In this document: piece by piece, positions 1 to 64,000 of the stretch
Numbering within the stretch: position 1 is the first letter of the stretch
Layout: the number at the start of each line of letters is the position of its first letter
NCBI GenBank assembly: GCA_963823495.1
Contig: CAWGLV010000001.1
Coordinates: 1,604,636-1,668,635 of the forward strand
Direction: 5' to 3'
From: an uncultured Microthrixaceae bacterium
GTDB taxonomy: Bacteria; Actinomycetota; Acidimicrobiia; Acidimicrobiales; DATDAH01
Length of the DNA: 64,000 bases
Program-made: the position numbers and the translations under genes
The notes under the pieces: generated by a model
What the model saw: only the letters and a program-made list of their open reading frames with translations
Database searches by the model: none
What the model was told of the DNA's origin: nothing

Positions 1-861
1 CAGCAGTTCGCCGTCGGTGATGCCGGTGGCGGCGAAGAAGCAGTTGTCGCCGGCCACCATGTCGTCGAGGGTGAGGATCCGCTCGAGGTCATAGCCGGCG
101 TCCACGGCGGCCTGGCGCTCGCCGTCGTTCCGGGGCCAGAGGCGGCCGTACTGCTCCCCGCCCATGCACTTGAGCGCGGCGGCGGTGATCACGCCCTCGG
201 GGGTGCCGCCGATCCCGAACAGGATGTCGGCGCCCGAGTCCGGCCAGGCAGTGGAGATGGCCCCGGCCACGTCGCCGTCGGGGATGAGACGGATGCGGGC
301 GCCGGCATCGCGGATCTCGGCCACGAGATCCACATGGCGGTCGCGGTCGAGGACCACGGCGGTGACCTCCCGGACCGACTCGCCCTTGGCCTCGGCCACC
401 GCCCGGAGGTTCTCGGTGACCGACTGGTCCAGGGACACCCGACCCTTGGCCTCGGGGCCCACGGCGATCTTCTCCATGTAGACGCACGGTCCGGGGTCGA
501 ACATGGTGCCCCGCTCGGAGACCGCGATCACCGCCAGGGCGTTGCCGCGACCCAGCGACGTCAAGGTGGTGCCGTCGATGGGATCCACGGCGATGTCGGT
601 CTGCGGCGGGGAGCCGTCGCCGATCGCCTCACCGTTGAAGAGCATCGGTGCTTCGTCCTTCTCGCCCTCACCGATGACGACGATCCCGTCCATCGGCACG
701 CTGTCGAGCACATGGCGCATGGCGTCCACGGCCGCGCCGTCGGCCCCCTCCTTGTCGCCCCGTCCCATCCAGCGGGAGGCGGCGAGCGCGGCGGCCTCGG
801 TCACGCGGACGAGTTCGAGGGCGAGGTTGCGATCCGGTACTTCGCGTGGTTCATCGGCCAT
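1..861 (-). CDS. glpX: Fructose-1,6-bisphosphatase class II (GlpX), C-terminus cut by window edge
   Basis: Not in the ORF track because it runs off the edge. My reverse-strand translation from ATG (comp. 859-861) reads [49 protein letters not shown]...[17 protein letters not shown]...DPIDGTT...[17 protein letters not shown], typical GlpX blocks. Confidence 0.9.
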
Positions 862-867
862 ACGGCG

Positions 868-877
868 ACGTTACCGT
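868..877. promoter_or_regulatory. Overlapping divergent -10-like hexamers (TAACGT on - strand for glpX; TACCGT on + strand for the 888 gene)
   Basis: TAACGT ends 6 nt before the glpX ATG. TACCGT lies 10 nt before ATG 888. The 26-bp intergenic gap leaves no room for 5' UTRs. Confidence 0.35.
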
Positions 878-887
878 CCCCCCCCGT

Positions 888-1556
888 ATGGAAGACCAGC
901 TGAGCTATGAGCTCGACGAGTGGTCGACGGAGTCCCGGGGACTGCTCGACCGCCTGCTCACCGCCAACGCCGTGAACCACGCCTGGCAGGGCGGCACGCT
1001 GTCGGTGGCGCCCGACGACGAAGGGCTGGTCGACGAGCTCATCGGTGAGGTCGAGGCGACGCTGTTGCCGGCGTTGGACCCCGAGGCCGAGAAGGTCGTG
1101 TACGAGGTGGCCGAATGGGGTCCCGAAGACCGGGCCGATCTCACCGACGCCCTGGTCGAGGAGGGGGTGCGGTACGTCTTCGACGACATGGGCGATCTCG
1201 TCGTGGTGGCCATGGACGAGGACCGGGTCGACGCCCTCATCGACGAGCTGACCGACGGCGACACCGAGGACGAGGACGACGGGCCGATCGCAACCGACGT
1301 GCTCTCCGAGCTCTTCGTCGCCGCCGACAAGCTGCGCCGCAGTCCTCGGGATTTCCGGGCCATCGGCTCGGCTCGGGACCAGGCGGCGGCGGTGATCGCT
1401 CTCCCGGCTCCCTACGGTTTCGAGCGCCGGACCTGGGCCCAGGTCGGCCTGCGGGCGGGAGCGCTGCGCAAGGTGCTGGAAGAGGAGACACCCGACGACG
1501 AGGTCGTGGTCGAGGCCGCGGGCACCTTGCGCGACCTCCTCCACCCGATGGTCTGA
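888..1556 (+). CDS. Hypothetical acidic protein with two ~50-aa internal repeats
   Basis: ORF 846..1556 trimmed to the first ATG. High GC3. Repeats YELDEWSTESRGLLDRLL...VDELIGEVE and YEVAEWGPEDRADLTDAL...VDALIDEL. No family recognised. Confidence 0.6.
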   Translation: MEDQLSYELDEWSTESRGLLDRLLTANAVNHAWQGGTLSVAPDDEGLVDELIGEVEATLLPALDPEAEKVVYEVAEWGPEDRADLTDALVEEGVRYVFDDMGDLVVVAMDEDRVDALIDELTDGDTEDEDDGPIATDVLSELFVAADKLRRSPRDFRAIGSARDQAAAVIALPAPYGFERRTWAQVGLRAGALRKVLEEETPDDEVVVEAAGTLRDLLHPMV

Positions 1557-1585
1557 GCCGACGACCGGGCGAGGGCGGTCAGGGG

Positions 1586-1591
1586 TAGCGT
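1586..1591 (+). promoter_or_regulatory. -10-like hexamer TAGCGT, leaderless geometry
   Basis: TANNNT hexamer 6 nt upstream of GTG 1598. The same geometry recurs at many genes in this window. Confidence 0.4.
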
Positions 1592-1597
1592 GCCCCG

Positions 1598-2299
1598 GTG
1601 ATCCTGGCCGAGTTGGAGGTCTTCCACTCGCGGCCGATCGCGCCCACCCGCCGGGTGGCCCTGGGCCGCCGGCACCTCCCGCTGCATCCCGCTCCGGGCT
1701 TCGGCGGCATCCTGCTCGGCGGCATCGCGGCCGCCCACGTCGGTGCCCTCGACCCTGATCTCGTGCCCGAGCTGCACCGCCTGATCGACGATCTCGAGTA
1801 CGGGCGCAGGGTGCCCCAACCCCGGCTGCGGCACCGGTTCCAGACCGATCGCATCGGTCTGACCAAGAGCCGCCTGCGCCTCGTGGGCGACGGCGAGTCC
1901 ATGCGCTTCGACTTCGACACCAAGGCGGCCCCGGCCCAGTGCCTGCTCGGCGCCGTCTACGCCGGCGGCGCCCTGGGCTTCAGCGACCGAGCGGCGCTGC
2001 TGACCTCGGTGCGCAAGGGCCTGCGCTGGCGGGGCGACCTCGACGCGGAGCTCATCGCCCACCTCGGGGGGATCGCCGGACCCGGCGCCTGGTCCCCGGA
2101 TGCCTTCGCCGACCCCGTGCGCTGGGCCCGGGGTGTCCTGGGCTTCGCCGACGGTGCCCTGGACCGCCGCCGCATCCAGAACCGCTTCCGCGAACAGGCC
2201 CGTCACGCCCATCCGGACCATGGTGGCACCGTCACCGGCGCGGCCGAACGCCTGAGCGATCTGGCCGAGGCCCGCCGCATCCTGCTGGAGTCGGCCTGA
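1598..2299 (+). CDS. J-domain (DnaJ-like) protein with unrecognised N-terminal domain
   Basis: The C-terminal ~50 aa, VLGFADGALDRRRIQNRFREQARHAHPDHGG...LAEARRILL, is a J-domain helix II-HPD-helix III pattern. The N-terminal ~180 aa is unassigned. Confidence 0.7.
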   Translation: MILAELEVFHSRPIAPTRRVALGRRHLPLHPAPGFGGILLGGIAAAHVGALDPDLVPELHRLIDDLEYGRRVPQPRLRHRFQTDRIGLTKSRLRLVGDGESMRFDFDTKAAPAQCLLGAVYAGGALGFSDRAALLTSVRKGLRWRGDLDAELIAHLGGIAGPGAWSPDAFADPVRWARGVLGFADGALDRRRIQNRFREQARHAHPDHGGTVTGAAERLSDLAEARRILLESA

Positions 2300-2348
2300 G
2301 TCGTGGCTGGTGTCAGGATGACCGGGTGATGACGATCCGGGTCACGGC

Positions 2349-2915
2349 ATGAGCCGCGTCGCGGGGCTGGTCCTCACCCCGGGGGCGGGCTCGGACCGGG
2401 ACAACCCGTCCCTGGTCGCGCTCGAGGACGCCGTCGCCCCCCTGCCGACGGCCCGCATCGACTTCCCGTACCGCCGGGAGGGGCGTCGGGCGCCGGACCG
2501 GGCGCCGAAGCTGATCGCCTGCGTGAACGAGGAGGCGGCTGCGCTGGCGGCGACAACCGGCGCCGATCCCGGCGCGCTGGTCCTCGGGGGCCGTTCGATG
2601 GGTGGGCGCATGTGCTCCCTGGCGGTGGCCGAGGGCCTGCCCGCTGCGGGCCTGGTCCTCATCTGCTACCCGTTGCACCCCCCGGGCAAGCCGGAGAAGC
2701 TGCGGGTCGAACACTTCCCGCAGTTGGACCTGCCGTGCCTCTTCGTGTCCGGGACCAGGGATCCCTTCGGCACGCCCGAGGAGTTCGCCGCCCACCTCGT
2801 CGAGATCCCCGGTGCGGTCAGCGTCCACTGGATCGAAGGCAAGCGCCACGACCTCAAGAACGCCGAGGCCGAGATCGTCGAGGTCGTCACCGGGTGGTTG
2901 GCCACCCTGGCCTGA
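2349..2915 (+). CDS. Alpha/beta-fold hydrolase (COG3571 / KANL3-Tex30-like predicted hydrolase)
   Basis: 188 aa. GRSMGG nucleophile-elbow-like motif, later SGTRDPF and KRHDL (Asp/His candidates). The last 20 codons lie in the 76-bp duplication. Confidence 0.7.
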   Translation: MSRVAGLVLTPGAGSDRDNPSLVALEDAVAPLPTARIDFPYRREGRRAPDRAPKLIACVNEEAAALAATTGADPGALVLGGRSMGGRMCSLAVAEGLPAAGLVLICYPLHPPGKPEKLRVEHFPQLDLPCLFVSGTRDPFGTPEEFAAHLVEIPGAVSVHWIEGKRHDLKNAEAEIVEVVTGWLATLA

Positions 2916-3004
2916 GCACCGCCGAAGTCTCAAGAACGCCGAGGCCGAGATCGTCGAGGTCGTCACCGGGTGGTTGGCCACCCTGGCCTGAGCACCGCCG
3001 AAGT
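2853..3004. repeat. Perfect 76-bp tandem duplication (2853-2928 = 2929-3004)
   Basis: Checked base by base: CTCAAGAACGCCGAGGCCGAGATCGTCGAGGTCGTCACCGGGTGGTTGGCCACCCTGGCCTGAGCACCGCCGAAGT occurs twice in tandem with no mismatch. Confidence 0.97.
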
Positions 3005-4623
3005 CACCGGTCCTCGGGGTTGATGTCCTCCAGCTCGAGGTGGGCCGTCTCGGGGTAGGCCACCACGATGAGCACGGCGAGGAGGGCGGGGCCGATGGCG
3101 ACCACCGGCATGGCCGAGGCCAGTCCCCCCGACCGGTCCGACAGGGCGCCGACCACGAGCAGGCCCACGGCGGAGCCGGCGACCCCGACGACGCTGATGA
3201 GGCCGTTGGCCCGCCCCCGTGCCGTGGTGGCGAAGAGCTCCGGTCCGTAGACGCCCAGGGCCGGCACCGCCGCGGCGCCGATGATCGTGGCGGCCGTGGA
3301 GAAGGCCCACAGGCTCGCCCCCTGGCTCAGGTACATGGCGACGGTGAGGCCCACGCCGCCGGCCATGGCGGTGGCCCCGACGACCCGCCGCCCCCGGGAG
3401 TCGGCGAGTCGGCCCCCGACCACGATGCCGATGAACCCCGGGGTGTTGGTGAGCAGGGTGAAGGCGGTGATCCGCGTGGCGGAGAAGCCGAGGTCGTCCC
3501 GCAGGAAGTCGTTGAGGAACTGGGAGGCGGGAGCGAAGAAGACCGAACCGAGGAAGGCCGAGGCGGCCAGCAGCCAGAGGCGGCGGGCGTGGGCGTGAGC
3601 CAAGGGGCGTTCCTTGGCGACCTCGAACCGGGCCGACTCGGGCACGCCGCGCAGGACCGACAGCGCGAACGGGATGCCGATCAGCGGCGCGAGGAACAGC
3701 AGACGCCAGGCCGAAGGGCCCAGGTCGGCGAGGGGCAGGAGCCAGACGGCCATGCCCGATCCCAGGCCGCCCGTGAGCACCAGGATGCTCACCGTCCAGG
3801 CCCGGGAGTTCCGGGGCACGGTCTCGGCCGCGAGGATCCCGATGAGCAGCGCCAGGGCCGTGGAGAAGCCTCGGGCAACGGTCTGGCTCACGGCCAGCCA
3901 GCCCAGGTTCGGGGCCAGGGCCCCCGTCGCCGACGCGGCGCAGACGGCGAGGGCGCTGATCTTGATGAGCGACCGTCGACCCCGGCGGTCGGCCGTGGCG
4001 ACCAGCACCAGGGCGATGAGGACCCCGACCCGCACCGCGGCGAGCGAGGTGCCCTGGGCCTGGTCGGAGGCTCCGAACTCGTCGGCGGCGAAGGTGATGG
4101 TCTGGGAGATGAGGGTGCCGGTGTAGCCCACGATGAGGGTGAGCGCGGCCAGCGACCCGATGGCCAGGCTGGTCCGGGCGTCGAAGCGGTCCGGCGGCAT
4201 CCACCAGGCCGCGTCCTGGCTCGGGGTGCGCAGACGGTGACGCACGGGCCAGTAGAACCAGGGTCGCCAGCCCGGCATGGCCAACTCGTAGTCGATGTTC
4301 TCGGTGACCTCGAGCCCGCCCTCGTCAGTGGCTCGACTCAGGGTGCGTTCGTAGGCGAAGAACGGGCCCTCGGCGCACGCGAAGTGCCCGTCCCCCCTGG
4401 CCACCTCGGCCACGAGGTGGTCGTCACGGGGGCGCTCCAGGGCGACGAGCCGGTCCCGGTCGGCGGGGTCATCCGGATCGAGTCGGTGGACGGTCGTGAC
4501 AGAGGTGACGGTCAGGCTCCCGGGTGATGCGGCCCGGCCGGGTCGCGACGGCCCGGAGCATACTGGTGAGGTGAGCTCCCTGATCGTCCGCCCGAGCGGG
4601 CCCCTGGAAGGCACCATCCCCAT
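3004..4623 (-). CDS. MFS transporter with ~150-aa soluble N-terminal extension
   Basis: Multi-TM hydrophobic core with DRRGRRS and DSRGRR loop motifs typical of MFS. The extension has high GC3. Start uncertain (TTG 4650, ATG 4623 or 4617). Confidence 0.7.
   Translation of the reverse strand: MGMVPSRGPLGRTIRELTSPVCSGPSRPGRAASPGSLTVTSVTTVHRLDPDDPADRDRLVALERPRDDHLVAEVARGDGHFACAEGPFFAYERTLSRATDEGGLEVTENIDYELAMPGWRPWFYWPVRHRLRTPSQDAAWWMPPDRFDARTSLAIGSLAALTLIVGYTGTLISQTITFAADEFGASDQAQGTSLAAVRVGVLIALVLVATADRRGRRSLIKISALAVCAASATGALAPNLGWLAVSQTVARGFSTALALLIGILAAETVPRNSRAWTVSILVLTGGLGSGMAVWLLPLADLGPSAWRLLFLAPLIGIPFALSVLRGVPESARFEVAKERPLAHAHARRLWLLAASAFLGSVFFAPASQFLNDFLRDDLGFSATRITAFTLLTNTPGFIGIVVGGRLADSRGRRVVGATAMAGGVGLTVAMYLSQGASLWAFSTAATIIGAAAVPALGVYGPELFATTARGRANGLISVVGVAGSAVGLLVVGALSDRSGGLASAMPVVAIGPALLAVLIVVAYPETAHLELEDINPEDR
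4559..4564 (+). promoter_or_regulatory. -10-like hexamer CATACT before murA
   Basis: ANNNT pattern 6 nt upstream of GTG 4571. Confidence 0.3.
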
Positions 4624-5824
4624 CGGTGGGGCCAAGAACTCGGTGCTCAAGCTGATGGCGGCGACGGTCCTGGCCGAGGGCGACTACGTGCTGCGCAACG
4701 TGCCGGACATCGCGGACGTGGGCTGGATGGCCGAGTTGCTCGAGCACATGGGGCTGACCGTGGAAAGGGGCGACCACGAGCTGGCCATCCACTCACCGGC
4801 CGACATCACCCCGGAGGCCCCCTACGAGCTCGTGGAGAAGATGCGGGCGGGCATCGTGGTGCTCGGGCCGCTGCTGGCCCGCTTCGGCGAAGCCCGGGTG
4901 GCGCTTCCCGGCGGGGACGACTTCGGGTCCCGTCCCATCGACATGCACCTGAAGGCCCTGGAGGCCCTGGGCGCCGAGGTCGACCAGGAGCACGGCTACG
5001 TCACGGCCCGGTCGAGCCGGCTCACCGGCACGCGGATCCTCCTGGAGTTCCCCAGCGTCGGAGCCACCGAGAACGCTCTGATGGCGGCCGTGCTGGCCAA
5101 GGGCACCACGGTGATCGACAACGCCGCCCGCGAGCCCGAGCTGGCCGACCTCGCGGGCTTCCTGAACCGGATGGGGGCCAACATCCGTGGCGCCGGTTCG
5201 TCGACGGTGACGGTGGAGGGCGTGGAGTCCCTCCATCCCGTGGAGCACACCGTCGTGGCCGACCGGATCGAGGCCGCGACCTATCTGGCCGCGGTGGGCA
5301 TCGCCGGCGGCGAGGTGACCCTCCGGGGGGCCGTGCCCGAACACATGACGATGCTGGTGCAGAAGGTCGGGGAGATGGGCATGCGGTGCTCGCCCGACGG
5401 AGGCGGTCTGTGGATCCTGGCCCGACCGCCCCTCCGCTCGGTCGACGTGTCGACCCTGCCCTACCCGGGCCTGGCCACCGACTACAAACCCATGCTCGTG
5501 GCCATGCTGACCGTGGCCGACGGCGTGGGCATCGTCACCGAGAACCTCTTCGCGGGGCGGTTCCGCTACGTGGACGAGCTGGTGCGGATGGGCGCTGACA
5601 TCCGTACCGAGAGCCACCACGCCGTGGTGCGGGGCGTGTCCCGCCTGTCCGGGGCCCCGGTGCGGGCGCCCGACATCCGGGCCGGAGCCGCCCTGGCCAT
5701 CGCCGGCCTGGCGGCCGAGGGCGAGACCGTGGTGGCCGACGCCGAACACATCGACCGGGGTTATGAGGACTTCGTCGGCAAGCTCACCGCGGTCGGGGCC
5801 GACGTGGAACGGGTGGTCGACTAG
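4571..5824 (+). CDS. murA: UDP-N-acetylglucosamine 1-carboxyvinyltransferase
   Basis: VSSLIVRPSGPLEGTIPIGGAKNSVLKLMAATVLAEG aligns to the MurA N-terminus, and the full-length EPSP-synthase-like fold follows. Start moved from ORF-track 4496 to GTG 4571. Confidence 0.9.
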   Translation: MSSLIVRPSGPLEGTIPIGGAKNSVLKLMAATVLAEGDYVLRNVPDIADVGWMAELLEHMGLTVERGDHELAIHSPADITPEAPYELVEKMRAGIVVLGPLLARFGEARVALPGGDDFGSRPIDMHLKALEALGAEVDQEHGYVTARSSRLTGTRILLEFPSVGATENALMAAVLAKGTTVIDNAAREPELADLAGFLNRMGANIRGAGSSTVTVEGVESLHPVEHTVVADRIEAATYLAAVGIAGGEVTLRGAVPEHMTMLVQKVGEMGMRCSPDGGGLWILARPPLRSVDVSTLPYPGLATDYKPMLVAMLTVADGVGIVTENLFAGRFRYVDELVRMGADIRTESHHAVVRGVSRLSGAPVRAPDIRAGAALAIAGLAAEGETVVADAEHIDRGYEDFVGKLTAVGADVERVVD

Positions 5825-6035
5825 CGGTGACCGCCCTCGCCGCCGCGACGGCGGGCCTGCTCCTGGTTGGCCCGGCGGTTGGCCACGACCAGCAGGAGGG
5901 CGACGAACAGCAGGGGGACCACGACCATGCCGACCTCGTCCCAACCGCCCTGATGGGCCAGCGTCACCACGGTGACACCGTACGGCGGGAAGTCGACGGT
6001 CCCGTACTCGGTTGGGGGAGGGGCGCACCCGTACA
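5821..6035 (-). CDS. Small hypothetical single-TM membrane protein
   Basis: C-terminal 71 codons of ORF 5821..6450. GC3 is about 90% in this frame. Contains MVVVPLLFVALLLVVANRRANQEQ. Shares a palindromic CTAG stop with murA. Start uncertain. Confidence 0.4.
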
Positions 6036-6063
6036 CTCGCCCTGACGCTTGGAGGAGCACCCC

Positions 6064-6330
6064 GTGTCCGACACCCCCCTGGAGGAGAAGGTCCGTGAGA
6101 CCATCGAGGCCATCCGCCCGGCCGTCCAGGCCGACGGCGGAGACATCGTGTTCCACGGGGTGGACGACAAGGGCACGGTGACCGTCGAGCTCGTGGGCGC
6201 CTGCGTGTCCTGTCCGGCATCGACGCTCACCCTGAAGGCGGGCATCGAGCGGATCCTGATGGACCGGGTCGAGGGCGTGACCGCGGTCAAGGACGCCGCC
6301 GAGGACGACGAGACCGTCCTGAGCCTGTAA
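6064..6330 (+). CDS. NifU-like Fe-S cluster assembly protein (Nfu/NifU C-terminal domain)
   Basis: VELVGACVSCPASTLTLKAGIE carries the CxxC motif of the NifU C-terminal domain. GGAGGA lies 7 nt before GTG 6064 (TTG 6049 is the alternative). Confidence 0.85.
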   Translation: MSDTPLEEKVRETIEAIRPAVQADGGDIVFHGVDDKGTVTVELVGACVSCPASTLTLKAGIERILMDRVEGVTAVKDAAEDDETVLSL

Positions 6331-6334
6331 CCAC

Positions 6335-7279
6335 GTGGGGGTGACCGGGGACGCGGCGCTCGGTCTGGAGCAGGCTCGCGCCGGAGACCGCTCGGCCCTG
6401 GCCCGCCTCCTGTCGATGGTGGAGCGGGGCGGCGAGCCCGCTCGTGACATCGGACGACTGGCTCACGAATCGGCCGGCTCGGCCCACACCATCGGCATCA
6501 CCGGCCCACCCGGCGCGGGCAAGTCGACCCTGACCTCAGCGCTGGTCCAGGTCGTCCGCGGCGCCGGTCACCGCATCGCCGTGCTCGCCGTCGACCCCTC
6601 CTCGCCGTTCACCGGGGGTGCCATCCTGGGCGATCGGGTCCGGATGGGTGACCACGCCCTCGACGCCGACGTGTTCATCCGTTCGATGGCCTCACGGGGC
6701 CACCTCGGCGGACTGTCCCTGGCTGCGCCGGAGGCTGTCCGCGTGCTCGATGCGGTCGGCTTCGCCTTCGTGGTCGTCGAGACGGTCGGGGTGGGACAGG
6801 TCGAGGTGGAGGTGGCGGGGGAGACCGACACCACCGTCGTGGTGGTCAACCCGGGGTGGGGTGACGCGGTGCAGGCCAACAAGGCCGGCCTCCTCGAGGT
6901 CGCCGATGTGTTCTGTGTCAACAAGGCCGACCGACCCGGAGCATCCGAGACCCGGCGGGACCTGGAGCAGATGCTCGACATGAGTGCGAGCCGCGACTGG
7001 CGTCCCCGGGTGGTGGACACCGTCGCCACCGAGGGCACCGGGGTCCCCGACCTCTGGGCGTCGATCCTGGCCCACCGGGAGGCCATGACCGCCAGCGGCC
7101 GACTCGAGCGGGAACGAGCGGATCGGGTCCGGGTGGAGATCAGACGGATCCTGGCCCGCCGCCTGATCGAGCAGGCCGAAGCCCGGGCATCGGGCGACGG
7201 ATTCGACCGGGTCTGTGCCGCGGTGGTGGCCGGTGAGGTCGACCCGTGGGAAGCGGCCGATCGTCTTCTTGCTGACTAG
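6335..7279 (+). CDS. MeaB/ArgK-family G3E GTPase (methylmalonyl-CoA mutase-associated type)
   Basis: P-loop GPPGAGKST, VETVGVGQ and NKAD motifs. 314 aa. Confidence 0.85.
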   Translation: MGVTGDAALGLEQARAGDRSALARLLSMVERGGEPARDIGRLAHESAGSAHTIGITGPPGAGKSTLTSALVQVVRGAGHRIAVLAVDPSSPFTGGAILGDRVRMGDHALDADVFIRSMASRGHLGGLSLAAPEAVRVLDAVGFAFVVVETVGVGQVEVEVAGETDTTVVVVNPGWGDAVQANKAGLLEVADVFCVNKADRPGASETRRDLEQMLDMSASRDWRPRVVDTVATEGTGVPDLWASILAHREAMTASGRLERERADRVRVEIRRILARRLIEQAEARASGDGFDRVCAAVVAGEVDPWEAADRLLAD

Positions 7280-7288
7280 CGTCCGACC

Positions 7289-8107
7289 ATGAGCGAGACA
7301 GCCGAGGACCTGGTCCACCTCGAGCGGGGGGACGACGGCGTGGCCGTGGTGACCCTGGACAACGGCAAGGTCAACGCCCTCAGCATCGCCCTCCTGCAGC
7401 AGCTGCAGGCGATCGCCGAGCAGCTGACCACCGAACCCCCGGGGGCGGTGATCGTCACCGGGGGTGACCGGATCTTCGCCGCGGGCGCCCAGATCACCGA
7501 GTTCCTCCATGCTCCCGACGATCTGCCGTCCCAGGTCGCCGACCGGAACCGGCTCACCGCCCAGGGCCACGCCTTCCTCACCGCCCTCAACGCGGTCGCG
7601 GCGATCCCCCGGGCGACGATCGCCGAGGTGGCGGGGTTCGCGTTGGGCGGCGGCTGCGAGTTGGCCCTCGCCTGCGATTTCCGGATCGCCTCGGACCGGG
7701 CCAAGCTCGGCCAGCCCGAGATCCTCCTGGGCATCATCCCGGGGGGCGGGGGCACCCAGCGACTGGCCCGACTGGTCGGCCCCGCCCGAGCCAAGGACCT
7801 CGTCTTCACCGGCCGTCAGCTGGGCGCGGCCGAGGCCCGGGCCATCGGCCTGGTCGACGAGGTCGTGGCCGCCGAGGACCTGTCCGCTCGTGTCCGATCC
7901 AAGGCCGCCGAGCTCGCCCGGGGGGCCGTGGCCGCCCAGGCGTTGGCCAAGCGGGCCATCGACGAGGGCCTGGAGCGCACGCTGGCCGCGGGCCTCACCC
8001 TGGAACAGGAGCTGTTCCTGGCCTCCTTCGCCACCGAGGACGCGGCCACAGGAGTGAACAGCTTCCTCGAGCACGGCCCCGGCAAGGCCACCTTCACGGG
8101 GGCGTGA
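7289..8107 (+). CDS. Enoyl-CoA hydratase/isomerase (crotonase) family protein
   Basis: Crotonase-fold blocks: VVTLDNGKVNAL, FAAGAQI, GGGCELALACDFRIA, PEILLGIIPGGGGTQRL. Confidence 0.85.
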   Translation: MSETAEDLVHLERGDDGVAVVTLDNGKVNALSIALLQQLQAIAEQLTTEPPGAVIVTGGDRIFAAGAQITEFLHAPDDLPSQVADRNRLTAQGHAFLTALNAVAAIPRATIAEVAGFALGGGCELALACDFRIASDRAKLGQPEILLGIIPGGGGTQRLARLVGPARAKDLVFTGRQLGAAEARAIGLVDEVVAAEDLSARVRSKAAELARGAVAAQALAKRAIDEGLERTLAAGLTLEQELFLASFATEDAATGVNSFLEHGPGKATFTGA

Positions 8108-8141
8108 CCGGGTCCGGGGCGCGCCGGTGCCCGAGGCGCGA

Positions 8142-9236
8142 TCAGGCGGTGAGGTACAGGGCGCGGGGCGCGCTGCGGCCGAGGCCGTTCACGGCGTGCA
8201 CGACGACCCGGTGTCGCCCTCGGGGCAGGTTGGCCAGGGTCACGCGGCTGCGGTTCCCCGGCACCGTGCGAGCTCGGCCGAGGCCCGGCAACTCGACGCG
8301 GTAGCGGGTGATGCGCGTACCGCCGTCGAAGAACGGTGGGCTCCAGTCCACGAAGGGCACCCCGAAGGCCCGCCCGCGTCGCAAGCGGGTCACGCGGTCG
8401 GGCACGCTGTCGGGGTCGAGGAAGCGTTGGACGAACGGGTAGGCCGACACCTCGGTGTAGATCCCCGGGAACCGCCGTCGGGCGCAGCCCCTGCCGGTGC
8501 TCACGATGCCGACCTGGACCCGGTCGGGGCCGTCGGGCACCAGCAACGGGCCACCGCTGTCGCCGTAGCAGGAGTCCTCGCCGCCGTCGATCAGGTCGCC
8601 GGCGCACACCCTCTGCCCGGGGAGGAGACCGGGGCCGTAGACCGCCGCGCAGTCGCCGTCGGAGACGATGGGCACCTCGACCTCATGGAGGTGGTAGGGG
8701 TAGCTCTGCCGGTTCGGGGCGATGTCGGTGTCGCCCCAGCCGATGGTGGTGGCCGGGGTCGTCGGCGGGTACAGGGCAGCGTCAGCAGGGACCGCCGGCC
8801 GCACCGTGGCGTACGGGAGCTCTCGCCCCAACTGGATGACCGCGATGTCGTTCTCGAGGGTGTTGTCGTCATAGCCGGGGTGAAGGCGTATGGCGCGGGC
8901 CCGCACCCGCTGGCCCCCCCCACCGGGAGCCAGGGTGTGGGTGCCGGCCAGGACGTCGATGGCGCGGGCGGGGGCGCCCACCACGCAGTGCCCGGCGGTC
9001 AGCACCGTGTCCGGGGAGATGAGCGTCCCGCCGCACAGATGGGCGTTCGCGCGCCGGGCCACGCCGTGCTGGAGCAGCGCGACCTGGAACGGGTACTCGC
9101 CGGGGTCGGCCTGGCCGCCACCGATGATCTCGCCGTCGGGAGCGGCTTCGGTGGTCGGATCCTGGGCCTGCGCCTCGGCCACGGGCAGCAGGGCCAGCGC
9201 GACCAGCACGGCGGCGATCAGGCGTCGGACGGTCAT
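8142..9236 (-). CDS. Secreted trypsin-like (S1) serine protease with C-terminal FN3-like domain
   Basis: Signal peptide. IIGG...TAGHCV (His), NDIAVIQL (Asp), GDSGGPLL (Ser). The last ~90 aa looks like a beta-sandwich domain. Confidence 0.85.
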   Translation of the reverse strand: MTVRRLIAAVLVALALLPVAEAQAQDPTTEAAPDGEIIGGGQADPGEYPFQVALLQHGVARRANAHLCGGTLISPDTVLTAGHCVVGAPARAIDVLAGTHTLAPGGGGQRVRARAIRLHPGYDDNTLENDIAVIQLGRELPYATVRPAVPADAALYPPTTPATTIGWGDTDIAPNRQSYPYHLHEVEVPIVSDGDCAAVYGPGLLPGQRVCAGDLIDGGEDSCYGDSGGPLLVPDGPDRVQVGIVSTGRGCARRRFPGIYTEVSAYPFVQRFLDPDSVPDRVTRLRRGRAFGVPFVDWSPPFFDGGTRITRYRVELPGLGRARTVPGNRSRVTLANLPRGRHRVVVHAVNGLGRSAPRALYLTA

Positions 9237-9296
9237 GGGACGAGCCCTCTCATGGCGATGGTCAGCGGACCCCAGGCCGGTACCCGCCGCCGGACA

Positions 9297-11870
9297 TTAC
9301 TCATGGGCGGTGGGTGAGATGCGTCGGGTGGTGTCCCCGTCGAGGTTGAGGGCGTTGTGGATGAGCCCGAGGTGGCTGTAGGCCTGTGGATGGTTGCCCA
9401 GCGAACGGCCGGTGACCGGGTCCTGCTCCTCGGACAGGAGGCCGGTCCGTCCGGCGCTGGCCACCAGGCCCGCGAAGAGCTCACGGGCCTCGGGCTCCCG
9501 ACCGGTGGCCAGGTAGGAGTCGACCAGCCAGGACGTCATGAGGTGGAAGCCACCCTCGGTGCCGGGTAGGCCGTCGTCGCCCCGGTAGCGGAACACGGTG
9601 GTGCCCTCCCGCAGCTCCCGCTCCACGGCGCCCACGGTCCCGAGGAAGCGGTCGTCGCCGGGATCGACCAGCCCCCACAACCCGACGGCGAGCACCGACG
9701 CGTCGACATCGGTGCCGTCGTAGGCCGCGGTGAAGGCCCCGACATCGGGCTTCCACCCACGGTCGAGGACGTCGTCGCGGATCCGGTCCCGGAGCTGCTC
9801 CCACTCGTGGTGGTCGTCGTCGACGAAGTCGGCGGCGACCCGGATGGCCCGGTCGACGGTGACCCAGCACATGACCTTGGAGTGGACGTGGTGGCGGGGG
9901 CTGCGCCGGATCTCCCAGATGCCGTGGTCGGGCTCCCGCCAGCGCTTCTCCACCGCCCCGACCATCGCCTGGACGAGCTGCCAGTGCTGGCCGGAGAGGG
10001 GGGCGCCCTTGGTGGCCAGGAGCCAGACCAGGTCCACGATGGGGCCGAAGACGTCGAGCTGGACCTGGCGCTCGGCGGCGTTGCCCACCCGGACGGGCCG
10101 GCTCCCGGCGTAGCCCGACAGCTCGGCGATGTCGGCCTCCGGCGGGAGGTGGCGGCCGGTCACGAGGTAGAGCGGGTGGAGCCGCTCGGCGTCGTCGCGC
10201 TGTTCGAGGATGCCCAGCACCCAGTCCAGGTACGCCATGGCCTCGCTGAAGCTGCCGAGGCGGACGAGGGCCCCGGCGGCCATCGCCGCGTCGCGCAGCC
10301 AGCAGTAGCGGTAGTCCCAGTTCCGGATGCCGCCGATCGACTCGGGCAGGGAGGTGGTGGCCGCGGCGAGGATCGCGCCGGTCGGGCCGTGGCAGAGGGC
10401 CTTGAGCGCGAGGGCGCTGCGGCTCACCAGCCGGTTCTCCACGGGGGGCAGGGTGAGATCGTCGGCCCAGTCCTGCCAGAAGGCCAGGGTGGCGGTGCGA
10501 CGCTCCGTCTCGGTGCGGGAGTCGGCCTTCGTGCTGGCCGTGCCGTAGCGGAACTCGAGCGCCACGGGCTCACCGGTGAGCTCGATCTCGGCCCGAGCGG
10601 TGTGGTGGCGGCCGTCGTCGGTCACCTCCCAGCGCACGCCGGGCGAGCGCAGGACCATCAGGTCTGCGGTGTCGACGACCTCCACCCCGTCATCCCGGAT
10701 GGCCAGTCGCGTGAGCTGACGGGCGAAGTCCAGCCGGGGTGCGAACTCGACCACGACCCGGCCTCGCCCCTCGATCACCCGGCAGAGGTCGCTGCGGCCG
10801 GCCAGACGGTCGGGTCGACCGCCCGACGCATCGAGGTAGTCGGTGACGGTGAAGCCGTCCCAGGCGGTCTCCAGGACCATGGTGTCCTCGAGGTAGCGCT
10901 GCCCGGTCGGCTCACTCTGGTCGGCGGGCCCGACGGCGAAGTACCCCGCGGCCGGACCGCCGACCAGCTCGGCGAACACGGCCGAGGAGTCGATGCGGGG
11001 GGCGCAGTACCACGTGATGCGACCATCGGGGGTGACGATCGCCGCCGTGCGCTGATCCGAGAGGAGAGAATGCTCCGCGATGGCGACGGCCCCCGAGCCG
11101 GTGACCCACTCGGTGCGCTCCCCGGCGAGGCGGGCGAGGGCTTCGGCCACCCCGGCCGTGTCGGCGACGTGATGCCGGGCGAGGGTGTCGCCCGGACCGA
11201 CCCGGACACCGATGTCGGGCCCGCGCAGGGTGGCGAAGGCGTGCTCGTCGGTGGGGCTGTCGCCGAAGAAGAGCACGGCGGAGGCCCCCACCCGGTGGCG
11301 GAGGGCTTCCAGCGCCCGGCCCTTGTCGGTGTCGACGACGAGCAGTTCCACGGCCTCGTCGGTGTGGTGGGTCCGGACGCCGTCGAGGACGGTCGGTCCG
11401 GCCTCGATGTCCTGGAGCGCCCGGCGGACATCGCCCCGGCCGCAATGCCGGTAGTGGAAGGTGACCGCCGCCGGCTTCACCTCCAGCTCGGAGCCGGGCG
11501 TGCGGTCGGCGATGTCGGTGAGGTCGGCCTTGATCCGGGCCCGGAGGTCCAGCTCGCGCGGCGAGAGGCGCTTGCCGAAGCCCAGGTCGAACTCGCCGCC
11601 GTGGCTGCCGACGAGGTGGATCTCGGTCGGTAGCCGCGACAGGCCGGCGAGATCCCGCAGCGAGCGACCCGAGATGACCGCGACGTGGGTGTTCGGGAGG
11701 GCCGCCAGGGCCCGCAGGGCGACCACGGTGTCGGGGCGGGGGTGGGCGGCCATCGGGTCGTCCACGATGGGGGCGACGGTGCCGTCGTAGTCGCAGGCCA
11801 CCAGGAGTTGGGGCGTGTGGGCCAGGAGCTCGAGCGCGGCCTCCAGCTCGTCGGTGGTGGCGGCGGTCAT
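9297..11870 (-). CDS. Fusion protein: trehalose-phosphatase (HAD, OtsB-like) + glycoside hydrolase family 15 domain
   Basis: N-terminus ACDYDGTVAPIV (HAD motif I) and later GDSPTDE. C-terminal ~600 aa carries RNWDYRYCWLRDAA, a GH15-type signature. Confidence 0.8.
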   Translation of the reverse strand: MTAATTDELEAALELLAHTPQLLVACDYDGTVAPIVDDPMAAHPRPDTVVALRALAALPNTHVAVISGRSLRDLAGLSRLPTEIHLVGSHGGEFDLGFGKRLSPRELDLRARIKADLTDIADRTPGSELEVKPAAVTFHYRHCGRGDVRRALQDIEAGPTVLDGVRTHHTDEAVELLVVDTDKGRALEALRHRVGASAVLFFGDSPTDEHAFATLRGPDIGVRVGPGDTLARHHVADTAGVAEALARLAGERTEWVTGSGAVAIAEHSLLSDQRTAAIVTPDGRITWYCAPRIDSSAVFAELVGGPAAGYFAVGPADQSEPTGQRYLEDTMVLETAWDGFTVTDYLDASGGRPDRLAGRSDLCRVIEGRGRVVVEFAPRLDFARQLTRLAIRDDGVEVVDTADLMVLRSPGVRWEVTDDGRHHTARAEIELTGEPVALEFRYGTASTKADSRTETERRTATLAFWQDWADDLTLPPVENRLVSRSALALKALCHGPTGAILAAATTSLPESIGGIRNWDYRYCWLRDAAMAAGALVRLGSFSEAMAYLDWVLGILEQRDDAERLHPLYLVTGRHLPPEADIAELSGYAGSRPVRVGNAAERQVQLDVFGPIVDLVWLLATKGAPLSGQHWQLVQAMVGAVEKRWREPDHGIWEIRRSPRHHVHSKVMCWVTVDRAIRVAADFVDDDHHEWEQLRDRIRDDVLDRGWKPDVGAFTAAYDGTDVDASVLAVGLWGLVDPGDDRFLGTVGAVERELREGTTVFRYRGDDGLPGTEGGFHLMTSWLVDSYLATGREPEARELFAGLVASAGRTGLLSEEQDPVTGRSLGNHPQAYSHLGLIHNALNLDGDTTRRISPTAHE

Positions 11871-11926
11871 GGAGCCAGGACGTTACCGCCCGCTCCCGCC
11901 GCGGTCCTCGGCCGGGGCCCGGCCGG

Positions 11927-11932
11927 TAGCGT
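11927..11932 (+). promoter_or_regulatory. -10-like hexamer TAGCGT, leaderless geometry
   Basis: 7 nt upstream of ATG 11940. Confidence 0.45.
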
Positions 11933-11939
11933 CCCCCCG

Positions 11940-12821
11940 ATGCGCGCCGACGCCACCTGCTACCGGCACCCCGATCGGCGGGCCGCGGTTGCCTGCCAGC
12001 GCTGTGACCGGCCCATCTGCCCCGACTGCATGATCCAGGCCTCGGTCGGCTTCCACTGCCCCGAGGACGCCAAGGACGGTCGCCAGCAGGTCTACACGTC
12101 GAGGACCCTGTTCGGAGCCGGGGGTCGGCCCCTGGTCACCCTCACGCTGATCGGGATCAACCTCGCGGTGTTCCTCGTCGGCCTGACGATGGGGGAGAAC
12201 GCCCTGTCCGGGGGCAGCGACCGCCTCACCCTCGACGGTGGGCTGCTCGGCGGGGGCTTCCTGTCCTCGGGGGAGTTCATCGGTGTCGACGCCGGTGAGT
12301 GGTACCGGATCATCACCGGCGGGTTCCTGCACGCGGGGCTGTTCCACGTCGGGTTCAACATGTACCTGCTGTACCTGATGGGCCAGATCCTCGAGCCCGC
12401 CCTGGGGCGGGCGCCCTTCGCGGTGGCCTACTTCTTCTCGCTCCTGGTCGGGGCCTTCGGCGTGCTGCTGCTCGATCCCAACCAACTCACCGTCGGGGCC
12501 TCGGGCGCCGTCTTCGGACTCATGGGGGTCCTGGTCGTGTACCAGCGCTCCCGGGGCCAGAGCATCATGGACTCCGGCCTGGGTGGCCTGCTGATCCTGA
12601 ACCTGGTCCTGACGTTCGCGGTCAGCAACATCTCGGTCGGCGGCCACGTGGGCGGGCTCATCGGTGGCCTGGCCGCGGGTTGGATCCTGATCGAGTTGCC
12701 CCGCCGGTCCCGGGCCCTGCCCTCGTTCCTGCCCACCCTTGCCGTGGTGGCCATGGGCAGCGGGGCCTTCTTCGGCTGCCTCTGGGCCGCCGCCCAGTGG
12801 ATGAACCCGGTGCTCGGCTGA
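11940..12821 (+). CDS. Rhomboid-family intramembrane serine protease with N-terminal zinc ribbon
   Basis: CYRHP..CQRCDRPICPDC. TM helices with GFLHAGLFHVGFN, GASGAVFGLMG (Ser) and GGHVGGLIGG (His). Start moved from 11685 to ATG 11940. Confidence 0.85.
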   Translation: MRADATCYRHPDRRAAVACQRCDRPICPDCMIQASVGFHCPEDAKDGRQQVYTSRTLFGAGGRPLVTLTLIGINLAVFLVGLTMGENALSGGSDRLTLDGGLLGGGFLSSGEFIGVDAGEWYRIITGGFLHAGLFHVGFNMYLLYLMGQILEPALGRAPFAVAYFFSLLVGAFGVLLLDPNQLTVGASGAVFGLMGVLVVYQRSRGQSIMDSGLGGLLILNLVLTFAVSNISVGGHVGGLIGGLAAGWILIELPRRSRALPSFLPTLAVVAMGSGAFFGCLWAAAQWMNPVLG

Positions 12822-12878
12822 CCGCCGCGGTGGTTGCGAGGGGCGTGGTGTCGCGCCCCCGTCCGTCGGCGGTCCTCC

Positions 12879-13319
12879 TCAGGCTTCCTCGACGAGGGAC
12901 TTCAGGCGTTTCAGGTTCCGGCGCCAGATGGCCTTCAGGACCGGGGCGCCGAGGGCGCCGCCGACCGGGCCGCCCATCCACCAGGGGAAGCGGAGGGTCT
13001 CGGCCCAGGCGAACGCGGTGGTGCCGGCGTCGGTGCCGGTGAGGGTGAACCGACCCTCGCCGGTGACCAGGCCCTCGTGGCGCACCCCCATGGACCGACC
13101 GGGCGCCCACTCGGTGATGGCCATGGCGTCGGTCAGGCGCAGCGGACCGACCTTGGTGTCGCAGTCGAAGGTCGTTCCCACGCCGGAGGTCTGGTCGGAG
13201 GTGAAGCGGATCGCCTCGGCGTCGGCCATCCAGTCGACGTGGGTGCCGATGTCCTCGATCCGGGACCACACCGCCTCGGGGGTGGCGGCGATGGTGGTGG
13301 CGACCTCGATGTGGGGCAT
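12879..13319 (-). CDS. SRPBCC (START/polyketide cyclase-like) family protein
   Basis: 146 aa. IEVATTIAATPEAVWSRIEDIGTHVDW... is a typical SRPBCC N-terminal pattern. Confidence 0.7.
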   Translation of the reverse strand: MPHIEVATTIAATPEAVWSRIEDIGTHVDWMADAEAIRFTSDQTSGVGTTFDCDTKVGPLRLTDAMAITEWAPGRSMGVRHEGLVTGEGRFTLTGTDAGTTAFAWAETLRFPWWMGGPVGGALGAPVLKAIWRRNLKRLKSLVEEA

Positions 13320-13327
13320 CGGTGGTG

Positions 13328-13356
13328 AGGGTAGAGCCGGGTGGTCTCGTTACTGT
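13328..13356. promoter_or_regulatory. Back-to-back -10-like hexamers in a 43-bp divergent gap (TACCCT on - strand, TACTGT on + strand)
   Basis: TACCCT (comp. 13328-13333) lies 8 nt before ATG 13319. TACTGT (13351-13356) lies 6 nt before ATG 13363. Confidence 0.4.
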
Positions 13357-13362
13357 CGGGCC

Positions 13363-13620
13363 ATGGCTGCTGCGGACCCGTCGCCCACGCCCAACCCCAA
13401 CGCCATGAAGTTCACCCTCGACGTGACCCTGCCCGAGATGCTGGACGTGCGCAGCGCCGAGGCCGCCGTGGGCAACCCGCTGGCCGAGCGCATCTTCGCC
13501 ATCCCCGGGGTCGTCATGGTCTTCGGCACGGCCGACTTCCTCACCGTCAGCCGTGAGGAGGGTGCCGACTGGGAGGTCATCGTCCCCGCGGTCCAAGCGG
13601 TGGTCGCCGACGAGCTCTGA
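13363..13620 (+). CDS. NifU N-terminal (Nfu_N scaffold-like) domain protein
   Basis: 85 aa: KFTLDVTLPEMLDV...NPLAERIFAIPGVVMVFGTADFLTVSREEGADWEVI, the Nfu_N pattern from memory. This is the in-frame tail of ORF 12928..13620. Confidence 0.7.
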   Translation: MAAADPSPTPNPNAMKFTLDVTLPEMLDVRSAEAAVGNPLAERIFAIPGVVMVFGTADFLTVSREEGADWEVIVPAVQAVVADEL

Positions 13621-13667
13621 GGTCGTCGGATCCCGCGGGGTCCCCGGTTCCTGTCCCACCCCCCGAG

Positions 13668-13673
13668 CACACT
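13668..13673 (+). promoter_or_regulatory. -10-like hexamer CACACT
   Basis: ANNNT pattern 6 nt upstream of ATG 13680. Confidence 0.3.
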
Positions 13674-13679
13674 GGGGCC

Positions 13680-13886
13680 ATGAGATGCCACGAGTGTGAC
13701 CAGGGGCTGGCGTGCTGCCACGCGACCTCGATCCTCCATGTCGACGGAACCACGGAGTGCCTCGGTGACGGTCCCTGCGATCTGGCCCACGGCCTGCACC
13801 GGTGGGCCGTCGGGTGCGACGAGGCGGGCTGTGGCTGCCGGGTGGAAGGGGCCGAGCCCCTCAGCCGCCTGCCGCTCGCGGCCTAG
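13680..13886 (+). CDS. Cys/His-rich microprotein (68 aa), function unknown
   Basis: MRCHECDQGLACCHATSILHVDGTTECLGDGPCDLAHGLHRWAVGCDEAGCGC. 9 Cys and 5 His. High GC3. -10-like box at leaderless distance. 26-nt convergent overlap with the methyltransferase gene. Confidence 0.5.
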   Translation: MRCHECDQGLACCHATSILHVDGTTECLGDGPCDLAHGLHRWAVGCDEAGCGCRVEGAEPLSRLPLAA

Positions 13887-14688
13887 CGGAGTACACCGAC
13901 ACGTGGTTCGGGCTGGCGGCGGTGAACGGTCGACCGTCCCAGTCGGCCCACCGCTCGACGAGGGCGAGGCCGACGTCGGTCGCGACCGCGTCCAGTTGGT
14001 CCGGGAACAGGTAGCGGATGCGGTAGGGACGCAGGCGGATCCCCGCCTCGCGGAGGTCCACGAACTGGCCGGTGATCGTCTGCCCGACGGTGTCTCGGAC
14101 CGCCACGCTGAGCACCACCCGGTCAGGCTCGATCGAGCGCACGGTCACCGGTCCGCCGGTCTCGTCGCCATCGGTGGGCACGAAGGCCTCGACGACCAGT
14201 CGTCCCGCAGGGGCGAGGGCCTCGGCCACCCACGCCAGGCAGGCCCGCTGCGCGTCCGGGGTGTCGAGGTTGAAGAACGTGTTGTAGGCGCAGAACACCA
14301 CGGCGAAGCGTCCGGGGGCGACCAGGGCGGGCGCGGCCATGTCGGCCAGCACGAGCCGGATGTCGTCGCCCCCCGGCTTGTCCCGGAGCCGGTGCAGCAT
14401 CGGGGCTGAAGCATCGATGCCCCACGTCGGCACGCCGGACCCGGCCAGGGGGAGCGCGATCCGACCGGTGCCCACCCCCAGCTCCAGGGCTTCGCCGTCG
14501 GCGGCGAGGTCTCGGACCCGGGCCACGGTCGCGGCCACGTCGGAGATGCCCTGGTACCAGTCGTCGTAGACGTCGGCGAACGCGTCGCCGTAGGTCGTCG
14601 GTCCGAACCCCGGGCGGGTCGGGGCGCCCGCGGCGTCGTCGGTCCCCGGGCGGGTCGCTACGACCGGCTGCTCGGCTGGGACCCTCAC
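13861..14688 (-). CDS. Class I SAM-dependent methyltransferase
   Basis: Motif I LELGVGTGRIALPLA, followed by a Rossmann-like fold pattern. Confidence 0.8.
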   Translation of the reverse strand: MRVPAEQPVVATRPGTDDAAGAPTRPGFGPTTYGDAFADVYDDWYQGISDVAATVARVRDLAADGEALELGVGTGRIALPLAGSGVPTWGIDASAPMLHRLRDKPGGDDIRLVLADMAAPALVAPGRFAVVFCAYNTFFNLDTPDAQRACLAWVAEALAPAGRLVVEAFVPTDGDETGGPVTVRSIEPDRVVLSVAVRDTVGQTITGQFVDLREAGIRLRPYRIRYLFPDQLDAVATDVGLALVERWADWDGRPFTAASPNHVSVYSARPRAAGG

Positions 14689-14785
14689 CGGGGCCAGTCT
14701 GGCAGTCGGGCGTGGGTTGCCCCGGTCACCGGGGTGCGGGAGGGCGCCCGATCGCGCTCCCGGAACGGGTGATTCGGGGTCGCCG

Positions 14786-14791
14786 TAGCCT
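14786..14791 (+). promoter_or_regulatory. -10-like hexamer TAGCCT, leaderless geometry
   Basis: 6 nt upstream of GTG 14798. Confidence 0.45.
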
Positions 14792-14797
14792 TGGGGG

Positions 14798-15955
14798 GTG
14801 AGCGAGTCGGCCTACCTGGACTGTGCGGCGTCGATGCCGGTGCGGCCGGAGGCGGTGGCCGAGCTGACTCGTGTCCTGACCGAGCTCCCCGGGAACCCGT
14901 CGGGCTCCCACGCCTCGGCCCGGGCCGCCCGCCGGGTCCTCGATGACGCCCGCGACGTGCTGGCCGAGGTCCTGGGCTCCGGCCCGGGCGACGTCGTGTT
15001 CACGGGTGGGGGGACCGAGGCGGACAACCTCGCCGTGCTCGGCGCCTCCGGGGACCGCTCGGTGGTGATCTCCTCGGTGGAGCATCCCGCGGTGCGGGAT
15101 CCCGCTCTCGGGCTCGGAGCCCAGGTCGTGGGGGTCGACGCCTGCGGACGGATCGACCTGGACGAGTTGGCCGAGTTGCTCGACGGCCTGGATGACGTCG
15201 GCCTGGTCTCGGTGATGCTGGTCAACAACGAGGTGGGCACCATCCAGCCCCTCGAGGCCGTGGCGGAGGTCGTCCGGCGTCACGCGCCCGGTGCCGCCCT
15301 GCACACCGATGCCGTGCAGGCCGTTTCCTGGGTCGACGTGGGCGAAGCCGCGGCAGGCGCCGACCTGATCTCGGTCAGTGCCCACAAGTTCGGCGGACCG
15401 AAAGGAGTGGGCGCACTGGTCGTGCGTCCGGGCGTCGGGCTGACGGCCCGTCAGGTCGGTGGCGGCCAGGAGCGGGAGCGGCGCAGTGGTACCCAGAACG
15501 TGGCGGGCATCGCGGCGATGGCCACCGCGGCCCGCCTCACCGCAGACCGGCGGGCGGAGGACGTCGCCCGGATCGCGACGCTTCGGGACCGTCTGGCCGA
15601 CGGGATCCTGGCGGTCGTGCCCGATGCCGTGGAGACCGGGATCCCGGCAGGCGACCGTGCGGGCCGGGCCGCCGGCCTGTGTCATCTGTGCTTCCCCGGC
15701 GTGGAGGCGGAGACCCTGCTCTTCCTGCTCGACCAGGCCGGGGTGGCGGCGTCTGCGGCCTCCTCCTGTGCCAGCGGCGCCGCCGAGCCCTCGGCGGTCC
15801 TGGCCGCCATGGGCGTCCCGCGGGAGTTGGCCGCGGGCTCATTGCGCCTGTCCCTGGGCTGGGCCACCACCGATGCCGACGTGGACCTGGCTCTGCAGGT
15901 CGTTCCCGAAGCGGTCGCCCGGGTGCGGGCCGGCCGCCGGCGGGAGGACGGGTGA
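14798..15955 (+). CDS. Cysteine desulfurase (IscS/NifS-like, class V aminotransferase)
   Basis: SAHKFGGPKG (PLP Lys) and SSCASG (active-site Cys loop). Translationally coupled to mnmA. Confidence 0.85.
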   Translation: MSESAYLDCAASMPVRPEAVAELTRVLTELPGNPSGSHASARAARRVLDDARDVLAEVLGSGPGDVVFTGGGTEADNLAVLGASGDRSVVISSVEHPAVRDPALGLGAQVVGVDACGRIDLDELAELLDGLDDVGLVSVMLVNNEVGTIQPLEAVAEVVRRHAPGAALHTDAVQAVSWVDVGEAAAGADLISVSAHKFGGPKGVGALVVRPGVGLTARQVGGGQERERRSGTQNVAGIAAMATAARLTADRRAEDVARIATLRDRLADGILAVVPDAVETGIPAGDRAGRAAGLCHLCFPGVEAETLLFLLDQAGVAASAASSCASGAAEPSAVLAAMGVPRELAAGSLRLSLGWATTDADVDLALQVVPEAVARVRAGRRREDG

Positions 15956-16977
15956 GGGTCCTGTGCGCCATGTCGGGCGGGGTGGACTCCTCGGTCACCG
16001 CCGCGCTCCTGGCCGAGGCGGGCCACGAGGTCCACGGGGTGACGCTGCGGCTGTGGGGTGGTGAGGCCGATCAGGGCTGTTGCTCGGTGGCCGATGTGGA
16101 GGACGCCCGCCGGGTGGCCGACCACCTGGGCCTGGACCATCACGTCTTCAACTTCGGGCCGGACTTCGACCGCCACGTCGTGGCGCCCTACGTCGCCGCC
16201 CACGCCGGGGGCCGGACGCCGAACCCGTGCATCGAGTGCAACCGGCACCTGAAGTTCGACCGCCTGCTCGAGCGGGCGGAGGTGCTGGGCTTCGACGCCG
16301 TGGCCACCGGTCATCATGCCCGCGTGGTCCGGCGAGCCGACGGCACCCGCCGTGTCGCCCGCGGCGCCGACGGGGCCAAGGACCAGTCCTATGTCCTGCA
16401 CATGCTGGATCAGGCCGCGCTCGGTCGGGTCCTCCTGCCCGTGGGCGACCTGACCAAGGCCGAGGTGCGGGATCGGGCCGCGGACCTCGGCCTGCGCACG
16501 GCGGCCAAGCCCGACAGCCAGGACGTCTGCTTCATCCAGAGCGCCGCGGGTCGCCACGGGTTCCTCGAGTCCCGCATCGACCTCACGGCCGGCCGGGTCC
16601 TCGACGCCTCGGGCCGGCAGGTGGGGGCCGTGGCGGCGGTCGAGTTGGTCACCGTGGGCCAGCGGCGGGGCCTCGGCCTCCGCCGGCAGCAGGATCCCCG
16701 CTTCGTGACCGCCGTCGACGTGGCCGCGGCCACGGTCACCGTCGGCCGCAAGCAGGACCTGCTCGACGACGAGGTCGCCCTCGCCGGTCTCGTCTGGGCC
16801 GACCGGCCGGTCACGGGTGCGGTCCTCGTGCAGTGCAGCGCCCACGGCGAACCCCGTCCTGGGTCACTGGTCGGCGACCTCCTGGTGTGGGAGCGCCCCC
16901 AGCCGAGGGTCGCCCCCGGCCAGAGCGTCGTCTTCTACGACGGCGACGAGGTGCTCGGCGGCGCGATCGCCCGCTGA
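15952..16977 (+). CDS. mnmA: tRNA 2-thiouridine(34) synthase
   Basis: VRVLCAMSGGVDSSV PP-loop and NPCIECNRHLKF. GTGA start/stop overlap with the desulfurase. ORF-track 15679 start rejected. Confidence 0.9.
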   Translation: MRVLCAMSGGVDSSVTAALLAEAGHEVHGVTLRLWGGEADQGCCSVADVEDARRVADHLGLDHHVFNFGPDFDRHVVAPYVAAHAGGRTPNPCIECNRHLKFDRLLERAEVLGFDAVATGHHARVVRRADGTRRVARGADGAKDQSYVLHMLDQAALGRVLLPVGDLTKAEVRDRAADLGLRTAAKPDSQDVCFIQSAAGRHGFLESRIDLTAGRVLDASGRQVGAVAAVELVTVGQRRGLGLRRQQDPRFVTAVDVAAATVTVGRKQDLLDDEVALAGLVWADRPVTGAVLVQCSAHGEPRPGSLVGDLLVWERPQPRVAPGQSVVFYDGDEVLGGAIAR

Positions 16978-16996
16978 GGGGCCAGAGGTGTTCCGC

Positions 16997-17869
16997 TCAG
17001 CGCGTGATGGGCAGGGCGCGGGCCTCGGCCTCGGCCAGGAAGGCCCCGGCTCGGGTGGGGGCGACCAGGACGGCGGCCGTGGCGACCGACTCGACGGGGG
17101 TGCGCCCGTGGCCGCGGCGGACCAGGTCGGAGGGGTGCTGTAGCCGGAGCTCCATGATCAGGCCGCCGGCGCCCATGGTGAGGTCCTCGGCCTCGGTGTC
17201 GGCGGGAGCGGGGCCGACCGAGGCCAGGTCGGTCTTCGGCAGCAGGACGGGGTCGACCAGCGTCAGGGGGTCGTGGACGACGACGCCGCCGGGGACGAAG
17301 ACGAGGAACCGGCGGGACAGGGCGTGCAGGGAGCGGGCCGCGGCGACAGCCAGGACCGCGCCCACGATGGTCGCCACGACGCCGAGGATCCCCTGCCCGG
17401 CGGCCAGCAGCAGCGGTCCGGCGGCCAGACCCGCCAGCACCGCCGCCACGGCAAGCGGTGCCGGACCGAGGGCGAGGGTCGGCGGCACCCTCAGGGGCAG
17501 GCGGCGCTCGGGTCCGTAGGACGATCCGTCGACCAGTTCGGCCCCCACCGTCGGCCACGCCGCCACCACCAGGACCAGCGCGCCCACCGCCACGGCGAGG
17601 ACGTCGGCGCCCTCGACGCCACCCCGGGGAGCGGTGATGAGGGCGATCACCAGCGCTCCGGGCGCGCCGACCCGCAACGCGGTCAGGGACAGCGTCCGCG
17701 GCACCAACACGGCGAGCAGGACGGCGGCCCAGGCCAGCCACAGCTCGATCGCCACCACCGTCGCCACCGCCGACGAGGTGGTGTGCAGACCGTCCTCCAC
17801 GGCCGGGCCCACGGTGACGGGGAGGGACAGCCAGAGGAGGCGAAGCAGGTTCAACGCGCCGGGTCGCAC
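16997..17869 (-). CDS. Hypothetical integral membrane protein
   Basis: 290 aa with several hydrophobic helices and a C-terminal soluble ~100 aa. High GC3. Confidence 0.6.
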   Translation of the reverse strand: MRPGALNLLRLLWLSLPVTVGPAVEDGLHTTSSAVATVVAIELWLAWAAVLLAVLVPRTLSLTALRVGAPGALVIALITAPRGGVEGADVLAVAVGALVLVVAAWPTVGAELVDGSSYGPERRLPLRVPPTLALGPAPLAVAAVLAGLAAGPLLLAAGQGILGVVATIVGAVLAVAAARSLHALSRRFLVFVPGGVVVHDPLTLVDPVLLPKTDLASVGPAPADTEAEDLTMGAGGLIMELRLQHPSDLVRRGHGRTPVESVATAAVLVAPTRAGAFLAEAEARALPITR

Positions 17870-17898
17870 CGGGGGAGATTTGCCGATGGTGACCCCCG

Positions 17899-18969
17899 GT
17901 GGCTATTCACCACGGTGTGGGGGAGACCGAAACCGAGAGCGGAGCGGCCGGCGACACCGACTTCCCGGTGGCCACGGGAACGGCCACGGCCGTGGGCAGC
18001 CTTCCCCAGGCCGACCGCGACGAAGCCGTCGACCTCGTCCTCTCCGTCCTGCCCCGGCTACCCGCCGCGCCGTCGTTGCCGACCGAGTTCCCCGTCGAGG
18101 GCATGCTCGCCCAAGCCGCGTGGGGCCTCCGCGGGGTGGTCGTTGCCGAGGACGGCTCGCTGCGCGTGGACCCCGGCGCGCTGGATCCCCACCATCCCTA
18201 TGCCACCGAGGACGGTGCCGGCGTCGGTGGCGCTCCGTTCGCCACGCTGCAGGTCTTCCTGCGGGCGCTGCGAGGCCGCCCCGGCCCCGTCAAGCTGCAA
18301 CTCACCGGGCCCGTCACCCTGGGTCGTGCCCTCAACGACGCCGGCGCCGAGCCGGACCTCGCCTTCGCGGTGGCCGGGGTGGCGGTCCGCGAACGCATCG
18401 AGGCCCTCCTGGCCGCGGCCCGCTACGCCGTCGGCGACTCGGTCATCCTGCTGTTCCTCGACGAACCGGGCCTGAGCGGCAACGAACACCCACGCTTTCC
18501 CCTGTCGAACGAGTCGGTGGTCCAGCTCCTGTCGGAGTCGCTGGCCTCCGTCGAGCTCGACGCGGTGAGTGGTGTCCACTGCTGTGGCTCGACCGACTGG
18601 TCGCTGGTGACCCAGGCCGGCCCCCGCGTGCTCTCCGTACCCGTCGGCGCCCCGCTGGTGAGCCACGCCGGGACGTTCGGCCGCTTCCTCGAGCGTGACG
18701 GCTGGATCGCCTGGGGTGCGGTGCCGACCGACGAGCCCGTGGGGGAGACCGGAGACGGTCTGTGGCGCCGCCTGTCGGATCTCTGGTGCGCCCTGGTCCG
18801 AGAGGGCTGCGACGGCGGGAGGCTGCGTCGCCAGGCCCTGGTCACGCCCGCCTGTGGCCTCGCCGGCCACGGCCCGAGCCAGGCCGAGCACAGCCTGCGC
18901 CTCGCCGCCGATCTCGGTCGCCGTGTCCTCGGTCAGGCCATCGGGGTCCGCCTCCAGGTCGGCGCCTGA
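17899..18969 (+). CDS. Conserved hypothetical protein (possibly MetE/UROD-like TIM-barrel, Rv3015c-like neighbour of ligA)
   Basis: 356 aa with high GC3. The family assignment is from memory of actinobacterial ligA neighbourhoods and is weak. Confidence 0.5.
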   Translation: MAIHHGVGETETESGAAGDTDFPVATGTATAVGSLPQADRDEAVDLVLSVLPRLPAAPSLPTEFPVEGMLAQAAWGLRGVVVAEDGSLRVDPGALDPHHPYATEDGAGVGGAPFATLQVFLRALRGRPGPVKLQLTGPVTLGRALNDAGAEPDLAFAVAGVAVRERIEALLAAARYAVGDSVILLFLDEPGLSGNEHPRFPLSNESVVQLLSESLASVELDAVSGVHCCGSTDWSLVTQAGPRVLSVPVGAPLVSHAGTFGRFLERDGWIAWGAVPTDEPVGETGDGLWRRLSDLWCALVREGCDGGRLRRQALVTPACGLAGHGPSQAEHSLRLAADLGRRVLGQAIGVRLQVGA

Positions 18970-18996
18970 GTCGTCCAGGCCGTCGGTGCCCACCGG

Positions 18997-19002
18997 TAGG
19001 TT
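18997..19002 (+). promoter_or_regulatory. -10-like hexamer TAGGTT, leaderless geometry
   Basis: 6 nt upstream of GTG 19009. Confidence 0.45.
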
Positions 19003-19008
19003 CTGACG

Positions 19009-21076
<2,068 letters not shown>

Positions 21077-21141
21077 TCCTCAGCCCGCAGCTCGGTGGAT
21101 CCCCCTGATCGGCCGGGCCGGCAGCGCCGAGGAGGGCGATG

Positions 21142-21567
21142 TCACGTCACGTTGAAGCACCAATCGACGTTGCGGGAGTCGGCCCGTGACTCCTCGACCC
21201 GCCAGATCACGGCGGTGACGCAGTTCTCGCCGGCGTCGTAGCGCTCGACGGCCTTGCCGTCGCCGGGGGTGTAGAGCACCTGGCCGAGGGACTCGAGGTT
21301 GGCGGTGTCGAGCTGGTCCTGAGGGATCTCGACGCCGTTGACGATCAGCACGCCGGTCCAGCCGGGGCGGAGGTCCACGCCGGTCACGTCCTGGCGGAGG
21401 ATCTCGCTGCCGCGCGGCGGGATGAGCTGCTCGACCGGGCCGGTCTCGGAGACGGCGACGTCGTTGCTGCCGTCGTCCCGGTTCACCTGGCTGAAGGCGA
21501 ACACCACACCGGCCAGGGCGCCGATGACCACGATGGTGATGAGGGTGCGGCGCAGGACGGGACTCAC
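21142..21567 (-). CDS. Hypothetical membrane-anchored protein
   Basis: 141 aa. N-terminal TM LITIVVIGALAGVVFAF followed by a soluble domain. High GC3. Confidence 0.6.
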   Translation of the reverse strand: MSPVLRRTLITIVVIGALAGVVFAFSQVNRDDGSNDVAVSETGPVEQLIPPRGSEILRQDVTGVDLRPGWTGVLIVNGVEIPQDQLDTANLESLGQVLYTPGDGKAVERYDAGENCVTAVIWRVEESRADSRNVDWCFNVT

Positions 21568-21604
21568 CCCGACAGTGTGCCGCGACCGGCACCCGCCCAG
21601 CCCT

Positions 21605-21610
21605 TAGCCT
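21605..21610 (+). promoter_or_regulatory. -10-like hexamer TAGCCT, leaderless geometry
   Basis: 7 nt upstream of GTG 21618. Confidence 0.45.
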
Positions 21611-21617
21611 CGGACCC

Positions 21618-23546
21618 GTGTCCCTGACCCGCATGAACGACCAGATCGGTCGGGTGCTCGCGGGTCGGTACCGGCTCCTCGGCCCGATCGGCGCCGGAGC
21701 CTCGGCCCAGGTCTTCCTGGCCGAGGACACCCGGTTGCGGCGACGGGTCGCCATCAAGCTCCTGCACGAGTCGTACGCGGACGACGCCGCCTTCATCCGG
21801 CGGTTCCGGTCCGAGGCCCAGACCGCGGCGGCGCTGAACCATCCCAACCTGCTCGCGGTCTTCGACTGGGGTGAGGACGATGTCCCGTTCCTCGTCACCG
21901 AGTTCATCGCCGGCGGCTCGCTGCGGGCCATGTTGGACCAGGGTCGCCGCCTGAGCGTCGCGCAGGCCACCCTGGTCGGGCTGCAGGCGGCCCGCGGCCT
22001 GGATCATGCCCACCGCCAGGGGCTGGTCCATCGCGACCTGAAGCCGGCCAACCTCCTCTTCGGCGAGGACGGCCGCCTCCGCATCGCGGACTTCGGCCTC
22101 GCCCGGGCGCTGGCCGACGCCGCGGTCACCGAGCCCTCGGGCGCCGTTCTGGGCACGGCCCGCTACGCGTCACCGGAGCAGGCCCAGGGTCGCTCGTTGA
22201 GCGCACGCAGCGACGTCTACTCCCTGGCGCTGGTGCTCATCGAAGCCGTCACCGGACAGGTGCCGTTCTCGGTGGACACCACGATCGGCACCCTCATGGC
22301 CCGCGTGTCGGAGCCCATTCCCGTCGGCAGCCGCCTCGAGGTCCTGGCGCCGGTGCTGGGAGCCGCGGGTCGGGTGCTGCCCGAGGAGCGTCCCGACGCC
22401 GCGGCGCTGGCCTCGCGGCTGGTGCGGGTCACCGAGCAGCTGGATCCGCCGTCACCGTTGCCGCTGGCCGGCGCCATCGTCCTGCCTGACGCGGCGGTCG
22501 AGGTCGATCGGGACCCGACGCTGTTGCCCGAGCCCGGGGAGGGCACCTCCTCGGGGCCCGAGGAGGCCGGAGGCCCCGCCGCTCTGGCCCCGGCTCCGGG
22601 TCGACGGGCCCGACGACGCCACCGCCGGGCGGCCGAGCAGGTCGCCCGATCGGGCGGGGGTGTCCGGCGCTGGGGGCGGGTGGGGTTGCTCGCCGCCCTG
22701 GGGGTGCTGGTGGTGGCCGGCGGCCTGGCGGCGTACCTGCTGGCCTTTCCCGAGCACGAGGTCCCGGAACTGGAGGCGCAGCGCGTCAGTGCCATCGACT
22801 CTCTCGTGGGCGACCTCGGTTTCGACGTCCGACTGGTCGGGGCCCGCCGAACCGGCATCCCGGCGGGGACGGTCCTGGCCCAGGATCCGGCGGCCGGGGC
22901 GATGTTGCGAGAGGGCCAGACGCTCACCCTGACGGTCAACCGCGGTCCCGACTTCGTCGAGCTGCCCGGCAACCTGACCAACGTGACCCTCGGCGGAGGC
23001 TCGCGCCGAGCCTGCAGGCCGCGAACCTCCGAGTGGGCTACGTGGCCGAGAAGTACAACGAGCTGGTGGTGGCCGGGACGGTGCAGAGCGTCGCCTCACC
23101 CTTCGGGCGGGTCCCCCGCAACGAGCGCGGTCGACCTCGTCGTGTCCCGAGGGCCTCGGCCCCGGACGATCCCCGAGGACGCCGTGGGTCGTCCGTTCGC
23201 GGAGGTGGCGGCCCAGCTCGAGGAGCAGTCACTGACGGTCGTTCGCGAGGACGTCCCCACCCTCGACCAGGTGGAGGGGACGGTCACCGACATCGCTCCC
23301 GGTCCGGGCGCGACGGTCCCCCGGGACTCGACGGTCACGGTGTTCGTCGCCGTGGCCCAGGTCGAGGTGCCGGACGTGACGGGCCTCGACCCCGTCTCGG
23401 CGGCCGACGCGCTGGCCGGGGTCGGCTTGAGCGTGTCGCGGACCGTGGGACCGCCCAACCGCGATGTGGTCGACACCGATCCGGCCACCGGGTCCCTGGT
23501 CGATCCGGGCTCGTCCGTGGCGCTGTACACCCGACGCCTGGACTGA
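21618..23546 (+). CDS. Ser/Thr protein kinase with extracellular PASTA repeats (PknB-like)
   Basis: Hanks motifs GAGASAQVF..AIKLL, HRDLKPANL, DFGLA, SPEQ. TM LLAALGVLVVAGGLAAYLLAF. PASTA-like repeats follow, the middle one out of frame (see finding). Confidence 0.85.
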   Translation: MSLTRMNDQIGRVLAGRYRLLGPIGAGASAQVFLAEDTRLRRRVAIKLLHESYADDAAFIRRFRSEAQTAAALNHPNLLAVFDWGEDDVPFLVTEFIAGGSLRAMLDQGRRLSVAQATLVGLQAARGLDHAHRQGLVHRDLKPANLLFGEDGRLRIADFGLARALADAAVTEPSGAVLGTARYASPEQAQGRSLSARSDVYSLALVLIEAVTGQVPFSVDTTIGTLMARVSEPIPVGSRLEVLAPVLGAAGRVLPEERPDAAALASRLVRVTEQLDPPSPLPLAGAIVLPDAAVEVDRDPTLLPEPGEGTSSGPEEAGGPAALAPAPGRRARRRHRRAAEQVARSGGGVRRWGRVGLLAALGVLVVAGGLAAYLLAFPEHEVPELEAQRVSAIDSLVGDLGFDVRLVGARRTGIPAGTVLAQDPAAGAMLREGQTLTLTVNRGPDFVELPGNLTNVTLGGGSRRACRPRTSEWATWPRSTTSWWWPGRCRASPHPSGGSPATSAVDLVVSRGPRPRTIPEDAVGRPFAEVAAQLEEQSLTVVREDVPTLDQVEGTVTDIAPGPGATVPRDSTVTVFVAVAQVEVPDVTGLDPVSAADALAGVGLSVSRTVGPPNRDVVDTDPATGSLVDPGSSVALYTRRLD

Positions 23547-23801
23547 GCCCACCATCCACCACCGGGGGAGGTGGCCTCCCTAGCGTTCCTCCCGGATCGG
23601 GCCCGCTGGGGTGGCGTCGGCCGTGACGCTCCCCAGCCGCCACGACGCTGCCACCCCAGCCGGCTCGGTCCCCTGCCACCGGGGCCGCGCCCGATGCTCG
23701 TCGACCCCGCATCGCGGCTCCCACCGGGGGAACCCACCCTCGTTAGCCTCGGGTCGGTGACCGCCGAGCGCCCGCCCGACCTGTCGGTCGAGGCTCCCGG
23801 C

Positions 23802-25256
23802 GTGAGCGAGGAGAGCTCGGTCCCGTGGCCCCTCCTGCTCGGCCAGCGGGTCACCAGCAGGGCCGAGGACAAGGGGTGGTACCCCTGGGTCGTCCTGGCC
23901 ACCACGCTGTTCGGCCTCCTCACGATCACCTTCACGATCACGATCCTGGCGGTGTCGATCCCCGGCATCGCCGAGGACCTCGACACCACCGAGAGCACCC
24001 TGACGTGGGTCATCACCGGCCCGCTGCTCGCCTTCGCCGTGGTCGGCCCGGCGGTGGGCAAGCTCGGCGACCGCAACGGTCACCGTCGCATCTACCTCAT
24101 CGGCATGGCCGGTGGAGCGTTGTTCGCCGCCCTGTCGGCGCTGGCGTGGAGCGCTCCGGCGCTCATCCTCTTCCGCGTCCTCGGCGCCAGCATCGGCGCG
24201 GCCACCGGGCCGGCGTCCATGGCGCTCATCAACACCACCTTCCCCCGGGAGCGCCGGGCCCAGGCGATGGGGTACTGGACCCTGGTGATGGCAGGTGGCC
24301 CGGTCCTGGGCGTGGTGGTGGGGGGGCCGGTCGTGGAGTACCTGAGCTGGCGGCTGATCTTCGTGGCCCAGGTCCCGATCGCCCTCATCGGGCTCTTCGT
24401 CGCCATCGTGCTGCTGCCCGACACCGAGCGGGAGGAGCCGGCCCCCTTCGACCTGGCCGGCACCCTCCTGCTGGCCGCCGCCGTCGGCGGCGCCCTGGTC
24501 GGCCTCAACCAGGGCCCGGAGATGGGTTGGACCAGTCCCCTCGTCGTCGCCGGCTTCGCCCTGGCCCCGGTGCTGTTGGTCTGCTTCGTGTCGGTCGAGC
24601 GACGGGCCCTCGACCCCCTGTTGCCGTTGCGCTACCTCCAGAAGCGCAACGTGCGCCTACCCCTCGTGGTCGAGTTCACGAACAACTTCGCCTACATGGG
24701 CGGCTTCATCCTCACCCCGCTCCTGTTGGAGCAGGTGCTGGGCTACGGCGAGACCAGGGCCGGCCTGCTGTCGATCGCCCGCCCGCTGTGCTTCTCGCTC
24801 GCCGGCCCGATCGCCGGCTACCTCACCGTGCGGACCGGCGAGCGTCGGGCGGCGACCTTCGGCACGCTCTGCATCGCCTGCTCGATGGTCGGGATGTCCC
24901 TCGTCTCTCCGAGCAGCACGGACCTGCTGATCGTGGTGGCGCTGGCCCTGTCGGGCATCGGGGCGGGGGCGACCCTGCCCGCGATGGCCTCGAGCATCGC
25001 CAACGCGGTGGACGACCGCGACCTGGGGGTGATCGGAGCCGCCCAGCAGATGGTCTCCCAGCTCGGCGCCGTGGCCGGCATCCAGATCCTGCAGACCATC
25101 CAGGTCAGCCGGGAGGTGGTGGTGGGTGAGGTCGACGCCTTCGGTCAGGCCTTCCTGACCGCAGGCGGCGTCGCCCTCGTGGGCACGATGTGCGCCCTGG
25201 CGGTCCGGTCGACCCCGCGCCAGAGTTCAGCCACCGTTGTCCCCGCGATCACCTGA
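23802..25256 (+). CDS. MFS transporter, DHA2/EmrB-like (14-TM type)
   Basis: LFGLLTITFTITILAVSIPGIAEDL..., GKLGDRNGHRRIY loop and 14 hydrophobic segments. Start uncertain (GTG 23802 preferred over 23571 or 23694). Confidence 0.75.
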   Translation: MSEESSVPWPLLLGQRVTSRAEDKGWYPWVVLATTLFGLLTITFTITILAVSIPGIAEDLDTTESTLTWVITGPLLAFAVVGPAVGKLGDRNGHRRIYLIGMAGGALFAALSALAWSAPALILFRVLGASIGAATGPASMALINTTFPRERRAQAMGYWTLVMAGGPVLGVVVGGPVVEYLSWRLIFVAQVPIALIGLFVAIVLLPDTEREEPAPFDLAGTLLLAAAVGGALVGLNQGPEMGWTSPLVVAGFALAPVLLVCFVSVERRALDPLLPLRYLQKRNVRLPLVVEFTNNFAYMGGFILTPLLLEQVLGYGETRAGLLSIARPLCFSLAGPIAGYLTVRTGERRAATFGTLCIACSMVGMSLVSPSSTDLLIVVALALSGIGAGATLPAMASSIANAVDDRDLGVIGAAQQMVSQLGAVAGIQILQTIQVSREVVVGEVDAFGQAFLTAGGVALVGTMCALAVRSTPRQSSATVVPAIT

Positions 25257-25328
25257 CAGCCGCGGACAGCCGCGCCGCGGCTCGTCAGCCCGCACTGTCG
25301 GAGCGGAGCCGCAGCCGACCCCGTTCCC

Positions 25329-25374
25329 CGACGGCGACGCCGGACTGGCCGAGCGCGGCGAGGCCAGTCGGATG
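25329..25374 (-). repeat. 46-nt 3'-UTR hairpin element, inverted copy of 63638-63683
   Basis: The reverse complement CATCCGACTGGCCTCGCCGCGCTCGGCCAGTCCGGCGTCGCCGTCG matches 63638-63683 at 42 of 46 positions (counted by hand). Contains the GACTGGCC/GGCCAGTC stem. Confidence 0.8.
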
Positions 25375-25384
25375 CGACGATCCG

Positions 25385-25792
25385 CTACTCGGTGATGTCC
25401 TTGATCCGTTCCTGGATCTCGGTCTGGATCGGGTCGGTGGGGGCCTGCTGGAGCAGCATCAACTTGCTCATGTCGCCCTGCACCTTGACCTTGCCCTGCA
25501 TGAAGGCCTGCATGCCCACCTGGGCGTCACCGTCGACGGTGATGGCCTTGGCCGTCGCCCAGTCGGTGGTGACCGTCAGCTCGGGGTCCTCGAGGAGGCC
25601 GGTCTCCATGATGGCCTCGCCGCCGGAGGTGTCGAGGTGGGCGTTCACCGTGCCGTCACCGAACGGGACCTCGGTCACGACCTGGTTCATGCGGATGGAG
25701 TGGGCTGGTGGGCTGACCTTGTCGGCGAACTCGTCGCGGATGGCCTTGGCGGCATCCATCCACTCGTCGGACAGGAAGGGGTACTTGGCCAC
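25385..25792 (-). CDS. SCP2 sterol-binding domain protein
   Basis: 135 aa. YPFLSDEWMDAAKAIRDEF...MQAFMQGKVKVQGDMSKLMLLQ is a typical SCP2 C-terminal pattern. AGGAG SD 6 nt before the GTG. Confidence 0.8.
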   Translation of the reverse strand: MAKYPFLSDEWMDAAKAIRDEFADKVSPPAHSIRMNQVVTEVPFGDGTVNAHLDTSGGEAIMETGLLEDPELTVTTDWATAKAITVDGDAQVGMQAFMQGKVKVQGDMSKLMLLQQAPTDPIQTEIQERIKDITE

Positions 25793-25883
25793 CGGGCACT
25801 CCTCGGTCGTGAAGGTCTGAGCGGCGGTGAAACTAGTCCAGTTGACCGGCTGGTCAAGCGGGGGCGGCGCGCGTCGGGCTGAG

Positions 25884-25889
25884 TAGCCT
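25884..25889 (+). promoter_or_regulatory. -10-like hexamer TAGCCT, leaderless geometry
   Basis: 7 nt upstream of GTG 25897. Confidence 0.45.
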
Positions 25890-25896
25890 GCGGCCC

Positions 25897-26202
25897 GTGT
25901 CGGCCGGGAACCGTGACGAGCGCCTCATCGCGCGGGAGCGCAACCCCAAGTGGCAGAACGTCCCGCTGCTCATCGACATGTCGATCTGCATCAACTGCGA
26001 CACCTGCATCCGCTGGTGCCCCCCGCAGTTCGGTGCCATCTTCAACCACGGCATCGACGTGGTGATCATCCCCGAGCTGTGCTCGGGTTGCGGGAAGTGC
26101 GTGGAGCCCTGCCCCGTGGACTGCATCTTCGAGGATCCGGAGTGGAAGCCCGCACCGGCGGACTGGTGGGAGGAGCCCGCGACCGATGACCCCTACCGAT
26201 GA
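25897..26202 (+). CDS. 2x[4Fe-4S] ferredoxin
   Basis: CINCDTCIRWCP and CSGCGKCVEPCP, two CxxCxxCxxxCP motifs. Confidence 0.85.
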   Translation: MSAGNRDERLIARERNPKWQNVPLLIDMSICINCDTCIRWCPPQFGAIFNHGIDVVIIPELCSGCGKCVEPCPVDCIFEDPEWKPAPADWWEEPATDDPYR

Positions 26203-26253
26203 TCGGCGGGCCGAACGGGCCGGACCAGGCGACGGGCCGTCAGGCGACGAGCC

Positions 26254-27030
26254 ATGAGCGCTGACCGCCTGTGGCCTCCCCCCGGCGCCTCGGTGATCCC
26301 CGGCGCCGAGCCGTGGTCCGCGGCCGGGGGTCCGCACGGAGCCCTCGTGCTGCACGGCTTCACCGGCAACTGCGCCGGTGTGCGGCCCCAGGCCGAGGCC
26401 CTGCACGCCGCCGGCTTCGCCGTCGAGATGCCACTGCTCCCCGGCCACGGCACCCGGGTGGAGGACCTGCTGCCGTTCGGCTTCGACGACTGGTACGCGG
26501 CGGCCGGGTCCGCCCTCGAGGCCCTGGCCGAGCGGGTGGACCGGATCGTGGTGGTCGGGCTGTCGATGGGCGGGGCGCTGACCTGTGTCCTGGCCATGGA
26601 GCACCCCGAGATCGCCGGCATCGCGTGCGTCAACCCGACCACGCAGACCAACGACGAGATCCGCGCCACGGTCGAGGCCGTGCTGGCCGAGGGCAGCGAC
26701 CTCATCCCCCCGATCGGCTCCGACATCGCCCTCGAGGGGGCGACGGAGAACGCCTACCCGGCCACGCCGGTACCGCCCCTGCTCACCATGTTCGACGCCG
26801 AAGCCGGGTTCTCCTCCCGGCTGGACGAGATCGCCTGCCCGACCCTCGTGCTCACCAGCCGCCAGGACCATGTCGTACCTCCCGCCGACAGCGAGTTCCT
26901 GGTCAGCCGGGTGGCGGGCCCGGTCGAGCACGTGTGGCTGGAGCGGAGCTACCACGTGGCCACCATCGACCACGACGGCCCTGAGGTCTCCCGTCGCATC
27001 GTCGAGTTCTCCCGGAGGGTCACCGCCTGA
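26254..27030 (+). CDS. Alpha/beta hydrolase (esterase / lysophospholipase-like)
   Basis: HGFTGN and GLSMGG nucleophile elbow, late D and H. 258 aa. Confidence 0.75.
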   Translation: MSADRLWPPPGASVIPGAEPWSAAGGPHGALVLHGFTGNCAGVRPQAEALHAAGFAVEMPLLPGHGTRVEDLLPFGFDDWYAAAGSALEALAERVDRIVVVGLSMGGALTCVLAMEHPEIAGIACVNPTTQTNDEIRATVEAVLAEGSDLIPPIGSDIALEGATENAYPATPVPPLLTMFDAEAGFSSRLDEIACPTLVLTSRQDHVVPPADSEFLVSRVAGPVEHVWLERSYHVATIDHDGPEVSRRIVEFSRRVTA

Positions 27031-27067
27031 GGGCCGAACCCCTTGGGGAGGCTCCGGTGGCCGCCCC

Positions 27068-27073
27068 TACGAT
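27068..27073 (+). promoter_or_regulatory. -10-like hexamer TACGAT, leaderless geometry
   Basis: 6 nt upstream of GTG 27080. Confidence 0.4.
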
Positions 27074-27079
27074 GCCCCG

Positions 27080-27379
27080 GTGCCCCGCATCACCCCTGAC
27101 GACGTCGCCCATGTCGCCCGGTTGGCCCGTCTGCACCTGACCGAGGCCGAGCTGGTCACCTTCACCGGCCAGCTCGACGCCGTGCTCGACCACGCCGCGG
27201 ACGTCGAGGCCCTCGACCTCAGCGATGTACCGCCGACCTCGCACCCCTATCCGTTGACCAATGTGGTGCGGGAGGACGTCGTGGTCCCCGGTCTCGACCG
27301 AGACGAGGTCCTGGCCCAGGCTCCCGTGGTGGAGGACAACCAGTTCCGGGTTCCACCGGTGCTCGGGGAGGCCCCGTGA
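27080..27379 (+). CDS. gatC: Asp-tRNA(Asn)/Glu-tRNA(Gln) amidotransferase subunit C
   Basis: ITPDDVAHVARLARLHLTEAELVTFTGQLDAVLDHA. 99 aa. ATGA-type overlap with gatA. Confidence 0.85.
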   Translation: MPRITPDDVAHVARLARLHLTEAELVTFTGQLDAVLDHAADVEALDLSDVPPTSHPYPLTNVVREDVVVPGLDRDEVLAQAPVVEDNQFRVPPVLGEAP

Positions 27380-28797
27380 GCGCCCGGGGGATCGCCGCCG
27401 CGGTCCGCGCCGGCGAGCGCTCGGCGCGAGACGTGCTCGAGGAGCACCTGACCGTGATCGACGACCGGGAGGGGGAGCTGCACGCCTTCAACCTGGTGCT
27501 GGTCGACGAGGCCCGGGGCGCGGCCGATGCCCTCGACGCCCGGGTGGCGGCGGGCGAGGACCCCGGTGCCCTGGCCGGGGTGCCCGTCGTCCTGAAGGAC
27601 AACCTCTGCACGCGGGGGATCGCCACCACCTGCTCGTCGAAGATCCTCCAGGGCTGGCAGCCCCCCTACGACGCCACCGTGGTCGAGCGGCTGGCCTCGG
27701 CCGGCGCGATCCTCGTGGGCAAGACCAACCTGGACGAGTTCGCCATGGGCTCCTCGACGGAGAACTCGGCCTTCGGCCCCAGCCGGAACCCCCACGACCC
27801 GACCAGGGTGCCCGGCGGATCGTCCGGCGGCAGCACGGTGGCGGTCGCCGCAGGCATGGCCTCGATCGGTCTCGGCTCCGACACCGGGGGTTCGATCCGC
27901 CAGCCCGCCGCCCTCTGTGGTGTCGTCGGCATGAAGCCGACCTACGGCCGGGTCTCCCGCTACGGCCTCGTTGCCTTCGCCTCCTCGTTGGACCAGATCG
28001 GCCCGATCGCCACGACGGTGGCCGACGCCGCCACCGTCTTCGAGGTGATCGGCGGTCACGACCCGAAGGACTCCACCTCCATCCCGGAAGGCCCACCGGT
28101 CGTCACTCCCCAACTGGCCGGAGGCGTCGACGGACTCCGGGTGGGGCTGGTGACCGAACTGATGGGGGCCGAGGGCATGGCGCCCGACGTCCTGGCTCGG
28201 ACCAGGGAGGCAGCCGCTGCCCTCGAGGCGGCCGGGGCCACGGTGGGCGAGGTGTCGGTCCCCGCCGCGGTCTACGGCATCACCGCCTACTACCTCGTCG
28301 CCCCGGCCGAGGCCTCCAGCAACCTGGCCCGTTACGACGGCGTGCGCTACGGCCTTCGCGTCGATGCCCCGAACACGGCGGACATGAACGAGGCCAGCCG
28401 GACGGCGGGGTTCGGCGACGAGGTGAAGCGACGGATCATGCTCGGCACCTACGCCCTCTCGGCGGGCTACTACGACGCCTACTACGGCAAGGCCCAGAAG
28501 GTGCGCACGCTGCTGATCCGGGACTTCGAGCGGGCCTATGAGGACTTCGACCTCCTCTTGTCACCGACGACGCCCACCACGGCCTTCCCCCTGGGCGAGA
28601 AGACGGCCGATCCCCTGACCATGTACCTCAACGACGTGTGCACCATCCCGTCCAACCTGGCCGGGCACCCGTCGATGTCGGTGCCCTTCGGGGTGGGCGA
28701 CGACGGCCTGCCGGTGGGCGTGCAGGTCCTCGCCCCGTCCCTGGGGGAGACCACCATGTTCCGGGCCGCCGCCGTCCTGGAAGGAGCCGCGCCATGA
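27376..28797 (+). CDS. gatA: Glutamyl-tRNA(Gln) amidotransferase subunit A
   Basis: Amidase signature GGSSGGS...GSDTGGSIRQPA. 473 aa. Confidence 0.95.
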   Translation: MSARGIAAAVRAGERSARDVLEEHLTVIDDREGELHAFNLVLVDEARGAADALDARVAAGEDPGALAGVPVVLKDNLCTRGIATTCSSKILQGWQPPYDATVVERLASAGAILVGKTNLDEFAMGSSTENSAFGPSRNPHDPTRVPGGSSGGSTVAVAAGMASIGLGSDTGGSIRQPAALCGVVGMKPTYGRVSRYGLVAFASSLDQIGPIATTVADAATVFEVIGGHDPKDSTSIPEGPPVVTPQLAGGVDGLRVGLVTELMGAEGMAPDVLARTREAAAALEAAGATVGEVSVPAAVYGITAYYLVAPAEASSNLARYDGVRYGLRVDAPNTADMNEASRTAGFGDEVKRRIMLGTYALSAGYYDAYYGKAQKVRTLLIRDFERAYEDFDLLLSPTTPTTAFPLGEKTADPLTMYLNDVCTIPSNLAGHPSMSVPFGVGDDGLPVGVQVLAPSLGETTMFRAAAVLEGAAP

Positions 28798-30233
28798 CCG
28801 AGTCGTCCACCGGGATCGAGGGGTGGGAGACGGTCGTGGGCCTCGAGGTCCATGTCGAGTTGGCCACCGACACCAAGCTGTTCTGCGGGTGTCCCAACGC
28901 CTTCGGCTCCGAGCCCAACACCAATGTCTGCCCGGTCTGCCTCGGGCTCCCCGGCTCCCTGCCGGTGCTCAACCGCACCGCCGTCGAGTACGCCATGCGT
29001 CTCGGGCGGGCGCTGGGCTGTCGGGTCGAGCCGTCGAGCTTCGCCCGGAAGAACTACTTCTACCCGGACATGCCCAAGGACTATCAGGTCAGCCAGTACG
29101 ACCGCCCGATCAACGTCGACGGCGTGCTCGAGTTGCCCGACGGCTTCCGCGTGGGCATCGAGCGGGCCCACATCGAAGAGGACACCGGCAAGTCCACTCA
29201 CGTCGGCGGCGGCGGTCGCATCCACGACGCCGCCCACTCGCTGGTGGACTACAACCGGGCGGGCGTCCCGCTGGTCGAGATCGTGAGTCGGCCCGACGTG
29301 CGCACCGCGGAGCAGGCCCGGGCCTATGCCAACGAGCTGCGGGGGATCCTGCTGGCCACCGGCGTGTCCGATGCCCGCATGGAGGAGGGCTCCATGCGGG
29401 TCGATGCCAACGTGTCGGTCCGCCGCGTCGGTGACGGGACGCTCGGTACCCGGGCCGAGGTCAAGAACCTCAACTCCATCCGTTCCCTCGGCCGGGCCAT
29501 CGACTACGAGGCCCGCCGCCAGGTGGACCTCCTCGAGTCGGGGGACCGGGTCGTGCAGGAGACGCGCCACTGGAACGAGGAGGACGGACGCACCCACACC
29601 CTGCGCTCCAAGGAGGAGGCCTACGACTACCGGTACTTCCCCGAGCCCGACCTGGTGCCGCTGGCCCCCGACGCCGGATGGGTGACCCGGATCGATGCCG
29701 AGTTGCCGGCCCTGCCCGCCGCCCGCCGCGCCGCCTTGGCCGAGGCCGCGGGAGTGGGCACCGCCGATGTCGCCACCATCGTGGACCGGGGCCACGACGA
29801 CCTCGCCGCGGCTGCCATCGCGGCCGGGGCCGAGGCCCGCACGGTCCTCAACCGGGTGGGCAACGACCTCTCCGGGGACCTCGGGGCGCTGGATGCCGCG
29901 GGACTGGCCGCCCTGGTGGCGATGGAGACCGGCGGCGAGCTGACCGCCACCCAGGCCAAGCAGATCCTGGCCGAGCAGGTGGCCAGCGGTCGCCCACCGG
30001 CCGACATCGCCGCCGACCTGGGTTTCGAGGCCATGGACACCGGCGCCCTCGAGGCCGTGGTCGACGAGGTCATCGCCGAGCACGCCGACGATTGGGCCCA
30101 GTTCGTCGAGGGCGACGACAAGGCCCGGGGCAAGCTCACCGGCTTCTTCGTGGGCCTGGTGATGAAGACCACGAAGGGCCAGGCCGACGGCAAGGCCGTC
30201 ACCGCCCTCCTGCGCCGGCGGGCCGGGTCGTGA
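28794..30233 (+). CDS. gatB: Asp-tRNA(Asn)/Glu-tRNA(Gln) amidotransferase subunit B
   Basis: WETVVGLEVHVELATDTKLFCGC...NVCPVCLGLPG. ATGA overlap with gatA. ORF-track 28638 start rejected. Confidence 0.95.
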   Translation: MTESSTGIEGWETVVGLEVHVELATDTKLFCGCPNAFGSEPNTNVCPVCLGLPGSLPVLNRTAVEYAMRLGRALGCRVEPSSFARKNYFYPDMPKDYQVSQYDRPINVDGVLELPDGFRVGIERAHIEEDTGKSTHVGGGGRIHDAAHSLVDYNRAGVPLVEIVSRPDVRTAEQARAYANELRGILLATGVSDARMEEGSMRVDANVSVRRVGDGTLGTRAEVKNLNSIRSLGRAIDYEARRQVDLLESGDRVVQETRHWNEEDGRTHTLRSKEEAYDYRYFPEPDLVPLAPDAGWVTRIDAELPALPAARRAALAEAAGVGTADVATIVDRGHDDLAAAAIAAGAEARTVLNRVGNDLSGDLGALDAAGLAALVAMETGGELTATQAKQILAEQVASGRPPADIAADLGFEAMDTGALEAVVDEVIAEHADDWAQFVEGDDKARGKLTGFFVGLVMKTTKGQADGKAVTALLRRRAGS

Positions 30234-30296
30234 GCGAGCGGGACGCGGCGGGGCCGAGCGGCCCGGCGGCGTAGCCGCCAGGAGCGGAGGCCCAGC

Positions 30297-31514
30297 ATGG
30301 CGGTCCAGCCGCCCCCCGACCGGTTCCGGGAGGTCCTCGACGCCTGTGCGCTCGGCTTCGGGGCCCCCCGATGGAGTGACGACGGCGTCGAGCGGGAGCG
30401 GTCGCTCTGGGAGCTCGACCGCACGTGGGTGGCCGAGGACGGCGACCACTACGTCGCCACGACGACCGCGTACAGCTTCGAGATGACCGTGCCCGGCGGG
30501 GCCCGTGTCCCCGTCGCGGGTGTGGCCCAGGTCGCCGTGCTGCCGACCCACCGGCGGCGGGGGCTCCTGCGGGAGGTCCTGGGCGCGGTGCTGGCCCAGG
30601 CCGCCGAGCGCGGTGACCACTACGCCATCCTCAATGCCTCCGACACCGGGATCTACGGTCGTTTCGGGTTTGGCCAGGCCGACCGGGTGCTGCGGATCGA
30701 GCTGGACACCGACCACGTCGAGATCACGGGCCCCCCGGGCGCCGGACGGGTCCGGCTGGTCGACGCCCACCGTGCCCATGGGCTGCTGGCCGGCCTGTAC
30801 GACCGAATCGGTCGCGGGCGACCGGGGGCGGTCGGCCGGTCGGCGGTCTGGTGGACCTACGTCCTCGACGACGAAGCCTCGTGGAAGGGGGTCGGCGATC
30901 CCTTCGTCGCCGTTCACGAGGACGAGGCCGGTGAGCCGGACGGCTACGCCATCTACCGCAGCACCGAGAAGTGGGACCGGGGCCACGCCGTGGGGACCGT
31001 CGAGGTGCGGGAGCTGGAGGCCGCCTCGCCCGAGGTCGAGGTCGCGCTCTGGCGGTTCCTCTGCGACATCGACCTGCGCACGCGGGTCGTGGCCTACCCC
31101 CGGCCCTCCGACGACCCGCTCCGGTGGCGTCTCACCCGACCCCGCCGGGCCTGGGTGACCGAGACCCTCGACCTGCTCTGGGTCCGACCCCTCGACGTGG
31201 CCGCCTGCCTGGCCGGCCGGCGGTATGCCGTCGAGGACGAGCTGGTGCTCGCCATCGGCGACGAGCTCCGCCCGGACCAGGCGGGGACCTACCGGGTGAC
31301 GGGCGGTCCGGCGTCGGTGTCGTCGGTGCGGGTGGATGGTGTCCCCGACCTGTCGATGGACGCGGCCGCGCTCGGCTCGATCATCCTCGGCGGCATCGAC
31401 GCCGGTGAGCTCCTCGCGGCCGGCCGGATCACCGAGCACACGCCCGGTGCGGGCGACCGCGCCGAACGGTTCTTCCGTTGGCGACCCGCCGCCTTCTGCA
31501 GCACCACCTTCTGA
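30297..31514 (+). CDS. GNAT acetyltransferase, Eis-like (UPF0256) with C-terminal SCP2-like domain
   Basis: VAVLPTHRRRGLLREVL (GNAT motif A). The three-domain 405-aa architecture is typical of the Eis family. Confidence 0.75.
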   Translation: MAVQPPPDRFREVLDACALGFGAPRWSDDGVERERSLWELDRTWVAEDGDHYVATTTAYSFEMTVPGGARVPVAGVAQVAVLPTHRRRGLLREVLGAVLAQAAERGDHYAILNASDTGIYGRFGFGQADRVLRIELDTDHVEITGPPGAGRVRLVDAHRAHGLLAGLYDRIGRGRPGAVGRSAVWWTYVLDDEASWKGVGDPFVAVHEDEAGEPDGYAIYRSTEKWDRGHAVGTVEVRELEAASPEVEVALWRFLCDIDLRTRVVAYPRPSDDPLRWRLTRPRRAWVTETLDLLWVRPLDVAACLAGRRYAVEDELVLAIGDELRPDQAGTYRVTGGPASVSSVRVDGVPDLSMDAAALGSIILGGIDAGELLAAGRITEHTPGAGDRAERFFRWRPAAFCSTTF

Positions 31515-31563
31515 CCTTCCCAGAACGGGACCTTTCGCCCTTCGGGGCCGTCGTGGGCGGTTG

Positions 31564-31569
31564 TAGCGT
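31564..31569 (+). promoter_or_regulatory. -10-like hexamer TAGCGT, leaderless geometry
   Basis: 7 nt upstream of ATG 31577. Confidence 0.45.
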
Positions 31570-31576
31570 CCGGGTC

Positions 31577-34500
31577 ATGGGGACCACGCTCTGTCTGGAC
31601 GGCAACGACGCGGTCGCGCGGGTGGCCCACGCCCTCGCCGAGGTCATCGCCATCTACCCGATCACCCCGGCGTCGCCGATGGGGGAGGCGGCGGACACCT
31701 GGAGCGCGGCAGGGCGCACCAACGTGTGGGGCGGGGTCCCCGAGGTCGTGGAGATGCAGTCCGAGGCGGGGGCGGCCGGCACCCTGCACGGCGCCAGCCT
31801 CAAGGGCGCGCTGGCCACGACCTTCACCGCGTCTCAGGGCCTGCTGCTGATGCTGCCCAACCTGTTCAAGCTGGCGGGCGAGCTGTCCCCGGCGGTGGTG
31901 CACGTCGCGGCCCGGTCGGTGGCCACCCACGCCCTGTCGATCTTCGGTGATCACAGCGACGTCATGGCCGCCCGCACCACGGGCATGGCCATGCTCGCCT
32001 CGTCCTCGGTGCAGGAGGCCCACGACTTCGCCGCGGTGGCCCACGCCGCCGCCCTGGCCTCGCGGGTCCCGTTCCTTCACTTCTTCGACGGGTTCCGCAC
32101 CTCCCACGAGATGAACCGCATCGACGTGCTGGACGACGAGGACCTCCTGGGCCTGGTCGACGAGGACGACATCGCCGCCCACCGCCTCCGCGGGCTGGAC
32201 CCGGACCGTCCCGTGCTGCGGGGCAGCGCCCAGAACCCCGACGTGTTCTTCCAGGCCCGGGAGGCGGCCAACCCGTTCCACGCTGCGGTGCCCGCGGTGG
32301 TCGACGGCATCTTCGCCGACCTCGCCGCCCGTACGGGTCGCCGCTACGGGTTGGTGGAGTACCGGGGGCATCCCGGCGCGGAGCGGGTGCTGGTGATGAT
32401 GGGGTCGGGGGTCGGCGCCGCGGGCGAGGCCGTCGACGTGCTGGCTGCGGCAGGTGAGCCGGTGGGGTTGCTCACCATCCGGTTGTTCCGCCCGTTCCCG
32501 GCCGCGGCTCTGCTCGCCGCCCTGCCGCCGTCGGTCACCCGGATCGCCGTGCTCGACCGCACCAAGGAACCGGGATCGGTGGGCGAGCCGCTCTTCCTCG
32601 ACGTGGTGGCCGCACTGGCCGAGGGTCACGCCACTGGGGCCCGGGCCGAGATGCCCCGGGTGGTGGGGGCCCGCTACGGCCTGGGGTCCAAGGAGTTCAC
32701 CCCGGCCCACGCCAAGGGCCTGCTCGACGAGTTGTCCGCCGACGACCTCCGGTCCCCCGTGACGGTGGGCATCGTCGACGACGTCACCCACACCAGCGTG
32801 GATCCCGATCTGGGCTTCCGCGTCCCCAGCACGACGGTGCAGGCGGTCTTCCACGGGCTGGGCAGCGACGGGACCGTCGGCTCCACGAAGGCGACGGTCA
32901 AGATCCTGGGCGAGCACACCGACCTGCACGCCCAGGGCTACTTCGTCTACGACTCCCGCAAGGCCGGGGCGGTCACCGAGTCCCACCTCCGGTTCGGCCC
33001 CGACCCCATCGCCGCCACCTACCTCATCGACGGTGCCGACTTCGTATCGGTGTCCCAGTTCGCCTTCCTCGAGCGGCGGGACGTGCTGGCCCGGGCCCGG
33101 GCGGGGGCCACGGTCCTGGTGAACAGCCCCCACGCTCCTGACGAGGTGTGGGACCACCTCCCGGTCGAGATCCAGCAGGAGGTGCTGGACAAGGACCTGG
33201 TCCTGCACGTGGTCGACGCCGACCGGGTGGCCCGTGAGGCGGGGATGGGCAACCGCATCAACACCGTCATGCAGCCCTGCTTCTTCGCCCTGTCCGGGGT
33301 CCTGGAGCCCGAGCGGGCCCTCGCCGCCATCCGGGCCCAGATCGAGCGAACCTACGCGAAGGCGGGACCGGCGGTCATCGAGCGCAACCTGGCCGCCGTG
33401 GACGCCGCGCTCGGTGCGTTGGCCCCGGTTCCGACACCCACGACCGTCACCGCGGACGTCGGTCGCCCGCCCGTGGTGCCCGAGGTGGTGCCGGACTTCG
33501 TCGAGCGCATCACGGCCCGTCTGCTCGCGGGCGAGGGCGACCTGCTGCCGGTGAGCGCGCTGCCGGTCGACGGGGCCTTCCCGACGAACACGGCCCGCTG
33601 GGAGAAGCGGTCGCTGGCCGCCGAACTGCCCATCTGGGAGCCGTCGCTGTGCATCGACTGCGGCAAGTGCGCCCTGGTGTGCCCCCATGCCGCCATCCGC
33701 ATGAAGGTGATGCCCCCCGAGGACCTGGCGGAGGCGCCGGAGGGATTCCGCTCCAAGGGGTTCCGGTCCCGGGACCTGCCGGACCACCGGTTGGTCATCC
33801 AGGTGGCCCCCGACGACTGCACCGGTTGCGGGGTCTGTGTGCAGACCTGTCCGGCCCACTCGAAGGAGCAGGTGAAGCACAAGGCGCTGAACATGGCCCC
33901 GGCGGGTGACCATCGGGTGGCCGAGCGGCTGGCGTTCGACTTCTTCGTCGAGGTGCCTGAGCTCCCGGCGACGGCGTTGGCCCCGGCGTCGGTCAAGGGC
34001 TCCCAGGTCCGCCAACCCCTCTTCGAGTTCTCCGGCGCCTGTGCCGGCTGTGGCGAGACGCCCTATGTGAAGCTGATCAGCCAGCTCTTCGGTGACCGGA
34101 TGGTCGTGGCCAACGCCACGGGCTGCTCGTCCATCTACGGCGGCAACCTGCCCACGACCCCGTGGTCCACCGACCCCGAGGGGCGGGGACCGGCCTGGGC
34201 CAACTCGCTGTTCGAGGACAACGCCGAGTTCGGTCTCGGGTTCCGGCTGGCGCTGGACCAGCACGAGGCCGAGGCCCACCGGCTGCTCGAGCGGTTCCGG
34301 CCGGACCTCGGTGACGACCTGGTGGCCAACCTGCTGTCGCCTCCCGGCCGTGACGATGCGGCCGTGGCCGACCGGCGGATCGCCGTGGCCGAGCTGGTCG
34401 AGGCCCTCGAAGGCGTCGACGGTGACGAAGCCGCCCGGCTGCGGGCGGTGGCCGGAGACCTGGTGCCGCGCAGCGTCTGGATCGTCGGCGGTGACGGCTG

Positions 34501-35146
34501 GGCCTACGACATCGGGTTCGGCGGCGTCGACCACGTGCTGGCCAGCGGTCGCAACGTGAACCTGCTGGTGCTCGACACCGAGGTGTACTCCAACACCGGG
34601 GGACAGGCCTCGAAGGCCACGCCCCGGGGCGCAGTGGCCAAGTTCGCGTCGGCGGGCCGCGGCACCGCCAAGAAGGACCTCGGTGACGACGGGCGGGCCT
34701 ACGGCGACGTCTACGTCGCCCAGGTGGCCATGGGGGCCAACGACGTCCAGACGGTGAAGGCCCTGCTCGAGGCCGATGCCTGGCCGGGCCCGGCGCTGGT
34801 CATCGCCTACAGCCCCTGTGTCGCCCACGGCATCGACATGAGCCAGACGATGGTCCACATGCGCGATGCCGTGCACTCGGGGCACTGGCCGTTGTACCGC
34901 TACCGGCCCGGGGGCGACGAGCACGAGCACCCCTTCCAGCTCGACAGCCACGTCCCCGACCGGCCGTTCCGGGACTTCGCCATGACCGAGGGCCGCTTCG
35001 CCATGCTGGCCCGCAGTGACCCGGAGCGAGCCGAGGTGCTCTTCGCCGAGGCCCAGGCTGACATCGACGAGCGCTGGCGGTACTACGAGCAGCTGGCCGG
35101 CGTCGAGCGCACGATGACGGCACCGGCGGAGGAGGAGGGATCGTGA
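31577..35146 (+). CDS. nifJ: Pyruvate:ferredoxin (flavodoxin) oxidoreductase, single-polypeptide type
   Basis: 1189 aa. IAIYPITPASPM, CIDCGKCALVCP and CTGCGVCVQTCP ferredoxin motifs, GGDGWAYDIGFGG TPP motif. Start moved to ATG 31577. Confidence 0.9.
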   Translation: MGTTLCLDGNDAVARVAHALAEVIAIYPITPASPMGEAADTWSAAGRTNVWGGVPEVVEMQSEAGAAGTLHGASLKGALATTFTASQGLLLMLPNLFKLAGELSPAVVHVAARSVATHALSIFGDHSDVMAARTTGMAMLASSSVQEAHDFAAVAHAAALASRVPFLHFFDGFRTSHEMNRIDVLDDEDLLGLVDEDDIAAHRLRGLDPDRPVLRGSAQNPDVFFQAREAANPFHAAVPAVVDGIFADLAARTGRRYGLVEYRGHPGAERVLVMMGSGVGAAGEAVDVLAAAGEPVGLLTIRLFRPFPAAALLAALPPSVTRIAVLDRTKEPGSVGEPLFLDVVAALAEGHATGARAEMPRVVGARYGLGSKEFTPAHAKGLLDELSADDLRSPVTVGIVDDVTHTSVDPDLGFRVPSTTVQAVFHGLGSDGTVGSTKATVKILGEHTDLHAQGYFVYDSRKAGAVTESHLRFGPDPIAATYLIDGADFVSVSQFAFLERRDVLARARAGATVLVNSPHAPDEVWDHLPVEIQQEVLDKDLVLHVVDADRVAREAGMGNRINTVMQPCFFALSGVLEPERALAAIRAQIERTYAKAGPAVIERNLAAVDAALGALAPVPTPTTVTADVGRPPVVPEVVPDFVERITARLLAGEGDLLPVSALPVDGAFPTNTARWEKRSLAAELPIWEPSLCIDCGKCALVCPHAAIRMKVMPPEDLAEAPEGFRSKGFRSRDLPDHRLVIQVAPDDCTGCGVCVQTCPAHSKEQVKHKALNMAPAGDHRVAERLAFDFFVEVPELPATALAPASVKGSQVRQPLFEFSGACAGCGETPYVKLISQLFGDRMVVANATGCSSIYGGNLPTTPWSTDPEGRGPAWANSLFEDNAEFGLGFRLALDQHEAEAHRLLERFRPDLGDDLVANLLSPPGRDDAAVADRRIAVAELVEALEGVDGDEAARLRAVAGDLVPRSVWIVGGDGWAYDIGFGGVDHVLASGRNVNLLVLDTEVYSNTGGQASKATPRGAVAKFASAGRGTAKKDLGDDGRAYGDVYVAQVAMGANDVQTVKALLEADAWPGPALVIAYSPCVAHGIDMSQTMVHMRDAVHSGHWPLYRYRPGGDEHEHPFQLDSHVPDRPFRDFAMTEGRFAMLARSDPERAEVLFAEAQADIDERWRYYEQLAGVERTMTAPAEEEGS

Positions 35147-36150
35147 CCGACCTGACGACGTTCTACCTGGGCCTGCGCCTGCGCTCGCCCATCGTGGCCT
35201 CCTCCAGCCCGGTGACCGGCGACCCCGACGCGTTGTTGGCCCTGGACGACGCCGGGGTGGGCGCGGTGGTGCTCCCCTCGCTGTTCGAGGAACAGGTCGT
35301 GCACGACGCCCTGGAGGTCGACCGGATGCTGGCGTCGGGGGCGGAGGCCTTCGGCGAGGCGTCCGGCTACTTCCCCGAGCTGGACACCTACAACACGGGC
35401 CCCGACCACTACCTGGCCCGGGTCCACCAGGCCAAGCAGGCCCTCGAGGTGCCCGTCATCGCCAGCCTCAACGCCGTCAGCGGTGGGGGCTGGGTGACCT
35501 ACGGCCGGATGCTGGTCGACGCCGGTGCCGACGCCCTGGAGCTCAACGCCAACCTGGTGGCCACCGATCCCGGCGTCACCGGGGCGCAGTTGGAGGATGA
35601 CCTGGTGGCGATGGTGGCCGGCGTCGTGGACGCCGTCCCGGTGCCCGTGGCGGTGAAGCTCGGCCCGTTCTGGTCCTCGCTGCCGCAGTTGGCCGTCCGC
35701 CTCAGCGACGTCGGGGTGGGGGCGCTGGTGCTCTTCAACCGCCCCTTCGCCCCCGACCTCGACCTGGAACGGCTCGAGGTCGTCCCGACGCTCACCCTCA
35801 GCGAGCCCGACGACCTCCATCTGCCGCTGCGGTGGGTGGCCCTGCTGGAGGGCCGGGTGGACGCCGCGCTGGCGATCACCACGGGCGTGCACGACGGTGC
35901 CGGAGTGGCCAAGGCCCTCCTGGCCGGCGCGGATGTGGCCATGATGGCCTCCGCGCTGCTCCGTCACGGTCCGGGTCACGTCGCCACGGTGCTGGCCGAC
36001 CTGCAGGCCTGGATGGCGGCGCAGGAGTACGAGTCGGTCGACCAACTCCGGGGCTCGGTCTCGGCCCGGGGAGTCGCCGACCCGGCTGCGTACGTCCGGT
36101 CCAACTACCTCGCCGCGCTCACCAGCTACGCCTCGACCTTCCCTGCCTGA
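35143..36150 (+). CDS. Dihydroorotate dehydrogenase-like protein (PFOR-associated TIM-barrel flavoprotein family)
   Basis: 335 aa. LRLRSPIVASSSP...GVGAVVLPSLFEEQ resembles class-1 DHOD-like proteins. GTGA overlap with the PFOR stop. Confidence 0.75.
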   Translation: MTDLTTFYLGLRLRSPIVASSSPVTGDPDALLALDDAGVGAVVLPSLFEEQVVHDALEVDRMLASGAEAFGEASGYFPELDTYNTGPDHYLARVHQAKQALEVPVIASLNAVSGGGWVTYGRMLVDAGADALELNANLVATDPGVTGAQLEDDLVAMVAGVVDAVPVPVAVKLGPFWSSLPQLAVRLSDVGVGALVLFNRPFAPDLDLERLEVVPTLTLSEPDDLHLPLRWVALLEGRVDAALAITTGVHDGAGVAKALLAGADVAMMASALLRHGPGHVATVLADLQAWMAAQEYESVDQLRGSVSARGVADPAAYVRSNYLAALTSYASTFPA

Positions 36151-36183
36151 GGGCTGCCGGGACGGTCGTCACCGATGGTGGCC

Positions 36184-36207
36184 GTGGGCCCGGGCAGCCC
36201 GGGCCAC
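36184..36207. terminator. GC-rich hairpin between convergent genes
   Basis: GTG(G)GCCCGGG-CAG-CCCGGGCCAC: about 10 bp with one bulge. No U-tract. Confidence 0.45.
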
Positions 36208-36226
36208 GCCCTCGTCGTGGGTGGGC

Positions 36227-37603
36227 TCACTCGGCGCCCAACCGGACCCAGCGGTCACCGTGGAAGCGGTGGCCGAGGACCACCGCCCGGGCGAGGAAGA
36301 GCACGGCCAGGGCGGCCCAGAGCCAGCCGATGCCGAGGTCCAGCACGAGCACCGCGGTGGCGGCCGGGGCGAAGACGACGAAGGCCAGGATCATGGCCTT
36401 GGCCAGGAAGGCCAGGTCACCGGCGCCGATGAGGATGCCGTCGAGGGCGAAGACGTAGCCGTTGAGCGGCTGCAGGACGGCGACGTAGAGGATGAGGGTT
36501 CCGGTGAGGGCCAGGACCGCGGGGTCGTCGGTGAACACCTCGCCCAGCACGGGGGAGAGCACGCCGAGCACCAGCCCGGCCCCGATGCCGGCGAGGACGG
36601 CCCACTCGATCATCCGCTTCCCGGCGGCCCGGGCGGTGACGCCGTCGCCCGCCCCGAGGAAGCGCCCGGTCAGGGCCTGGCCGGCGATGGCGACGGCGTC
36701 GAGGGCCAGGGCCATCAGGTACATCAACTCGAAGGCGATCTGGTAGGCGGCCAGCTCGGCGGTGCCGATGCGGGCGGCCACGGCGGTGGCCAGGGTGAAG
36801 GACCCCCGCAGCGCGGCGGTCCGCAGGAACAGGCTGACCCCGGCCCGGCCGAGGCCGGCGATCGTACGGGCGTGGGGCCACCACAGGGTCCGGTGCTCCC
36901 GCGTGGCCCGCCGGATCATCACCACGTAGATGGACGCGGCCAGGAGCTCGGCCACCACGGTGGACAGGGCAGAGGCCCCGATCCCGAAGCCGAGCCCGAA
37001 GATCCACCAGACCTCGAGCACCAGGTTGACCAGGGCGGTCCCGATGGCCACGAACAGGGGGGTCCGGGTGTCCTGGAGGCCCCGGAGGTAGCCGGTCCCG
37101 GCCAGGATCACGAAGGTCACCGGGAGGCCGAGCACGCTGATCTGCAGGTACACCCGGGCGTTCTCGGCCACCGCGCCCTCGCCGCCGAGGAGGCTGATCA
37201 GTGGGTCGGCCGTGACCCACAGGATCGCCGAGAGGACCACGCCCAGGCCCACGGCCAGCCACAGGGACTGCACGGCCTGGTGGGCGGCCCGGCCGTGCTC
37301 GCCCGCCCCGATGAGTCGGGCCACCGCCGAGGTCGTCCCGTAGGCCAGGAAGATGAAGACGGCGAAGCCCGTCGCCAGGACGGCGTTGGCGATGGTCATC
37401 CCCGCCAGCTCGTCGGTGCCCAGGTGGCCGACCACGGCGGTGTCGGTCAGCCGGTACAGCGGCTCGGCGATCAGCGCGCCCAGAGCCGGCAGGGCCAGCC
37501 GGTAGATGTCCCGGTCGTACGGACTCCGGCGCAGGGCCCCACCGAGTCGGGCTCTCACGGCCCCAGTGGTCGAGTTCCGGCCGGGGGCGGGGAGATCACC
37601 CAC
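36227..37603 (-). CDS. MATE/MOP-superfamily efflux transporter (DinF-like)
   Basis: 458 aa, 12 TM. IYRLALPALGALIAEPLYRLTDTAVVGHLG is a typical MATE N-terminus. The GTG start overlaps the upstream gene's stop by 8 nt. Confidence 0.8.
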   Translation of the reverse strand: MGDLPAPGRNSTTGAVRARLGGALRRSPYDRDIYRLALPALGALIAEPLYRLTDTAVVGHLGTDELAGMTIANAVLATGFAVFIFLAYGTTSAVARLIGAGEHGRAAHQAVQSLWLAVGLGVVLSAILWVTADPLISLLGGEGAVAENARVYLQISVLGLPVTFVILAGTGYLRGLQDTRTPLFVAIGTALVNLVLEVWWIFGLGFGIGASALSTVVAELLAASIYVVMIRRATREHRTLWWPHARTIAGLGRAGVSLFLRTAALRGSFTLATAVAARIGTAELAAYQIAFELMYLMALALDAVAIAGQALTGRFLGAGDGVTARAAGKRMIEWAVLAGIGAGLVLGVLSPVLGEVFTDDPAVLALTGTLILYVAVLQPLNGYVFALDGILIGAGDLAFLAKAMILAFVVFAPAATAVLVLDLGIGWLWAALAVLFLARAVVLGHRFHGDRWVRLGAE

Positions 37604-39653
37604 CAGGACGGAGGGGGGCGAGGGCCGGGGTGGGCCCGTCGCCCGCGATCACGTACAGGTCGATCCGGTCGTCCTCGCCGTCGGTGCGCAGGAACTCCGG
37701 CGGGGCGAGGCCCCAGAAGCGCCGCCGGCCGGGATCACCGGTGGTCTGCAGCTCGGCCCAGGCGCCGATGCGGCCGTTGACGACGATGGCCAGGTCGAGG
37801 GGCTCACCGGTCCGGACGGTCCCGGCCACGTAGACGTCCTGCTGGGCCGTGGCCGAGCTGCGGTAGCCCCCGTCGAGGTCCAGCTCGACGTCGAGGGCGC
37901 GGGTCGCCGCGGTGGGGAAGGCGTCGACCCGGCGGCCGACCAGGTCCCCGTGACGGCCCCAGCGGTAGAAGCGCAGGTCGGGGTCGTCGCCCTCACCCGG
38001 CGGGGGCTGGGCCAGGAGGTCGGCGAAGCCGGCGGTCCCGTCGATCAGGCTGTAGCCCGCGGCGTTGGGCTCGAGGCGGTTGAACCCCCAGTCGTAGACC
38101 CGACGCTCGTCGGGTCCCGGTGGGGGCTCGGAGCCGAGCAGGGACACCCCGTCGACGCCCTCGGGGAGCTCGAAGCCGAGGACCTCGGCCACCGTGGGAA
38201 GCACGTCGACGGTCCGGGCGGGCCGGTCGTCGATCCGCCCGTCGTCCTGGCCGGGCGCCTTCACGAGCAGCGGCACCCACAGCACGCTGTCGGCGTTGGC
38301 CGTCGACACCCCCCGAAGCGGCTCGCCGGTCTCGAACGCCGCGCCGTGGTCGGCGGTCACGATGATCAGGGAGTCGTCGTAGGTCCCGAGCTCCCGGAGC
38401 CGGGCCAGCAGCAGCCCGACCATCACGTCCGCGTTGCGGGCCTGGAGCAGGTGCCGTTGGCGGCCGAGGTCGGCGGCGAACCGGGTCGTCCAGGAGTACT
38501 CGGCGTACTGGTCCAGCCCCTCGGCGATGAACCGGGCCTCGTAGGTCAGGCCCGAGGGCAGGTGGTACCAGGGCTGGTGGGGGTAGACGGTGTGGATGAC
38601 GTCCAGGGCGGGGTCCTCGGCCGCGGTCATCCCGGCGGCGAACTCGCTGACGGTGGCGGGAGCGTCGGGGTCGCTCTGGCGGATGGCGAAATCGACCTGT
38701 CGGTCGTCGCCGCCGCCGAAGAGCTGACGCTGCCACAGGTCCAGGGCATCGAGGGTCAGCTCGCGCAGCGGGTTGCCCGGGGCCAGCGCGCCCTGCCCGC
38801 AGAGGCCACCCGGGCAGAGCGCGGTGACCGACTCCTGGACGTGGAGGTCATGGGTGTCCCGCAGCAGCGTGAAGATGTTGTCCGGATGCTCCTCGAGGGT
38901 CGGCAGCAGCCCGACCTCGTCGGGATAGCGACCGGTGAGGATCGGGGGGACGGCCTCCGGCGTCGTGGGGGACACGCCCGTGGTGTTGCGGAACCACGTC
39001 GCGTCCTCGGCCAGGAGGGCGAGGTTCGGGAACTGCTCGGGCTCGATGCGGTTGCCCTCGTCGAGCAGCGATGCCAGCGGGAGCTCGTCGAGGACGACCA
39101 GCAGGACCGGGGCCGGGTTCCCGATCGCGGCCGTGCCCCCCGCGGTGGCGTCGGCATCCAGGACCAGGCCCCGCACGGGATCGGTGGCCAGGAACCAGGT
39201 CCCGAGCAGGAGGGGGAAAAGGCCGAGGTACTGCAGCCACAGCCGAACACCGGTCCAGCGAGTGACGGCGGCCCACAGCGCGGTGCCCCCCGCCAGGGCC
39301 AGGAACACGGTGACCGGCCCGGGCAGGCCGGCCTGGCCCAGCAGGCGGATGACGACCAGGACCCCGAGAGCCCCGAGGACCACGAGGTGGGTGGTGTCCC
39401 GGCGGGCGATCCCGGCCCGGGTGCGGCCGAGCAGGCCCACGGCCTCCTCGATCAGCAGGAGGGTGAGGGGCAGCCCGAAGAGGACGAGCAACGCGACCCC
39501 GACGACATCGGCCGGGCCGGCCCGGCGCGTGACGAAGACGTCGGCCCCGGCGCGCAGGGCGGTCAGCACCGGCTCGGCCAGGATGATCCCGCTGAGCCCC
39601 AGCAGTTCGGCGAACCGGCGCGCCCGACCGGGCGAGGTGGGGGCGTCGGTCAC
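37596..39653 (-). CDS. Membrane-anchored sulfatase-fold (LtaS/phosphoglycerol- or phosphoethanolamine-transferase-like) protein
   Basis: N-terminal ~5 TM segments, then an alkaline-phosphatase-superfamily domain (LLVVLDELP..., [11 protein letters not shown]). Confidence 0.7.
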
Positions 39654-39736
39654 GGCGGGATGCTACGCAGCCCGGAACCAGGGTGGACCTCGGCCGTCGG
39701 GAGCGACACCCCGGGCCAGGTGGTCACGGACAGACG

Positions 39737-39768
39737 ACGAGGGGGCCCCGATCAGCGGGCCCCCTCGT
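39737..39768. other. Perfect 12-bp GC-rich hairpin in a divergent promoter region
   Basis: ACGAGGGGGCCC-CGATCAGC-GGGCCCCCTCGT. No adjacent gene end that it could terminate. Confidence 0.6.
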
Positions 39769-39888
39769 GTCGCCGTGTCGGGTGACGGCCAGGCCACGAT
39801 GCAGTAGACGCGGGCGCGGAGGCCTGCGCGGGCGGTCTCCTTCGGCCCCGGACGGCCGAACACCGATCGGTGGCGACACGAGCTTGGT

Positions 39889-39894
39889 TACCCT
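39889..39894 (+). promoter_or_regulatory. -10-like hexamer TACCCT, leaderless geometry
   Basis: 7 nt upstream of GTG 39902. Confidence 0.45.
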
Positions 39895-39901
39895 CGGGAA
39901 C

Positions 39902-41596
39902 GTGAGCGACGAGAGCGTTGTCGGGGGCCTGAAGCCCCGTTCCCGAGAGGTCACCGACGGCTACGAGCGGGCCCCGGCCCGGGCCATGCTGCGGGCGGTC
40001 GGCATGACCGACGACGACTGGGAGAAGCCCCAGGTGGCGGTGGCGTCGTCCTGGAACGAGGTGACGCCGTGCAACCTGCCCCTCGACCGGCTGGCCAAGC
40101 GGTCCAAGATCGGCGTGCGCGACGCCGGGGGCTTCCCCATCGAGTTCACGACCATCGCGGTGAGCGACGGCATCTCCATGGGCCACGAGGGCATGCGGGC
40201 GTCGCTGGTGAGCCGGGAGATCATCGCCGACTCCGTCGAAGCGATGATGCACGCCGAGCGCCTGGACGCCTTGGTCACCTTCGCCGGCTGCGACAAGTCC
40301 TTGCCGGGGATGCTGATGGCGGCGGCCCGGGTCAACCTGCCGTCGGTCTTCCTCTATGGCGGGTCGATCCTGCCCGGTCAACACAACGGTCGGGCCCTCG
40401 ACATCGTCAGCGTGTTCGAGGCCGTCGGGTCCTTCGCGGCCGGCGACATGGCCGAGGCCGAGTTGGACCAGATCGAGCGCAAGGCGTGCCCGACCGAGGG
40501 CTCCTGTGCCGGGATGTTCACCGCCAACACGATGGCGTCGGTGGCCGAGGCCATCGGCATGTCGCTGCCCGGATCCGCCTCGGCTCCGGCTCCCGACCGC
40601 CGCCGGGACGACTTCGCCTACGAGTCGGGCCAGGCGGTCGTCGAGCTGTTGCGCCAGAACATCCGCCCGCGCCAGATCATGACCAAGGAGGCGCTGGAGA
40701 ACGGCATCGCCGTGGTGATGGCCCTCGGTGGCTCGACCAATGCCGTGCTGCACCTGCTGGCCATCGCCCACGAGGCCGAGGTCGAGTTGGAGCTGGAGGA
40801 CTTCAACCGGGTGGCGGCCAAGGTCCCCCACATCGCCGACACCAAGCCCCACGGCAACTACCACATGACCGACATCGACCACATCGGCGGCGTGCCGGTG
40901 GTCCTGGCCCACCTGCTCGAGGCGGGAGTCCTGCACGGCGACTGCATGACGGTGACCGGCAGGACGATGGCCGAGAACCTGGCCGACATCGCCCCGCCGC
41001 CGCCGGACGGCACGGTCGTCCACCCGCTGAGCGATCCACTGCACGACCGGGGTGGCATCGCCGTCCTGCGGGGTTCGATGGCCCCCCAGGGCGCGGTGGT
41101 CAAGGTGGCGGGCATCGACGTCGACCGCTTCGACGGCACGGCCCGGGTCTTCGACGGCGAGGCGGCGGCGATGGAGGAGATCCTGCGCGGCGGCATCAAC
41201 CCGGGCGACATCGTGGTCATCCGCTACGAGGGCCCCAAGGGCGGTCCCGGGATGCGGGAGATGCTCGCCGTCACCGGTGCGCTCAAGGGCGTCGGCCGGG
41301 GGGCGGACACCGCCCTGATCACCGACGGCCGCTTCTCGGGCGGGACCCACGGCTTCTGTGTGGGCCACGTCGCCCCCGAGGCCGTCGACGGTGGTCCCAT
41401 CGCCTTCGTGGCCGACGGGGACCGCATCACCATCGACACGGTCAGCCACGTCATGGACCTGCACGTCGACGACGCCACCCTCGAGGCCCGCAGGACCGAC
41501 TGGAAGATCCCCGAGCCCCGCTACACCCGCGGCATCCTGGCCAAGTACGCCGCGCTGGCCCAAGGCGCCGAGAAGGGCGCCATCACGATGCCCTGA
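39902..41596 (+). CDS. ilvD: Dihydroxy-acid dehydratase
   Basis: [24 protein letters not shown]..., [46 protein letters not shown]. Start moved to GTG 39902. Confidence 0.9.
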
Positions 41597-41656
41597 GCGC
41601 CGGTGGGGCGACGACAACGAGGCGTACTCACTCCCACGGGTCGCCCATCGTTCATC

Positions 41657-41695
41657 GGAGGCAATAAGGGGCGGAAGCCGCCCCTCATTGCCTCC
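41657..41695. terminator. Long hairpin between convergent ilvD and nucleotidyltransferase genes (bidirectional terminator candidate)
   Basis: GGAGGCAATAAGGGGCGG-AAG-CCGCCCCTCATTGCCTCC: 18-nt arms with one mismatch. No U-tract. Confidence 0.6.
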
Positions 41696-41745
41696 AACGA
41701 GGGGGATTGCCGCAGGAGGATGACGGGCCGACCGCCGGGGGGCCC

Positions 41746-42261
41746 CTAGCCCCAGGCGCCCGTCTCCCGGGCCTCGGGGGCCATCCAGTCGTGCCGGCCG
41801 TCCCGAGCGGCGGTGGCCGAGACCTCGGTCAGGTGCTCGGGCACCGCCAGGCGGTGCTCGTCCGGGACGGGCCACGGCGGCCGGGGCACGATCAGCGGGG
41901 TGGGCAGCCGGGCCAGGGCCGCAACGTGGTCCTCGACCGAGGCGTGGTAGCCGGGGTCATGGAGCTGGGCCCACTTGTCGGCGCCGACGATGACCACGTC
42001 GTAGGGCTCGGCGATGTCGGCCACGAGTTGGAGGTCGGTCACGACCACCTCCAGCCACGGGCGGGTCCGGCCGGCCAGCTCGATGGCCCGCACCCGCTCG
42101 CGGAGGCGCAGGGAGCCCTGGTCCTCCTTGCCGATGGCGACCTCGGAGATGACCAGGTCGACCCGGTCCAGGCCATGGGCCGACCAGGCGGCCTCGGCGA
42201 TGCCGAGGTGGGCGATGGTCAGCGGATCGAAGGATCCGGGGTATGCGGCTCGTCCTCCCAC
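41746..42261 (-). CDS. Cytidylyltransferase-like nucleotidyltransferase (PPAT/NadD superfamily, divergent HxGH motif)
   Basis: VGGRAAYPGSFDPLTIAHL parallels the PPAT N-terminus (RAVYPGTFDPITNGH). C-terminal EVSATAARDG parallels the ISST motif. Start set to GTG 42261 because the longer ORF (to 42378) would overlap the ilvB leader. Confidence 0.6.
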   Translation of the reverse strand: MGGRAAYPGSFDPLTIAHLGIAEAAWSAHGLDRVDLVISEVAIGKEDQGSLRLRERVRAIELAGRTRPWLEVVVTDLQLVADIAEPYDVVIVGADKWAQLHDPGYHASVEDHVAALARLPTPLIVPRPPWPVPDEHRLAVPEHLTEVSATAARDGRHDWMAPEARETGAWG

Positions 42262-42300
42262 TCCTAAGAGCTTGCCCCGGTCGAGCCGACGGGAGCTACG

Positions 42301-42348
42301 ATGCCATCGATGTCCCGCCGTCCCCGTCTCATCGTCGTAATCACCTAG
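42301..42348 (+). CDS. ilvB leader peptide [15 protein letters not shown] (15 aa)
   Basis: GGGAG lies 5 nt before the ATG. Five consecutive branched-chain codons CTC ATC GTC GTA ATC come just before the stop. The stop overlaps the first hairpin arm. Confidence 0.55.
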
Positions 42349-42410
42349 CGCACGCCTTCCCCCCTCGCGTGCGCTCACGACCTCCCCACGGGGAGGTCGT
42401 TGCAGTTTTC
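42347..42410 (+). promoter_or_regulatory. ilvBNC transcription attenuator (two hairpins + T-rich tract)
   Basis: Hairpin 1 AGCGCACGC/GCGTGCGCT (42347-42375). Hairpin 2 CGACCTCCC-CACG-GGGAGGTCG (42378-42399), then TTGCAGTTTTC. It sits 27 nt before the ilvB ATG. Confidence 0.55.
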
Positions 42411-42436
42411 GGCCCCACTACCCTTCGGAAGCGCTC

Positions 42437-44209
42437 ATGACCAGCAACGGCAGCAACAACGGAAGCAACGAGACCCTCAACGGTGGGCAGGCCCTCATCC
42501 GCGCGCTCGAACTGGAGGGCGTCGAGGTGATCTTCGGGCTCCCCGGTGGGGCGATCCTGCCGGTCTACGACCCGATCATCGACTCGCCGATCCGTCACGT
42601 CCTCGTGCGCCACGAGCAGGGCGCCGGGCACATGGCCCAGGGGTACGCCCATGTCACGGGCCGACCCGGGGTGGCCATGGTCACCAGCGGCCCGGGGGCC
42701 ACCAACATCGTCACGCCGCTGTGCGACGCCTTCATGGACTCGATCCCGATGGTGGTGATCAGCGGCCAGGTGGCCTCGGCGGCCATCGGCAGTGACGCCT
42801 TCCAGGAGTGCGACACCACCGGGATCACCCAGTCGGTGACCAAGCACAACTTCCTGGTGACCTCGGCGGCCGACATCCCGCGGACCATCCGCGAGGCGTT
42901 CCACATCGCCACGACGGGACGACCGGGCCCGGTCCTGGTCGACATCCCCAAGGACATCGTCGACCCCCAGCACCCGAACTCCGCCCTGGAGTGGTACTGG
43001 CCCGAGGAGCTGGACCTGCCGGGCTACAACCCGACCACCAAGGGTCATCCGAAGATGATCCGCCAGGCGGCGGAGCTGATCAGCCAGAGCCGGCGCCCGG
43101 TCATCTATGCCGGCGGCGGCATCCTCAAGGCGAGGGCCGCCGAGGCCCTGCGGGAGTTGGCCGAGCTGTGCGACCTGCCGGTCGTCACCACCCTGATGGC
43201 CCGGGGCGCCTTCCCCGACAGCCACCCGCTGTGCCTCGGCATGCCCGGCATGCACGGCAACTACACCGCGGTCACCGCCATGCAGCGGTCGGACCTGTTG
43301 ATCGCCCTGGGCAGTCGCTTCGACGACCGGGTCACGGGGAAGCTGGACGGCTTCGCCCCCGACGCGAAGATCATCCACGTCGACATCGACCCCGCCGAGC
43401 TGGGCAAGGTCCGGCGGCCCGACGTCCCGATCGTGGGGGACTGCCGCCTGGTGATCGAGGCGCTGGTCGAGGTCCTCGAGGCCAAAGGTGGTCTCGAGTC
43501 CCAGCCCGATCGCAGCGAGTGGCGGTCGACCCTCAGCGGGTGGCAGGAGACCTACCCCTTGACCTACCAGCCCTCCGAGCCCGGCGAGGGGCTCAAGCCC
43601 CAGTACGTGCTCGAGCAACTGCGGGACCTGAACCCCGAGGACACCATCGTGGTGTCCGGGGTCGGCCAGCACCAGATGTGGACCAGCCAGTACTGGCGGT
43701 TCGAGGAGCCCTACACCTGGGTCAACTCCGGTGGCCTCGGCACCATGGGCTTCTCGGTGCCCGCCGCCATCGGGGCCAAGGTCGGGCGGCCGGACAAGAC
43801 GGTGTGGGCCGTCGATGGTGACGGGTGCTTCCAGATGACGGCCCAGGAGCTGGTGACCGCCGCCGCCGAGCGGATCCCGGTCAAGGTGGCGATCCTGAAC
43901 AACGCCTATCTCGGCATGGTCCGCCAGTGGCAGGAGATGTTCTACGACGAGCGCTACAGCGAGGTGTACCTGTCACCGGACCTGCCCGACTACGTCAAGT
44001 GGGCCGAGGCCATGGGCTGTGTCGGTCTCCGGGCGGAGTCCCCCGAGGAGGTCGTCCCGATCATCGAGAAGGCCAACGCCATCAACGACCGGCCGGTCGT
44101 CATCGACTTCCGGACCGACGCCCGGGAGAAGGTGTACCCGATGGTCGCCTCGGGGACGACGAATGACACGATCATCGTCGACCCGACCCAGGGCGAGGGT
44201 GGCCACTGA
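42437..44209 (+). CDS. ilvB: Acetolactate synthase large (catalytic) subunit
   Basis: 590 aa. TPP enzyme blocks [45 protein letters not shown]. Confidence 0.95.
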
Positions 44210-44727
44210 TGCCCGCGCTCACCCACACCGGTGGCGCTCGTACCCACACGCTCTCGGTCCTGGTCGAGAACCGGGCGGGTGTCCTCACCCGCATCGCCGG
44301 CATGTTCGCCCGGCGGGGGTTCAACATCTACTCCCTCGCCGTCGCCCCCACCGACGACGAGCGCTTCAGCCGGATCACGATCGTGGTCGACGTGGAGTCC
44401 AAGCCCCTCGAGCAGATCACCAAGCAGCTGCACAAGCTGATCAACGTCATCAAGATCAGCGAGCTGGGCCCGGGCGAGGCCGTCGAGCGGGAGCTCATGT
44501 TGGTCACCCTGAAGGCCCCGCCCGAGACCCGGGGGCAGGTCATGGAGCTGGCTCAGCTCTACGACGCCGAGGTCCTCGACGTCGGGGTCGATTCGATGAC
44601 CGTCAGCCTGGACGACGAACCGGGGCGCATCGACGACTTCGAGGAGCTGTGCCGGCCCTACGGCATCGTCACCGTCCAGCGCACCGGCCGGGTCGCCCTG
44701 CCGGTGCTCACCAAGGCCCCCCGCTAG
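44209..44727 (+). CDS. ilvN: Acetolactate synthase small (regulatory) subunit
   Basis: [36 protein letters not shown] domain. ATG overlaps the ilvB TGA. Confidence 0.9.
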
Positions 44728-44744
44728 ATCGTCAACCCACCCCG

Positions 44745-44771
44745 TTCTGGCGCCCGACAACGGCGCCAGGA
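44745..44771. repeat. TTCTGGCG-type palindromic repeat (hairpin) in the ilvN-ilvC spacer
   Basis: TTCTGGCGCC-CGACAAC-GGCGCCAGGA: 10 bp including one G-U. Followed by GACGCCTCAATCAGGCGCC, which is related to the repeats at 53708 and 53778. Confidence 0.7.
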
Positions 44772-44813
44772 CGCCTCAATCAGGCGCCGGTACGGCGTGG
44801 CAAGGAGAACAAC

Positions 44814-45839
<1,026 letters not shown>

Positions 45840-45852
45840 TCGCCCGCTTCTG

Positions 45853-45889
45853 GCGTCGGTTGGTCATGCCTGGCGTGACCAACCGACGC
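45853..45889. terminator. Perfect 14-bp hairpin after ilvC (bidirectional terminator candidate; member of the TCTGGCGT repeat family)
   Basis: GCGTCGGTTGGTCA-TGCCTGGCG-TGACCAACCGACGC followed by AATTTC. Confidence 0.65.
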
Positions 45890-45912
45890 AATTTCGGGAT
45901 CGGTGGTGGTGG

Positions 45913-47475
45913 TCAGCCCGCGGGGCGGTCCGCGGGCAGCTCGTAGACGAACAGGGCCATGGCGCCGCTCGTCGCCCGGGTGGTGGAGCCGGCGTAGGCG
46001 AACTCGTCGCGATGGACCAGTTCCATCTCGGCGCCCGTCGGGGCGCCGAAGATGTCGTCGACCAGGGCCCGGGCCGTCGGGTCGTCGCCGTCGACCAGCG
46101 TCCCGTGGTTGGCGATGTGGGTCACGCCTTCGGCCCTGAGGAACCGGCCCTCGGTGCCGGAGGCCACGGCGGCCGCGAACTGGCCGCTGTTGACCACGCC
46201 GTCGAGGTTCACGACGGGCTGGTCGGTGAAGCTGCCGAGCACCCCGGCATCCCAGGAGGCGATGACGGCGTCGTCGGGCACGTTGGCGGAGATCCAGCGT
46301 CCGGCGTCGCGGTTGGCCTCCTGGATCGAGCGGAGGTCGGGGTCGGTGAACTGGCGTCCCAGGAACAGAAGGCCACCCAGGAGGGGAAGGAGCAGGATGG
46401 CCTGCACGGCTCGCAACGAGCTCGGTCCCTCGTCGGCCGCACCGTCGAGCAGGTCGGCGGCGCCGTGTAGGAGGAGGGCGAGTCCGTAGAGGACGAGGGG
46501 AGCGAAGTACCAGAGCCACTGCTGCTGGGAGAGCAGGGTGTAGTACCCGACGAGGCCGATGCAGAAGGGGACGTACCAGCCCGTGGCGGCCAGCAGGGCG
46601 GTCAGCCGGTCGAACCGCTCGCTGGGGGACAGGTGCCGAAGCGACCGCCCGGCGAGGAACGACACCGCGACCACAGCCAGGACCGCAAGGGCGATGCCGG
46701 GGGTGAGGTCGACTCGCTTCACGTCACCGCTGATCTGCATCGGGCGACCGAAGGCCAGCTGGTTGGCGATCACGTAGACCACAGCCGTGATGGCGGGGGC
46801 GGCCACCAGTTGGGTCAGCCGGTGGACCCCCTCGACGCCCAGGCGTCGGACGTCGGGCAGGACCCAGAGGGCGCAGATCATCGTGAGCAGGGCGGCGTCG
46901 GTGCGCGCCAGGAAGGCCAGCGCCAGGAGGGCGCCGAACCGGCGGCGCCCCGTGGGGTCGGCGTCGGTGACATCGAGGTCGGGCGCCCGGGTCAGCAGCA
47001 GGGCTCCGACGAGGACGACCAGTCCGGACTCGAGGCCGGAGGCGACGGTGCGGAGCACGAAGGGGTTCCCGGCGACGAGCACGACGACCACGGCGAGGAA
47101 CGGTGACGGCCGACGGACCTGGCGCACGATCAGCACGACGGCACCGATCCAGCACCCGAGTTGGATGGCGAGCTGGACCCGCATGGCGGCCATGACCTCG
47201 AGGCCGACCAGCCGGGGGAGTACGCACACGGCCTGCCAGAGCGGGTGGTAGCCGTTGGTGGCGTTGATCGTGTCGAAGGTCGACCCGTGGCCCGCGGCCA
47301 GGTTCCGCCCGATCTCGGCGTAGTACCAGGCGTCGTCGAAGGTCAGGGCGAAGGGGGCGTCGGACCAGACCAGGATCACCGTCAGCCAGGCCAGCCCGGT
47401 GGCGACCGCGGCCGATACGAGCGGCCTGGTGTCGGTGTCCGCCCGCGTCGGGGCCACGGTGATCGCCACGGTCAC
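45913..47475 (-). CDS. Polytopic membrane protein, GT-C-fold glycosyltransferase-like
   Basis: 520 aa, more than 10 TM. The first-loop motif FDDAWYYAEIGRNLAAGHG...TNGYHPLW resembles ArnT/PMT-like GT-C enzymes. C-terminal soluble domain. Confidence 0.55.
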   Translation of the reverse strand: MTVAITVAPTRADTDTRPLVSAAVATGLAWLTVILVWSDAPFALTFDDAWYYAEIGRNLAAGHGSTFDTINATNGYHPLWQAVCVLPRLVGLEVMAAMRVQLAIQLGCWIGAVVLIVRQVRRPSPFLAVVVVLVAGNPFVLRTVASGLESGLVVLVGALLLTRAPDLDVTDADPTGRRRFGALLALAFLARTDAALLTMICALWVLPDVRRLGVEGVHRLTQLVAAPAITAVVYVIANQLAFGRPMQISGDVKRVDLTPGIALAVLAVVAVSFLAGRSLRHLSPSERFDRLTALLAATGWYVPFCIGLVGYYTLLSQQQWLWYFAPLVLYGLALLLHGAADLLDGAADEGPSSLRAVQAILLLPLLGGLLFLGRQFTDPDLRSIQEANRDAGRWISANVPDDAVIASWDAGVLGSFTDQPVVNLDGVVNSGQFAAAVASGTEGRFLRAEGVTHIANHGTLVDGDDPTARALVDDIFGAPTGAEMELVHRDEFAYAGSTTRATSGAMALFVYELPADRPAG

Positions 47476-47497
47476 CCATCGGCACGTCGGCCCCCGG

Positions 47498-47511
47498 CGT
47501 TACGCGTAACG
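47498..47511. promoter_or_regulatory. Perfect 14-bp palindrome CGTTACGCGTAACG (operator candidate)
   Basis: 23 nt upstream of the GT-C gene start. Extends to CCGgCGTTACGCGTAACGtCGG. AT-rich relative to its context. Confidence 0.35.
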
Positions 47512-47628
47512 TCGGATCGTGGCGGGGGTGGAGGGCGTCACGGTCGATCCGGGCGACGCAGGGATCTGATCCTCCGCCACTTCCTCGAGATCGACCCCTG
47601 GCCGTTCGGGGCGATCACGCGGGACTGA

Positions 47629-47665
47629 CGGCGGTGGCCCTCCCCCGGAAGGAGACCCACCGCCG
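47629..47665 (-). terminator. Hairpin 18 nt downstream of the 47683..48318 gene
   Basis: CGGCGGTGG ... CCACCGCCG, a 9-bp outer stem plus a 4-bp inner stem. No U-tract. Confidence 0.45.
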
Positions 47666-47682
47666 CCGCGCCCGGCCCACGC

Positions 47683-48318
47683 TCAGGCGACTCGGATGCT
47701 CGCCACTCGGTTGGCCGAGCCGGGTTGGAAGAGGTGCCCAGCACCGTCGATCGACGCCATGTACGCGGCGTCGCCCGCTACGGCCGCTGAGGCCCGGTCG
47801 GTGGCGGCGGCGTCGTCGTGGACGGCGGCCCAGGTCACCTGGCCGAACGTGCCGTAGTCGTCGGCCAGGAACGCGCAGCCGGTGCCCGTGGCTGCGGTGT
47901 AAGCGTCGGCGATCTCGACGCCCCACGCCATCGCCTCGCCGATCTTGCCCTCGGCCGGCGTGGCGGTGGTCACCTCGGCCCAGCCGCCCATCGGCGGCGA
48001 TCCCTCGGGTTCACGGGTCATGTGCACGATCGAACGCAGCACATCTTCGAACGGGGTCGTGGCGAACGCCTGGCCGGCACCGGCCAGGTCGAGGAAGGCC
48101 GAGTCGGCGGCCAGCTTGGCGGTCTGCTCCGCCAGCTGGGCGCGGGACTCGACCATGGCCGACCACGCCACCGTGCCCAGCGGATAACCGAACACCCCCT
48201 GCCAGAGGCTCACCTCGACGTCCATGATCTGGTTGACCTTGCCGGTGATGTCCACCGCCCATTCGACGGGTTCGACCGGCCCCCCGGTCAGTGTGGCGAC
48301 TCGCGAATACAGGTGCAT
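47683..48318 (-). CDS. Hypothetical protein made of two homologous ~100-aa halves
   Basis: 211 aa with high GC3. GGGGAGA SD. The halves align by eye (…WAVDITGKV…GTVAWSAMV… vs …WGVEIADAY…GQVTWAAVH…). Confidence 0.6.
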   Translation of the reverse strand: MHLYSRVATLTGGPVEPVEWAVDITGKVNQIMDVEVSLWQGVFGYPLGTVAWSAMVESRAQLAEQTAKLAADSAFLDLAGAGQAFATTPFEDVLRSIVHMTREPEGSPPMGGWAEVTTATPAEGKIGEAMAWGVEIADAYTAATGTGCAFLADDYGTFGQVTWAAVHDDAAATDRASAAVAGDAAYMASIDGAGHLFQPGSANRVASIRVA

Positions 48319-48444
48319 GTCGTATTTCTCCCCCGAGTCCCACCCGCAACCGGAGTGGCCCCTGTCAGTGGTTCCCTGCGGTCACCGTCGCGCCGATCAC
48401 CCGAAAAGGAAAGGGCAGCGGTCACATCCGGGCGGTGATCACGT

Positions 48445-50151
48445 TCACATGGTCTCGGAGAAGGAGACCTCGCCTTCGCCGCGGAGGACGTTCTTGAGGA
48501 GCTTGCCGCTGGCGTTGCGCGGGAGCTTGTCCTGGATCAGCTCGACGTAGGCCGGGACCTTGAAGTTGGCCAGGACCGCGCCCACCCACTCCTTCACCTC
48601 CTGCTCGGTGAGGGTGTGGTCCGCCTGGACCTGGACGACCGCCTTGACCTCCTCGCCCAGCTCGTGGTGGGGGACGCCGATGACGGCGGCGTCGGCCACG
48701 GCGGGGTGGTCGACCAGACGCTGCTCGATCTCGACGCAGTAGATGTTCTCGCCGCCCCGGATGATCATGTCCTTGGCCCGATCGGTGATGAAGAGGTAGC
48801 CGTCCTCGTCGAGGTGCCCGATGTCGCCGGTGTGCAACCACCCGTCGATCACCGTCTCCGCCGTCGCCTCGGGCTTGTTCCAGTAGCCGGGCATGATCAG
48901 CGGGCCCTTGATGAGGACCTCGCCGGTCTGGCCCTGGGGCACCTCGTGGCCGTTGGGGTCCACGATGGCCAGGTCGACCACGGGCACGGGCGGGCCCACG
49001 GAGTCGGGCTTGTCCACGGCGTCCTGGCCCGAGATGACCGTGGCCACCGAGCTGGACTCGGTGAGGCCGTAGGCGTTGGAGGTGCTGGTCACGTTGGGGA
49101 ACGTCTCCCGGATCTTGCGCTGCAGCTCGTCGGCGGAGGGCGAGCCGCCGAAGGCCACCGAGGTGACGGTGCTGGTGTCGTAGTCGTGGCGGGCGGGGTG
49201 CTCGCAGACCCGCCAGACCATGGTGGGCACCGTCGCCCAGATGGTCACCCCCTCGTCCTGGATGAGCTGGAGCGCGTGGTCGGGCTCGAAGCGGCCCTCG
49301 GGGATCACCAGCTTCACTCCGCCGAGCATCCCGACCACGAGGCTGCTGTGGCAACCCGAGACGTGGAAGAGGGGGGAGGTGAGCAGGCCGACCGTCTGTC
49401 CGCCGCCGCCGCCCGCGCCCTCGGGTGCCGCCATGGCGTTGGCCACGGTGGTGAAGATGGTGTTCTGGAGGTTGGCGACCATGTTGCGGTGGGTGGAGAT
49501 GGCGCCCTTGGGTCGGCCGGTGGTGCCCGACGTGTAGAAGATGACGGCGGGGTCCCCCTCGGCGATGGGGTTGTCGGGGAAGTCGTCGGTCGGCGCCGCC
49601 GTCAGCTCGGCGAAGGAGCGGATGCGGGGGTCCTCGTACGCGTCGGGGTCGGCGTCGATCAGGTAGATGCGCTCGAGACCCGGTGCCTGGTCCAGTTGGT
49701 CGGCGATGCGCTCGAAGCGCTTGGCGTCGGCGACCAGCACCTTGGCCCCGCTGTCGTCGAGGCCGTAGAGGACCTCGTCGGTCTTCCACCAGCCGTTGAG
49801 CCCGACGAGGATCGCCCCCAGGTCGACGGTGGCCCAGAAGGTCAGGCACCACTCGGGGTTGTTGGCCGAGAGCACCGCCACCCGGTCGCCGGGGCCGACG
49901 CCGGCGTCCCGGGCCAAGGTGTGGGCCACGCCGTTGGCCTGGCGAACGAACTCGGCGTAGCTCCACCGCTTGTCGCCGTAGACGAGGAAGTCCTGGTCCC
50001 CCCGGTCGATCGCCGCCTTCGGGACCTCCCGCAGGGAGGGCATGCGGTCCTTGTAGACCTTCATCTCCATGCCGTCGACCACCTCGGTCACGACCTCGAA
50101 GGCCCCTCCGGGCCCCGTCAGCTGCGCTCGGATCTCTGCCAACGTCGTCAT
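48445..50151 (-). CDS. AMP-dependent acyl-CoA synthetase/ligase (FadD-like)
   Basis: YTSGTTGRPKG, later GEVLIKGP, GWLHTGD and a C-terminal K. Start set to ATG 50151 (MTTLAEIRAQ) rather than 50379. Confidence 0.85.
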   Translation of the reverse strand: MTTLAEIRAQLTGPGGAFEVVTEVVDGMEMKVYKDRMPSLREVPKAAIDRGDQDFLVYGDKRWSYAEFVRQANGVAHTLARDAGVGPGDRVAVLSANNPEWCLTFWATVDLGAILVGLNGWWKTDEVLYGLDDSGAKVLVADAKRFERIADQLDQAPGLERIYLIDADPDAYEDPRIRSFAELTAAPTDDFPDNPIAEGDPAVIFYTSGTTGRPKGAISTHRNMVANLQNTIFTTVANAMAAPEGAGGGGGQTVGLLTSPLFHVSGCHSSLVVGMLGGVKLVIPEGRFEPDHALQLIQDEGVTIWATVPTMVWRVCEHPARHDYDTSTVTSVAFGGSPSADELQRKIRETFPNVTSTSNAYGLTESSSVATVISGQDAVDKPDSVGPPVPVVDLAIVDPNGHEVPQGQTGEVLIKGPLIMPGYWNKPEATAETVIDGWLHTGDIGHLDEDGYLFITDRAKDMIIRGGENIYCVEIEQRLVDHPAVADAAVIGVPHHELGEEVKAVVQVQADHTLTEQEVKEWVGAVLANFKVPAYVELIQDKLPRNASGKLLKNVLRGEGEVSFSETM

Positions 50152-50157
50152 CCCGCC

Positions 50158-50163
50158 ATTCTG
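50158..50163 (-). promoter_or_regulatory. -10-like hexamer CAGAAT (minus strand), leaderless geometry
   Basis: 6 nt upstream of the fadD-like ATG at 50151. Confidence 0.35.
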
Positions 50164-50172
50164 ACGACTTTG

Positions 50173-50206
50173 CGGCAGATCCCGGGCAAAGCCCGGCGAT
50201 CTGCCG
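50173..50206. repeat. Hairpin repeat, left copy (TGCGGCAG...GATCTGCCG family)
   Basis: CGGCAGATCCCGGGC-AAA-GCCCGG(C)GATCTGCCG: 15 bp with a 1-nt bulge. Homologous to 51209-51250. Confidence 0.75.
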
Positions 50207-50268
50207 TTGGATCTTCCTGCGGCAGCGTCCGCTCCGGTGACTGTCAGACGTGCTGACCAGCATTGGGC

Positions 50269-51207
50269 ATGCCCGAGACCCTGGATGCACTCCTCGCCCG
50301 ATTCGCGCAGCCTCGCCACGGGGTGTTCACCCGAGCGCAGGCCCGTCGCATCGGTTTCTCCGACGACCAGATCGATCACCGCCTCCGAACGGGACGTTGG
50401 CTCGCCCTGACCACCGAGGGTCTGATCATCGCTGGCGCACCCATCACGTTCGAGGCCCGCCTCCTTGCCGCCACGCTGTCGGCGCCGGGTGCAGTCGGGT
50501 CACACGCCGCGGCCGCCCAGCTCTGGGGGATGCCGGACATCCCTCGGGATCACATCGTGGTGACCATCCCTCGGGGTGGCAACCACCGGATACCGAGCGC
50601 CCGGGTGTGTGAGTCCACGGACCTCCAGCCTCGCGATGTCCGTCACCGGAAGGGGATCGACGTCACCTCCCGTGAGCTGACGATGTGCGATCTCGGTCGG
50701 GTCCTGAGCACAGGTCGGCTCCGCCACGTCTACAACGACCAGTTCCACCGCGGCCTCGTCACGCTGCCGGGCGTCTACGGCGTCTTCTACCGCTACGCCC
50801 GTCGGGGGCGTCGTGGCATCGGCCGGGTCCGCCAGGTGCTCGAGCAGTACGGGCCCGGTTTCGCGGTCCCTGAGAGCGAGCTCGAACAGCGGACCGTGGT
50901 CCTGCTCCGGGAGGCAGGCTTCCCGATGCCGGAAGGACAGGTCATACTGTCGTTCTGGGAGTCGCTGCTCGGGCGGGTGGACTTTGCCTACGTCGACGAG
51001 CGCATCCTGATCGAGGTCGACGGTCGGCTCTTCCACGGACCCGAGGTCCATGAGTCCGACCGGGAACGGGACAACGCTGCCGGACTGGCCGGCTGGCGGG
51101 TGCTCAGGTTCACGTGGAAGATGGTCACCCGGCGCCCGGACTACGTCCTCGCCACGATTGCCGAAGCCCTCCGTCAGGCCCACCAGCAGGTTGCCGCCGC
51201 AAGTTGA
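50269..51207 (+). CDS. DUF559 (Vsr/endonuclease-like) domain protein with AbiEi-like N-terminal domain
   Basis: The C-terminus RVDFAYVDERILIEVDGRLFHG...ERDNAAGLAGWRVLRFTW is the DUF559 pattern from memory. Noticeably more A/T-ending codons than the neighbouring genes. Confidence 0.75.
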   Translation: MPETLDALLARFAQPRHGVFTRAQARRIGFSDDQIDHRLRTGRWLALTTEGLIIAGAPITFEARLLAATLSAPGAVGSHAAAAQLWGMPDIPRDHIVVTIPRGGNHRIPSARVCESTDLQPRDVRHRKGIDVTSRELTMCDLGRVLSTGRLRHVYNDQFHRGLVTLPGVYGVFYRYARRGRRGIGRVRQVLEQYGPGFAVPESELEQRTVVLLREAGFPMPEGQVILSFWESLLGRVDFAYVDERILIEVDGRLFHGPEVHESDRERDNAAGLAGWRVLRFTWKMVTRRPDYVLATIAEALRQAHQQVAAAS

Positions 51208-51208
51208 T

Positions 51209-51250
51209 CCTGCGGCAGCGGCGGCGAAATAGCCGGGGATCTGCCGCAGG
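51209..51250. repeat. Hairpin repeat, right copy; also a bidirectional terminator candidate between DUF559 and serC
   Basis: CCTGCGGCAG...CTGCCGCAGG, a 10-bp outer stem plus a 4-bp inner stem. Confidence 0.7.
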
Positions 51251-51256
51251 GTCGCC

Positions 51257-52381
<1,125 letters not shown>

Positions 52382-52473
52382 TCACTATCGCGGCGACATC
52401 CCGAAAGGACCAATCCATTGATCGAAGCGTGGGCCACTCGGCCGGACGGCGAAGCCGCTGGGCGTGCGTACTG

Positions 52474-53670
52474 ATGCCGTCCGAACGCCTCTCCACCCGG
52501 GTCACGGCGATCGCCCCCTCGGCGACGCTGGCCGTCGACGCGAAGGCCAAGGCCATGAAGGCCGCCGGCGAGGACGTCATCGGCTTCGGTGCCGGTGAGC
52601 CCGACTTCCCGACGCCCGATCACATCGTGGCGGCCGCCATCGAGGCCGCCTCGGACCCCGCCACGCACCACTACTCGGCCACCCCGGGCCTGCCTGCCCT
52701 GCGGCAGGCCATCGCCGACAAGACCCTCCGGGATTCGGGCTACGAGGTCAGCCCCAGCCAGGTCGTGGTCACCAACGGCGGCAAACAGGCCTACTACGAG
52801 GCCATCGAATCGATCATCAACCCCGGCGACGAGGTCCTGTTGCCCGCGCCGTACTGGACGACCTATCCCGAACCCGTCGCGTTGGCCGGTGGCACGTCGG
52901 TGGTCCTGCCCACCGACGAGGCAGCGGGCTTCCGGGTCACCGTCGACCAGCTCGAGGCCGCCCGCACCGAGCGCACCAAGGCGTTGGTGTTCGTCTCGCC
53001 CTCCAACCCCTCGGGTGCCGTGTACCCGGCCGCCGAGGTCGAAGCCATCGGCCGGTGGGCCGTCGAGCATGGGATCTGGGTGATCACCGACGAGATCTAC
53101 GAGCACCTGGTCTACGACGACAACGAGTTCACCTCGCTACCCACCCTCGTGCCCGAGGCCGCGGACCAGACCATCGTGCTCAACGGCGTCGCCAAGACCT
53201 ACGCGATGACCGGCTGGCGGGTGGGCTGGCTCATCGGTCCGCCCGACCTCGTCCAGGCCGCGTCGACGCTCCAGTCCCACCTCTGCTCCAACGTGGCCAA
53301 CATCACCCAGCGGGCCACGATCGCCGCCCTGGAGGGGGGCCTGGACGATGTCGCCCGCATGCACGCCGCCTTCGACGAGCGCCGGGTGATCATCCACCGG
53401 ATGCTCAACGAGATCGACGGCGTGAGCTGCATGCGCCCCCAGGGTGCCTTCTACGCCTACCCGTCGTTCGAGGGGGTCCTCGGGCGGGAGATGGCGGGTC
53501 AGACCCCGACCTCGACCCTGGAGCTGGCCGACCTGATCCTGGCCGAGGCCAAGGTGGCCTTCGTCCCGGGCGAGGCCTTCGGGTCGCCCGGCTACGCGAG
53601 GTTCTCCTACGCCCTCGACGCCGACGACATGCAGGAGGGCATCCGCCGCATCGCCGAGTTCCTCGCATGA
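52474..53670 (+). CDS. Class I pyridoxal-phosphate aminotransferase (aspartate aminotransferase-like)
   Basis: [37 protein letters not shown] (PLP Lys). Start set to ATG 52474. Confidence 0.85.
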
Positions 53671-53678
53671 CCCCCTCG

Positions 53679-53726
53679 TTCTGGCGCCCGATTGAGGTCC
53701 CCGGGCGCCTCAATCGGGCGCCAGAA
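53679..53726. repeat. Perfect 19-bp inverted repeat of the TTCTGGCG family (hairpin just after the aminotransferase stop)
   Basis: TTCTGGCGCCCGATTGAGG-TCCCCGGGCG-CCTCAATCGGGCGCCAGAA. Confidence 0.9.
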
Positions 53727-53777
53727 GCGGGGGAGGGGCCCAGCCGGTCGAACTGGCGCCTCATCGCGGCGCGGTGA

Positions 53778-53798
53778 CGCCTCAATCGGGCGCCAGAA
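53778..53798 (+). repeat. Third copy of CGCCTCAATCGGGCGCCAGAA, abutting the peptidase start
   Basis: Identical over 21 nt to 53706-53726. Ends 2 nt before GTG 53801. Confidence 0.9.
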
Positions 53799-53800
53799 CG

Positions 53801-56002
53801 GTGGCGTACGGGGCGTGGCCGTCGCCGATCTCGACCGACCTGCTGGTCGCGGGCGCCGTCGGGTTGAGCGAGGTGCAGGCGGACGGCGACGACCTGTGGT
53901 GGAGCGAGTCCCGCCCCGAGGAGGGCGGCCGCGTCCAACTCGTGCGCCGCACGCCCGACGGGGCGACCACCGACGCCCTGCCCGACGGTTTCGCGGCCCG
54001 GACCCGGGTCCACGAGTACGGCGGCGGGGCCTGGCGGGTCCACGACGGCACCGTCTACTTCAGCAACTGGGCCGACCAGCGGCTCCACCGCCTCGACCCC
54101 GGCGGCGAGCCCGTTGCGCTCACCCCCGCGAGCTGCCGGTACGCCGACATGGACGTCGCTCCGGACGGCAGGTGGCTCGTAGCCGTTCGGGAGGATCACC
54201 GCGGCGACAACGAGGCCGTGAACGAGATCGTCCGCATCGACACGACGACGGGTGAGGAGCAGGTCCTGGTCACCGGCCCCGACTTCGTGGCCTCGCCGCG
54301 ACTGACCGACTGGCACGTGGTCCGGCTCGCCTGGACGCAGTGGAACCACCCGGACATGCCGTGGGACGCCGCCGAGGTGTGGGTGGCCGAGGTCGACGCC
54401 GATGGTCTGGTCGATCCCCGGCGCCTGGCCGGCGGACCAGGGGAGTGGGCCTCCCAGCCGACCTGGGCAGGTGGTCGCCTGTGGTTGACCAGCGATCGGC
54501 CGACGGACGCGACGGGTGCACCCCTCGTCGATGCGGTGGGGCCCCTGCCGGGTCGGCGGCCAGGGCGGAGCACGGCCGCACGTCCCGTCAGCGACGAGCA
54601 GGTCGCTTCGGGTACGGGCGAGTCGGGGGCCCCTGCCGATCAGAGCCGGTTCGCCGAGGTCTACCGCTGGGACGGCGGACCGCTCGAGTCGGTGTCCGGA
54701 GGCTCCACGGTGCGGGACGACGGGATGGCTCAACGCCCGGGGGGCGACGTGGCCACCCCGCCGTGGGTGTTCGGCATGCGTCGGCTCGTCCCGGAACCCG
54801 AAGACCGCGGCCAGCCTGGAGGACCGGAAGGTCCTCCGGTCAGTGCGTCGGACCAACTGGAGTGGGACGCACGCGGCATCGCCGCGATCAGCCGGGGTGG
54901 CGTCGACCACCTCGTTCGCTACGCGGACGACTATGAGGAGGACATCCCCACGCCCTACACGGCGTGGTCCTCGCTCACGCCGACCGCCGATGGGTTCGCC
55001 GCCGTGGCGGCCTCGTTCAACGCCGAGCCGGCGATCGTCGTGGGACAGGTGGCGCCGCGGCCCTCGGACACCTCTGCGCCGGCCCCGGACCCGGTTGCGG
55101 TCGCTGCCACCCGTCCGGCCGAGGTCGCCATCGAAGTCGTCCGCCCGCCGCGGGACCTGGGCCTCAGGGCCGACCAGATCAGCCTCCCGGAGTCGATCGA
55201 CTTCCCGTCTGCGGCCGGGCGGACGGCCCACGGCCTCTACTACCCGCCCACGAACCCCGGCTGGGTCGGGCCCGACGGCGAGAAGCCACCGCTCCTCGTG
55301 GACATCCACGGAGGGCCGACCAGCGCGGCGCGGAGCCAGTTCCAGCTCGGCGTGCAGTTCTGGACCAGCCGGGGTTTCGCGGTGGTGGACGTGAACTACG
55401 GCGGCTCGACGGGCTACGGGCGGGAGTACCGGGAGCTCCTGAACGGGCAGTGGGGTGTGGTCGACGTCGAGGACTGCGTGGCCGCGGCCACCCACCTGGC
55501 CGAGCGGGGCGACGTCGACCCGGAGCGCATGGCCATCCGGGGCGGCAGCGCCGGCGGATTCACCACGCTGGCCGCCCTCGCCTTCCACGACACGTTCGCC
55601 GCCGGTGTCAGCAAGTACGGCGTGGCCGACCTGGCCGTGTTGGCCCAGGAGACCCACAAGTTCGAGTCCCGCTACCTCGACAGCCTGGTCGGCCCGTGGC
55701 CGGAGGCTGAAGCCCTCTACCGGGAGCGCTCACCCCTGTTCCACGCCGACGGGATCCAGGTCCCGCTGCTGGTGTTGCAGGGCCTCGAGGACGAGGTGGT
55801 CCCGCCCAACCAGTCCGAGCTCATCGTCGAGGCCCTGAAGGCCAACGGCGTGCCCGTGGCCTACCTGACCTTCGAGGGCGAGCAGCACGGCTTCCGCAAG
55901 GCGGAGACCATCGTGGCCGCCGCCGAGGCGGAGCTCGGCTTCTACGGCCAGGTCTTCGGCTTCGACCCGCCGGGACTCACCCAGCCCGTCCCGCTGACCT
56001 GA
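53801..56002 (+). CDS. S9 family (prolyl oligopeptidase / acylaminoacyl-peptidase-like) serine peptidase
   Basis: N-terminal beta-propeller region. C-terminal VDIHGGP..., GGSAGGFTTL (GxSxGG), LQGLEDEVVP (Asp), EGEQHGF (His). Start uncertain (GTG 53801 or ATG 53774, which lies inside a repeat). Confidence 0.8.
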   Translation: MAYGAWPSPISTDLLVAGAVGLSEVQADGDDLWWSESRPEEGGRVQLVRRTPDGATTDALPDGFAARTRVHEYGGGAWRVHDGTVYFSNWADQRLHRLDPGGEPVALTPASCRYADMDVAPDGRWLVAVREDHRGDNEAVNEIVRIDTTTGEEQVLVTGPDFVASPRLTDWHVVRLAWTQWNHPDMPWDAAEVWVAEVDADGLVDPRRLAGGPGEWASQPTWAGGRLWLTSDRPTDATGAPLVDAVGPLPGRRPGRSTAARPVSDEQVASGTGESGAPADQSRFAEVYRWDGGPLESVSGGSTVRDDGMAQRPGGDVATPPWVFGMRRLVPEPEDRGQPGGPEGPPVSASDQLEWDARGIAAISRGGVDHLVRYADDYEEDIPTPYTAWSSLTPTADGFAAVAASFNAEPAIVVGQVAPRPSDTSAPAPDPVAVAATRPAEVAIEVVRPPRDLGLRADQISLPESIDFPSAAGRTAHGLYYPPTNPGWVGPDGEKPPLLVDIHGGPTSAARSQFQLGVQFWTSRGFAVVDVNYGGSTGYGREYRELLNGQWGVVDVEDCVAAATHLAERGDVDPERMAIRGGSAGGFTTLAALAFHDTFAAGVSKYGVADLAVLAQETHKFESRYLDSLVGPWPEAEALYRERSPLFHADGIQVPLLVLQGLEDEVVPPNQSELIVEALKANGVPVAYLTFEGEQHGFRKAETIVAAAEAELGFYGQVFGFDPPGLTQPVPLT

Positions 56003-56055
56003 CCTGTTCCGAAACCGATCTCCGGACCCTGACCGGCGGGTCGGGTCGCGACGGG

Positions 56056-56508
56056 TCAGACGCCGGCGAGGACGTCGAAGAGGGGGACGTCGATGGCGCA
56101 GGCCTCGTTGCCGTAGGCGACCAGGACGGTGGCGGCCTCGGTCGCCTCGGTCTGGGCGGCCTCGGACACCGAGGCTCCCTCGGCCATGGCGTCCAACGCC
56201 AGCTGACCGTAGGCCGCCACCGCCGACAGCGGGCCGGCCACCCCCCTCGGGGCGGTCTCGGCGATGGCCAGGATCTCGTCCACCTGCTCCTGGGTCGGAT
56301 CAGCCTCGGGGTCGATGTCGGCCAGGCCCTCCAGGTCCTCGCACAGGGACTCGACGTCGTCGGCCTCGAAGGTCGTGTCGGCCGGAGGCGCCTCGGTCGT
56401 GGTCGTGGTGCGGTCCACCGCCGTGGCGTCGGCGGACTCGCCGTCGTCGCCGCCACACGCGCTCAGGGCCAGCGCTCCGGCGAGCAGGGTCAGCAGCAGT
56501 CGTCGCAC
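56056..56508 (-). CDS. Lipoprotein, function unknown
   Basis: MRRLLLTLLAGALALSAC signal peptide with an LSAC lipobox, then an acidic mature part. Confidence 0.7.
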   Translation of the reverse strand: MRRLLLTLLAGALALSACGGDDGESADATAVDRTTTTTEAPPADTTFEADDVESLCEDLEGLADIDPEADPTQEQVDEILAIAETAPRGVAGPLSAVAAYGQLALDAMAEGASVSEAAQTEATEAATVLVAYGNEACAIDVPLFDVLAGV

Positions 56509-56690
56509 CAGTGGGTCCTCTTCGTCGTGGAACCGGGGACGTTATCGGTGAGTCGCGGGACCTGGGAGGATGGCCCGATGGGCGATCTCGGGTACCGCAG
56601 TGCCTCGGCGAGCGCCGAGGGTCACGGGGCGACGACCGAAGTGCGGTCGGCGACGTTGGCGCGGGGCGGCGCCCCCGACAGGATCTAGGC

Positions 56691-58253
56691 GTGCCCCGCG
56701 TCCTCGTCACCGAGAAGATCGCCGATTCCGGCCTCGATCGCCTCCGCGAGGCGGGCCATGAGGTCGATCTCCAGCTCGACGCCACTCCCGAGGCCCTGCC
56801 CGACCTGGTACGGGGCGCAGCCGCGCTGATCATCCGCTCCGCCACCCAGGTCACCGCCGAGGTCCTCGAGGCCGGAACCGATCTGGTCGTGGTGGGGCGG
56901 GCGGGCATCGGGCTGGACAACGTGGACACCGAGGCCGCCACCCGCCAGGGCGTCATGGTGGTCAACGCGCCGCAGTCCAACGTGCTGTCGGCGGCCGAGC
57001 ACACGATTGCCCTGCTGCTGGCCCAGGCCCGCAACATCCCCGCCGCTCATGCCGCGCTGGTCGAGGGGCGGTGGGAGCGGTCCGAATGGGAGGGCGTCGA
57101 GCTCTCGGACAAGACCCTCGGCATCGTCGGCCTCGGCCGCATCGGTCGGCTGGTGGCCCAGCGGGCGCTGGCCTTCGGCATGCGCCTCATCGGTCACGAC
57201 CCCTTCGTCACCCCTGACCGGGCCCGCCAGATGAGCGTCGAGGTCATGGGCCTCGACGAGGTCCTGGCCCATGCCGACTTCCTGACGCTGCACGTGGCCA
57301 AGACCCCCGACACATTGGGGATGATCGGCGTCGAGTCGCTCAAGAAGGTCAAGCCCGGCATCCGCATCATCAACGTGGCGCGGGGCGGCATCGTCGACGA
57401 GCAGGCTCTGGCCGACGCCGTCCTCGACGGCCGGGTGGCCGGTGCGGCCATCGACGTCTTCGCCGAGGAGCCCACGACGGCTTCTCCGCTGTTCGGCGTC
57501 CCAGGGGTGGTGGTGACCCCCCATCTGGGGGCCAGCACCGCGGAGGCCCAGGACAAGGCCGGCCAGACCATCGCCGAGCAGGTGGGGTTGGCTCTCGCCG
57601 GGGACTTCGTCCCGTTCGCCGTGAACGTCTCGGCGGCCGAGGCCTCCGAGACCGTGCGGCCGTTCCTTCCGCTGGCCGAGCGCCTCGGTGGGCTCTTCGC
57701 GGCCATGTTGCCGGAACTACCGGACGAACTGCGGGTCGAGTACCACGGCCAGCTCGCCGACTACGACACCCGCATCCTCACGCTCTCGGTCCAGAAGGGC
57801 TTCTTCGGTCGTCTGACCGATGAGCCCGTCTCCTACGTGAACGCGCCGGCCGTGGCCGATCTGAAGGGCCTCACGGTCACCGAGGCCAAGACCAGCACCA
57901 CCCAGGACTTCGTCAACCTCATCACGCTCCGGGGCGGGGACCACGCCATGGCCGGGACCCTCACCGGCCTCCAGGCCAAGCCCCGGATCGTGATGGTCGA
58001 CGACCATGCGGTGGACGTCCCCCCGGCCGACCACATGCTGGTCGTCCGCAACGACGACAGCCCGGGGGTCATCGGCCTGGTGGGCACCGTCCTCGGCGAG
58101 GCCGCGGTCAACATCGCCGACATGGATGTGGGCCAGTCGCCCGACGGCGTCGCCGCCCTGATGGTGCTGGCCGTGTCGACCGAGGTCCCCGACTCGGTCC
58201 AGGACGAACTGCGAGCCGACGCCCGCATCAAGGGCGTCCGCAGCCTGGGCTGA
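56691..58253 (+). CDS. serA: D-3-phosphoglycerate dehydrogenase
   Basis: VLVTEKIADSGLDRL, GIVGLGRIGRLVA NAD motif, C-terminal ACT domain. Start set to GTG 56691. Confidence 0.9.
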   Translation: MPRVLVTEKIADSGLDRLREAGHEVDLQLDATPEALPDLVRGAAALIIRSATQVTAEVLEAGTDLVVVGRAGIGLDNVDTEAATRQGVMVVNAPQSNVLSAAEHTIALLLAQARNIPAAHAALVEGRWERSEWEGVELSDKTLGIVGLGRIGRLVAQRALAFGMRLIGHDPFVTPDRARQMSVEVMGLDEVLAHADFLTLHVAKTPDTLGMIGVESLKKVKPGIRIINVARGGIVDEQALADAVLDGRVAGAAIDVFAEEPTTASPLFGVPGVVVTPHLGASTAEAQDKAGQTIAEQVGLALAGDFVPFAVNVSAAEASETVRPFLPLAERLGGLFAAMLPELPDELRVEYHGQLADYDTRILTLSVQKGFFGRLTDEPVSYVNAPAVADLKGLTVTEAKTSTTQDFVNLITLRGGDHAMAGTLTGLQAKPRIVMVDDHAVDVPPADHMLVVRNDDSPGVIGLVGTVLGEAAVNIADMDVGQSPDGVAALMVLAVSTEVPDSVQDELRADARIKGVRSLG

Positions 58254-58353
58254 GTCCCTCCTCGCCGCCGGTGCGGCTCCTGCCGGCTACGCCGGCTGTC
58301 GGCGACGGGTTGGGTAGTGCTGCTCCGCTCCGACTCCGCCGCCTGGGTTGAGC

Positions 58354-58701
58354 TCAGCGCAGGGACTGGCGGTGGCCGTCGGCCTCGGCGGCCTCGGGCG
58401 TGGCGTAGCAGCGGTCGGGCACCGTGCGCTCGTAGAGCACGCCGTCGGGGACGTGGAAGATGCCGCTCTTGCGCTTGAGCTTCACCGGGTAGCCCTCCGG
58501 GCAGCCGCCATCCGCGGTCGGTTCGGCCCAGGCCGGGTCAGCCGCCGCCGTGGGTGCGGGAACCGACGGGGCGGACTTCGGGGCCACGGGGGTCGGGGGC
58601 GCGGTCGGCGAGGCGGAGGGGGGAGCGGGTCGCCGGCGCAGGATGGCGATCACCGCCGCAACCACTGCCGCGAACGTCACGAGCATCACCAGGCGCTTCA
58701 T
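58354..58701 (-). CDS. Membrane-anchored sunset-domain-like protein
   Basis: MKRLVMLVTFAAVVAAVIAIL TM, a Pro/Ala linker, then VKLKRKSGIFHVPDGVLYERTVPDRCYATPEAAEADGHRQS (the IYHxPG...Y..T...CF.T..EA.AAGYR pattern from memory). This is the C-terminal part of ORF 58354..59889. Confidence 0.65.
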   Translation of the reverse strand: MKRLVMLVTFAAVVAAVIAILRRRPAPPSASPTAPPTPVAPKSAPSVPAPTAAADPAWAEPTADGGCPEGYPVKLKRKSGIFHVPDGVLYERTVPDRCYATPEAAEADGHRQSLR

Positions 58702-58708
58702 GTCCGGC

Positions 58709-58714
58709 AACCTA
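58709..58714 (-). promoter_or_regulatory. -10-like hexamer TAGGTT (minus strand), leaderless geometry
   Basis: 7 nt upstream of ATG 58701. Confidence 0.45.
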
Positions 58715-58793
58715 CCCAGGCCGGGTCCGAGAATCCTGTTTCGGGTGGGCCGGGCCGCGGCGGAGCGCGGGTGGGGCCAACCCGGACGTGGGA

Positions 58794-61370
58794 TCAGGAG
58801 GTGCGTCGGGCGAGGAGGCGGAGCATCTCGCGGGCGACCATCGGGCCGGCGTTCTGGTTCTGGCCGGTGACGAGATCGCCGTCGACCACCCAGTGGTTGG
58901 CGAACGGGTCCCGGAAACGGGTGGCCGACTCGAACCGGGCGCCGGCCCGGCGCAGCTCGGTCTCGGGGTGGAACGGCGTCCCTTCGATTCCCAGTTCGTG
59001 GACCTGCTTGTCGGTGACCCCGCTCACCCGGCGGCCCTCGACCAGGGGCCGCCCGTCGGGTGCCGTGGCCCGGCACAGGCCGAGGGGGCCGTGGCAGACC
59101 CCGCCCAGCACGGCCCCGGTGGTCGCCGCCTCGGTGACCTTGTCCGCCAGCACGTCGGAGGTGGCGAAGTCGAACGCTGCTCCCCAACCCCCGGCGAGGA
59201 AGACGATGTCGTAGTCGCTCATGTCGAGCTCGCCGATCGGACAGGAGTCGGTGACCTTGGCCCGCAACACCGCGTCGCCCAGGAAGCGATCGTCCTCCGG
59301 GGAACGGAGCACGGGTTTGAGTGACATCGGGTCGACGGGGATCACGCCGCCGGCCGGGCTGGCCAGGTCGACCTGCAGGCCGGCGTCGAGGAACAGGTAG
59401 TACGGAACGGTCATCTCGGAGGCGAACACCCCGGTTGGCTTGCCCACGTCCAGGACGCCGTGGTTGGTCGCCACCACCAGCGCCCGACGGCCGGGAAGGT
59501 CGAAGGTCGTGGCATCGGGGTCCTCGGGATGCATGCCCAGGCGCCGGAGCGCCCGGCGCAGCAACCGCGCCGGCCGGGGCGGGATCACGGGCTCGACGCG
59601 GGGGTTCGACCGGCGGGCCGCATACGGCCAGGGGGCGTTCCGCTCGGGGACGTCGGTGGCTCGCTGCTCCTCCAGACGGTGCCGGAGGAGGGAGAACACC
59701 TCGGCCGCGTCGGGATCGTCGAACCGGTTGACCGCTTCTCCGGGGTCGCGGTCGAGGTCGTAGAGCTCCCACTGGTCCGGCAGGGGATCGGTCCGGTAGG
59801 TGGGGCCGCCGAGACCTTCCGCCGCCCGGTGCCGGACCTCGGGCTCGGTCCAGGTGGCGGGGTCGTCGAAGGTCCGCACGAGCTTCCAACGGTGGCCGCC
59901 GCCCCCGGTGGCGGCCGTCTCGGCCACGCGACCGACGATCGCCTCGAAGTTGGCGGCGACGTGGGCCGGGACCTGGATGCGCAGGGGTGCGGGTGGATGG
60001 GCCGTGCGGTGGAGTCGCCGGGCCACCCCCGAGGCTCCGCTGTCGCCCTCCAGCATGTTGTCGCGGGTCATCAGGTAGACGGTGCGGTCCGGGTCCGGCG
60101 CCGCGCCGTCGACCACCGGCAACAGGTCGGTGCCCGGGAGGGGGTGGACCTCGCTGAAGTCGGTCGCGAGCTCGACGGCGACCGTCACGGGGTCGAGGCC
60201 GGCGGCAGCCAGCACGGTCGGGACGAGGTCGACGTGGGAGGTCACCTCCTCGACCCGCCCCGCCGTTGTGGGCCGGCTACCGACCCGGGCGACGGTGAAG
60301 GGGACGCGTGTGGCCTCGTCGTACAGGTTGAACCACTTCTGGTGCAGCCCGCCGTGGGCCCCCAGGAGCTCACCGTGGTCGGAGGTCCGCACCAGGACCG
60401 CGTCCCCCGTGGTGCCCTCGGTCACGGCCTGCCGCACCCGGTCGACGGCGCCGTCGACCTCGGCGTGCAGCCGGTGGTACAGGTCCCGGTAGGCCTGGGC
60501 ATTCCGGGAGTAGGCGCGGGCGACGACCGCGGGTGGTCCGTAGCCGGAGGGGTAGGCGGCCCGGTAGGCGATCTGGGCCGCGGGCTTGGCGGCGAGGTCC
60601 TCGTGCTCGGTCGGGGCCTCGGGGACCGGCGGGGGGTCGAGGGGCGAGGGCAGGTCGCCCAACGGCTTGGTCCGCACCCACAGCGGGAAGAGCACGATGT
60701 CGTGGGGGTTGACGAAGCTGGCCACCAGGCAGAACGGCACCAGGGCATCGGCGTCACCGGCCCTTCGTCGGGCGTACCGGTCCTCCAACCAGGCCACGAT
60801 GCGCTCGGCGATGAGGGGGTCACGCACGAGCCCACTGTTGGCCATCGACGGGCCGTGGGGCTCGGGTCCGACCCAACCGGAGAACCCGTAGGGGCCGAGG
60901 GGGTCCGCGTCGAGGTAGGCCCGGACCGCGGCCGGGTCGACGGTGCCGTCATCGCGGTTGGTGACCAGGGCCTTGCCGGTGGCGGGATCGGTGAGGTCGG
61001 CGTGGCTGATGTGCCACTTGCCGTCGTAGTGGGTGTCATAACCCCCGGCCCGCAGCCAGTTGCCCAGCGTGGGCACCTCGCCCGGCGGCAGCCAGCGCAT
61101 CCGGGAGTCGTCGGCCATCTTGCCCAGGCCGTCGGTCTGGGTCACCCCGTGCAGGTCGGGGTACTGGCCGGTGAACAGGGTCGGGCGGCTCGGCACGCAG
61201 GCCAGCGAGCCGGTGTAGTGGCGGGCGAAGGTCACGCCGTTCTCGACGAACCAACGTTCCCCGGCGAGGGTCTCCCGTCGCCAGGCGGCGACGGCGGGAT
61301 CCTCATAGGGCGGGGCGGCCCGCTCTTGGTCGGAGAGGATGATGACGATGTCGGGTCGACGGTCGGTCAT
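58794..61370 (-). CDS. Fusion protein: Cys-type sulfatase domain + DJ-1/PfpI (class I glutamine amidotransferase-like) domain
   Basis: N-terminus IVIILSDQ...ACVPSRPTLFTGQ (CxPxR sulfatase motif), TSDHGE. C-terminal ~260 aa LVVATNHG..., IVFLAGGWGA, GGVCHGP nucleophile elbow. Confidence 0.8.
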   Translation of the reverse strand: MTDRRPDIVIILSDQERAAPPYEDPAVAAWRRETLAGERWFVENGVTFARHYTGSLACVPSRPTLFTGQYPDLHGVTQTDGLGKMADDSRMRWLPPGEVPTLGNWLRAGGYDTHYDGKWHISHADLTDPATGKALVTNRDDGTVDPAAVRAYLDADPLGPYGFSGWVGPEPHGPSMANSGLVRDPLIAERIVAWLEDRYARRRAGDADALVPFCLVASFVNPHDIVLFPLWVRTKPLGDLPSPLDPPPVPEAPTEHEDLAAKPAAQIAYRAAYPSGYGPPAVVARAYSRNAQAYRDLYHRLHAEVDGAVDRVRQAVTEGTTGDAVLVRTSDHGELLGAHGGLHQKWFNLYDEATRVPFTVARVGSRPTTAGRVEEVTSHVDLVPTVLAAAGLDPVTVAVELATDFSEVHPLPGTDLLPVVDGAAPDPDRTVYLMTRDNMLEGDSGASGVARRLHRTAHPPAPLRIQVPAHVAANFEAIVGRVAETAATGGGGHRWKLVRTFDDPATWTEPEVRHRAAEGLGGPTYRTDPLPDQWELYDLDRDPGEAVNRFDDPDAAEVFSLLRHRLEEQRATDVPERNAPWPYAARRSNPRVEPVIPPRPARLLRRALRRLGMHPEDPDATTFDLPGRRALVVATNHGVLDVGKPTGVFASEMTVPYYLFLDAGLQVDLASPAGGVIPVDPMSLKPVLRSPEDDRFLGDAVLRAKVTDSCPIGELDMSDYDIVFLAGGWGAAFDFATSDVLADKVTEAATTGAVLGGVCHGPLGLCRATAPDGRPLVEGRRVSGVTDKQVHELGIEGTPFHPETELRRAGARFESATRFRDPFANHWVVDGDLVTGQNQNAGPMVAREMLRLLARRTS

Positions 61371-61816
61371 GGCCGTCCTTCCCGAAGGTGGCGGGCGAGG
61401 CCGGCGAGCATGCCGTCGGAGGCCATGGCCAGGCGGCGGGCGAGGAGGGGCGCGACCACGCGGCCCGGTGGCTTGGGTCCGGGGTCCACGGTGCTGGTCA
61501 GGGTGACGGCGGTCCGGTCACCGGACGCGAGGAGGGTCCATCGGTTGGTGGCCCCGCCCACGACCGGGGGTAGGCCCTCGAGGGCGTAGGTCAGCGCGCT
61601 CGGCGGGTCCCATTCGGTCACCCGCTCGACGAGGACGGTGCGTCCCGTCTGCACCCGTCGGGCCGTGCCGACGCCGTCGGTCTGGTCGGTCACGTAGCAC
61701 GAGTGCTCGACGTCGTCGGCCCAGGCGCTGAGGCGGTCGAAGGCGGCCAAGGCGCTCCACACCTGGTCCGGCGACGCGGCCACGGTGATCGAGCGCTCCA
61801 CGGCGGCGGCTCCCAT
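61367..61816 (-). CDS. SRPBCC family protein
   Basis: VERSITVAASPDQVWSALAAFDRLSAWAD. 149 aa. ATGA overlap with the downstream sulfatase fusion gene. Confidence 0.7.
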   Translation of the reverse strand: MGAAAVERSITVAASPDQVWSALAAFDRLSAWADDVEHSCYVTDQTDGVGTARRVQTGRTVLVERVTEWDPPSALTYALEGLPPVVGGATNRWTLLASGDRTAVTLTSTVDPGPKPPGRVVAPLLARRLAMASDGMLAGLARHLREGRP

Positions 61817-61872
61817 GACGCATGTCTAGCAGCCGTCCCCAAAGTGGCAGTAGGAGTGTCAGTAGTTGAGGG

Positions 61873-61901
61873 TTGACGTTTCGGCGATCGAGGGCGACAC
61901 T
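61873..61901 (+). promoter_or_regulatory. Candidate promoter of the leuA leader: TTGACG -17 nt- GACACT
   Basis: The -35 is a near-consensus hexamer. The -10 keeps A2 and T6. It ends 7 nt before ATG 61909, the leaderless geometry. Confidence 0.45.
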
Positions 61902-61908
61902 GCCCGGG

Positions 61909-61950
61909 ATGCGTTTCGACCGTCGCGCCCTGGACCTCCTTCTTACGTAA
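61909..61950 (+). CDS. leuA leader peptide MRFDRRALDLLLT (13 aa)
   Basis: 4 of the last 6 sense codons are Leu (CTG, CTC, CTT, CTT). The TAA is immediately followed by a 9-bp hairpin. Confidence 0.55.
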   Translation: MRFDRRALDLLLT

Positions 61951-62021
61951 GGCGAGCACCCCCATATCGGTGCTCGCCTCGCCTCCTGAACCCGGAAGGG
62001 TCAGGGGGCTTTTTCGTTTTC
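61951..62021 (+). promoter_or_regulatory. leuA transcription attenuator (anti-terminator/terminator hairpins + U-tract)
   Basis: GGCGAGCAC/GTGCTCGCC (61951-61978). CCTCCTGA(A)CCC-GGAA-GGGTCAGGGGG (61982-62008), then CTTTTTCGTTTTC. Confidence 0.6.
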
Positions 62022-62076
62022 GAGCCCGGGTCGCACGATCGACTCCATCCCCCCGATCCCCAGAAAGGCCACCTCA

Positions 62077-63630
62077 ATGCAGGACAGCAAGCGAGTCGTC
62101 ATCTTCGACACGACGCTGCGGGACGGCGAGCAGTCGCCGGGCATCTCGCTGGACGTCGGTGAGAAGCTGGAGATCGCGGACCAGCTCGCCCGCCTGGGGG
62201 TCGACTACCTCGAAGCCGGTTTCCCGGTGGCCAGCCAGGGAGACTTCGAGGCCGTCGAGGCCATCGCCAAGGCCGTCCGCGGCCCGGTCGTGACCGGTCT
62301 GTCCCGGACGGCGCTGAAGGACGTGGACCGCTGCTGGGAGGCGGTGCAGCACGCGGAGAAGGCCCGCATCCACGTGTTCATCGCCACCTCCGAGAACCAC
62401 ATGCAGAACAAGCTGAAGATGACCCCGGAGCAGGTCAGGACCGAGGCCGGCTCGGCCGTACGCCACGCCCGGGGCTACACCGACGACGTCGAGTTCTCGC
62501 CCGAGGACGCTTCCCGGTCCGACTTCGAGTTCATGTGCGAGGTGCTGCAGATCGCGGTGGACAACGGGGCCGGGACGCTGAACATCCCCGACACCGTGGG
62601 CTTCTCCATCCCCCAGGAGTTCGGCCGGCGCATCGCCGACATCCGCGAGCGGGTCTCGGGGGACTACGTGATCTCCGCCCACTGCCACGACGACCTGGGT
62701 ATGGCGGTGGCCAACTCGCTGGCTGCGGTCGAGGCCGGCGCCCGCCAGGTCGAGGTCGCGATGAACGGCATCGGGGAGCGGGCGGGCAACGCCGCCCTCG
62801 AGGAGATCGTCATGGCCTTGCGCACCCGGTCGGAGTACTTCGGCGGTCTGGACACCAACGTCCGGGCCGAGGAGCTGGCCCGGACCAGCCGCCTGGTCAG
62901 CCGCCTCACCGGGTACCCCGTCCAGTACAACAAGGCCGTCGTCGGCCGGAACGCCTTCGCCCACGAGGCCGGCATCCACCAGCACGGGATGCTGGAGGAC
63001 CGCACCACCTACGAGATCATGGACCCGAACGCCGTGGGTCAGGACACCTCGCTGGTCCTGGGCAAGCACTCGGGGCGTCACGCCTTCAGCGACGCGCTGG
63101 CCAAGATGGGCCTGACGGTGCAGGGAGATGCCCTGAACCAGGCCTTCACCCGCTTCAAGGAGCTGGCCGACCGCAAGGTGGAGATCACCGACGCCGACCT
63201 GGAGGCCATCGTCGCCGCCGAGCTCAACGTGGCCGCCGGCGATGCCTTCGAGCTGTCCAGCATCGAGTTCCACGGCAGCAACGTCGGTCCGGCCACCGCC
63301 CGGGTGGTCCTCGTGCGCACCGACGGCGGCGAGGAGGTCGAGGCCGCCGGCGAGGGGGACGGGATGATCGACGCCGCGGGCCAGGCGATCCGGGCCGCCA
63401 CCGGGGTCGAGGGCCGGCAGACCGACTTCAACGTGTCCTCGGTGACCGGTGGGGTCGACGCCCTGGGTGACGTGGTCATCCAGTTCGAGTCCGAGGGCAC
63501 GAAGGTGTCCGGCCGAGGCGTGTCCACCGACGTCGTCGAGGCCTCCGCCCGGGCGTTCCTCAACGCCGTCAACAAGGTGATCCGCATCCGCGACCGCGCC
63601 GAGGTCCGGGACATCGAGACCGGGCCGTGA
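62077..63630 (+). CDS. leuA: 2-isopropylmalate synthase
   Basis: VIFDTTLRDGEQSPG, HCHDDLGMAVANS, NGIGERAGNA, C-terminal LeuA dimerisation/regulatory domain. 517 aa. Confidence 0.9.
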   Translation: MQDSKRVVIFDTTLRDGEQSPGISLDVGEKLEIADQLARLGVDYLEAGFPVASQGDFEAVEAIAKAVRGPVVTGLSRTALKDVDRCWEAVQHAEKARIHVFIATSENHMQNKLKMTPEQVRTEAGSAVRHARGYTDDVEFSPEDASRSDFEFMCEVLQIAVDNGAGTLNIPDTVGFSIPQEFGRRIADIRERVSGDYVISAHCHDDLGMAVANSLAAVEAGARQVEVAMNGIGERAGNAALEEIVMALRTRSEYFGGLDTNVRAEELARTSRLVSRLTGYPVQYNKAVVGRNAFAHEAGIHQHGMLEDRTTYEIMDPNAVGQDTSLVLGKHSGRHAFSDALAKMGLTVQGDALNQAFTRFKELADRKVEITDADLEAIVAAELNVAAGDAFELSSIEFHGSNVGPATARVVLVRTDGGEEVEAAGEGDGMIDAAGQAIRAATGVEGRQTDFNVSSVTGGVDALGDVVIQFESEGTKVSGRGVSTDVVEASARAFLNAVNKVIRIRDRAEVRDIETGP

Positions 63631-63637
63631 CGGTCTA

Positions 63638-63730
63638 CATCTGACTGGCTTCGCTGCGCTCGGCAAGTCCGGCGTCGCCGTCGTGGAGCGTCGTCGGTGG
63701 CTGCTTCGCGGCGACTCCGCAGCCTGACGG
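63638..63730 (+). repeat. 3'-UTR repeat element (copy of inverted 25329-25374; its distal part resembles 58315-58348)
   Basis: CATCTGACTGGCTTCGCTGCGCTCGGCAAGTCCGGCGTCGCCGTCG starts 7 nt after the leuA stop. Confidence 0.75.
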
Positions 63731-63773
63731 CCGGCGGTGGGTGGTCAGCCACTGTCGGCCGGGTCCGGCGGGA

Positions 63774-63893
63774 CCGGCATCTGGCGTTGGCACTGGTCCT
63801 GGAGCGACCGGAAGGAACGCGATGTCGGCTGGGCCGGGCAGGGCCGGGATCTGGCGTTGGTCTTGGTCATAGAGCGACCGGAAGGAACGCAAT
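63774..63893 (+). repeat. Two ~50-nt direct repeats spaced 70 nt (TCTGGCGTTGG...GAGCGACCGGAAGGAACGC)
   Basis: 63774-63823 and 63844-63893 are about 85% identical by eye. They share TCTGGCGT.GGT..TGGTCAT with the ilvC terminator at 45848. Confidence 0.8.
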
Positions 63894-64000
63894 TCGGGCG
63901 GCGGCGGCGCGCCGGGAGCTCGACTGCCCTCGACGGCGAGCGGCGCGACCCGACGCCCCCGTGGTTGCGTCGGTTGTCGTTCCTCGGGCAGGGGAGGCTC

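Follow-up and report, generated by a model that had tools for sequence, protein, structure and literature searches.

The classical attenuators of enterobacteria are built from four segments, of which 1 and 2 pair in a pause hairpin, 2 and 3 in the antiterminator, and 3 and 4 in the terminator, with nucleotides common to the latter two structures; their leader ORF is preceded by a Shine-Dalgarno (SD) sequence. A hairpin-stabilised pause is used by attenuators of this type, such as that of the trp leader, while the enterobacterial leu leader employs the rare codon CUA. Several leader peptides have also been described upstream of the branched-chain amino acid (BCAA) genes of actinobacteria. In Mycobacterium tuberculosis, the uORF of ilvB1NC encodes an 'LVVI' run that includes a regulatory GUA codon and is carried by a leader transcript of about 126 nt, and the replacement of LVVI by AAAA abolishes induction (PMC13236596). 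The ilvB leader peptide of Corynebacterium glutamicum is made without a ribosome-binding site, according to Morbach (2000) as cited in PMC4046766, and the same genome harbors a sister leuA leader with consecutive Leu codons (PMC4046766). In the model published for the Corynebacterium ilvB-II motif, the antiterminator arises when the P1 loop pairs with the right shoulder of P2a (PMC10272879). Candidate ilvB leader peptides with terminators were predicted in Corynebacterium, Mycobacterium, and Streptomyces by Seliverstov et al. in 2005, in a survey whose coverage leaves Acidimicrobiia outside (PMC1262725); as summarised there, mutation of the candidate regulatory codons of ilvB in Streptomyces coelicolor reportedly had no effect.

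The ilvBNC operon located in the 64-kb stretch of DNA analysed here, referred to as the window, is probably governed by a ribosome-mediated transcription attenuator that takes its place among the actinobacterial ilvB leader-peptide attenuators, in this case in the class Acidimicrobiia. The genes ilvB, ilvN, and ilvC, the leader mini-ORF, and both perfect hairpins were all found at the coordinates given by the initial annotation, which had been made from the letters of the window (Table 1). The upstream neighbor is a divergently transcribed cytidylyltransferase-like gene, for which the choice of GTG 42261 over 42378 as the start is supported by the Pfam domain, by homologue alignments, and by the gene calls of relatives. 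Specifically, the Pfam domain begins only at residue 46 of the long version of the protein, homologues align to that version from residues 43-44 only, and the gene calls in close relatives amount to 170-176 aa, one of them with an ATG aligned to 42261. No tRNA genes were detected within the 64-kb window.

Table 1. Coordinates of the features of the ilvBNC leader region and its surroundings in the window.
Feature	Position	Strand	Details
Divergent cytidylyltransferase-like gene	41746..42261	-	start GTG 42261, not 42378; 171 aa
-35-like hexamer TTGCCC of the putative leader promoter	42272..42277	+	TTG(C/A)CC in close relatives
GGGAG (42291-95) with alternative in-frame ATG 42301 (adds MPS)	42291..42309	+	less likely start
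Putative -10-like hexamer TACGAT	42297..42302	+	19-nt spacer from -35; contains ATG 42301
Predicted TSS	42309..42310	+	7 nt downstream of TACGAT; leaderless or 1-nt-leader mRNA
Leader ORF, preferred reading	42310..42348	+	12 aa; fits the family modal length of 11-12 aa and form (MSRSRLILVVVT, MTRRPLLLVVIT, others)
Regulatory codons CTC ATC GTC GTA ATC (L I V V I)	42328..42342	+	rare Val codon GTA at 42337-42339
Leader stop TAG	42346..42348	+	overlaps the base of hairpin 1
Hairpin 1	42347..42375	+	arms AGCGCACGC / GCGTGCGCT at 42347-55 / 42367-75; 9 bp, 11-nt loop, -15.4 kcal/mol
Hairpin 2, terminator stem	42377..42400	+	arms 42377-87 / 42390-42400; 10-11 bp, -19.4 kcal/mol
U-rich tail TTGCAGTTTTC	42400..42410	+	directly 3' of hairpin 2; interrupted U-tract
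ilvB	42437-44209	+	ATG 42437; SD-like GGAAG 42427-31; Pfam TPP_enzyme_N/M/C (thiamine-pyrophosphate enzyme domains)
ilvN	44209-44727	+	Pfam ACT_AHAS_ss, ALS_ss_C (acetolactate synthase small subunit)
ilvC	44814-45839	+	Pfam KARI_N/C (ketol-acid reductoisomerase); GTG start, AAGGAG upstream

Comparison with relatives demonstrates that the leader is widely distributed. The covariance model R1 recovers the element upstream of ilvB at 78 of 80 Acidimicrobiia loci as well as in the window, and it also matches six closer relatives. The element is likewise carried by the cultured relative Actinomarinicola tropica (locus L166), with an IlvB 86% identical. Of 76 relatives, 61 have a mini-ORF with a BCAA run ahead of ilvB; the corresponding figures are 1 of 76 for the reverse complements and 0.6 of 76 for shuffled sequences. 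The initial annotation had tied its proposal of a leader peptide and terminator upstream of ilvBNC to the conservation of such a mini-ORF in the 5' regions of related ilvB genes; since the mini-ORF is conserved, this proposal is upheld. Across approximately 80 Acidimicrobiia relatives, the leader ORFs are 9-18 aa in length and close with about 4-6 Leu/Ile/Val codons, and the distance from the terminator hairpin with its U-rich tail to ilvB was put at 26-200 nt in one measurement and at 49-207 nt across relatives in another. No match to Rfam, including ilvB-OMG and the amino-acid leader families, was obtained over 42290-42436 even at E-values up to 10, and a search of the whole window at gathering scores produced no match on either the ilvB leader or the leuA leader discussed below.

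The geometry of the element is conserved along with its presence. In all 53 relatives compared, the distance between the first base of the stop codon and the start of hairpin 1 is 0-4 nt, and hairpin 2 follows after a gap of 0-5 nt. Counting back from the base of hairpin 1, the GUA codon is 9-14 nt away in 67 of 79 cases and the last BCAA codon 7-8 nt away in 35 of 53. When both strands of the whole 64-kb window were scanned for a layout comprising a stop codon, a hairpin 0-4 nt away, a second hairpin no more than 5 nt further on, and a U-rich tail, exactly two matches were returned, namely the ilvB site and the leuA leader.

At the level of structure, hairpin 1 is a perfect 9-bp stem overlapping the stop codon, as originally described, with arms that are 100% complementary. 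The arms of hairpin 2 are likewise 100% complementary, and the extent first assigned to it (42378-99) proved slightly too short. RNAfold forms both hairpins together in the minimum free energy (MFE) structure, in which they have no bases in common and stand 1 nt apart in the window. By itself, the region has a modest fold z-score of -2.33, and 6 of 200 shuffles fold equally well. A simple terminator scan of the window did not flag hairpin 2, because the U-tract is interrupted there (UUGCAGUUUU); the tails of relatives read GUUUC(A/C)GUUUUCG or are plain U runs. MAFFT combined with RNAalifold recovered hairpin 2 only, losing hairpin 1 owing to the misalignment of its right arm, and re-alignment with the covariance model recovered both. 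Covariation is extensive in the resulting counts: 18 of 19 pairs have changed on both sides, comprising all 9 pairs of hairpin 1, where G-U pairs also occur, and 9 of 10 pairs of hairpin 2, in which 94.5% of cells are paired. Overall, 90.5% of cells are paired, compared with 32-56% when the partners are slid by 1-3 columns, with the pair counts leaning towards the model structure, to which alignment A3 was fitted.

The composition of the leader ORF is equally distinctive. The frame from ATG 42301 to TAG 42346-48, 15 aa in length and with five Leu/Ile/Val codons before the stop, is present in the sequence as first reported. Within the leaders, GUA accounts for 63% of Val codons, compared with 1.6% in ilvB genes, an enrichment of about 40-fold; it is found in 57 of 58 leaders, and GTA is entirely missing from the 126 Val codons of the ilvB, ilvN, and ilvD genes of the window. 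It occupies a position 3-4 codons ahead of the stop in 74 of 86 cases, and CUU and AUU are enriched in the leaders as well. The stop codon itself is biased, as TAG terminates 53 of 58 leaders, compared with 22% of long ORFs and 3 of 78 ilvB genes.

A second attenuator of like design was uncovered ahead of leuA in the same window (61909-62022), where a leader with MRFDRRALDLLLT and a stop codon is laid out in the same manner as at ilvB. Its promoter-like layout is TTGACG-17 nt-GACACT-7 nt-ATG, and its codon run consists of Leu only. In relatives, the LLLT-stop ending of this leader is retained, with the codons CUC CUU CUU.

These observations bear on the possibility that no regulation takes place at all, with hairpin 2 serving as a constitutive or leaky terminator or as a structure that ends or stabilises a transcript and the mini-ORF being incidental, or that a transcription factor binds the inverted repeats as operators in the DNA. 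Divergent promoters do share this region, inverted repeats are possible binding sites for dimeric regulators, and the S. coelicolor codon mutations were without effect as far as the summary in PMC1262725 goes. Against these points, a BCAA-run mini-ORF is conserved far above chance, rare codons are enriched in frame, and the leuA copy carries Leu codons exclusively. The maintenance of pairing while the sequence changes, together with the G-U pairs, points to RNA rather than a DNA operator, and the element is also present at loci that lack the divergent gene. Such explanations are accordingly considered highly improbable, and attenuation is retained as the reading of the locus.

The start of the leader peptide requires separate consideration. 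In the initial annotation, a 15-aa peptide was translated from ATG 42301 by means of the SD sequence GGGAG, and the hairpin 1 loop was taken to pair with the right arm of hairpin 2 as an antiterminator; as a whole, this version is judged unlikely. GGGAG and ATG 42301 are both located where they were said to be, 5 nt apart, and all six close relatives keep an in-frame upstream ATG with a G-rich stretch ahead of it. Their role in initiation is nonetheless doubtful, given an SD-poor family and the position of ATG 42301 inside the conserved TACGAT block, which is kept as TAC(G/C)AT in the six close relatives. An SD-like motif precedes 5 of 58 leader ATGs, as opposed to 35 of 44 ilvB starts, and is thus absent from 53 of 58 family members, while the window itself does have GGAG upstream. 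Instead, 47 of 57 relatives have a -35-like TTG at a distance of 37-39 nt ahead of the leader ATG, and in the wider family an A-rich -10-like block ends about 10 nt ahead of that ATG. The 9-nt in-frame spacing of the two ATGs is explained by the fixed distance between the -10 element and the start. Moreover, a transcription start site (TSS) upstream of 42291, as the longer peptide would demand, would place the promoter inside the divergent gene. Judging from this promoter-like geometry, ATG 42310 is the most likely start of the leader peptide, which would then be encoded at the very 5' end of a leaderless transcript (TTGCCC-19 nt-TACGAT-7 nt-ATG); a TSS at about 42309/42310 would imply that a 12-aa peptide is translated from leaderless mRNA. 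In this way, corrected starts are obtained for two gene models, the leader peptide and the divergent gene.

The antiterminator proposed for the 15-aa version can be assessed independently of the start codon. A duplex of CUUCCCC (42356-62) and GGGGAGG (42390-96), at approximately -9 kcal/mol, is possible in the window, and a pairing of this kind is the published model for Corynebacterium ilvB-II (PMC10272879). In Acidimicrobiia, it is not conserved, and it is no better than the pairing of shuffled loops (mean z -0.11), which counts against that version. In 22 of 53 relatives the duplex does not reach -6 kcal/mol, set against an average of -17.8 kcal/mol for the terminator hairpin, and the hairpin 1 loops of some relatives, for example ACAUAC, have no complementarity whatsoever to the right arm of hairpin 2.

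Other forms of competition with the terminator were sought in three ways, by masking, by a column scan, and by footprint stepping, and none of them detected an antiterminator sharing nucleotides with the terminator. After the left arm of hairpin 1 was masked and the sequences were refolded, the terminator formed with a probability of at least 0.87 in 52 of 53 relatives. Among all column pairs of the 79-sequence alignment, the only further conserved helix was a trivial G-U pairing with the U-tract, and no conserved pairing equivalent to 1:2 involved the codon-run columns of alignment A3. When a ribosome footprint was stepped along the codons of the window, the terminator formed at every position tested; hairpin 1 remained intact with the A site on L7-V10 and was lost from I11 to the stop. 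In these folding models, base-pair competition is therefore not what accounts for the step from a folded hairpin 1 to terminator failure. One competing fold was found in the window, where, in a ribosome-free leader, the terminator arms are taken up in pairing by codons 3-6 and 9-10 (MFE -38.4 versus -35.9 kcal/mol); it was dismissed as a mechanism, being seen in 1 of 53 relatives and involving bases that a stalled ribosome would mask. In the window, the U-tract can also pair weakly with the ilvB SD site, but this contact is not conserved.

By analogy with M. tuberculosis ilvB1, the attenuator may operate through the position of the ribosome on the leader. When charged Leu, Ile, or Val tRNAs are scarce, a ribosome would stall with a codon of the run, especially GUA, in its A site, and its leading edge would come to lie just short of hairpin 1, so that hairpin 1 would stay folded and polymerase would read into ilvB. 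When the tRNAs are charged, the ribosome would proceed to the Thr codon and UAG and unwind the left arm of hairpin 1; with hairpin 1 opened, the terminator would work and ilvBNC expression would be kept low. Hairpin 1 is thus presumed to be a hairpin that the ribosome can open, functioning as an antiterminator, as a pause hairpin, or as both.

A role of hairpin 1 as a polymerase pause hairpin alone, which would synchronise translation with transcription and leave read-through to be set by NusA/NusG, Rho, or another factor, appears rather doubtful. A stretch of 10-16 nt separates the end of the hairpin from the point at which the right arm of hairpin 2 would be made, which is the right distance for a hairpin-stabilised pause, and the failure to detect base-pair competition with the terminator would fit this explanation. 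A pause by itself, however, gives the same outcome for stalled and non-stalled ribosomes, whereas the BCAA run is placed such that any stall spares hairpin 1 and the next two codons open it; this precise placement argues that the signal is given by whether hairpin 1 is folded or open. The strong UAG bias is at least compatible with such a signal, if UAG causes the ribosome to dwell.

For the linking step, the preferred guess is a steric form of antitermination, put forward tentatively, in which the folded hairpin 1 and the stalled ribosome would together prevent the lowest pairs of the terminator from closing while still in the RNA exit channel of the polymerase. Such a block is conceivable because hairpin 1 sits 0-5 nt away from the terminator foot. 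Once a ribosome arrived at the stop codon, hairpin 1 would become a flexible linker of about 20 nt, and termination would thereby be licensed. If true, steric antitermination could be a general mode in Actinomycetota, given the abutting layout in the validated M. tuberculosis ilvB1 leader, and could explain why classical antiterminators have not been found ahead of ilvB in actinobacteria. Of the elements identified here, a single one is both conserved and switchable, a hairpin that abuts the terminator and does not overlap it.

The attenuator reading extends leader-peptide attenuation of BCAA genes to Acidimicrobiia, a mostly uncultured class, and the comparison of approximately 80 sequences sharpens the old question of how actinobacterial ilvB leaders are regulated, a matter described as 'not clear'. 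A sensing core of the form 'CU(C/U) GUA GUA' is common to three actinobacterial lineages.

In terms of known systems, the locus shares with the enterobacterial trp, leu, ilvBN, and ilvGMEDA attenuators a leader peptide rich in cognate codons, the use of rare codons, a terminator located before the first gene, and the position of the ribosome as the sensor. It differs from the classical type in lacking the overlap between antiterminator and terminator, a 1:2 equivalent, and a conserved SD site. The initial annotation had described the architecture as that of the Corynebacterium and Escherichia coli ilv attenuators, a comparison that should be replaced, as the layout instead resembles that of M. 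tuberculosis ilvB1, where the hairpins also abut. The C. glutamicum leader (locus L169) has the core CUU GUA GUA GUA ACC, encoding Leu-Val-Val-Val-Thr, and two stem-loops, the second of which is the terminator, as in Acidimicrobiia. In C. glutamicum, however, the uORF spans P1, with the GUA codons inside P1, and about 11 nt separate P1 from P2, whereas in Acidimicrobiia the ORF extends no further than the base of hairpin 1 and the hairpins are 0-5 nt apart. An equivalent of the P1-loop/P2a pairing of Corynebacterium ilvB-II is not conserved in Acidimicrobiia, and R1 gave no match to the C. glutamicum leader (10 bits, E 0.85). The candidates of Seliverstov et al. (PMC1262725) are similar in that short ORFs with Ile/Val/Leu runs stand beside poly-U terminator hairpins with no obvious antiterminator. 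For leuA, the study reported a pseudoknot, the 'LEU element', in most Actinobacteria (PMC1262725), in contrast to the probable leader-peptide attenuator in the window. The mycobacterial leaderless polycysteine short ORFs (bioRxiv 10.1101/834739) offer a further parallel, with a leaderless sensory ORF at the 5' end of an operon mRNA and stalling on a codon run as the signal; the downstream structure in Acidimicrobiia differs from that of the mycobacterial Cys 'ribulon' in being a conserved terminator hairpin with a U-rich tail.

The closest resemblance is to M. tuberculosis ilvB1. Its leader (locus L167) reads CUC GUA GUA AUU, with the base of the hairpin 9-15 nt downstream and a gap of 0 nt to the terminator, and a Leu/Val/Ile run with GUA is shared with CUC AUC GUC GUA AUC in the window and CUC GUA GUA in relatives. 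In both systems, a terminator with a U-tract abuts the hairpin, at a gap of 0 nt in M. tuberculosis and 0-5 nt in Acidimicrobiia, and RNAfold allows the two hairpins to coexist. Since the hairpin base is 9-15 nt past the regulatory codons in M. tuberculosis, a stall there would leave the hairpin folded and a ribosome at the stop would open it. The M. tuberculosis uORF differs in continuing for seven codons further, through the left arm, to a stop in the hairpin loop, whereas the Acidimicrobiia ORFs stop on the hairpin base. It has also been treated as SD-led; in our own reading of locus L167, the published TSS (+168 = ilvB1 start) falls on an in-frame AUG eight codons upstream. At full model length, R1 matches M. 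tuberculosis with 17.7 bits (E 0.008) and Mycobacterium kansasii with 19.4 bits (E 0.003), values that are weak and subject to a rough calibration. This similarity is too weak to serve as proof of common descent, and what Acidimicrobiia and M. tuberculosis share is a BCAA codon run with GUA set just ahead of a hairpin that abuts a U-tract terminator.

The element upstream of ilvBNC comprises a leader mini-ORF, a first hairpin that begins on its stop codon, a second hairpin and a U-rich tail, and judging from sequence comparison it is a well-conserved actinobacterial ilvB leader-peptide attenuator, of a kind already known. The positions claimed in the initial annotation for GGGAG, ATG 42301, the TAG and the 9-bp repeat all match the window sequence; its second hairpin is likewise present and perfect, although its extent had been drawn slightly short. 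Both hairpins are formed in RNAfold predictions, with energies of -15.4 (hairpin 1) and -19.4 kcal/mol (hairpin 2), and the fold z-score of the leader region is modest (-2.33). When the window was scanned on either strand for the full layout (a stop codon, a hairpin starting on it, a second hairpin within 5 nt, and a U-rich tail), only two sites emerged, the ilvB leader and a site before leuA. Neither leader is matched by any Rfam family, and on this basis the ilvB leader attenuator is previously undescribed in the class Acidimicrobiia.

Features of the ilvB and leuA leader regions in window coordinates
Feature	Position	Strand	Remark
ilvD	ends 41596	+	5' of leader region
TTGCCC, -35-like	42272-77	+	matches family TTG position
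GGGAG	42291-95	+	read in sequence
TACGAT, -10-like	42297-42302	+	19-nt spacer from TTGCCC; 7 nt before ATG 42310
In-frame ATG opening 15-aa ORF; TAG stop	42301; 42346-48	+	read in sequence
Hairpin 1, perfect 9-bp inverted repeat	42347-55/42367-75	+	AGCGCACGC/GCGTGCGCT
Hairpin 2, second perfect repeat	42377-87/42390-42400	+	followed by TTGCAGTTTTC
ilvB	42437-44209	+	
ilvN	44209-44727	+	
ilvC	44814-45839	+	
leuA leader TTGACG, -35-like	61873-78	+	17-nt spacer; cleaner than that of ilvB leader
leuA leader GACACT, -10-like	61896-901	+	7 nt before ATG
leuA leader ORF, ATG; TAA stop	61909; 61948-50	+	MRFDRRALDLLLT
leuA leader hairpin 1	61950-79	+	
leuA leader hairpin 2	61981-62009	+	followed by UUUUUCGUUUUC
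leuA	62077-63630	+	

Two further pairings were observed, one in the leader region and one in the operon. The distal U-tract GUUUUCG (42405-42411) is complementary to the Shine-Dalgarno (SD) region of ilvB, CGGAAGC (42426-42432), over 7 pairs, 2 of them G-U; the pairing appears in the centroid structure, in a region that is invariant among close relatives. The 86-nt ilvN-ilvC spacer holds a perfect 8-bp hairpin, CTGGCGCC-gacaacgg… (CTGGCGCC/GGCGCCAG), at 44747-44770.

An IlvB protein scan limited to one genome per species yielded 80 loci at 70-83% identity, almost all of them carrying the label of Acidimicrobiia metagenome-assembled genomes, the closest named organism being Actinomarinicola tropica (86%). 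A short ORF with a terminal run of at least four consecutive Leu/Ile/Val residues lies 5' of ilvB in 58 loci, with typical peptides such as MHAYRLLVILT, MSTRTTLVVVT and MSRSRLILVVVT, each ending at the stop. Under a looser mini-ORF rule, 61/76 loci were positive, compared with 1/76 reverse complements and 0.6/76 shuffles. A covariance model trained on 53 of the leaders with the short ORF detects the element in the window and 5' of ilvB in 78/80 loci, and most loci failing the simple ORF rule have three-residue runs (e.g., …DLVVPT or …TVLLT before the stop). The initial annotation had staked its reading on the mini-ORF persisting in relatives, and in view of these counts it clearly does. Free variation is seen in the hairpin 1 loop, in the N-terminal portion of the peptide and in the spacing to ilvB (49-207 nt).

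Structure statistics were obtained from a covariance-model-based alignment of 79 sequences, in which fitting to the model somewhat inflates pairing. Both-sided changes occur in 18/19 pairs, paired cells reach 90.5% as against 32-56% with partners slid by 1-3 columns, and G-U pairs are present, all of which favours RNA structure over a DNA operator; even with the model-fitted alignment, both helices are supported by the slid controls and by the variety of pair types. In 53/53 relatives the distance from the first stop-codon base to the start of hairpin 1 is 0-4 nt (1-2 nt in 46/53), and the gap of 0-5 nt between the hairpins and the U-rich tail after hairpin 2 are likewise found in all 53.

GUA accounts for 63% of Val codons in the leaders versus 1.6% in ilvB at the same loci; it is present in 57/58 leaders and does not occur among the 126 Val codons of the window's ilvB, ilvN and ilvD, and CUU and AUU are also enriched in the leader runs. 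GUA lies 3-4 codons 5' of the stop in 74/86 cases, mostly 10-14 nt upstream of the hairpin 1 base, and the last Leu/Ile/Val codon is 7-8 nt from that base in 35/53 relatives. Such in-frame enrichment of rare codons would be expected of a tRNA-charging sensor, and the regulatory codon of the validated Mycobacterium tuberculosis leader ORF (uORF) is likewise GUA (PMC13236596). UAG is the stop in 53/58 leaders, compared with 22% of long ORFs in the same loci and 3/78 ilvB genes, and the following base is C in 44/58; the UAG bias could derive from the hairpin-base sequence or from selection for RF1-dependent, possibly slow termination. Thr (ACC or ACG) immediately precedes the stop in 23/58 ilvB leaders and most leuA leaders, and it also directly follows the GUA run in Corynebacterium glutamicum; it may be a spacer codon or a member of the sensed set as an Ile precursor.

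When relatives are aligned on the leader ATG, a TTG occurs 37-39 nt upstream in 47/57 and an A-rich -10-like block ends about 10 nt upstream, while an SD-like motif (four-base GGAG, GAGG, AGGA or GGGA) is associated with 5/58 leader ATGs versus 35/44 ilvB starts. The blocks TTG(C/A)CC, GCCGAC and TAC(G/C)AT are conserved in six close relatives (88-93% IlvB identity). Based on the TTG/-10-like spacing, the rarity of SD-like motifs and these promoter-like blocks, the peptide is probably a 12-residue product read from ATG 42310 on a leaderless mRNA, a parallel to C. glutamicum, where no ribosome-binding site is used in making the ilvB leader peptide (Morbach 2000, as cited in PMC4046766). The initial annotation had placed the start at ATG 42301 behind GGGAG; this ATG is in frame in 6/6 close relatives, with a G-rich stretch 5' of it, but it falls within the -10-like hexamer of a family poor in SD-like motifs, making it the less likely start of the two.

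The proposed start of the divergent minus-strand cytidylyltransferase-like gene at GTG 42261 is borne out by several observations: in the 210-aa version the Pfam match does not start until residue 46; alignments to homologues begin at residues 43-44, or the homologues carry upstream stop codons; close relatives have gene calls of 170-176 aa; and in one relative an ATG lines up with 42261. Positions 42262-42378 are taken up by the conserved leader, which is also found in loci without the divergent gene. A 10-nt inverted repeat of 90% complementarity (CGGCTCGTCC/GGTCGAGCCG, 42246-42255 with 42279-42288) flanks this gene start and the leader -35-like element, and may either serve in regulating the divergent promoters or be there by chance. 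Between the convergent ends of ilvD (41596) and this gene (41746), a long hairpin without a U-tract, GGAGGCAATAAGGGGCGG-AAG-CCGCCCCTCATTGCCTCC (41659-41696), is probably a terminator for both; its Rfam matches (mir-B6, DUF1874) are weak and at chance level.

A ribosome footprint, defined as the A site plus 12 nt, was stepped along the window leader. With the A site at L7, I8, V9 or V10 (GUA), hairpin 1 remains intact (P at least 0.97), and it is lost from I11 onward and at UAG; given these results and the 7-8 nt codon spacing, a stall on the run would correspond to a folded hairpin 1 and passage beyond it to an opened one. The published M. tuberculosis model follows this logic too and assigns the antiterminator role to the folded hairpin (PMC13236596). 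No base pairing by which hairpin 1 and the terminator would exclude each other was found in the window or relatives: the terminator persists in 52/53 relatives (P at least 0.87) when the hairpin 1 left arm is masked and is present at all ribosome positions tested in the window, and the alignment contains no conserved helix beyond hairpins 1 and 2. The antiterminator originally envisaged, pairing loop 1 with the right arm of hairpin 2, is not supported, as this pairing is no better than with shuffled loops and is absent from many relatives. The ribosome-free window leader favours a different fold (MFE -38.4 versus -35.9 kcal/mol for the two hairpins, 42310-42400), where the terminator arms are paired to codons 3-6 (42316-27) and to GUCGU (42334-38) and P(terminator) is 0.1-0.3; as a source of exclusivity it was rejected, being window-specific (1/53 relatives).

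The coupling step might be steric, a model that, as a whole, is put forward tentatively and at a fairly low probability. The terminator stem would have to zip to its base inside the polymerase RNA exit channel; with a folded hairpin 1 joined to the RNA 0-5 nt away from that base, and a stalled ribosome at the foot of this hairpin, no space would be left for the last terminator pairs and the polymerase would read through, whereas a ribosome at UAG would open hairpin 1, leaving about 20 nt single-stranded, and termination would follow. This model accounts for the three fixed spacings and is compatible with the UAG bias if UAG lengthens the ribosome's stay at the stop. Hairpin 1 may also act as a pause hairpin, possibly as an additional role in agreement with the steric model, but with pausing alone the outcome would be the same whether or not the ribosome had stalled.

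The sole other window match of the covariance model (61930-62022, E 0.007) precedes leuA, where 61873-62022 is predicted to be another attenuator built in the same way. Nine metagenomic relatives retain …LLLT, LLLI or LLLLM before the stop with the same spacings, using the codons CUC CU(C/U) CUU ACG UAG. The Leu-only codons here versus mixed Leu/Ile/Val codons at ilvB display the specificity for amino acids that one would look for in attenuators. A pseudoknot "LEU element" has been reported upstream of leuA in most Actinobacteria (PMC1262725). Separately, a gathering-score Rfam match to the Mycobacterium sRNA Ms_AS-5 (61155-61199, + strand, 61.7 bits, E 6.5e-9) falls within a long ORF on each strand (58794-61370, -; 59460-61589, +).

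The leaders of M. tuberculosis ilvB1, Mycobacterium kansasii ilvB1 and C. glutamicum ilvB were used for comparison. The C. glutamicum leader reads AUG ACC AUU AUU CGA CUU GUA GUA GUA ACC … UAA; unlike in the Acidimicrobiia element, its regulatory codons lie within stem-loop P1 and about 11 nt separate P1 from P2, and the covariance model does not match it (E 0.85). These differences, and the lack of mutually exclusive pairing here, speak against the Corynebacterium/E. coli architecture that had been proposed. The initial annotation is confirmed in its observation and partly supported in its interpretation: the leader peptide, the terminator and GTG 42261 are supported, the antiterminator and this type assignment are not.

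Mycobacterial leaders give weak full-length matches to the model (E 0.003-0.008). The M. tuberculosis uORF (…AUG CUC GUA GUA AUU GGU CGG CGC GUU GGU GCC UGA) extends into its hairpin and has its stop in the loop, unlike the Acidimicrobiia leader. In the M. tuberculosis locus (L167, leader at 435-560), the base of the 11-bp hairpin (480-518) is 9-15 nt 3' of the regulatory codons, and the terminator (519-549) abuts this "anti-terminator" hairpin with a 0-nt gap and zero bases in common, both coexisting in the MFE structure (RNAfold). The published transcription start coordinate (+168 = ilvB1 start) falls on or adjoins the AUG of an in-frame 19-aa ORF (MDKAGKPGMLVVIGRRVGA), and therefore the mycobacterial uORF may be leaderless as well. 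A "CU(C/U) GUA GUA" core is common to the Acidimicrobiia, M. tuberculosis and C. glutamicum lineages. Because the hairpins abut in M. tuberculosis and the C. glutamicum layout differs, the Acidimicrobiia element is, as far as layout indicates, closest to the validated M. tuberculosis type and belongs to neither the Corynebacterium nor the E. coli type.

Follow-up and report, generated by a model that had tools for sequence, protein, structure and literature searches.

In the 64-kb stretch of DNA analyzed here (the window), leuA is preceded by an intergenic gap of 260 nt, 61817-62076, which contains a promoter, a short open reading frame (ORF) ending in consecutive Leu codons, two hairpins, and a U tract. 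The features of this region, all on the forward strand, are as follows:

61873..61878, forward strand: -35 hexamer TTGACG, read in the sequence
61896..61901, forward strand: -10 hexamer GACACT of the NANNNT type, 17 nt 3' of the -35 hexamer
61909..61950, forward strand: leader ORF MRFDRRALDLLLT*, 13 codons plus TAA, with its ATG 7 nt past the -10 hexamer
61936..61944, forward strand: putative sensor codons CTC CTT CTT (Leu-Leu-Leu), marked by codon-usage bias
61950..61979, forward strand: hairpin 1, arms 61950-60 and 61969-79, loop CCCAUAUC
61981..62009, forward strand: terminator hairpin, arms 61981-93 and 61998-62009, 12 bp
62010..62021, forward strand: U tract TTTTTCGTTTTC, read in the sequence
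61927..62020, forward strand: match to covariance model R1, from the Leu run to the U tract, 75.8 bits, E = 3e-16
62063..62068, forward strand: leuA Shine-Dalgarno sequence GAAAGG, with the ATG 8 nt further on
62077..63630, forward strand: leuA, 2-isopropylmalate synthase of the bacterial short type, 517 aa, assigned by NCBIfam profiles

The leader ORF reads ATG CGT TTC GAC CGT CGC GCC CTG GAC CTC CTT CTT ACG TAA, with its TAA at 61948-50 and Leu at four of its six final sense codons. Hairpin 1 is built on the core GGCGAGCAC(C)/(G)GTGCTCGCC (61951-60 / 61969-78), which RNAfold lengthens to 11 bp with the pair A61950-U61979, so that the hairpin begins at the final A of the TAA. The terminator hairpin has a bulged A61990, one U-G pair, and the loop GGAA, and its U tract ends 55 nt before the leuA ATG at 62077. 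The coordinates that the first-pass annotation had given for the promoter, the ORF, the U tract, the 260-nt gap, and the 55-nt distance are all found in the sequence; the two hairpins that it described are likewise present, with stems of 10–11 bp and 12 bp in place of the 9 and 11 bp it had counted. As a whole, the 122-nt leader RNA has a predicted folding energy of −57.5 kcal/mol (RNAfold; z = −4.2), and none of 200 shuffles was equally stable. The leuA product scores 699.5 bits against NF002086 (cut-off 532) and 644.9 bits against TIGR00973 (cut-off 598.7) in NCBIfam. A simple consensus scanner of the region, which applies E. coli hexamer rules, missed both the promoter and the terminator. 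GACACT matches TATAAT, the E. coli consensus, at only three of six positions, and this weak -10 hexamer was therefore unreported; we assume that the terminator was missed owing to the bulge in its stem.

The same layout occurs 5' of leuA in 22 further contigs from Acidimicrobiia, giving 23 copies in all, of which 19 were used for model building and four were held out; the comparators are MAG or metagenome contigs throughout. Common to the copies are a TTGACN/NANNAT promoter, a start codon 6–10 nt past the -10 hexamer, and an ORF of 11–20 codons, and in the copies compared hairpin 1 starts 0–2 nt past the stop codon and is separated from the terminator by 0–6 nt. The covariance model built from the 19 copies recovered all four held-out loci (60.7–83.7 bits) and gave one match per locus, each time 5' of leuA, with no significant match in approximately 70 leuA loci from outside the Acidimicrobiia. 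Over the 64-kb window, the leader was the sole significant match to covariance model R1. To judge from these sequences, the leader family appears confined to the class Acidimicrobiia in the data seen.

Both hairpins are maintained as structures. Across the 23 sequences, 97.7% of the cells in the two stems are paired and six pairs carry two-sided changes; the covariation score was equalled by none of 500 shuffles, and slid controls were paired at 40–54%. Hairpin 1 taken by itself is paired in 99% of cells, with two-sided changes at four of nine pairs. An exact-sequence look-up with the LeuA of the window returned no record, and its closest relatives are metagenome proteins of 90–91% identity, among them that of locus L161, which shares the gene neighborhood of the window. 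In the lower stem of its hairpin 1, L161 has A-U at two places where the others have G-C, both swaps being compensatory. The terminator stem shows U-A to C-G covariation at two pairs, has the 5'-arm bulge in most copies, and is followed by a T-rich tract in all of them; its arms pair with approximately −20 kcal/mol, compared with −11.9 kcal/mol for shuffled arms. An alignment of leuA upstream regions from relatives, which the first-pass annotation had proposed as a check, thus came out in its favor, with the Leu run present in 23 of 23 copies and both stems conserved with compensatory changes.

The leader ORF is most constant at its end. Each of the 23 ORFs closes with LLL-X-stop, with synonymous variation among the Leu codons, and the N-terminal part and the length vary between copies. 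Locus L162 encodes a peptide identical to that of the window, with a synonymous change, and has the identical GACACT. CTT makes up 46% of the Leu-run codons in the leaders and occupies the last position of the run in all but one of the 19 model-building copies; among the Leu codons of genes it accounts for 1.6% (three genes of the window) and 1.8% (leuA orthologues). Other readings of the region were rejected: an in-frame TTG at 61873 as alternative start coincides with the -35 hexamer and shows no conservation, and a second ORF starting from GTG 61970, in the 3' arm of hairpin 1, lacks this GTG in L006, L008, and L003.

The -35 and -10 elements are conserved 6–10 nt 5' of the ATG or GTG in all 23 copies, the orthologues having a NANNAT or NANNNT -10 hexamer at matching spacing, and TTGAC stands at the matching place, 17–18 nt 5' of the -10 hexamer, in 18 of the 23 regions as read by eye. 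With the start codon 6–10 nt past the -10 hexamer, there is no space for a Shine-Dalgarno sequence. This conserved geometry agrees with the apparently leaderless transcript of the first-pass annotation, and the leader transcript is probably leaderless or begins with a leader of at most ~3 nt. The start codon lies 9–10 nt past the -10 hexamer in 16 of 23 copies (read by eye), which hints at an RNA with a leader of 2–3 nt more than at one that is strictly leaderless. At the other end of the element, the gap between the U tract and the leuA ATG is 31–49 nt in L003, L004, L033, L083, L010, and L002, where a separate leuA promoter would not fit and leuA would hence be read through the terminator; the 55-nt gap of the window is long enough that such a promoter could fit. 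GAAAGG(A) is found before leuA in many orthologues.

We calculated partition-function folding for the 19 copies with the ribosome footprint masked at Leu1, Leu2, Leu3, X, and the stop codon. In essentially all copies hairpin 1 forms with a probability of 1.0 when the ribosome stands at Leu1 or Leu2, 0.8 at Leu3, and ~0 at the stop codon. The terminator, in contrast, keeps a probability of ~0.8–0.99 in nearly all masked states, stalled ones included. Folding under ribosome masks, another check put forward in the first-pass annotation, thus divides the element: by this computation hairpin 1 is the sole structure predicted to switch with ribosome position, whereas the terminator does not respond. 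Because the terminator is formed at every ribosome position in equilibrium folding, the model alone predicts no regulation.

An antiterminator was sought by RNAduplex among every combination of two segments (Leu run, N-terminal ORF part, arms, and loops) in the 19 copies, with shuffled controls. Apart from hairpin 1 and the terminator themselves, no segment pairing in these copies rose above the shuffled controls; the hairpin 1 loop with the terminator 3' arm, for instance, stayed at chance level (−3.9 versus −4.2 kcal/mol shuffled). Hairpin 1 and the terminator have no shared nucleotide, and there is no support for a hairpin 1 that extends into the base of the terminator. The hairpin 1 arms show a pattern with the leuA ribosome-binding site (RBS) in one subgroup only, with a GAGCGAG-rich RBS, as computed without a shuffled control. 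B-like repeats 3' of the U tract (CGAGC at 62021-25 in the window, GGGCGAGUACC in L001) were discarded as candidates, being not conserved and transcribed too late. Within the reach of these folding models, the computation shows no base-pairing antiterminator in the element. The "full attenuator" of the first-pass annotation therefore stands as regards the Leu-rich ORF, the hairpins, and the terminator, all of which are conserved, and fails as regards an antiterminator helix competing with the terminator.

Taken together, conservation and modeled folding make it likely that the element senses leucine and attenuates leuA transcription through a leader peptide, representing a family within the Acidimicrobiia in the data seen. 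Transcription would begin at ATG 61909 or within ~3 nt of it, as the conserved promoter geometry suggests, and a ribosome would occupy the 13-codon ORF while RNA polymerase makes hairpin 1 and the terminator. The sensor would be CTC-CTT-CTT, in which CTT is a codon seldom used here. With abundant Leu-tRNA, the ribosome would advance to the stop codon and enclose the 5' arm of hairpin 1; the hairpin would melt, and the terminator would act to give an RNA of ~110 nt. When Leu-tRNA is scarce, the ribosome would wait on the Leu codons and hairpin 1, which starts 6–8 nt beyond the last of them and would thus sit at the mRNA entrance of the waiting ribosome, would stay folded, with more polymerases proceeding into leuA. 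We infer the sign of regulation to be the one described here.

How hairpin 1 would be coupled to termination is a more speculative matter. A steric or kinetic coupling is possible, though we put it forward with reserve. Hairpin 1, folded and docked on the stalled ribosome 0–6 nt from the terminator 5' arm, could stop the bottom terminator pairs from closing in the RNA exit channel of the polymerase; a terminating ribosome would unwind hairpin 1 into a flexible single strand, and the terminator could then close. Still more tentatively, the element may be an attenuator that dispenses with an antiterminator helix, in which hairpin 1 folds up the 30 nt that separate the stop codon from the terminator and a CUU-stalled ribosome sterically blocks closure of the terminator stem at its bottom, whereas a ribosome at the stop codon would restore a long flexible tether and permit termination. 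Hairpin 1 would then lie at the ribosomal mRNA entrance with a frameshift-like spacing, placing the ribosome effectively 0–6 nt from the terminator. The distances from Leu3 to hairpin 1 and from hairpin 1 to the terminator are both tightly conserved, and the two hairpins are independent, even avoiding pairing with each other. We know of no citable precedent for steric coupling, and in classical attenuators stable hairpins near terminators are not known to prevent termination.

Among other explanations, we considered a classical trp/leu-type attenuator, in which the stalled ribosome leads to an antiterminator helix that excludes the terminator, and find it improbable. Its candidate helices would arise by slippage of GGCGAG of hairpin 1 to CTCGCC at 61978-83, or between the Leu run and the terminator 3' arm. 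For the first of these, AGGCGAG of the window can pair with CUCGCCU at 61978-84 over 7 bp, taking the four bottom pairs of the terminator, and a 3-nt overlap suffices for switching in C. glutamicum ilvBNC (PMC11857589). The alternative pairing of the repeated CTCGCC/TCGCC segments proposed in the first-pass annotation is nonetheless not borne out: hairpin 1 5' arm and terminator 5' arm yield −6.0 kcal/mol versus −6.5 kcal/mol shuffled, with none of 19 copies significant, and the UCGCC repeat is absent, as read by eye, in L081, L007, L008, L001, L033, and others. As for the second helix, the Leu run CCUCCUU is similar to the terminator 5' arm CCUCCUG, and its pairing with the terminator 3' arm averages −12.5 kcal/mol, falling under the 5th percentile of the shuffles in three of 19 copies; shuffled runs, however, give −11.0 kcal/mol and the N-terminal ORF segment comes close at −10.0 kcal/mol. 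We rejected this antiterminator as barely above composition and hidden by the stalled ribosome, which would cover the Leu run and so give the wrong sign of regulation. The high terminator probability in the masked states speaks against either helix.

It is still less probable that hairpin 1 acts through a factor, as a site for a protein or RNA polymerase (put-like, processive antitermination) or as a DNA palindrome for a repressor, with the peptide secondary or irrelevant. The lower stem GCGAGC/GCUCGC is near-invariant in the 19 model-building copies, with changes of the G-U type only, and L084 has a second hairpin-1-like copy downstream. In L161, however, the closest relative fetched with the same neighborhood, the compensatory swaps preserve structure and not sequence; moreover, the hairpin 1 loop ranges from ~3 to 15 nt, which is unfit for a dimeric DNA operator, and this reading would not account for the constant distance of the hairpin from the stop codon and the Leu run. 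We consider very unlikely a third possibility, that the element regulates nothing but is a small gene or short RNA in its own right, ending in its own terminator and lying before leuA by chance, with leuA served by its own promoter. The window does contain a NANNAT-like CACGAT at 62034-39, between the terminator and leuA, but this lacks a -35 element, a promoter would not fit into the short gaps of several relatives, and the peptide varies in its N-terminal part. The linkage to leuA, furthermore, holds in 23 of 23 copies despite differing upstream neighbors (serA, SRPBCC, membrane protein). Least probable of all is a LEU-element-like translational switch, in which the Leu run masks the leuA RBS until a stalled ribosome frees it and the terminator is constitutive and leaky: the LEU element of other Actinobacteria acts so on paper (PMC1262725), the CCUCCUU run resembles an anti-Shine-Dalgarno sequence, and pairing between Leu run and RBS reaches −17.5 kcal/mol in the fetched Solirubrobacterales loci, versus −13.1 kcal/mol shuffled, but in the 19 copies here the same pairing, which corresponds to the base stem of the LEU element, lies exactly at chance (−8.9 versus −8.9 kcal/mol for shuffled runs), and the distance from Leu run to RBS ranges from ~130 to 280 nt.

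A leucine-sensing leader of the kind proposed here shares its main parts with the enterobacterial leu leader (RF00512) and with trp/his/thr-type attenuators, namely a leader peptide, consecutive codons for the amino acid, and an intrinsic terminator; those classical attenuators have a protector/preemptor alternative, however, and none is found here. The E. coli leu leader has 28 codons and uses the rare CUA, whereas the ORF here has 13 codons, no Shine-Dalgarno sequence, and the rare Leu codon CUU. In E. coli pyrBI and pyrE, the ribosome itself occludes the terminator, the ORF running into the terminator with no antiterminator helix. The present leader would be alike if ribosome closeness controls termination, but its stop codon lies 30 nt upstream of the terminator, and we hypothesize that such closeness would need these 30 nt to be folded into hairpin 1. 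Comparison of the region with RF00512 and the other Rfam 15 families at E <= 10 returned only chance-level terminator-like matches, the best being Atu_C7 with 19.7 bits where the gathering score is 45, and a gathering-score scan of the whole window with Rfam found no leader family.

Closer parallels come from other Actinobacteria. The first-pass annotation had left open whether leader-peptide control of leuA is described in this lineage; in Streptomyces and Corynebacterium, leuA is known to be preceded by leaderless Leu leader peptides (PMC8079986, PMC4046766, PMC1262725), and our literature search for attenuators in Acidimicrobiia found no report. In S. lividans, leuL1 MRFGLLLLSCRGEGL precedes leuA and leuL2 MRAVRLLLSEPR precedes leuS, both leaderless (PMC8079986), and in C. 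glutamicum cgb_03035 is the leuA leader peptide (PMC4046766). These leaders resemble the one described here in being short leaderless ORFs with 3–5 Leu codons directly 5' of a leucine gene, and a hairpin and a U stretch likewise stand 3' of leuL2 (PMC8079986). The leuA leaders of Streptomyces and its relatives reportedly have no typical intrinsic terminator (PMC8079986), whereas the terminator here is canonical. These leaders also have 4–7 codons beyond the Leu run, compared with one here. They precede a long yeast-type LeuA (TIGR00970 family), unlike the LeuA here, which is of the short bacterial type.

The LEU element (Seliverstov et al. 2005, PMC1262725) is similar in its place upstream of actinobacterial leuA, its Leu-run ORF, and its conserved RNA structure, but it forms a pseudoknot with no U-tract terminator, in contrast to the two independent hairpins, modeled as nested structures, and the U tract found here. 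Mutational results on the S. coelicolor leuA leader, as cited in the same article (PMC1262725), did not agree with classical attenuation. The three-hairpin attenuator of C. glutamicum ilvBNC is also alike, its start codon lying 1 nt from the transcription start site, and a pausing role has been proposed for its upstream hairpin (PMC11857589). Its antiterminator and terminator hairpins are adjacent and overlap by only 3 nt (PMC11857589), sharing GCC, whereas the hairpins here are adjacent (0–6 nt) with neither a shared nucleotide nor a conserved alternative register.

The element is probably a Leu-codon leader-peptide attenuator on a leaderless or near-leaderless transcript, of a kind known in Actinobacteria, but not in Acidimicrobiia, and is absent from Rfam. 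As such, it would extend leader-peptide attenuation, and the translation of leaders from leaderless RNAs, to the Acidimicrobiia, a deep and mostly uncultured actinobacterial class. The covariance model, being specific and giving one match 5' of leuA per locus, provides a handle for annotation. Neighboring classes appear to differ in their solutions to the same problem: Acidimicrobiia employ a terminator, and in Solirubrobacterales the Leu run pairs with the ribosome-binding site. That components of classical attenuators are seemingly missing in actinobacterial leaders has been raised since 2005 (PMC1262725). The strict geometry of the Acidimicrobiia leader, combined with no detectable antiterminator, offers a clean case in nature for asking whether ribosome position may control an intrinsic terminator by means other than competition between RNA strands.

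Each of the promoter, ORF, hairpin and U-tract features that the first-pass annotation had described upstream of leuA was located in the sequence, and these are listed here with the neighboring features.

58794-61370, − strand: 858-aa CDS; the syntenic counterpart in L161, a close relative, has 845 aa
61155-61199, + strand: match to Ms_AS-5, antisense within the 858-aa CDS
61367-61816, − strand: SRPBCC-family gene, divergent upstream neighbor of leuA, overlapping the 858-aa ORF by 4 nt
61873-61878, + strand: −35 hexamer TTGACG
61896-61901, + strand: −10 hexamer GACACT, 17 nt past TTGACG
61909, + strand: leader start ATG, 7 nt past GACACT
61909 to TAA at 61948-61950, + strand: leader ORF of 13 codons, product MRFDRRALDLLLT
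61950-61960/61969-61979, + strand: hairpin 1, GC-rich, 10–11 bp; its first base is the third position of the TAA
61981-61993/61998-62009, + strand: terminator hairpin, 12 bp, with bulged A61990, one U-G pair and a GGAA loop
directly 3′ of the terminator hairpin, + strand: U tract TTTTTCGTTTTC
62077, + strand: leuA start, 55 nt beyond the U tract

In the window, the two hairpins are separated by 1 nt, and the predicted fold of the 122-nt leader RNA consists of exactly these two hairpins (−57.5 kcal/mol, z = −4.2). The leuA product is a bacterial short-type 2-isopropylmalate synthase (NCBIfam, above cut-offs). A simple consensus scan of the region reported neither promoter nor terminator; the −10 matches TATAAT at three of six positions, and we assume that the terminator was missed because of the bulge in its stem. 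L161 has the same neighborhood as the window (sulfatase/DJ-1 fusion, SRPBCC, leuA): precomputed Pfam matches assign its 845-aa protein a sulfatase domain and a C-terminal DJ-1/PfpI domain, an unusual fusion, and its counterpart of the 61367-61816 gene is an SRPBCC/polyketide-cyclase-like protein. The sole Rfam match above gathering score in the window, to the Mycobacterium sRNA Ms_AS-5 (61.7 bits, cut-off 46), may reflect conserved coding sequence instead of an sRNA gene.

The closest leuA relatives among species-representative genomes come from MAGs labelled Acidimicrobiia/Acidimicrobiales (67–75% protein identity), while relatives elsewhere reach 79% on metagenome contigs and 90–91% among metagenome proteins. 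Direct reading revealed a window-like architecture 5′ of leuA in 18 relative contigs: a −35 hexamer (mostly TTGAC), 17–18 nt, a NANNAT-type −10 and, 6–10 nt further on, the ATG or GTG of a leader ORF of 11–16 codons. The N-terminal part of this ORF is variable, and its 3′ end is invariably Leu-Leu-Leu, one codon (Thr in 16 of 19 copies, the window included) and stop. Hairpin 1 begins 0–2 nt past the stop codon, and a spacer of 0–6 nt leads to a terminator of the form CCUCCUG-N-GCC ... GGC-CAGGAGG with a U tract. The bulge is retained in most copies, as one nucleotide of variable identity at the same site of the 5′ arm (61990 in the window), and no alternative pairing was found to account for it there or at the equivalent positions. 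A covariance model built on the 19 copies gave one match per locus, invariably 5′ of leuA (67–90 bits at the model loci), with no other significant match in the 64-kb window and none in ~70 leuA loci of other phyla. As an independent test, four more contigs were fetched via their LeuA proteins; all four carry the element (60.7–83.7 bits), with leader peptides MRFDLRALELLLT, MRFDRRALDLLLT, MRTAHTTGRPVRQTLELLLR and (V)RRTLIVAGLLLT. Alignment of the related upstream regions, the comparison proposed in the first-pass annotation, thus shows the Leu run and both stems kept in the 18 contigs and the four held-out loci. The element is real and conserved. In L009, a low-GC Acidimicrobiales MAG (LS4_metabat2.269), leader ORF, hairpin and terminator are all absent upstream of leuA, which starts ~45 nt after a serA-like gene ends, so not every member of the order Acidimicrobiales has the element.

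Judged by architecture, conservation and context, this element is probably a Leu-tRNA-sensing, ribosome-mediated attenuator of leuA. The earlier proposal of a Leu leader-peptide attenuator is therefore sound, but not its claim of a complete classical one, since no antiterminator was found. When all segment pairs of the 19 copies were compared by RNAduplex, hairpin 1 (−19.1 kcal/mol) and the terminator (−20.2 kcal/mol) stood out and all alternatives were weak; against shuffled controls, these alone were specific helices (<5th percentile, at 19/19 and 18/19 loci, respectively). The alternative pairing suggested for the CTCGCC/TCGCC repeats, a slip of the hairpin 1 5′ arm onto the terminator base, lies at the shuffled level in the 19 copies (−6.0 versus −6.5). 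The 3′ arms of the two hairpins pair more weakly than chance (−6.3 versus −8.6 shuffled), as if the hairpins had been selected for independence. Pairing of the Leu run with the terminator 3′ arm (−12.5 versus −11.0 shuffled) was rejected as an antiterminator, being little above shuffles and involving a run that a stalled ribosome would cover anyway. When the ribosome footprint was masked in partition-function folding (first pairable base, A-site + 11), hairpin 1 formed with P = 1.0 when the A site held the first or second Leu codon of the run, 0.8 at the third, 0.5 at the single codon before the stop and ~0 at the stop. The masked folding suggested earlier thus changes the state of hairpin 1 and leaves the terminator in place (P = 0.8–0.99 in almost every masked state), indicating that hairpin 1 would be the element reporting ribosome position and, with the pairing tests, that the two hairpins probably do not compete for RNA strands. 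Classical strand competition between RNA helices is unlikely, given segment pairings at the shuffled level and a terminator that persists in masked folding.

Across 23 sequences (the 19 copies and the four held-out loci), standard pairs fill 97.7% of cells in both helices together, versus only 40–54% in a control with slid partners; six pairs have changes on both sides, and 0 of 500 shuffles scored as high in covariation as observed. Initially, the sequence GCGAGC/GCUCGC in the lower part of the hairpin 1 stem seemed invariant; in L161, two G-C pairs there are replaced by A-U, so structure, not sequence, is maintained. These compensatory changes, together with varying loop lengths, make it still less likely that hairpin 1 is a binding site for a factor or polymerase. 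At two loci (L084 and L085), the terminator-leuA gap is unusually long (182 nt) and contains a second hairpin-1-like sequence, GCGAGGGUGCUCGCC, with GCGAG repeats at its flanks, ~110–140 nt past the terminator.

The leader ORF appears to behave as a translated sensor, its end being fixed at the amino-acid level and its Leu codons showing synonymous variation. Of the Leu-run codons, 46% are CTT, which occupies the last run position in 18/19 model-building copies; its share of Leu codons is 1.6% across three genes of the window and 1.8% across leuA orthologs. This parallels the E. coli leu leader, which uses rare CUA codons. The start codon lies very near the conserved −10, leaving no space for a Shine-Dalgarno sequence. 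For 89% of promoters in S. lividans, the distance from −10 to TSS is 5–7 nt (PMC8079986), which would place the window's TSS, with its 7-nt spacing, at or beside the A of the ATG and implies a 2–3-nt leader for the 9–10 nt of most relatives. The leaderless transcript proposed earlier thus holds as a predicted (near-)leaderless one. In several relatives, the U tract lies 31–49 nt from the leuA ATG, so terminator read-through would be the only way to transcribe leuA there. Such short gaps and the invariant linkage to leuA render an unrelated small gene, with leuA under its own promoter, quite improbable.

The sign of regulation in a Leu-sensing attenuator is dictated by biology: read-through must accompany folded hairpin 1, and termination melted hairpin 1. 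A ribosome waiting on the Leu codons would leave hairpin 1 folded and favor read-through, and one on the stop codon would melt it and favor termination. Both distances are strictly conserved, 6–8 nt from the last Leu codon to hairpin 1, which would set hairpin 1 at the ribosome's mRNA entrance, and 0–6 nt from hairpin 1 to terminator onset. Frameshift-stimulating structures have the same 6–8 nt spacing, and we infer that it may be applied to hairpin 1. Tentatively, a steric or kinetic link may couple hairpin 1 to the terminator. The terminator stem would need to close its bottom pairs deep inside the polymerase exit channel, and a rigid GC hairpin 0–6 nt upstream, docked on a stalled ribosome, could obstruct this closure; once unwound, it would leave a flexible stretch of ~20 nt in its place. 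In addition, polymerase and ribosome may be synchronised by hairpin 1 acting as a pause hairpin; the conserved CCU^G lies 9–11 nt past it.

Leu-run leader peptides before leuA are established in enterics. For Actinobacteria, the LEU element was named by Seliverstov et al., who observed that classical components are frequently absent (PMC1262725); leaderless leuL peptides precede leuA and leuS in S. lividans RNA-seq, the leuA leader being without a typical terminator (PMC8079986), and a four-Leu leader precedes leuA in C. glutamicum (PMC4046766). In the C. glutamicum ilvBNC attenuator, the start codon is 1 nt from the TSS, and antiterminator and terminator hairpins are adjacent, with GCC as their sole overlap (PMC11857589). 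The Acidimicrobiia element is a device of this type that differs in five respects: it precedes a short-type LeuA, has a canonical terminator, a single codon between Leu run and stop, and a hairpin 1 that adjoins the stop codon, and lacks any overlap or alternative pairing.

Solirubrobacterales (Thermoleophilia; L011-L027, L032, L089, L091-L093) have a different conserved leader, ending LLLLLPPRGE-stop, ~130–230 nt before the match start upstream of leuA; a hairpin inside the ORF, CCCCCC-UC-GGGGGG, encodes its tail, with no U-tract terminator after it. The leuA RBS (GGAGAAGGAG) can pair with the Leu run (CUUCUCCUUCUCCUC) of this leader (−17.5 versus −13.1 kcal/mol shuffled, 7/17 loci <5th percentile). 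This predicted pairing suggests a translational switch resembling the LEU element, unlike the terminator design of Acidimicrobiia. For the Acidimicrobiia element itself such a switch is the least likely reading, its value being at chance level (−8.9 versus −8.9). Other Leu leader ORFs, each specific to its lineage, precede short-type leuA in Alphaproteobacteria (L056, L061-L065, L071; ending LLLLSRP-stop or LLLLISP-stop, then GGGCCGGC...), in a Pirellulales MAG (L055; MPTNSLSLLLLTLPLGA-stop, with a terminator) and in Deinococcus phoenicis (L057; MHPMQAFGGLLLSLPPVE-stop). The last has a classical ORF/terminator overlap, by eye CCUCCGG within the ORF versus CCGGAGG in the terminator 5′ arm, so Leu leaders with such overlap do occur in the same data set.

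The Acidimicrobiia element is not represented in Rfam 15 scans of the region and window, and a literature search found no report on attenuators in Acidimicrobiia. Its existence would not surprise a specialist; its interest lies in the missing antiterminator together with a rigid geometry, which is directly testable.
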